Shown here: piece after piece, positions 1 to 8,661 of the stretch | Numbering within the stretch: the stretch's first letter is position 1 | How the letters are laid out: each line of letters begins with the position of its first letter | Virus record (IMG/VR): IMGVR_UViG_2713897161_000004 | Reading direction: 5' to 3' (one strand) | Length of the DNA stretch: 8,661 bases | From: a virus | Taxonomy: Duplodnaviria > Heunggongvirae > Uroviricota > Caudoviricetes | The notes under the pieces: generated by a model | The model's input: only the letters and a program-made list of their open reading frames with translations | Databases searched by the model: none | Told to the model about the DNA's origin: nothing | Program-made: the position numbers and the translations under genes

Positions 1-705
1 TTACATTTCAAAAACTCTGCTTACCAGGCGCATTTCGCCCAGGGGATCACCATAATAAAATGCTGAGGCCTGGCCTTTGCGTAGTGCACGCATCACCTCA
101 ATACCTTTGATGGTGGCGTAAGCCGTCTTCATGGATTTAAATCCCAGCGTGGCGCCGATTATCCGTTTCAGTTTGCCATGATCGCATTCAATCACGTTGT
201 TCCGGTACTTAATCTGTCGGTGTTCAACGTCAGACGGGCACCGGCCTTCGCGTTTGAGCAGAGCAAGCGCGCGACCATAGGCGGGCGCTTTATCCGTGTT
301 GATGAATCGCGGGATCTGCCACTTCTTCACGTTGTTGAGGATTTTACCCAGAAACCGGTATGCAGCTTTGCTGTTACGACGGGAGGAGAGATAAAAATCG
401 ACAGTGCGGCCCCGGCTGTCGACGGCCCGGTACAGATACGCCCAGCGGCCATTGACCTTCACGTAGGTTTCATCCATGTGCCACGGGCAAAGATCGGAAG
501 GGTTACGCCAGTACCAGCGCAGCCGTTTTTCCATTTCAGGCGCATAACGCTGAACCCAGCGGTAAATCGTGGAGTGATCGACATTCACTCCGCGTTCAGC
601 CAGCATCTCCTGCAGCTCACGGTAACTGATGCCGTATTTGCAGTACCAGCGTACGGCCCACAGAATGATGTCACGCTGAAAATGCCGGCCTTTGAATGGG
701 TTCAT
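1..705 (-). CDS. tnpA: IS26 transposase Tnp26 (DDE transposase, IS6 family), 234 aa, complete
   Basis: ORF track 1..723 minus; the protein from [66 protein letters not shown]... is the IS26 transposase. Real start is the ATG at 705 (MNPFKG); the MLMELH extension in the track is upstream read-through. Stop codon is at 1-3. Confidence 0.92.
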
Positions 706-754
706 GTGCAGCTCCATCAGCAAAAGGGGATGATAAGTTTATCACCACCGACTA

Positions 755-768
755 TTTGCAACAGTGCC
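755..768. repeat. IS26 14-bp terminal inverted repeat (plus strand TTTGCAACAGTGCC = reverse complement of GGCACTGTTGCAAA)
   Basis: Exact match to the known IS26 terminal repeat; marks the IS boundary at 768. Flanking 8 bp (769-776 CCATCCGT) would be the target-site duplication candidate. Confidence 0.85.
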
Positions 769-795
769 CCATCCGTTATCTGCGGAGGTGAGGCT

Positions 796-1011
796 ATGAA
801 ATCCATGGATAAGTTAACAACGGGCATCGCCTACAGCACCTCTGCAGGCAGTGCTGGCTACTGGTTTTTACAGTTGCTCGATAAAGTCACGCCCTCACAG
901 TGGGCGGCAATAGGTGTATTGGGTAGTCTGGTATTTGGCATGCTGACGTATCTGACAAATCTTTATTTCAAGATTAAAGAAGACAGGCGTAAGGCTGCGA
1001 GAGGAGAGTAA
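796..1011 (+). CDS. Phage holin, class II pinholin of the phage 21 S type (S21/EssD/EssQ-like), 71 aa, with dual-start motif
   Basis: Tail of ORF 178..1011: [71 protein letters not shown]. Two transmembrane segments: a Gly/Ala/Ser-rich SAR-like first segment and a hydrophobic second. Met1-Lys-Ser-Met4 dual start (antiholin/holin). RBS GGAGGTGAGG at 784-793. The part of the track ORF upstream of 796 is antisense to tnp26 and not coding. Confidence 0.85.
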
Positions 1012-1015
1012 TCCA

Positions 1016-1323
1016 ATGACTCAAGACTATGAACTGGTTGTGAAAGGAGTCCGTAATTTTGAGAATAAAGTTACGGTAACTGTAGCCTTACAGGACAAAG
1101 AACGCTTTGACGGTGAAATTTTTGGCCTGGATGTCGCCATGGACCGTGTTGAAGGAGCTGTGCTGGAGTTTTATGAGGCAGCAGCCAGAATGAGCGTCCG
1201 GCAAGTCTTCCTGGAAGTAGCAGAAAAATTGTCAGAAAAAGTTGAGTCTTATCTGCAGCATCAGTACTCCTTTAAGATTGAAAATCCTGCCAATAAGCAC
1301 GAGCGTCCTCATCATAAATATCT

Positions 1324-1327
<4 letters not shown>
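1016..1327 (+). CDS. ydfR: YdfR-like (DUF1327-type) conserved prophage protein of unknown function, 103 aa, sitting between holin and endolysin
   Basis: ORF 1016..1327, RBS GAGGAGAG at about 1000-1007, no predicted transmembrane segment, acidic. Stop TGA (1325-1327) overlaps the endolysin ATG (1324-1326) as ATGA. Length and position match my recollection of Qin-prophage ydfR; sequence identity not verified. Confidence 0.6.
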
Positions 1328-2350
<1,023 letters not shown>

Positions 2351-2533
2351 ATTAATATTAAATCGGATTATTTTTAGCGCTGAATGTGAAATTTAAATAA
2401 AAAGGACTCTTCCATGAGTCAAAATCCTTGAAATCTTAAGGGTAAGATAAAAGGTCATTAGACAGAATGACACGTTTTATTAATAAATAAAGCTATTGTT
2501 TCATTCGTGTGTTTTTCTTTACAAAAGTAATCC

Positions 2534-2562
2534 TTGCTATGGTTGGTTAATCATGCGTTAAT
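2534..2562 (+). promoter_or_regulatory. Candidate sigma70 promoter for the cold-shock gene (-35 TTGCTA 2534-2539, 17-bp spacer, -10 GTTAAT 2557-2562), with AT-rich UP-like region upstream
   Basis: Hexamers read directly; the arrangement resembles my recollection of the cspA promoter (TTGCAT / CTTAAT) and would give a 5' UTR of about 145 nt. Many alternative -10-like hexamers exist in this AT-rich DNA. Confidence 0.3.
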
Positions 2563-2713
2563 GGTGTTCTGGTTTGTTACAAAATTATCTGAAGCAGTCA
2601 TTGTTATAATTTTATTATTTGTACCTCTTGAGATTTCCTTGTTGGTTTTTCTTTCTGATATTTTTTTTCGGACCATTCTGCCCAAGGGCTAACTTCTTCA
2701 AAAGGTAATAATG

Positions 2714-2926
2714 ATGTCTAACAAAATGACTGGTTTAGTGAAATGGTTTAACCCTGAAAAAGGTTTTGGTTTCATCACGCCGAAAGATGGTAGCAAAGAT
2801 GTGTTTGTGCATTTCTCAGCTATTCAGAGCAACGATTTCAAAACGTTAACTGAGAATCAGGAAGTCGAATTTGGTATTGAGAACGGACCTAAAGGCCCTG
2901 CAGCTGTTCATGTAGTGGCACTTTGA
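2714..2926 (+). CDS. cspI: Cold-shock protein, CspA family (CspI-like), 70 aa
   Basis: ORF 2711..2926: (M)[70 protein letters not shown], with RNP1 (KGFGFI) and RNP2 (VFVHF) motifs. Start taken at the second ATG (2714) to give the family-typical MSNKMTG N-terminus; 2711 is also possible. SD AAGG at about 2701-2704. Confidence 0.85.
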
Positions 2927-3130
2927 GGTAGAAAATATTACAAACCATATTCACTTTAGATGCCCGTGTTGCCATGGTTCTCAGTATAGAACATCATCTT
3001 TTGATGTTTCTGACAGAAATCCTTTCGGGGCAAAATGTATCTTTTGTAAATCAATGATGATTACATTTGATAATATTTCACAATACTTAAATGTTAGCCA
3101 TCTGTCGTTAGATTTAAGAAAGTGAAAATG

Positions 3131-3155
3131 AAGGCTCCTTCGGGAGCTTTTTTGC
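3131..3155 (+). terminator. Rho-independent terminator: stem GCTCC / GGAGC with TTCG loop, followed by a six-T tract
   Basis: AAGGCTCC-TTCG-GGAGCTTTTTTGC at 3131-3155: GC-rich 5-bp stem extendable by A-U and G-U pairs, UUCG tetraloop, T-tract at 3148-3153. It lies about 205 nt downstream of the cspI stop and 43 nt upstream of the next ORF. Confidence 0.6.
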
Positions 3156-3197
3156 TTAGTGTCTAGTCGATGGATACTCACATATTACGGTAACATT

Positions 3198-3428
3198 ATG
3201 AAAAAAATAATAGTTTTTTTTAACTCTGAACCAGCAATGGTAGTGCCAGTGATGACCGGAGTTAACACCATCATGCGTGAATATCCAAATGGCGAAACAA
3301 CACACCTCACTGTAATGGCTGCAGGGTTTCCATCTCTGACCGGAGATCATAAAGTCATTTATGTAGCAGCGGATCGACATGTAACTTCAGAAGAAATTCT
3401 GGAAGCAGCAATGAGACTCTTGAATTGA
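3198..3428 (+). CDS. Small hypothetical protein (76 aa from ATG 3198; 51 aa if started at internal ATG 3273), in the position of a Qin-type cold-shock-associated small gene (ynfN-like)
   Basis: ORF 3159..3428 (the track uses a GTG start): MKKIIVFFNSEPAMVVPVMTGVNTIMREYPNGETTHLTVMAAGFPSLTGDHKVIYVAADRHVTSEEILEAAMRLLN. No family recognised from sequence; weak RBS for either start. Called on position and ORF integrity only. Confidence 0.45.
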   Translation: MKKIIVFFNSEPAMVVPVMTGVNTIMREYPNGETTHLTVMAAGFPSLTGDHKVIYVAADRHVTSEEILEAAMRLLN

Positions 3429-3600
3429 TTTGATTCTAATGCATTGATAATAAATGATAATCATCTTTATCTGTTTGTGTGAAATTTAGACCGTCGTATG
3501 TTGATTATTGCGATGTTTCATCTTATCTTTTATACGTTTGCTCCATATAATTGACACTACTGTGTACCAGGACAGTCATAACAGACTAAAAGAGGAAATG

Positions 3601-3774
3601 ATGAACATTGAAGAGTTAAAAACAAAAACAGAAGCAGATATTTCTGAATATATAACAAAAAAAATCATTGAGCTTAAGAAAAAGACCGGGAAAGAAGTTA
3701 CCAGTATCCAGTTTACTGCACGGGAAAAAATGACTGGTCTTGAAAGCTATGATATCAAGATTGATTTAATCTAG
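3601..3774 (+). CDS. gnsB: GnsA/GnsB family protein (GnsB-like), 57 aa
   Basis: Tail of ORF 3508..3774 from the ATG at 3601: MNIEELKTKTEADISEYITKKIIELKKKTGKEVTSIQFTAREKMTGLESYDIKIDLI, which matches the Gns family pattern (MNIEELK...GKEV...FTAREKMTGLESYD.KI). SD GAGG at 3592-3595. Confidence 0.75.
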   Translation: MNIEELKTKTEADISEYITKKIIELKKKTGKEVTSIQFTAREKMTGLESYDIKIDLI

Positions 3775-3836
3775 CATGTTTATAGTATTAGCATCAATTT
3801 CTCATCAGATGCTATTCAACAATACAAATTACCCAT

Positions 3837-3863
3837 AAACCTCGTTTTTACGGGGTTTTGTTA
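3837..3863 (+). terminator. Weak terminator-like hairpin downstream of the gnsB-like gene (AAACCTCG / CGGGGTTT stem, then TTTTGTT)
   Basis: AAACCTCG-TTTTTA-CGGGGTTTTGTT; the stem includes a G-U pair and partly uses the T-tract. Confidence 0.3.
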
Positions 3864-4069
3864 TATTTAAACATTACCGAATAGATATAAATCTCGATTG
3901 TCGATGGTATTGGTTGTGTGACAATACCTAGTCTTTCCGGTATGCCTGAAGAGAATACAAACGACAGATTATGTAAGGGAAACGCGCTGAAACTTTCACT
4001 CTTTCATGCTGAGTGATTTGACGTTATATTTTTAGCCGCAAGTGAAGAGCAAACGAATGGAGCGACAAA

Positions 4070-4276
4070 ATGCATAAAGATCAATACACTGATGCCCCGT
4101 CCCAGGAGCAGGTTCGTGTAAAAACTATGCTTAATAGCACCATTTCGATGGGTTACCCGGATGTTGTAATTGCATGTATAGAACATCAAGTATCTCTGGA
4201 AGCATTCAGGGCAATTGAGGCCGCGTTAGTAAAGCACGATAAGAATACGAAGGATTATTCCCTGGTGGTTGACTGA
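4070..4276 (+). CDS. Small hypothetical protein, 68 aa, immediately upstream of the cos region
   Basis: ORF 4070..4276: [68 protein letters not shown], preceded by SD GGAG with an 8-nt spacer. No transmembrane segment, no recognised motif. Confidence 0.5.
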
Positions 4277-4599
4277 TCACCATAACTGCTAACCATTCTG
4301 ACCATTTCACAAGTGACAGAGTCAATATCGTATTCTGTCACTGTAAGGCTAATACAGTACTGCAATTCAACTACAGCAATGCCTCGTATTTAGGTGAATT
4401 TACAATATCGTCCAGTTCGGATGCCGGCTGCATTTCTGAAGATAAGGCATTTCGGTTCGCGTATTTTCCCCTCATGCTCGTCAGTCCTGCGCGTAGTAAG
4501 AAACAGGACACTCACACTAATTTGTGTGGGCATGCTGTGATGTCCTTCTGAATTATCCCCATGCCATTATGTAAAGCTCTGTTTCAGATGCTCGTCACG

Positions 4600-4730
4600 G
4601 TTGTCAGGCTGTCGGGTCCTCCCAGTGGGGGTCCCTGCCACGGGGCGGGAGCGTCGCGGAAAAAGGCTAGTTTTTGAAATTTTATTCGTCATCACCACTA
4701 CTGTAATTGATTGATATTACAGTTGTTTTA
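4600..4730. other. Lambda-like cos site: cosN candidate 4643-4654 (GGGCGGGAGCGT), with cosB-like region downstream containing an IHF-consensus match and an inverted repeat
   Basis: Window has ...CCACG GGGCGGGAGCGT CGCGG AAAAAGGCTAGTTTTTGAAATTTTATTCGTCAT...; phage lambda has ...ACG GGGCGGCGACCT CGCGG GTTTTCGCTATTTATGAAAATTTT...CGTCAT... The minus strand at 4703-4715 reads TATCAATCAATTA (fits WATCAANNNNTTR). 7-bp inverted repeat CTGTAAT/ATTACAG at 4700-4721. The site is about 170 bp upstream of the terminase small subunit, as in lambda. Confidence 0.6.
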
Positions 4731-4828
4731 TTTTTATGGTGTCGATTCTGATTGTTTTTTGTTCATCACTAACACCGTTTGCCTAAAGTTGTTCGCAAGA
4801 TGCATGTTTAAAACATTCTGGAGCGGGT

Positions 4829-5323
4829 ATGGATCGAGAGTTAAAAAATCTGACGCTGAATATCAGTCAACTGGCGGCATTGTCAGGTGTACATCGCCAG
4901 ACTGCTGCGGCAAGGCTGCAAAATCTACCCGTTGCAGGGGGGCATGAAAGCAACCTCAAGCTTTATCGGGTGGTTGATATTGTGTCGGCATTTCTGGCAT
5001 TACCACCGCCGGTTGCAGAAGGCGAAATGGACGCGCATGAGCGCAAAGCCTGGTATCAGTCTGAACGTGAGCGTCTTAAGTTCGAACAGGAAACGGCACA
5101 ACTCATTCCGGCCAGTGATGTCAGACGGGAGTTTGCCATCTGGGCAAAAGCGGTCGTGCAGGTGCTGGAGACATTACCGGATATTCTTGAACGTGACTGC
5201 GGTCTGCAGCCTGACGCTGTGAGCCGTGTTCAGTCCATTATTGATGATCTGCGCGATCAGATAGCCCTGCGGGTGACTGAAGCAGGTGCGGATGATGAGG
5301 AGGAATTACAGCAGGAGGAGTAA
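4829..5323 (+). CDS. Phage terminase small subunit (lambda Nu1-like DNA packaging protein), 164 aa
   Basis: ORF 4829..5323: N-terminal HTH-like segment (LTLNISQLAALSGVHRQTAAARLQNLP) comparable to the Nu1 N-terminus, acidic C-terminal tail, SD GGAG at 4819-4822. Stop TAA overlaps the large-subunit ATG as TAATG (5321-5325). Confidence 0.75.
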   Translation: MDRELKNLTLNISQLAALSGVHRQTAAARLQNLPVAGGHESNLKLYRVVDIVSAFLALPPPVAEGEMDAHERKAWYQSERERLKFEQETAQLIPASDVRREFAIWAKAVVQVLETLPDILERDCGLQPDAVSRVQSIIDDLRDQIALRVTEAGADDEEELQQEE

Positions 5324-6807
5324 TGCTGAATCAGGAAACCGCAAAGGCAGCACGAACCGATTCAGGTTATATCCTTCGCGCACCGAGACGAATGCGGGTT
5401 GCTGATGCCGTTGCTCAGTATATGCGGGTGCCCATGGGGGCAGGGAACTCAGTCCCGTGGGATCCGCTGGTGGCACCGTATGTTATTGAGCCTATGAACT
5501 GCCTGGCCTCGCGTGAATACGACGCAGTGATATTTGTTGGCCCGGCACGAACCGGCAAGACTATCGGCCTGATTGACGGCTGGGTGATTTACAACGTGAT
5601 TTGCGATCCTGCTGATATGCTGATCATTCAGATGACGGAGGAAAAAGCCCGCGAACACTCCAAAAAACGACTCGCCAGAACGTTTCGCGTCAGCCCGGAA
5701 GTGGTCAGTCGCCTGAGTCCGAACAAAAATGACAACAACGTTTATGACAGAACATTCCTTGCTGGCAACTACCTGAAAATCGGCTGGCCGTCAGTCAATA
5801 TCATGTCTTCATCAGATTATAAATGCGTGGCGCTGACGGATTATGACCGTTTTCCGGAAGATATTGATGGTGAGGGGGATGCCTTCTCTCTTGCCTCAAA
5901 ACGTACCACCACATTTATGTCCAGTGGTATGACGCTGGTGGAGAGTTCCCCCGGCAGGGATGTGAAGGATGTGAAATGGCGACGGACTTCACCGCATGAG
6001 GCTCCACCAACCACGGGGATCCTGTCGCTCTATAACCGTGGCGATCGCCGTCGCTGGTACTGGCCCTGTCCACACTGTGGTGAGTATTTTCAGCCCTGCG
6101 GCGATGTGGTTGCTGGTTTCCGTGATATTGCCGATCCTGTGCTGGCAAGTGAGGCGGCTTATATTCAGTGTCCTTCCTGTTCAGGACGGATTTTGCCTGA
6201 ACAAAAACGCGAGCTGAACGGACGTGGGGTCTGGTTACGGGATGGTGAATCCATCAATGCAGATGGCAGTCGTTATGGTGATCCCCGGCGTTCACGTATT
6301 GCGTCATTCTGGATGGAGGGTCCGGCAGCTGCTTATCAGACACTCTCGCAACTCGTTTACAAGCTGCTTACTGCAGAACAGGAATACGAGACAACCGGAA
6401 GTGAAGAGACACTCAAGACGGTTATCAATACCGACTGGGGATTACCTTATCTTCCCCGCGCCAGCATGGAGCAACGAAAAAGTGAATTGCTTGAGCAGCG
6501 GGCAGAGCCAGTTCCTTCCCGCAGTGTGCCGGATGGCGTTAATTTCCTTGTGGCGACAGTGGATGTGCAGGCGGGACGTCATCGCCGTTTTGTGGTTCAG
6601 GTAACGGGCTATGGCAGCCGTGGCGAACGCTGGATTATTGATCGTTACAACATCACGCAGTCATTGCGCGGTGACAGCGACGGGGAGAGCCAGCGAATTG
6701 ATCCGGCCAGCTACCGGAGTCGGAAGTTGCCGGACCCTGCAGATGAAGGCGCATTACAGAAATGGAGGTCTGTTCTACCGTTCTTCAAGAGATGGCTATG
6801 GTTTTGA
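5323..6807 (+). CDS. Phage terminase large subunit, lambda GpA family, C-terminally truncated (494 codons versus about 640 in lambda gpA)
   Basis: ORF 5323..6807: Walker A P-loop GPARTGKT, Cys cluster [10 protein letters not shown]...CPSCSG (cf. lambda ACPHCGEEQY), and [32 protein letters not shown] (cf. lambda IDSQLDRYEMRVWGWGPGEESWLIDRQII). The ORF ends about 60 codons after this motif with an unrelated tail (...[16 protein letters not shown]), and tail-fibre sequence follows. Confidence 0.85.
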
Positions 6808-7378
6808 GGAAGACTGGGCAGAAGTTTATACCTCGAAAAATCTTCCACCAGAAAGCTACCCAGTCGGCGCACCAATCCCGTGGCCATCAGATACCGTTCC
6901 GTCTGGTTATGCCCTGATGCAGGGGCAGACTTTTGACAAATCTGCCTACCCGAAACTTGCTGCCGCTTATCCGTCAGGCGTGATCCCTGATTTGCGTGGC
7001 TGGACGATTAAGGGCAAGCCCGCCAGTGGTCGAGCCATATTGTCTCAGGAACAGGACGGCATTAAATCGCACACCCACAGCGCCAGCGCATCCAGTACGG
7101 ATTTGGGTACGAAAACCACATCGTCGTTTGATTACGGCACTAAATCCACGAATAACACCGGGGCGCATACCCATAGTGTTAGCGGTACGGCTGCTTCAGC
7201 CGGTGCACATACCCATTCGATGACATTTGTTTCAGGTGGTTCCAGTGGTGCTCCGGGAAGTGGAGCATCTGATTATTCTAAATACAGTGTTAACACTTCT
7301 TCTGCAGGCGCTCATACGCACTCTGTATTCTTGCTACGGAACATTTCAGTGACTGGGGATATTATGAGGTCAACTTAA
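6743..7378 (+). pseudogene. Side tail fibre protein (lambda Stf-like) C-terminal fragment; supported homologous core about 6857-7326
   Basis: Frame of ORF 6611..7378: [121 protein letters not shown]..., cf. lambda Stf [96 protein letters not shown]...[11 protein letters not shown]. No N-terminal part; ends in out-of-frame ydfI-like sequence ([16 protein letters not shown]). Confidence 0.75.
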
Positions 7379-8661
7379 TCGGCGGCGAACAGCAAATTGC
7401 CGATTTACAACAGCAAGATAATCTTTATACCGTTGCGGAAATGTCGGCCGACGCGTGGACGGCTCGCGTCGTTGGCGTCGTTAAAAAAGCCTTGCACGTA
7501 CAAATAGATGGCTTAGAAACCGTGCTGGCTGCGATGTGTGAACCGCAAATTGCGATTGTCTCTCTGACAATCACCGAAAAAGGGTATTTCCACTCTCCGG
7601 CGACCGGACAGTTAATGCTCGATCACCCGATGGTCGCTGCCGACGTGCAAAATCCCCACCAGCCGAAAACAGCAACAGGGGTGATTGTTGAGGCGCTGGC
7701 TCGCCGTAAAGCGGCAGGACTTCCCGCATTTACCGTCATGTCATGTGACAACATGCCAGAAAACGGTCATGTTATGCGTGACGTTGTCACTTCCTACGCA
7801 CAAGCCGTTGATGTAAAACTGGCACAATGGATCGAAGATAACGTGACTTTCCCATCAACAATGGTGGACCGTATTGTGCCCGCAGTGACAGAGGATACGC
7901 TGGCGAAAATCGAACAACTTACCGGTGTGGGCGATCCTGCGGGCGTTGCCTGTGAACCTTTCCGCCAGTGGGTAATAGAAGATAACTTTGTTGCCGGACG
8001 TCCGGAATGGGAAAAAGCGGGAGCCGAACTGGTTAGCGATGTGCTGCCTTATGAAGAGATGAAGTTGCGCATGCTCAACGGCAGTCATTCATTCCTGGCG
8101 TATCTGGGGTATCTTGCAGGATATCAGCACATTAATGACTGTATGGAAGATGAACAATATCGTTATGCGGCGTATGGCTTGATGTTGCAGGAACAAGCGC
8201 CGACGTTGAAAGTGCAGGGCGTTGATTTGCAAGATTACGCTAACCGATTAATTGCACGCTATAGCAACCCGGCGTTACGTCATCGAACCTGGCAGATTGC
8301 GATGGATGGTAGCCAGAAATTGCCACAGCGGATGTTGGATTCTGTTCGCTGGCATCTGGCGCATGACAGCAAGTTCGATCTGCTGGCGCTGGGCGTCGCG
8401 GGTTGGATGCGTTATGTCGGTGGTGTTGATGAACAGGGAAATCCGATAGAAATCAGTGACCCACTGTTACCTGTTATTCAGAAGGCTGTACAAAGTAGTG
8501 ACGAAGGGAAAGCGCGCGTCCAGTCATTGCTGGCGATTAAGGCGATCTTTGGTGATGATTTGCCAGACAATAGTTTGTTTACTGCAAGAGTGACGGAAAC
8601 GTACTTGTCTTTATTAGCGCATGGCGCGAAAGCGACCGTGGCAAAATATTCCGTGAAGTAA
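7327..8661 (+). pseudogene. ydfI: Mannitol dehydrogenase family oxidoreductase (YdfI/UxuB-like), 5'-truncated: homology begins in-frame at about 7327, first available start is ATG 7441 (406-aa ORF), C-terminus complete
   Basis: ORF 7441..8661; in-frame upstream codons 7327-7440 read [38 protein letters not shown] with no start codon, and a TAA at 7291-7293 closes the frame. This matches the family region after the N-terminal NAD-binding motif (cf. UxuB ...DWGICEVNL...LYTVAE), so the Rossmann GxGxFxRAH segment is absent. Confidence 0.75.

Follow-up and report, generated by a model that had tools for sequence, protein, structure and literature searches.

We have identified a copy of IS26 that ends 27 nt upstream of the start codon of an S21-type holin gene in a cryptic prophage of Escherichia coli. 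This element lies within a 190-bp spacer of a prophage that had already decayed; it most likely supplies the lysis genes with no usable promoter and has had next to no consequence. The DNA analysed, referred to here as the window, is a single stretch of 8,661 nucleotides (IMG/VR record IMGVR_UViG_2713897161_000004).

IS26 and its junction with prophage DNA

The features of IS26 and of the holin leader are listed below by window position, strand and basis of assignment.

1..768, minus strand: IS26, element positions 53-820, by identity to the IS26 copy of pT212; the remaining 52 nt, at the far end, are beyond the window
1..705, minus strand: tnp26 transposase gene, 234 aa (NF033587), transcribed away from the holin gene
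755..768, no strand: 14-bp terminal inverted repeat of IS26, TTTGCAACAGTGCC, read directly; the same 14-mer closes the IS26 copy of pT212
756..761, plus strand: outward-facing TTGCAA, read directly; the -35 of known IS26 hybrid promoters, with no partner -10 here
767..790, plus strand: putative hairpin pairing the Shine-Dalgarno sequence, from RNA folding of the leader with and without IS26
769..776, no strand: CCATCCGT, the first 8 nt of the flank and the target; the expected 8-bp target duplication if the insertion was simple
784..788, plus strand: Shine-Dalgarno sequence GGAGG of the holin gene, read directly

Positions 1-768 are identical (768/768) to an annotated 820-bp IS26 copy in the Proteus plasmid pT212, in a match that spans element positions 53-820. 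At least 5000 plasmid records, annotated as 'IS6-like element IS26 family transposase', are likewise 100% identical to this stretch, and the match is far beyond chance. The pT212 copy is bounded by GGCACTGTTGCAAA and TTTGCAACAGTGCC, the former of which is present at 755-768 of the window as its reverse complement. The window starts at the transposase stop codon, with 52 nt of the element before it, and the holin gene faces the end next to the transposase promoter. The 234-aa product read from 705 to 1 on the minus strand matches the IS6 family transposase profile NF033587 (E = 2.3e-82, 275.6 bits; profile cut-off 125 bits), and its gene is intact, in keeping with the single DDE transposase of ~234 aa that marks the IS6/IS26 family. 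Over the 768 of 820 bp that the window covers, nothing is missing from the copy. On the plus strand, a stop-free frame of 277 aa (178-1011) crosses tnp26 in antisense and extends into the reading frame of the holin gene; this is a mechanical ORF, predicted by reading frame alone.

Homology to uninterrupted E. coli chromosomes starts exactly at position 769, the base right after the IS26 end. From there to position 8661, the window is identical at 7893 of 7893 positions to ET881, SW071610 and two public contigs, so the pre-insertion sequence is known exactly and reads ...AACCGTGTACA|CCATCCGTTATCTGCGGAGGTGAGGCTATG across the site. The preliminary description had proposed such a comparison with an uninterrupted homologous prophage, and in these relatives CCATCCGT occurs once, at positions 9001-9008 of the ET881 locus (L001, whose numbering is used below for native sequence). 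Direct reading also bears out its placement of the IS26 repeat end at 768 and of the holin ATG at 796 behind an intact ribosome-binding site, with 27 nt (769-795) between element and start codon.

Exact searches with the right junction and with the predicted left junction (GTGTACACCATCCGT|GGCACTGTTGCAAA) returned zero matches in GTDB representative genomes, JGI metagenomes and IMG/VR. A megablast search with window positions 690-900 found no genome spanning the junction among 5426 complete E. coli genomes, and exact-protein look-ups with ydfR, the 66-aa rrrQ fragment and the holin retrieved uninterrupted loci only.

The host prophage and the state of its lysis cassette

The locus is a ~12-kb, heavily deleted Qin-type lambdoid cryptic prophage that lies between rspB and a 5'-truncated ydfI in the E. 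coli chromosome. The left part of its native order consists of rspB, a truncated integrase gene, a truncated DUF968 gene, Q (125 aa, PF06530), a blc-like lipocalin gene on the opposite strand, a ybgA-like gene and an AraC-family gene. The right part continues with essD, ydfR, rrrQ, rzpQ/rzoQ, cspI and neighbouring small genes, followed by a small terminase gene, a truncated large terminase gene, a tail-fibre fragment and the 5'-truncated ydfI. The region between int and DUF968, with the immunity, replication and early-transcription genes, is absent, and because of this loss the route that normally supplies Q is gone.

Deletion joints are visible at the right end of the prophage at window positions ~6718 and ~7325. 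Large terminase homology ends at 6718, which makes the 494-aa ORF at 5323-6807 a truncated fusion; a tail-fibre fragment with 96% identity to K-12 Qin occupies 6857-7188, and ydfI resumes, 5'-truncated, from 7326. A search of window positions 1-2500 against Rfam found nothing. Further downstream, the cspA thermoregulator family (RF01766) is matched at 2567-2972 on the plus strand (111 bits, E = 2e-28), in a match that takes in the cspI leader as well as its coding sequence (2711-2926).

The lysis cassette begins directly after the holin leader and is organised as follows.

796..1011, plus strand: essD/essQ-type class II (S21-like) holin gene, 71 aa (PF04971, Phage_holin_2_1), by annotation
1016..1327, plus strand: ydfR (DUF1327), by annotation and profile
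1324..1856, plus strand: rrrQ lysozyme gene, frameshifted, with a signal-anchor-like N-terminus, by comparison with an intact allele
1853..2350, plus strand: rzpQ (DUF2514, i-spanin), by annotation and reading frame
~2046-2300, plus strand: rzoQ, an embedded o-spanin reading frame, its start placed by the lipobox LTSC in the +1 frame

The holin ATG occupies 796-798, and the protein, which begins MKSMDK, has two hydrophobic segments that can be read directly from its sequence. Both starts of the dual-start arrangement, Met1 (796) and Met4 (805), are intact, and together with the family and the length of ~71 aa this identifies an S21-type pinholin; the dual start of S21-type holins has been described (PMC9636201).

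The endolysin gene is defective, which the preliminary description had missed. Compared with the intact 13C1079T allele, rrrQ has lost one nucleotide from a run of A residues (A5 to A4, at 1503-1506). The gene is also annotated as 'frameshifted' in ET881, and the resulting 66-aa rrrQ fragment was found in 222 blocks of a public collection, in loci without IS26. The frameshift is thus common to uninterrupted relatives and therefore predates the IS26 insertion. The rrrQ N-terminus, MNTKIRYGLSAAVLALIGAGASAP, is Gly/Ala-rich and is followed by the PF00959 domain, which points to a putative signal-anchor-release sequence, in a gene that is frameshifted here. Judged from these comparisons, the lysis cassette was a relic before IS26 arrived, with its endolysin frameshifted and the early region of the prophage lost. 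Elsewhere in the species, ydfR is cut to 72 aa by a ~450-bp insertion in which a 98-aa ORF runs on the opposite strand (L019 and L028, 3221-3888).

Location of the native late-regulatory region

The preliminary description held that IS26 had replaced the late-regulatory region of the phage. This is not what the uninterrupted loci contain at that position. Directly left of the break lies the 190-bp spacer with a terminator-like hairpin, preceded by the AraC-family cargo gene, and Q is situated 3.1 kb upstream of the holin gene, separated from it by three cargo genes (~3 kb). Phage 1H12 has the same arrangement: the 155 bp downstream of its Q are 95% identical, beyond which the holin gene is again preceded by this blc/ybgA/AraC-like cargo. 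In neither ET881 nor 1H12, then, do Q and a late promoter adjoin the holin gene, and since 3.1 kb separate the two in ET881-type loci and in 1H12, the late-regulatory region never did. IS26 directly displaces the spacer rather than the late-regulatory region.

Q and the 155-bp stretch downstream of it are 93-97% conserved in the lambdoid phage genomes of a phage collection. Directly after Q stands a strong hairpin resembling an intrinsic terminator (L001 5984-6007, nine pairs and a T run), which is tR'-like. On our reading, TTGCTG-17-TAACAT (L001 5899-5927) is a candidate for the late promoter pR' after Q; it was not among the sites reported by the promoter scan, and 1H12 has a different -10. 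A second terminator-like hairpin lies in the 190-bp holin leader (L001 8906-8927) and is also present in 1H12.

A native promoter closer to the holin gene was considered as well and rejected. Immediately left of the insertion site, the ET881 spacer contains a sigma-E-like motif, GTAACTT-15-CCAAA (L001 8965-8991), which probably arose by chance. The scan found no counterpart in 1H12, and none was found in K-12 DLP12, where the spacer is not homologous to the ET881-type spacer. In MS6198, the spacing differs and CCGAA stands for CCAAA, as judged by eye from the alignment rather than by scanning. For the DLP12 cassette itself, both expression and control by Q, RpoE and Hha have been reported (PMC7918800). 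In the window, the 27 nt left between IS26 and the holin ATG are too short to hold a native promoter, and a native late promoter downstream of 768, which would have told against the preliminary description, was not detected in the scan of positions 1-2800.

Promoter potential of the IS26 end

The TTGCAA at 756-761 is simply part of the IS26 repeat, and it is documented as the outward -35 of IS26 hybrid promoters (PMC6807381, PMC7986276, PMC11156391). In a hybrid promoter validated by 5' RACE, it is followed after 17 nt by CATAAT (PMC11156391). The window resembles the known cases (IS26/In37 of aac(6')-Ib-cr/blaOXA-1; aphA7, blaSHV-2a and blaKPC) in having the same TTGCAA within the 14-bp repeat and in abutting a gene whose ribosome-binding site is intact. 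It departs from them in the -10: validated IS26 hybrid promoters have CATAAT (5/6) exactly 17 nt downstream, whereas the hexamers found here 16, 17 and 18 nt after TTGCAA are ATCTGC, TCTGCG and CTGCGG, which agree with TATAAT at 0, 2 and 0 of 6 positions. A consensus scan of positions 1-2800 on both strands reported no sigma-70-like site. Since nothing like a -10 follows the IS26 TTGCAA at 16-18 nt, we predict from the consensus that no credible hybrid promoter was formed at the junction, in agreement with the preliminary description, which had also seen no convincing -10.

That description left the choice between a weak hybrid promoter and none. Of these two, we retain the second. The best hexamer, TATCTG (777-782), keeps the first three -10 positions and follows a proven outward -35 (PMC6807381, PMC7986276, PMC11156391), and a promoter formed by this pair would give low constitutive transcription of the holin gene and the genes downstream. 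Such a promoter is nonetheless very unlikely: the 15-nt spacer falls short of the 16-18 nt range, the hexamer matches at three of six positions and is without the final T, there is no TG extension, a start from TATCTG would lie ~5-8 nt before the Shine-Dalgarno sequence, and the consensus scan reports no promoter there. Weak or non-sigma-70 initiation may occur, as may read-through from within or beyond IS26. The consensus scan found no terminator-like site on the plus strand of the IS26 part of the window.

The holin leader and insertions near S21-type holins

The native leader can fold into a hairpin, CACCAUCCGU-UAUCU-GCGGAGGUG (L001 8999-9022), in which nine pairs form and the whole GGAGG is paired. 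IS26 enters two bases into the 5' arm, changing CA|CC to CC|CC at the cost of one A-U pair. The folding energy of neither the native nor the interrupted leader was better than that of shuffled controls, and the two folds differ by one base pair. The hairpin over the ribosome-binding site rests on conservation and on the S21 literature, not on statistics: Barenboim and colleagues reportedly described in 1999 a stem-loop over the ribosome-binding site of the phage 21 holin gene, to which the 767..790 hairpin presumably corresponds. By eye, the alignment suggests that K-12 DLP12 could form a hairpin too, from other stem bases.

The insertion site coincides with a boundary between mosaic modules, because homology between lambdoid prophage types begins there: in the alignment, upstream similarity among ET881, a TolA-cargo Qin variant and K-12 DLP12 starts at about 769.

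The same site has been used by a different element. In MS6198, IS1 (positions 3247-4023 of the locus) is inserted between ...GTGTACACCATCCGTT and CCATCCGTTATTTGCGG, 27 nt before the holin ATG, with a 9-bp duplication, CCATCCGTT, and both flanks intact, which identifies a simple insertion. Its flank is CCATCCGT(T), the site identical to that of IS26 in the window, and its transposase gene points away from the holin gene. The junction recurs in five more complete genomes. Further IS1 copies are located 47, 81, 82, 128, 252 and 275 nt before the holin ATG in seven complete E. coli genomes. The survey covered IS1 only, in one orientation only (transposase gene pointing away), and within this scope 24 complete genomes together have at least seven distinct IS1 positions in the 275 nt before S21-type holins. 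K-12 DLP12 carries IS5 between quuD and essD. IS insertions in the interval upstream of the holin gene are thus commonplace, by a count that covers this interval only.

Discussion

The element described here is a known one, its site is new yet unremarkable, and the event was probably an ordinary, neutral insertion. If it was a simple insertion, the other IS26 end would read ...AACCGTGTACACCATCCGT|GGCACTGTTGCAAA, with the AraC-like gene upstream and an 8-bp duplication. The insertion would then only move the cassette at least 820 bp further from the spacer terminator, the ~3 kb of cargo, Q and the candidate late promoter. RNA polymerase modified by Q is terminator-resistant, and it would for this reason be expected to traverse the 820 bp of IS26.

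IS26 can end up as a lone copy with an 8-bp duplication, as the end of an IS26-bounded island, or beside an intramolecular deletion or inversion (PMC7986276). The copy in the window could accordingly stand where IS26 has deleted or inverted neighbouring DNA, or could close the right side of a (pseudo-compound) resistance island bounded by IS26, and Q, the late promoter and the cargo would then no longer be directly upstream. Transposition of IS26 is replicative; within one molecule it removes or inverts the neighbouring DNA and generates no target duplication, and IS26 copies are typically arrayed around resistance genes (PMC7986276). Another genome (L005) shows IS1/Tn3 rearrangements in this same prophage region. 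Nothing specific speaks against this reading, although the IS1 of MS6198, a simple insertion at the same site, shows that the site tolerates one. We consider a deletion, inversion or island a real possibility that falls just short of an even chance; it would leave the cassette orphaned. Either way, the regulatory effect of the insertion would likely be without a phenotype, and the consequence is probably nil because the endolysin was already frameshifted and the early region already lost.

An assembly artefact at the junction is highly improbable. IS26 is multicopy, short-read assemblies commonly break or misjoin at such elements, and the junction is unique relative to the 5426 complete E. coli genomes. 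The join, however, falls at the exact terminal nucleotide of IS26 and native homology resumes at the very next base, which is a signature of transposition and makes a chimera unlikely. An error in repeat resolution could mislink the IS26 copy or its left flank, yet it would not create the IS26/holin junction.

It could also be asked whether such insertions are selected, with the host benefiting when an S21-type holin is uncoupled from late transcription. Two different elements, IS26 here and IS1 in MS6198, occupy the identical site, at least seven IS1 positions fall within 275 nt upstream, and IS5 lies between quuD and essD in DLP12. These counts, however, cover the interval before the holin gene only. 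IS1 favours AT-rich DNA, and the spacer upstream of the holin gene is AT-rich; the cassette in the lineage of the window was already dead, leaving little to select; and polymerase modified by Q should read through an IS. We regard selection as unlikely, and we are similarly doubtful that the leader of S21-type holins, notably the 5' foot of the hairpin at the ribosome-binding site, is a preferred or selected landing site and a recurrent route by which prophage lysis genes are disarmed in E. coli.

MS6198 and the five genomes that share its junction have the identical site interrupted, but by IS1 and in a DLP12-type cassette (essD-rrrD). K-12 DLP12 resembles the window in having an IS between the Q antiterminator gene and the S21-type lysis cassette of a cryptic lambdoid prophage; its IS5, however, interrupts the cargo gene nmpC ~1.6 kb from essD, whereas IS26 of the window lies in the holin leader. 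The S21 cassette of phage 21 shares the 71-aa class II holin with Met1-Lys-Ser-Met4, the lysozyme with a Gly/Ala-rich anchor, and the spanins, while the window differs in the extra ydfR between holin and endolysin genes, in the frameshifted endolysin and in being a prophage remnant. The functional lambdoid phage 1H12 (Jouyvirus, NC_049947.1) has the same Q, cargo and holin leader, including the sequence of the insertion site; it is uninterrupted and complete and so shows the native arrangement.

The insertion is of little significance in itself, being one more chromosomal IS26 copy in a prophage that was already without early genes and endolysin. Since none of 5426 complete E. coli genomes has the junction, it is of some use as a strain marker, and it points to an IS26-bearing plasmid or resistance island having interacted with the chromosome. 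If the recurrence of IS elements upstream of the holin gene should be non-random, it would bear on the domestication of prophage lysis modules by the host.

Follow-up and report, generated by a model that had tools for sequence, protein, structure and literature searches.

The small gene which lies between the holin and the endolysin in the stretch of viral DNA analysed here (the window, 8,661 nucleotides) is a copy of ydfR, and we give about an even chance to the reading that its product is a mobile, moron-type accessory of the late operon which binds a cytoplasmic target, with RNase E as the sole partner that has experimental support. DUF1327, the family to which YdfR belongs, would then consist of mobile accessory genes which lambda-like prophages of Enterobacterales carry on the strand of their late genes. 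YdfR would be made late, alongside the lysis and virion proteins, and would most likely not form part of the lysis machinery; its N-terminal domain would bind a cytoplasmic partner, the candidate being the catalytic half of RNase E. RNA co-purified as well, and the two together suggest that RNA turnover may be affected late in infection. Late co-expression, moron status and the effect on RNA decay are what we infer here.

On near-identity and a common gene neighbourhood, we identify the gene as the orthologue of ydfR of E. coli K-12: 100 of the 103 residues (97%) are identical to K-12 YdfR, and the three differences (D37G, A49V and R59M) are all non-synonymous. The protein scored 171.7 bits with DUF1327 (PF07041) in Pfam, where the cut-off is 25 (E = 3.7e−51), over profile positions 1–93 of 93. 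ydfR is an already named and catalogued gene to which the databases assign no function, as an earlier note on this DNA had said of the family. That note had also described a 103-aa acidic, soluble protein encoded between holin and endolysin and joined to the endolysin start by an ATGA overlap, and all of these features were present: the ATG of ydfR follows the holin stop after 4 nt, and its stop codon TGA (1325–1327) overlaps the endolysin ATG (1324–1326). The GC content of ydfR is 0.433 vs 0.468 for the holin and 0.507 for the endolysin gene R of the window, which is a mild difference only. Three points may be new: how the conserved core is delimited, how the overlap arose from a difference of junction length, and that there is a tail-operon branch with convergent partners. 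The features of the region are listed in Table 1.

Table 1 Features of the window in and around the lysis cassette.
Feature	Position	Strand	Evidence or remarks
IS26-type insertion sequence end (DDE transposase ORF 1–723, terminal inverted repeat 755–768)	1–768	-	Pfam DDE_Tnp_IS240, E = 2.5e−48
S21-type holin (class II, pinholin-type), 71 aa, dual start Met1/Met4	796–1011	+	PF04971, E = 2.3e−34; PHROG holin families
Shine-Dalgarno AGGAG for ydfR	1002–1006	+	9 nt before ATG, within holin 3′ end; read from sequence
ydfR ORF, ATG start, 103 aa	1016–1327	+	
ydfR codons 1–75, conserved DUF1327 core (three beta strands and long helix)	1016–1240	+	PF07041, alignments, AF2, dN/dS
ydfR codons 76–103 and stop, variable low-confidence tail	1241–1327	+	Alignments, pLDDT, junction
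rrrQ-type endolysin, phage lysozyme, Gly/Ala-rich SAR-like N-terminus, pseudogene	1324–1856	+	PF00959 on both fragments
Rz-type i-spanin (rzpQ, DUF2514)	1853–2350	+	PF10721, E = 3.6e−38; PHROG 312 Rz-like spanin
Putative embedded Rz1-type o-spanin (rzoQ), +1 frame, lipobox LTSC	2046–2300	+	Inferred; position from K-12 rzoQ annotation; ORF 2004–2300

By its composition, YdfR is a cytoplasmic, soluble protein. It is hydrophilic overall (GRAVY −0.50), with a pI of 5.55, which drops to 4.6 when residues 1–75 are taken alone; no hydrophobic segment was found, the highest Kyte-Doolittle 19-residue window being 0.80, and neither a membrane nor an export signal was present. The DUF1327 core is acidic in nearly all members. 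Over codons 1–72, dN/dS was 0.2–0.35 in well-aligned pairs. In an alignment of 24 sequences at 22–88% identity, M1, Y53 and E54 were invariant, with a Y/F-Y-E motif, and residues 1–72 were free of gaps in nearly all rows; homologues from other genera, at 22–40% identity, also aligned with YdfR without gaps. Taken together, the Pfam match far above threshold, the dN/dS values and the gap-free alignment with other genera indicate that ydfR is a real gene.

The homologues from Escherichia consist of a conserved block of approximately 75 residues followed by tails which are not homologous among variants, giving lengths of 103, 104, 114, 116, 129, 176, 183, 243, 268 and 287 aa; some of these length variants are plain frameshift read-throughs, and the long C-terminal extensions had no match in Pfam. 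Five PHROG families have only the first 76–99 residues in common, and stand-alone DUF1327 homologues of 72–76 aa exist which comprise the core only. The only conserved part of YdfR is thus a beta-beta-beta-helix domain of about 72–75 residues (DUF1327). AF2, run with a deeper alignment, predicted antiparallel strands at residues 5–14, 18–27 and 34–43 and a long helix from residue 50, with block-mean pLDDT values of 82–96 for residues 1–70 and 79 for residues 71–80, then 54, 43 and 37; residues 88–90 and 93–103 fell below 50.

The earlier note had proposed structure prediction and a fold search as a check, and these gave no confident match in any fold library and none pointing to a function. 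Foldseek comparison of the YdfR model with PDB and BFVD returned no match at E = 1e−3 or better, and a search of PDB sequences with the DUF1327 profile returned nothing. The resemblance of the predicted core to RNA-binding folds, of which dsRBD-like and RNase H-like folds were looked at, was too weak to use. A HicB-like antitoxin fold was also considered, was supported by no search and was set aside. PADLOC gave no match for YdfR.

The experimental data on a partner come from the K-12 protein. Residues 1–72 of K-12 YdfR were isolated by two-hybrid with RNase G, the paralogue of RNase E, as bait, and the signals rose when this clone was paired with RNase E constructs containing the catalytic domain; for full-length YdfR, Rne1-597 was the only construct to give a signal in the assay (Gopel et al. 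2026, PMC13232886). In the same study the eluate from Strep-tagged YdfR contained Rne(1-598) and much DNase-resistant nucleic acid, for which the authors cannot exclude a contaminant as the source; overproduction of YdfR changed few transcripts and did not impair growth, and ydfR of K-12 was essentially untranscribed in standard growth conditions (PMC13232886). The link to RNase E comes from one study, and among the literature searched only one paper treats YdfR in depth. It should be noted that the interacting clone (residues 1–72) is exactly the conserved core as defined here from alignments. It should also be noted that an acidic domain is an untypical RNA binder.

We searched for relatives beyond Escherichia with a profile search of 1.84 billion representative proteins, which was exhaustive and returned 87 matches only. 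Approximately 14 of the 87 were diverged stand-alone proteins of 71–94 aa in which the whole core was covered. Close relatives of these diverged homologues include DUF1327 proteins of Sodalis ligni, Serratia sp., Pantoea piersonii, Yersinia mollaretii, Yersinia bercovieri and Cronobacter malonaticus. Pattern-based scans of loci with the diverged alignment were uninformative, as no stretch was conserved enough.

Among the diverged homologues with readable context, 11 of 13 were located in clusters of tail genes. The earlier note had reasoned that a role in lysis would be undermined if homologues were found mostly outside lysis cassettes, and this is the case for the diverged branch, as far as its context could be read. 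The slots were varied: between the tail-chaperone genes and the tape-measure gene (GT/TMP; Serratia, L102); between gpM-like and gpL-like genes (M/L; L096, L110, L113 and the Salmonella phages ES18 and Oslo); between gpL-like and gpK-like genes (L/K; L098–L100); between gpI-like and gpJ genes (I/J; Yersinia bercovieri L118/L119 and L120); directly before gpL (Sodalis, L104); downstream of Rz and ahead of the terminase genes (Cronobacter, L109); and after a holin of a different family, PF16080 (L106–L108). One homologue in a tail-gene slot was at least 90% identical to a Pantoea piersonii protein, and an origin in Pantoea is probable. DUF1327 subtypes form two clades that follow context, one of the lysis region and one of the tail genes.

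These observations bear on the question of whether the gene is a moron. It is present or absent between conserved neighbours in several slots (between S and R, in the tail cluster and after Rz), and the inserts in tail clusters differ from their surroundings in base composition, with a GC content of 0.36–0.43 vs 0.46–0.57 for the flanks or the locus. We found no promoter-like site in window positions 700–2750 and neither a promoter-like nor a terminator-like site between holin and Rz; the sole terminator-like site in 700–2750 lies downstream of Rz on the minus strand. As ydfR has no promoter or terminator of its own that we could find, the copy in the window departs in part from the classical definition of a moron. 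With no internal promoter or terminator found, the earlier note was right to place the gene within the late lysis transcription unit; the co-expression at lysis that it drew from this remains a probable consequence.

A second recurring feature of the loci is a small antisense ORF placed tail-to-tail after the DUF1327 gene, which was found in most loci outside Escherichia and in many Escherichia cassettes. The stop codons of the convergent pair range from 59 nt overlapping to 49 nt apart. The partners belong to at least 8 unrelated families, and some families recur in different slots: phrog_10490 (like gp25 of ES18) accompanies DUF1327 at M/L, GT/TMP and I/J, phrog_18578 at L/K and after Rz, and phrog_2572 behind two different holin families. 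The sharing of partner families between slots indicates either that the pair moves as a unit or that cargo is swapped beside DUF1327. None of the 13 antisense partner proteins tested matched Pfam, and of the nine submitted to PADLOC one gave a weak match (E = 7.8e−4), with none convincing. Co-phylogeny of DUF1327 subtypes with partner families was not seen.

These convergent pairs suggest, by analogy, that DUF1327 could be the lytic-only half of a two-gene "noncontiguous operon" moron, in which it would neutralise an antisense cargo expressed in the lysogen, such as a defence or exclusion gene, in the manner of Tai/Ati; the solo ydfR of the window would then be an orphan left by deletion of its cargo. 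We regard this as possible, if unlikely. It agrees with the convergent ORF immediately downstream in so many loci, with the movement of the same antisense families between slots together with DUF1327 and with the fact that the form in the window is missing exactly the segment with the antisense gene. There is also a published precedent for antisense defence and late-strand counter-defence: in phi80 the lysogen expresses an antisense defence gene and a small gene on the late strand protects the phage itself (He et al. 2024, PMC11364771). However, the phi80 ORFs which we took as AtiEcA (76 aa) and TaiEcA (204 aa), assigned by size and position, are unrelated to DUF1327 and to its partners, and no partner matches a known PADLOC defence family. 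Cognate neutralisation is also hard to square with one conserved DUF1327 facing so many unrelated partner families, and solo copies, which are common, remain under purifying selection.

We then considered the position of the gene within Escherichia. In a set of loci drawn from species-representative genomes, IMG/VR contigs and deposited phages, the homologue started exactly 4 nt past the stop codon of an S21-type holin in 92 of the 92 loci having upstream sequence, and an 8-nt offset was also seen in every phage record found in both search tables (holin and ydfR). The link does not hold in the other direction: among deposited phage genomes the S21-type holin was present in 438 and ydfR in 100 (about 23%, leaving about 77% without it). 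The check on co-occurrence which the earlier note had suggested therefore came out in one direction only, with a holin always beside ydfR in Escherichia and ydfR beside a minority of the holins. ydfR is optional in S21-type cassettes. In cassettes without it (P27 and 933W type), R takes up the position of ydfR, likewise 4 nt after S, with the same geometry GGAGAG-TAA-N4-ATG. Within E. coli, ydfR-like DNA was found in 3647 of 5426 complete genomes, and it is also present in many Stx-converting phages. The scan of species-representative genomes used the Escherichia-type motif LEFYEA and returned Escherichia and Shigella only, so it is uninformative on the diverged branch.

The junction between ydfR and R varies, from the ATGA overlap of the 103-aa form through a gap of 50–55 nt in BP-4795 and mEp460 to several hundred bases holding an antisense ORF in Stx2-86 and other cassettes. 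Window positions 1016–1313 (codons 1–99) were collinear with the long-form cassettes L088, L091 and L009 at approximately 90% identity. Collinearity breaks at 1313/1314, where the alignment skips 580–775 nt before resuming about 10 nt ahead of the R start; in the skipped segment lie the part of ydfR that codes for the extended C-terminus of the long form and the antisense gene (phrog_2572). The 103-aa form would most simply be a deletion derivative of a longer cassette, a direction suggested by this alignment. The deletion would have created the ATGA overlap, the last codons and the stop of ydfR coming from what is the endolysin leader elsewhere. If so, the simplest reading is that the apparent wiring of ydfR to R arose as a by-product of the junction, rather than having evolved as a feature of the family. 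An insertion at 1313/1314 in the long forms could in principle give the same picture and would need an in-frame extension of the ORF.

The holin linkage and the junction are the evidence on which a role in lysis has to be judged. The earlier note had put forward ydfR as a candidate lysis regulator or accessory factor, and in this reading YdfR, made from the holin-endolysin mRNA, would tune the triggering of the pinholin or restrain the SAR endolysin before lysis. We consider this improbable. The invariant 4-nt position behind the holin, the translational overlap with R in the 103-aa form and the occurrence of the lysis-region clade near lysis genes in three arrangements are consistent with it. 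The protein itself is not what would be expected of a lysis factor, as it has no transmembrane segment, SAR domain, signal peptide or lipobox, and its overproduction caused no growth defect. The gene is missing from the majority of phage records with the same holin type, and cassettes of the phage 21 type (S21/R21) lyse without ydfR. A dedicated control of pinholin or SAR endolysin also sits badly with homologues placed after the PF16080 holin family or after Rz, and with the location of most of the diverged ones in tail operons. The ATGA coupling, which had been taken as a sign of a lysis role, is better seen as the outcome of a difference in junction length, most simply a deletion. One phenotype speaks in favour of a role in lysis: the Keio deletion of ydfR was a hit in a CPRG screen for envelope leakiness, in which essQ, rrrQ and rzpQ were not listed (Paradis-Bleau et al. 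2014). This result could be polar, the kanamycin cassette reading into rrrQ. The absolute holin linkage in Escherichia leaves some room for a role linked to lysis in that clade; a dedicated role in lysis is not supported, and the evidence from the family as a whole leans against it.

The state of the surrounding prophage raises the question of whether this particular copy of ydfR does anything. The window represents an E. coli lambdoid prophage of the Qin type in a state of decay. Positions 769–2400, the segment compared by megablast, were 100% identical to the chromosome of strain ET881, in which the region is flanked by rspB and ydfI and annotated as essD-ydfR-rrrQ (frameshifted)-rzpQ-cspI-ynfQ-ynfN-gnsB. 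Next to gnsB come DUF1441 and the remains of a terminase, a tail protein and ydfI, the first and last of these remains being truncated genes and the tail protein a fragment; the terminase is also fused to pieces of tail fibre and of ydfI. The IS26 repeat GGCACTGTTGCAAA is present as its reverse complement at 755–768, and the departure from the ET881 upstream sequence falls exactly at this repeat, with megablast identity starting at 769; the IS26-type end lies 27 bp before the holin ATG and the native upstream region has been replaced. The endolysin, whose sequence MNTKIRYGLSAAVLALIGAGASA suggests a SAR endolysin, is missing one A of an A5 run at approximately 1503–1506 when mapped against an intact copy, which splits it into ORFs at 1324–1524 and 1467–1856, and PGAP calls the identical copy in ET881 "frameshifted". 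With the frameshifted endolysin and IS26 upstream, the cassette of the window is non-functional.

This copy of ydfR could be a functionless remnant whose ORF is intact only because the decay of the prophage is recent, a possibility to which we attach little probability. In its favour are the insertion of IS26 so close to the holin, the broken endolysin and the truncated, fused terminase, as well as the non-synonymous nature of all three differences from K-12, one of which replaces D37, a residue nearly invariant among Escherichia homologues. The near-absence of ydfR transcription in K-12 points the same way. Against this, the ORF is intact and differs from K-12 by 1%, vs 13% for the flanking holin at the DNA level and 6% for Rz, the family is under purifying selection, and three changes do not suffice to demonstrate relaxed constraint. 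A variant which joins the RNA data with the convergent pairs would make DUF1327 the lytic-only, generic late-strand half of a mobile two-gene moron of the lysis and tail regions of lambda-like prophages; DUF1327 would engage RNase E and RNA to silence or process the overlapping transcript of whichever convergent cargo, expressed in the lysogen, stands next to it, or would shield the late transcript from collision; this would amount to self-protection independent of the cargo, with the solo ydfR as an orphan. We think this very unlikely.

We therefore retain the mobile, moron-type late accessory with a cytoplasmic partner as the preferred reading of YdfR. As a dedicated link to lysis is unsupported, useful tests concern host RNA metabolism or the control of prophage cargo, and not the timing of lysis. 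If either the RNase E link or the idea of a convergent pair is true, DUF1327 would represent a widespread device of temperate phages for the management of host RNA decay or of cargo. If neither is true, ydfR is an ordinary catalogued gene of unassigned function in a dead prophage.

Several known systems can be set beside the window. The closest is the Qin cryptic prophage of K-12, where YdfR (b1555, UniProt P76160; PF07041 or "YdfR family protein") is found in the same order, essQ-ydfR-rrrQ-rzpQ-cspI. K-12 Qin shares both the ATGA overlap and the chromosomal region with the window, whereas the window differs in its frameshifted rrrQ and in having IS26 in place of the upstream region. The flanking genes of the window are of the same type as those of the S21-R-Rz cassettes of phages 21, 434 and 933W, which combine a pinholin with a SAR endolysin, and in 434 the counterpart of the holin gene is annotated as antiholin S71 / holin S68. 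R overlaps S by 1 nt in 434 and is separated from it by a 4-nt spacer in P27, and an intervening gene is not needed.

For the diverged branch, the best comparison is gp24 of Salmonella phage ES18, which has a DUF1327 core (profile E = 8e−21) and is approximately 25% identical to YdfR of the window. Both proteins are small, acidic and encoded on the late strand; unlike the window YdfR, gp24 occupies a tail-gene slot, has a convergent partner in gp25 and has no C-terminal tail. The annotators of ES18 described gp24 and the antisense gp25 as "possible moron; function unknown", and the annotation marks putative terminators around the two genes. TaiEcA/AtiEcA of phi80 resembles the DUF1327 relatives in that a small, Q-dependent gene on the late strand stands beside an antisense gene near the junction of lysis and packaging genes, although the phi80 pair is divergent, DUF1327 pairs are convergent and the window copy has no antisense partner. 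Homology was rejected on both sides of this comparison: for DUF1327 with AtiEcA, the 76-aa phi80 ORF scoring −1.8 by hmmsearch with the DUF1327 profile, and for the antisense partners with TaiEcA, the 204-aa ORF being unrelated to them.

Phage modulators of RNase E, namely T7 gp0.7, phiKZ Dip and T4 Srd, are precedents for a phage gene acting at this enzyme. YdfR has no homology to these modulators or to RapZ, which binds the catalytic half of RNase E, Pfam giving DUF1327 only. K-12 YdfR resembles RapZ in that Rne(1-598) was present in the affinity eluate and two-hybrid signals were obtained with Rne constructs (PMC13232886).

The lysis cassette that contains ydfR has been disrupted at two points. 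The region found upstream in strain ET881, whose chromosome is identical to the window over the compared stretch 769-2400, is replaced in the window by an IS26-type element which ends at 768, with the holin starting 27 bp past this end, and the cassette is therefore severed from its Q-dependent late promoter. The rrrQ endolysin gene (1324-1856) is inactive because one A is missing from an A5 run at ~1503-1506. Among the matches listed, this allele was found at 100% identity in only two genomes, and the remaining rrrQ matches have one extra base relative to the window and an intact gene.

In one IMG/VR contig (L041, 4446-5757) an insertion of ~1.3 kb breaks the endolysin gene downstream of ydfR, a further independent inactivation of R beside an intact ydfR.

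Features located by this analysis, in the window and at other loci with DUF1327 homologues
Feature	Location	Remarks
IS26-type element end	window 1-768	terminal repeat 755-768
Rfam cspA thermoregulator	window 2567-2972	111 bits; gathering score 78
cspI-type cold-shock gene	window 2711-2926 (CDS)	just downstream of lysis cassette
Terminase large-subunit gene	within window 5323-8661	3'-truncated; continues into tail-fibre fragment
Tail-fibre fragment	window ~6611-7378	between truncated terminase and ydfI
ydfI, mannitol-dehydrogenase family	window 7441-8661	5'-truncated
phrog_10490	L114 5233-5520	ES18 gp25
phrog_10490	L102 5244-5519	
phrog_10490	L101 335-616	
phrog_10490	L118 3744-4025	
phrog_18578	L098 4967-5515	
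phrog_18578	L109 4269-4829	

Further downstream, the cspA thermoregulator match covers both the 5' leader and the coding region of the cspI-type gene, and window 5323-8661 represents a large deletion in which the entire virion module was lost.

Two of the other DUF1327 loci, L007 and L009, lie on contigs that had been attributed to MAGs of Veillonella parvula and of Bacillota. These contigs hold Escherichia-type S21-ydfR-R cassettes, whose YdfR proteins are 96% and 83% identical to that of the window, and are probably mis-binned Escherichia DNA. At L106 (4001-4517) the DUF1327 gene was called as two overlapping ORFs of 72 and 107 aa, both matching PF07041, which suggests a frameshifted long form; the setting is that of cassettes with a PF16080 holin.

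Two protein families are encoded antisense beside DUF1327 genes. Members of phrog_10490 (91-95 aa), from phages of Salmonella, Serratia and Yersinia, occupy three separate slots of the tail operon, each time tail-to-tail with a DUF1327 gene, and had no match in PADLOC or Pfam. Those of phrog_18578 (182-186 aa, 42% identical) were found in two settings, between tail genes L and K and, in Cronobacter, behind Rz, with weak relatives in Mannheimia, Pasteurella and Acinetobacter phages.

When window 796-2350 was compared with K-12 Qin (L117 3531-5086), the divergence was mosaic, with differences at 29 of 216 positions in the holin, 19 of 533 in the endolysin, 30 of 498 in Rz and 3 of 312 in ydfR. 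ydfR is the best conserved segment; its three changes from K-12 are all non-synonymous.

Follow-up and report, generated by a model that had tools for sequence, protein, structure and literature searches.

A putative lambda-type cos in a Qin-type cryptic prophage of Escherichia coli and its relation to the cos sites of mEp460, Gifsy and cdtI

Lambda-like cos sites and the host prophage

In phage lambda, the cos lies after the lysis and moron genes and 190 bp before the small terminase gene; its cosB part carries three R boxes of consensus CGTTTCC (at 50, ~108 and ~151), of which the middle one is inverted and the first two are separated by an IHF site. The lambda-like phages follow a rule for cosN, in which the cohesive end's left half, the CG flanks and cosQ remain conserved and positions 7-12 are free to vary, and the right half of the end does vary naturally among these phages (PMC4669245). 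Gifsy-1 has been described as possessing cohesive ends similar to lambda's and a cosB that contains three R sequences as well as an IHF site (PMC4669245, PMC9026076); for this phage, the combination of the lambda cosB architecture with a DUF1441-type small terminase subunit (TerS) has thus already been stated in the literature. For mEp213/LLS, a 12-nt overhang, GGGCGGCGCGCT, was inferred by Feiss and colleagues (PMC12315714). Among the closer relatives of the locus considered here, phi458 and Tritos form plaques and virions, and the published descriptions of both phages make no mention of termini or of a cos.

Here, we analyze a window of 8,661 nucleotides (the whole stretch of DNA under study) whose host element is a Qin-type cryptic prophage of E. 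coli. Judged from its sequence, the segment at 4614-4770 reads as a complete lambda-type cos, composed of cosQ, cosN, an I2-like segment and cosB, and it is very probably the cos of a lambdoid phage of the mEp460/Gifsy/cdtI packaging class that has survived in this remnant. It is an ordinary, already familiar type of cos, with nothing new about it.

The genes of the element run in the order lysis genes, morons, cos, TerS, a stump of the large terminase subunit (TerL), a tail-fibre fragment and ydfI. From position 769 on, the window is identical to strain ET881, whose RefSeq annotation supplies the content of the plus-strand moron block at 2714-4276 (cspI, ynfQ, ynfN, gnsB and a ybcW-like gene); the Pfam GnsAB_toxin domain is found within this block and the ybcW-like gene matches phrog_657. 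A preliminary description of this DNA had located the moron island at the right end of the phage genome, and the gene order bears this out: the block is situated between the lysis genes and the cos, with the cos following the lysis and moron genes as it does in lambda, and in Tritos the right map end likewise has gnsB, ybcV and ybcW just before it. The prophage itself has undergone considerable decay; rrrQ is frameshifted, an IS26 is inserted 27 bp before the holin gene, the head and tail genes have all been deleted and most of the nuclease domain is missing from TerL. The Qin prophage of K-12 occupies the same chromosomal locus, next to ydfI/ydfJ, it has the same order of lysis and moron genes (essQ, ydfR, rrrQ, rzpQ, cspI, ynfQ, ynfN, gnsB), and it too has a packaging gene stump fused to a tail fibre gene; the deletion in the window is, however, a different one that took ydfJ and the beginning of ydfI as well.

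The cosQ-cosN-I2 core

The packaging-termination signal cosQ, GGGTCCT, is found on the plus strand at 4614-4620, where it matches lambda cosQ (lambda 48473-48479) in 7/7 positions. This is its single occurrence in the window, and it stands 22 bp before the predicted nick as compared with 23 bp in lambda. The motif is kept in mEp460, phi458, 569R4, PhiR40_1, cdtI, Tritos, CP-1639, VT1-Sakai and mEp213, and the 22-bp spacing is common to mEp460, phi458, 569R4, PhiR40_1, cdtI and mEp213; the Salmonella and Citrobacter members of the Gifsy class differ in having AGGTACT at this position. The 16-bp cosN (4641-4656), CG-GGGCGGGAGCGT-CG, agrees with lambda cosN at 12/16 positions. Its two-fold symmetry involves 8/16 positions, versus 10/16 in lambda, and the CG dinucleotides beside both nick sites are kept, as they are in lambda. 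By homology, the top strand would be nicked at 4642/4643 and the bottom strand at 4654/4655, which would leave a 12-nt 5' cohesive end, GGGCGGGAGCGT (4643-4654, plus strand), identical to that of lambda in 8/12 positions; positions 1-6 are the same and the differences, at 7, 8, 9 and 11, are all in the right half, a pattern of variation that fits the published lambda-like rule (PMC4669245). The I2-like segment between cosN and cosB, CGCGGAAAAAGGCTAGTTTTTGAAATTTTA (4655-4684, plus strand), shares 19/33 positions with lambda over +13 to +45 (offsets being counted from 4643) and is nearly invariant across the DUF1441-terminase phages. When the 12-mer GGGCGGGAGCGT was used to search the literature, the single match was to an unrelated paper on a mammalian promoter.

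The similarity to lambda is real but short and ungapped, and for this reason a gapped alignment was replaced by an ungapped probe scan. The gapped local alignment of 4560-4830 with lambda 48400-48502 plus 1-200 gave a score of 24, versus 18.7 +/- 2.6 for shuffles, and this score was reached by 19/500 shuffles. The ungapped lambda probe (-5 to +45), applied to both strands of the window, found a unique best match at 4638, with a score of 30/50 (z = 5.6; runner-up 24). Past +45 the identity falls to chance level (36/141 over +46 to +190), and the lambda resemblance is thus confined to cosQ, cosN and I2. The earlier claim that 4643-4654 and its flanks closely resemble lambda cosN is upheld by this unique match, and also by the collinearity of cosQ, the CG flanks and I2, which is not what a short GC-rich string devoid of flanking collinearity would have produced.

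The core is also found in phages that are evidently functional. The window, mEp460, phi458, 569R4 and PhiR40_1 have the cosQ-cosN core in common, and the whole of cosQ-cosN-I2 is identical or nearly so in mEp460, phi458, cdtI, Tritos and HannyBb, with a G at overhang position 12 in the mEp460 reference. These five phages, along with Ayreon, are complete and plaque-forming, whereas the window has a truncated TerL and has lost its structural genes. The cdtI and Tritos records start at GGGCGGGAGCGT, the equivalent of 4643, and end in ...GCCACG, the equivalent of 4642; their starts may have been set by analogy with lambda. The proposal that the packaging origin lies upstream of the terminase genes accords with this junction, which is situated 186 bp before the TerS gene.

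It is conceivable that the cos is functional but is cut unlike that of lambda, with another overhang length or other nicks, in which case the 12-nt GGGCGGGAGCGT would be wrong in detail. We consider this quite unlikely. TerL, which is 82% identical to the TerL of cdtI, is 24% identical to lambda gpA (E = 4e-15); Gifsy-2 has 14 nt, not 12, between the conserved CACG and CGCGG, and a 12-nt overhang is therefore not guaranteed throughout the class; and in the mEp460_4F5 assembly the break falls 5 nt leftward of the predicted nick, with 3 nt missing from within the putative overhang. Lambda has, however, exactly these CG flanks, this GGGCGG left half and this 12-bp spacing, the same features are found in the LLS/mEp213 cos with its inferred 12-nt overhang (PMC12315714), and the cdtI and Tritos records are cut exactly at the lambda-equivalent position.

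The terminase genes and the organization of cosB

The gene that follows the cos (4829-5323, plus strand; 186 bp away, versus 190 bp in lambda) encodes an apparently intact TerS of 164 aa, which matches Pfam DUF1441 (2.4e-42) and phrog_141, a terminase small subunit family (1e-73), and which is ~99% (98.8-99.4%) identical to the TerS of mEp460, phi458, 569R4 and Ayreon. BLASTP detected zero similarity between this protein and Nu1 and the Phage_Nu1 profile was unmatched; a profile comparison of the two (hhalign) was collinear but no more than weakly suggestive, with E = 0.006 and a probability of 6%. A PDB sequence search with TerS returned nothing relevant, and in a single-sequence AlphaFold2 model the pLDDT is below 50 across the N-terminal 36 residues. 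Since TerS is without BLAST similarity to Nu1, its mode of binding is proposed by analogy; and since it is a DUF1441 protein and not a Nu1, the cosB is analogous, rather than homologous, to that of lambda. Next comes the GpA-family TerL gene (5323-6718, plus strand), which is truncated, with some 464 of roughly 700 codons left. Its product retains a complete GpA_ATPase domain (8e-72) and a partial GpA_nuclease (1.3e-34, profile positions 1-115 of 294); homology to phage TerL stops at 6718, cutting off the protein at residue ~464, and RefSeq lists the gene in ET881 as a pseudogene. The stump is fused to an internal fragment of a side tail fibre gene (6712-7226, plus strand) that is 97% identical to phages 2H10 and ev099, contains the Pfam domains Collar and Phage_fiber, and is a partial gene according to RefSeq.

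The cosB segment has three predicted TerS boxes of consensus TTCRWCAYY, versus CGTTTCC in lambda. The R3 equivalent is TTCGTCATCACC (4685-4696, plus strand; TCRWCAYY matches at 4686 and 4689), the R2 equivalent is the inverted ATCGACACC (4738-4746, minus strand) and the R1 equivalent is TTCATCACT (4762-4770, plus strand), the latter two being matches to the box consensus; TCRWCAYY has 12 matches in the window, 4 of them within 85 bp of cosB. Between the first two boxes there is an IHF consensus site, TATCAATCAATTA (4704-4716, minus strand), which is equivalent to lambda I1 and exactly matches WATCAANNNNTTR, a consensus with 2 matches in the whole window. The arrangement of three boxes, the middle one inverted and the first two flanking an IHF site, is that of lambda, but the boxes are packed closer (+43, +96 and +120).

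The preliminary description had pointed to an IHF match, a CTGTAAT/ATTACAG inverted repeat and a CGTCAT motif as cosB-like features. All three are present, although the cosB is not lambda-like in sequence and the latter two now have a different reading. The inverted repeat ACTACTGTAAT / ATTACAGTTGT surrounds the IHF site, with 11-nt arms (4697-4707 and 4716-4726) that are 91% complementary; it is kept in the closest relatives only and is hence probably incidental to the IHF site, the conserved element within it being the IHF core. CGTCAT, at 4687-4692, is inside the R3-equivalent box, whereas in lambda this string is outside R3.

This layout was compared across 10 phages with a TerS sharing 41-99% identity with that of the window. 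An exact-match R3 box is found at +43 to +52 in 7/10 of these DUF1441-TerS phages, with near-matches at +43 to +52 in two more (CP-1639 and PhiR40_1); an IHF match with at most one mismatch is present on the same strand at +61 to +64 in 9/10, including cdtI, and in Gifsy-2 the match is at +74 on the opposite strand; the inverted R2 box is at +95 to +99 in 8/10 and the forward R1 box at +119 to +124 in 9/10. In most of these relatives, R3(+), IHF, R2(-) and R1(+) are thus found again with almost constant offsets. From cosB through TerS, mEp460, phi458 and 569R4 are 94-99% identical to the window and PhiR40_1 about 86%; in phi458 the R3, R2 and R1 boxes are identical and the IHF site has one different base, in its unspecified spacer. 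In cdtI, Tritos and HannyBb, by contrast, homology to the window stops at about 4676 (+34), the DUF1441 TerS is 42% identical to the window's and the cosB is without TCRWCAYY boxes. Gifsy-1/Gifsy-2, Fels-1, mEp213/LLS and VT1-Sakai encode a TerS of the same family (41-65% identity) and have the same cos layout and R3-IHF-R2-R1 offsets; the right half of their overhang and their exact R boxes differ from those of the window, which implies different packaging specificities. In sum, the window has the cosN end, the CG flanks and symmetry, the cosQ, the cosB layout and the adjacent GpA-family TerL of a lambda-like cos; the Phage_Nu1 TerS and CGTTTCC R sequences of lambda's own specificity class are absent, and the TerS and cosB boxes, which are the same as those of mEp460 and phi458, place it in the specificity class of these two phages.

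In a prophage that is otherwise so heavily degraded, with its rrrQ frameshift, TerL truncation and IS26, the cos could itself be a relic, a look-alike in which mutations, for example in the cosQ-cosN spacer, block cleavage even by a matching helper terminase. Indeed, the window departs from the consensus of the functional phages at five positions of the spacer between cosQ and the nick (4624 and 4631-4634) and also at 4683, 4708-4709, 4726-4727 and 4749. We nevertheless regard this reading as decidedly unlikely, since none of these differences is within cosQ, the 16-bp cosN, I2, the R boxes or the IHF core, since the plaque-forming Tritos also varies in the same spacer (GGGGGCCCCTGCC), and since the identical 226-bp cos is found in other genomes. 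Least credible of all is a chance GC-rich string in what would be an intergenic spacer, a promoter or the small ORFs annotated in some phage records: the gapped lambda alignment is barely above shuffles, weak sigma-70-like matches are found at 4679-4707 (minus strand) and 4711-4740 (plus strand) and hypothetical CDSs overlap the cos in the 569R4 and PhiR40_1 records, but the lambda probe has its unique best match here with cosQ at the right distance, two phage genome records have this very junction as their ends, the positions of the R/IHF elements are conserved in distant relatives and the ORFs are not, the promoter-like matches are near the shuffle expectation (3 versus 1.2 +/- 1.2, with promoter and terminator scans at chance level) and Rfam has zero family matches in the cos region.

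Packaging by a helper phage, and the distribution of the site

If the surviving cos of an mEp460-type phage operates on the lambda model, then in the intact phage dimers of the DUF1441 TerS would bind R3 and the inverted R2 across an IHF-induced bend, with R1 as a third TerS box, and the bound TerS would place the GpA-family TerL on cosN. TerL would then introduce nicks 12 bp apart, one in the top strand between CG and GGGC and the other in the bottom strand after GCGT, to generate the 5' overhangs GGGCGGGAGCGT. The DNA would be pumped rightwards into the prohead, TerS gene first, and packaging would stop at the next cos, a step requiring cosQ, cosN and I2.

In the present remnant the site appears to be intact in sequence but inert by itself; a terminase able to act on it could come only from a phage, infecting or co-resident, that shares its cosB specificity. 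The candidate helpers are mEp460, phi458 and Ayreon, plaque-forming phages with the same TerS (99% identical), of which mEp460 and phi458 also have the same cos. The preliminary description had raised the idea that a defective terminase might still leave the site open to packaging in trans. TerL is indeed defective, the cos looks intact, and packaging by a helper phage could probably begin at it; the completion of particles is another matter. To complete a particle, a terminase of the lambda type requires a second cos. In ET881 there is none within 50 kb downstream, which makes mature particles unlikely.

A role for such an orphan cos, either as an initiation site from which an mEp460-type phage packages the adjacent chromosome or as a decoy for an invader's terminase, seems to us very unlikely, and the missing downstream cos argues against mature transducing particles. 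Were it an initiation site, then ydfI, mar, lsr and hipBA would be packaged, in a cos-driven transduction of the lateral type or in doc-like particles; were it a decoy, the invader's terminase would be titrated or misdirected and the phage yield would be lowered.

Beyond annotation, the importance of the site is slight. It fixes the origin of the virion map for a Qin-type remnant, it places the morons, cold-shock and gnsB, at the right end of the phage, and its layout with a DUF1441 protein confirms the lambda cosB architecture in a TerS family that has no detectable sequence similarity to Nu1. It also reveals that the prophages of the Qin locus differ in packaging module by strain: in K-12 Qin the cos is truly of the lambda type (GGGCGGCGACCT, the R boxes being those of lambda) and is accompanied by the Nu1 homologue nohA, whereas the module in the window is of the mEp460/DUF1441 type. 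The cos is present in 2113/5426 complete E. coli genomes, and a scan of IMG/VR with the exact cosQ-cosN pattern retrieved 7 contigs.

The lambda-like cosQ, cosN and I2

The preliminary description had noted that GGGCGGGAGCGT, located at 4643-4654, and its flanks closely resemble the cohesive-end region of lambda. Aligned locally with gaps, 4560-4830 and lambda 48400-48502 plus 1-200 (junction sequence taken from NC_001416) match only weakly; the score of 24 lies barely above that of shuffled sequences (18.7 +/- 2.6) and was reached by 19 of 500 shuffles. The ungapped, collinear match, however, is clear and bears out the resemblance: a lambda probe from -5 to +45, scanned along both strands of the whole window, has its single best match at 4638, which scores 30/50 (z = 5.6), the runner-up scoring 24. 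Moreover, the 7-bp lambda cosQ, GGGTCCT, has one exact occurrence in the window, at 4614-4620, which is 22 bp from the predicted nick (4642|4643, +1 being 4643) versus 23 bp in lambda.

In register, the 16-bp cosN (CG, the 12-nt end and CG) agrees with lambda at 12 of 16 positions and the end itself at 8 of 12, the mismatches all falling at positions 7, 8, 9 and 11. This variation follows the pattern described by Feiss and colleagues for natural lambda-like cos sites, which vary at end positions 7-12, with Gifsy-1 differing at 8, 9 and 11 (PMC4669245). Identity is 19/33 from +13 to +45, and from +46 to +190 it is at chance level (36/141). As judged from sequence, the similarity to lambda is short yet collinear across the predicted cosQ, spacer, cosN and I2, a collinearity that rules out its being only a GC-rich string.

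The same junction was found in phage records by megablast with 4300-5400 as the query. Both the cdtI (AB285204) and the Tritos (OV696610) record open with GGGCGGGAGCGTCGCGGAAAAAGGCTAGTTTTT and close with ...CTGCCACG, so that their origins coincide exactly with 4642|4643; these are record coordinates, possibly set by analogy with lambda, and the Tritos paper contains no statement of their basis. The nick positions are thus predictions from homology and from record coordinates of uncertain basis. The same cosQ-cosN core is present in mEp460, phi458 and 569R4 (94-99% identical to the window across cosB and the small terminase subunit, TerS) and in PhiR40_1 (about 86%); the TerS of Ayreon is that of the window (99.4% identical), and both phi458 and Tritos are plaque-forming siphoviruses. 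For mEp213/LLS, which has the same TerS family, the proposed overhang is the 12-nt GGGCGGCGCGCT, a proposal to which M. Feiss contributed (PMC12315714). A 226-bp query spanning cos matches 2113 of 5426 complete E. coli genomes, 1464 of them at a coverage of at least 80%. The site is nothing new in kind: published phages have the identical sequence, and so do over a thousand E. coli genomes.

In mEp460_4F5 (comparison sequences L020, 1-30, and L021, 300-328) the assembly breaks 5 nt left of the predicted nick and 3 nt (TCG) are missing inside the putative cohesive end, and in the mEp460 reference (L008, 1051) overhang position 12 is G, not T. These oddities seem to reflect either faulty assembly where the DNA physically ends or genuine polymorphism.

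A cosB of the DUF1441 terminase phages

The TerS of the window belongs to the DUF1441 (phrog_141) family and not to Phage_Nu1; BLAST shows no similarity between it and Nu1, the TerS of lambda, and a profile-profile comparison of the two is collinear without being significant (E = 0.006, probability 6%). Consistent with this non-Nu1 TerS, sequence similarity to lambda cosB is absent. A tblastn search with TerS gave 58 phage records at 30-99% identity, and the TerS-upstream regions of Chris1, CP-1639, VT1-Sakai, Gifsy-2, Fels-1 and mEp213 were lined up with those of the window, phi458, 569R4, PhiR40_1, cdtI and lambda. In nearly all the DUF1441 phages compared, cosQ is followed by CACG, about 12 nt, CGCGG(A/G)AA..GGC..TTTTT and a forward box TTCRWCAYY, and then by the IHF core TTGAT, an inverted box, a T-rich run and a forward box. 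With box offsets defined by exact TCRWCAYY matches, the family has an R3-like box at +43 to +52 (plus strand; window 4685-4696), an IHF site at +61 to +64 (minus; 4704-4716), an R2-like box at +95 to +99 (minus; 4738-4746) and an R1-like box at +119 to +124 (plus; 4762-4770); the 85-bp cosB stretch holds 4 of the 12 TCRWCAYY matches of the entire window (8661 bp). Lambda cosB has the design R3-I1-R2-R1 (PMC9026076), and the cosB of the window, with its predicted TerS and IHF sites, is that design with different boxes.

The cosB-like features first proposed fared unequally. The IHF-consensus match is exact (WATCAANNNNTTR, 4704-4716, minus strand). The CGTCAT motif is present, but belongs to the R3-like box. 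The inverted repeat is real, its arms (4697-4707 and 4716-4726) flanking the IHF site on both sides; however, it is conserved among the closest relatives only, and therefore the IHF core is treated as the functional element.

The TerS proteins of cdtI, Tritos and HannyBb are only 42% identical to that of the window, and the sequence these phages have in common with it ends at about 4676 (+34), past which their cosB differs (no TCRWCAYY-type boxes, IHF match at the same offset). A mosaic joint thus marks the boundary between the module that TerL (large subunit) would recognise, cosQ-cosN-I2, and the one that TerS would recognise, cosB. HannyBb, with its cdtI-type TerS, is 100% identical to window 4300-4676, and phi458 and mEp460 are 98% identical to 4610-5400; the two kinds of stretch overlap only in the 67-bp cosQ-cosN-I2 core, 4610-4676. 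Because these 67 bp are the only stretch common to both, the core appears to act as a homology patch for the exchange of right-end and left-end modules.

On every sequence-level test applied, the site is a predicted lambda-like cos, but it falls outside lambda's own specificity class, defined by a Nu1 TerS together with R boxes of the lambda type. It groups with the mEp460/phi458 class, which sits inside a wider DUF1441-terminase group (Gifsy, Fels-1, mEp213, VT1-Sakai). Gifsy-2 (L015, 405-450) has 14 nt, not 12, between the conserved CACG and CGCGG (GGTGGCTTCGGGCT), and Salmonella and Citrobacter members (Chris1, L012; Fels-1, L016) have AGGTACT in place of the cosQ GGGTCCT of the E. coli phages; this terminase class may thus be variable in the length of its overhang and in its cosQ. 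At the same locus, K-12 Qin (L022, 8400-8600, minus strand) has an almost perfect lambda cos, with GGGTCCT, GGGCGGCGACCT and lambda-type R boxes, upstream of the Nu1 homologue nohA, whereas the window has the mEp460/phi458-class module; the packaging module of Qin-locus prophages thus differs between strains.

A defective Qin-type prophage and possible packaging in trans

The window holds a cryptic prophage of Qin type, located at ydfI/ydfJ. E. coli ET881 has a chromosomal stretch that is 100% identical to the window from 769 onward; the RefSeq annotation of this stretch, converted to window positions, gives the holin gene essD (796-1011), ydfR (1016-1327), a frameshifted lysozyme gene rrrQ (1324-1856), rzpQ (1853-2350), cspI (2714-2926), ynfQ (2937-3125), ynfN (3198-3428), gnsB (3601-3774), a ybcW-like ORF (4070-4276), the DUF1441 protein, TerS (4829-5323), a C-terminally truncated TerL (from 5323), a tail-protein fragment and the 5'-truncated host gene ydfI (7327-8661).

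The possibility that the terminase is defective is borne out for TerL, in which the GpA ATPase domain is complete and the GpA nuclease domain is mostly lost (profile positions 1-115 of 294 remain). Over residues 21-464 this protein and cdtI TerL share 82% identity, with no match thereafter; identity to lambda gpA is 24%. TerS is full length (164 aa) and 99% identical to that of active phages; in its single-sequence AlphaFold2 model, pLDDT stays below 50 over the first 36 residues. At the nucleotide level, homology to phage TerL runs to 6718 and homology to side tail fibre genes starts at 6712; the 7 bp of overlap (6712-6718) mark a deletion joint. At a second joint, about 7226-7327, the fibre fragment is fused to ydfI, whose 5' end is missing; compared with K-12, the element lacks ydfJ and the other Qin genes of the ydfI side. 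No portal, head or tail gene is left, and the element is unable to cut its own DNA or to package it.

The suggested packaging in trans is plausible in part. All recognisable cos sub-sites are intact, the few differences from functional phages lying between the boxes and in the cosQ-cosN spacer, where Tritos likewise varies; initiation by a helper of matching cosB specificity is plausible on these sequences. Completion of a chromosome by lambda-type terminases, however, needs a downstream cosQ-cosN (PMC4669245). Packaging would proceed rightwards through TerS into ydfI and then the mar, lsr and hipBA region, and in ET881 neither a prophage nor a second cosN-like site occurs within the next 50 kb downstream. 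The product, as we assume from lambda biology, would be an unfinished, single-cos filled head, not a transducing particle.

An IS26-type element ends at 768: positions 1-768 encode a DDE_Tnp_IS240 transposase on the minus strand (240-aa ORF) and finish with a terminal inverted repeat, TTTGCAACAGTGCC (755-768), only 27 bp before essD. Because ET881, identical otherwise, has different DNA there, this copy of the prophage has had its late-promoter region replaced. In the window rrrQ reads as two ORFs that overlap, 1324-1524 and 1467-1856; RefSeq flags the gene as frameshifted in the identical ET881 sequence. A match to the cspA thermoregulator (Rfam, 111 bits, E = 2e-28) at 2567-2972 spans the leader and coding region of cspI, a prophage cold-shock gene.

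Follow-up and report, generated by a model that had tools for sequence, protein, structure and literature searches.

A terL-stf deletion junction in a Qin-type prophage remnant of Escherichia coli and the recurrence of its endpoints in related prophages

The prophage Qin of Escherichia coli K-12 is among the closest described systems to the locus analysed here. It lies in ydfJ, displays the gene order nohA-stfQ-tfaQ-pinQ and, like the remnant described below, adjoins ydfI-ydfZ-rspR; the late genes essD/essQ, ydfR, rrrQ, rzpQ, cspI, ynfN and gnsB are common to both. A second point of reference is given by phage mEp460 and its relatives (mEp460_ev081, phi458 and Ayreon), whose DNA is 99.1-99.6% identical to that of our locus from the holin gene to terL nt 1916. 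Unlike the remnant, the mEp460-type phages are complete, with a genome of about 45 kb that encodes a 700-aa TerL, portal, capsid and tail proteins and a 1023-aa Stf. Phage lambda, finally, has a terminase subunit (gpA) and a side tail fibre (Stf) of the same protein families and the same gene order, terS-terL ... stf-tfa, but its gpA comprises 641 aa, shares 24% identity with the TerL discussed here and is not the parental sequence, the true parent being 700 aa long.

Chromosomal setting of the remnant

The window, by which we mean the whole stretch of 8,661 nucleotides that was analysed, contains E. coli chromosomal DNA with a Qin-type cryptic lambdoid prophage adjoining ydfI. Its positions 769 to 8661 match, at 100% identity, the chromosome of strain ET881, which was isolated from a frog in China, and the stretch around the junction (6300-7500) is 100% identical to SW071610, which originates from wastewater in Galapagos. 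Both strains carry a prophage remnant of ~12 kb between rspB and ydfI, in which a truncated integrase gene, the Q antiterminator gene, blc, essD, ydfR, a frameshifted rrrQ, rzpQ, cspI, ynfN, gnsB, terS, terL', stf' and ydfI' follow one another and in which no head or tail genes were found. The context in ET881 and SW071610 is the same as in the window, and it is the ydfJ/ydfI locus together with the Qin late genes that assigns the remnant to the Qin family. Its defective state is evident, as the integrase gene is a pseudogene. Given the IS26 end (Table 1), the window represents a third, closely related strain.

The closest intact relative is mEp460_ev081. Positions 769-6713 of the window (with homology up to 6718) are collinear with the part of its late region that runs from the holin gene over cos up to terL nucleotide 1916 (99.1-99.6% identity). 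Over 1910 nt there are seven differences, two of which are located in terL and are synonymous. Within the remnant the lysozyme gene rrrQ is frameshifted, and terS and the terL fragment have neither a frameshift nor a stop codon.

Table 1. Features of the window around the two deletion junctions.
Feature	Position	Strand	Remarks
IS26 end	1-768		missing from ET881 and SW071610
terS, intact small terminase subunit gene, DUF1441 type	4829..5323	+	Pfam DUF1441, E=2.4e-42; PHROG 141; WP_032291404.1 in ET881
terL, 5' 1391 nt, codons 1-464 of 700	5323..6713	+	99.6% DNA identity to L001 positions 1-1916
Chimeric 255-aa ORF in the stf frame, probably not a gene	6611..7378	+	34 out-of-frame terL codons, 205 stf codons and 16 out-of-frame ydfI codons
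Deletion junction 1	6712..6715		crossover inside TA (6712-6713), or TACC (6712-6715) if the parental terL had TAC-CCG, not TAT-CCG
Internal 3'-region fragment of the side tail fibre gene (stf)	6712..7328	+	97.3% identity to 2H10 stf and 97.2% to NRZ99027-2 stf over 6712-7328
Non-homologous tail of the TerL ORF	6714..6807	+	30 out-of-frame stf codons followed by TGA; identical to phage 2H10 stf
Deletion junction 2, TAT microhomology	7326..7328		three-way alignment with stf parent (L007) and ydfI parent (L003)
ydfI, mannitol dehydrogenase family, without its first ~42 codons	7326..8661	+	Pfam Mannitol_dh and Mannitol_dh_C; 98.2% identity to AR_0128 ydfI from nt 126

The two junctions and the gene fragments they delimit

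The terS gene, an ORF of 164 aa, lies directly upstream of terL. The latter opens an ORF of 494 aa (5323-6807) that PHROGs assigns to the terminase large subunit and whose residues 1-464 match the 700-aa TerL of mEp460_ev081 with 100% protein identity. The ATPase domain is complete (GpA_ATPase, PF05876; residues 41-304, profile positions 2-247 of 247, E=8e-72) and the endonuclease domain is incomplete, as only profile positions 1-115 of 294 are matched (GpA_nuclease, PF20454). In total, 236 of the 700 residues are lost, among them ~60% of those that make up the nuclease domain as well as the entire C-terminal region, and no significant terminase alignment extends past residue 464 of the ORF.

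A previous sequence-only reading of the window had proposed that this ORF is collinear with lambda gpA through the motif WIIDRYNI and then ends at 6807 after a non-homologous tail, and both statements hold: residues 46-462 align with residues 51-444 of 641 in gpA (24% identity, E=5e-15), WIIDRYNI faces WLIDRQII, and the last 30 residues are encoded by out-of-frame stf DNA. Lambda is a distant relative, however, and the reference to be used is a phage of the parental mEp460 type, with 99.6% DNA identity as opposed to the 24% protein identity of lambda. Collinearity over the full length is found with neither homologue, since identity to mEp460_ev081 stops at residue 464 of 700 and the alignment with lambda gpA at 444 of 641. 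Judged by these alignments, the 494-aa ORF is a gene fragment and no working-form member of the GpA-type terminase family. The earlier view that it lacks the C-terminal region and is no complete packaging enzyme is shared by us: with 236 residues gone, including most of the nuclease domain and the C-terminal region, the predicted product cannot be one.

Junction 1 was mapped by a three-way comparison in which the window was set, without gaps, against both the terL parent and an intact stf (that of phage 2H10, 97% identical). The terL sequence reaches up to ...GCCAGCTA (window 6713) and the stf sequence runs from TACCGGAGTCGG... (window 6712), with the bases TA in common; at the level of homology, the terminase extends to 6713-6718 and the tail fibre begins at 6712. 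The TAC-CCG allele at TerL codons 464-465, on which the longer of the two crossover tracts depends, is found in seven intact IMG/VR prophages. No IS end, repeat or recombinase site is present at the joint. DNA comparison thereby places the break at 6712-6713, inside the bracket of 6700-6856 that had been predicted, and the overlap of two ORFs across 6611-6807, which is confirmed, turns out to be a trivial result of reading through the junction.

Compared with mEp460_ev081, the deletion measures ~19.4 kb (nt 1916 to about 21329), in agreement with the 15-20 kb that had been estimated from lambdoid gene order. It comprises the last 707 nt of terL, 17 complete genes and the first ~2.2 kb of stf. 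The 17 genes cover adaptor, portal, capsid, head closure, neck, tail completion, tail tube, chaperones, tape measure, tip proteins, J and lom, and their absence between the break points bears out the central claim of the sequence-only reading, namely that the terminase gene is joined directly to a stf fragment with all head and tail genes gone.

The stf fragment encompasses 205 codons in the frame from 6713. Its start corresponds to residue 856 of the 1117-aa protein of 2H10, and its last ~56 codons are missing. The prophage tail fibre N-terminal domain and the shaft of a lambdoid Stf are therefore absent, homology being confined to the part from the residue-856 equivalent onward, and the C-terminal collar domain (PF07484, E=9e-13) and fibre repeats (Phage_fiber, PF03335) are present; the fragment matches PHROG 295 (tail fibre protein) at positions 576-743 of 794. 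The native C-terminus is lacking as well, as homology ends at 7328, about 170 nt short of the stop codon of the closest allele. Thus the different frame that had been read as encoding the conserved Stf C-terminal region does contain the collar domain and Phage_fiber, but the 3' end of stf itself has been cut off by a second deletion into ydfI.

At this second junction the stf fragment is fused to ydfI at about nucleotide 126 of the latter. In relation to AR_0128, about 4.0 kb are gone. The loss begins with the final ~170 nt of stf and continues through tfaQ, the right end of the prophage and the ydfJ remnant into ydfI, of which the first ~125 nt (~42 codons) are missing. No tfa chaperone gene follows the stf fragment, its place being taken by ydfI. 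The 255-aa ORF that spans both junctions is probably not a real gene, because it is a chimera of three out-of-register pieces.

A 111-nt probe over junction 1 finds a full match in two of 5426 complete E. coli genomes. The identical junction is also present in an independent IMG/VR metagenome contig (L129), and the exact 494-aa product occurs on 121 public contigs (NCBI, JGI, ENA and Logan). In ET881, PGAP annotates the terL piece as a pseudogene of the "phage terminase large subunit family protein", "missing C-terminus" (a truncation that it also notes in SW071610), the stf piece as "phage tail protein, missing N- and C-terminus" and ydfI as a pseudogene "missing N-terminus".

Recurrent endpoints in terL and stf

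Both endpoints of junction 1 are encountered in other joints. Four positions act as hub endpoints, terL nt 1915 and three sites in stf that we call A, B and C, and each reads TA followed by (N)CCG (in the following, a slash marks the break). On its right, terL nt 1915 (..GCCAGCTA/) is joined to at least eight partners: sites A, B and C and nt 4655 (AMSCJX04) within stf, two J sites, the portal gene and one further partner known only as a protein tail. Site A (/TACCGGAGTCGG) has at least six left partners, some of which come from a different terminase family. These are terL 1915 in the window, terL 1804 in AR_0128 and 20 other genomes, a neck gene in NRZ99027-2 and four others at a different locus beside paoD, a lysozyme gene (locus L116), one more left sequence whose gene is not named (locus L130), and the N-terminal part of a lambda-type A gene in PigCaeca_2, where the lambda parent has no TA at the break. 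The canonical form of site A is ...AACTTCTA/TACCGGAGTCGG, and this left flank is found in 117 of 125 full-length left flanks from related loci, mostly from IMG/VR.

Site B (...GGAAT/TACCGGGGCTTTG) is situated 672 nt upstream of site A; of 40 loci with this pattern, 39 show the canonical form. Its three left partners are terL 1915 in ETEC4073 (paoD locus), ynaK of a Rac-type prophage in PE164 and a third sequence in PI12. Site C (...GGGTA/ACCGCGCTG) likewise has three left partners, which are Nu1/nohA in K-12, nt 953 of a lambda-type A gene in strain S3, and terL 1915 in MB06021 and NT1F34.

The least biased sample consists of genomes picked for having a terL piece and a stf piece close together; here, terL 1915 ends three of five distinct junction types and stf site A starts three of five. 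By a rough estimate, chance would produce such sharing in fewer than one case in a thousand, even with the choice of endpoints restricted to TA dinucleotides. The searches were partly aimed at these endpoints, so that the apparent share of the hubs is overstated. Reciprocal products that keep the opposite side of the hubs were absent from IMG/VR, a scan of GTDB species representatives for junctions gave nothing, a metagenome scan added one junction type, and a literature search found no description of these deletion hot spots. In the data reached, the recurrence of the endpoints is real, and its cause is unexplained.

Common descent could underlie part of the pattern. AR_0128, MB06021 and AMSCJX04 have one mosaic terL allele in common at the Qin locus, and they could form part of a nested series in which 1915/C was followed by 1915/A and then by 1804/A or 1915/4655. 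The step from 1915/A to 1804/A might have used an 8-of-10 repeat (CAGGTAACGG and CAGCTACCGG), and for the step from B to A a perfect TACCGG repeat is available. Not all shared endpoints can be explained by descent. The junctions of lambda-type Nu1/A genes and those of GpA-type terL genes must be independent, yet they have stf sites A and C in common to the nucleotide; the joints neck/A and 1915/B each retain DNA that is missing from the other; and for each junction type at site A, the 480 nt on the right are closest (98.1-100%) to a different intact stf allele and not to another junction type.

Several candidate causes were examined, and none found support. Sites for the Pin/Din invertases are absent, as the core AAACC-NN-GGTTT, known from the pix sites of e14 (sequence from PMC12529663), has no match within two mismatches in the stf-tfa-pin region of 2H10, nor does CCCAAACC occur in the window or related loci. 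With respect to hairpins or cruciforms, the DNA of the three hub sites folds no better than shuffled sequences (z -1.35 to +1.08). The cleavage preference of DNA gyrase does not fit TA/CCGG; quinolone-stabilised cleavage takes place before G with a 4-nt stagger (PMC6379681). Chi sites in the protected orientation were not seen when the sequence was read by eye. Cutting at ^CCGG and subsequent sticky-end ligation would predict GCTAYCCGGAG, one base longer than the sequence observed. A resident IS at the hub sites was discarded, as none of about 130 loci showed an IS end, and Rpn nucleases were rejected because they show no sequence specificity (PMC5350276). Neither does site A appear to be a natural mosaic boundary in stf, since none of the sequences starts there in a spread sample of 60 out of 3484 records.

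Origin of the junction and comparison with Qin

We are highly confident that the locus bears a scar of prophage decay, in which the terL-stf fusion and the loss of the morphogenetic block resulted from illegitimate recombination in a mEp460-type prophage. Both joints display 2-4 nt of shared sequence and no IS end, repeat or recombinase site, which is the signature of illegitimate, microhomology-mediated recombination. A mEp460-type lambdoid phage would have been integrated into an E. coli chromosome at the Qin position, which lies within ydfJ and beside ydfI. Illegitimate recombination at 2-4 nt of microhomology would then have joined terL nucleotide 1391 to a point in stf 790 nt before its end, and this event would have removed about 19.4 kb with every head, neck and tail gene. 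What is left is a pair of pseudogenes. One is a TerL fragment with the ATPase, a broken nuclease, no C-terminal region and a 30-residue junk tail; the other is an internal Stf fragment that has no promoter. Another deletion, likewise at a short homology and presumably at a later stage, took the right end of the prophage and the start of ydfI. The comparisons show the parental sequences, the coordinates of the breaks, the microhomologies and how widely the allele is spread, whereas the pathway (either replication slippage or microhomology-mediated end joining) and the sequence of the two deletions are inferred. In kind, the joint is an ordinary prophage-decay scar such as is already known, and RefSeq already lists both pieces as pseudogenes. 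One point against this reading is the reuse of endpoints with many partners, which purely random illegitimate recombination does not predict.

It is conceivable, if rather doubtful, that junction 1 is instead the product of a site- or motif-directed deletion, whereby a break, a pause or recombination at TA(N)CCG in terL and stf repeatedly excises the structural-gene block of lambdoid prophages. Such a process would be in line with the number of partners of terL 1915 (at least eight on the right) and of stf sites A, B and C (at least six, three and three on the left), with the TA and (N)CCG at every hub and with the affinity of the right 480 nt of each site-A type (98.1-100%) to its own intact stf allele. 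No enzyme or site has been found for it, however, there being no Din/pix site, no hairpin and no fit with the gyrase motif, and TACCGG occurs 15 times on one phage strand, so that the motif alone does not define the hubs. In addition, several cases are open to the reading that small deletions followed one another against an older junction, and endpoint-targeted searches inflate the apparent share. We tentatively consider, as an unlikely but permissible generalisation, that the hubs, which recur in E. coli lineages independent of one another, at several chromosomal loci and even where the prophage has an unrelated, lambda-type terminase, might point either to a motif-directed break or recombination process or to re-deletion anchored at a junction. 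In either case, lambdoid prophages would be stripped of their virion genes in a stereotyped manner, with TerS-TerL(1-464) and Stf-C/Tfa units left behind.

The remnant might also have been kept as useful, with TerS and a nuclease-dead TerL(1-464) poisoning the packaging of superinfecting related phages or with the Stf C-terminal fragment masking a receptor, which we regard as improbable. The proposal draws on the intact terS and terL codons 1-464, on the synonymous nature of the two terL differences from the phage, on the retention of the TerS-TerL' unit in many junction variants and on the chimeric Stf fragment of the cryptic prophage e14, which blocks the adsorption of phage T2 (PMC12529663). 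Intact terS and terL sequences beside a frameshifted lysozyme gene could hint at retention by selection and are equally explained by recency, and the synonymous differences may predate the deletion. PADLOC profiles matched neither TerS nor the TerL or Stf fragment (0 families at E<=0.01), and the Stf fragment lacks both its C-terminus and the chaperone gene tfa. Moreover, selection at the protein level cannot explain endpoints that coincide to the nucleotide. As for the 494-aa ORF being a naturally short terminase or the adjacency being an assembly artefact, both of which the sequence-only reading had itself considered, there is next to no chance of either, since their only support is the open reading frame itself, residues 465-494 are out-of-frame stf DNA, the match to the nuclease profile breaks off after 115 of 294 positions, and the same junction is found in two independent closed chromosomes from China and Galapagos, in the metagenome contig and, through its product, on the 121 contigs.

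Taken as a scar of decay, the junction records how one Qin-family prophage was disabled. In annotation, its parts are best treated as two pseudogenes and not as a novel terminase, and the joint can also serve as a lineage marker. The only point of wider interest lies in the recurrent TA(N)CCG endpoints. If their recurrence is true, the domestication of E. coli prophages would be channelled in part by sequence-specific fragility or by a specific enzyme, as opposed to random erosion, which would account for the fact that the same stub of a packaging gene and the same tip of a tail fibre are left in so many remnants.

Among known processes, aberrant lambda excision and prophage erosion leave joints similar to those of the window, with 2-4 nt of shared sequence and without a recombinase site or IS. 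Unlike typical random illegitimate deletions, the endpoints of the window recur with many partners. The resemblance to Qin of K-12 extends to the joint itself: in both prophages a packaging gene abuts a 5'-truncated stf, the head and tail genes are gone and the microhomology is TA, the nohA::stfQ joint of K-12 being GAATATA/ACCGCG. The two differ in the genes that were joined and in the fate of the right end. K-12 Qin has a lambda-type Nu1 homologue (nohA) and a stf joint 118 nt further upstream, whereas the window carries a TerS of the DUF1441 type together with a fragment of a GpA-type TerL, joined at a different break; and K-12 Qin keeps tfaQ, pinQ, ydfK and an intact ydfI, whereas the window has undergone a second deletion that extends into ydfI.

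Both ends of the window

The side-tail-fibre (stf) fragment ends at a second deletion junction, where, with TAT as microhomology, it is joined to ydfI at approximately nt 126. This deletion, which amounts to about 4 kb in comparison with strain AR_0128, removed the 3' end of stf, tfaQ, the right end of the prophage and the ydfJ remnant, and it inactivated ydfI.

At the left end of the window, a partial IS26 adjoins the holin gene region. In strains ET881 and SW071610, both otherwise identical to the window, a gene for an HTH protein occupies the position of IS26, so the source strain has either gained a further IS26 insertion or undergone a deletion mediated by IS26. The lysozyme gene rrrQ is split, and PGAP labels it 'frameshifted' in ET881; in this same prophage remnant terS and the terL fragment are undamaged.

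Features of the window and loci that share its junction endpoints
Feature	Window position	Details
Partial IS26	1-768	Transposase gene on minus strand; terminal inverted repeat 755-768
rrrQ (prophage lysozyme)	1324-1856	Two overlapping ORFs: 1324-1524, 1467-1856
Reused junction endpoints	6712-6717	Loci showing reuse: L003, L006, L007, L008, L116, L130, L154-L157, L162, L164, L168-L171
Second deletion junction	7326-7328	stf fragment to ydfI

Reuse of junction endpoints

The endpoints of the terL-stf junction recur with other partners in related loci (see table). Counting the window together with these loci, terL nt 1915 has at least eight right partners, and site A, one of three recurrent breakpoints (A, B and C) in stf, has at least six left partners. 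In the related loci, sites B and C have three left partners each, and the classical K-12 nohA::stfQ joint is one of the site C junctions. Every reused endpoint carries TA followed by (N)CCG. The reused endpoints are spread over different strains and loci (ydfJ, paoD-adjacent, Rac and potB), and two terminase families are represented among the junctions concerned.

The remnants of ETEC4073 (L006) and NRZ99027-2 (L007) share a terS-terL'-stf'-tfa architecture at another chromosomal site, beside paoD. Both carry defence cargo directly downstream of tfa. One remnant has Avs2 there; the other has a GIY-YIG protein together with a cytosine methyltransferase and a type II restriction enzyme.

Terminase regions in related loci

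Compared with window 5422-6607, the AR_0128-type terL fragment (L003 11116-12301) is only about 57-87% identical per 60-nt block up to around 6428, and at least 97% identical over the final ~180 nt leading up to the junction. This pattern suggests a mosaic gene, in which the junction-proximal piece was inherited and the upstream part replaced via recombination with another phage. In the intact relative, phage mEp460_ev081, overlapping BLAST segments mark a direct duplication of ~98 nt (L001 45629-45865), absent from window 4665-4803. It sits just upstream of terS at the right genome end and could reflect either the cos end or the assembly of the phage record.

Comparison of strain S3 (L171 1549-1800) with K-12 Qin (L008 9786-9896) revealed that in S3 a 243-nt piece of a lambda-type A gene has survived between nohA and site C of stf. 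In K-12 Qin, in contrast, nohA is directly joined to the same stf nucleotide, without the A-gene piece. Given the remnant in S3, the classical K-12 Qin junction may have arisen secondarily, through a deletion of 236 nt adjoining an older junction.
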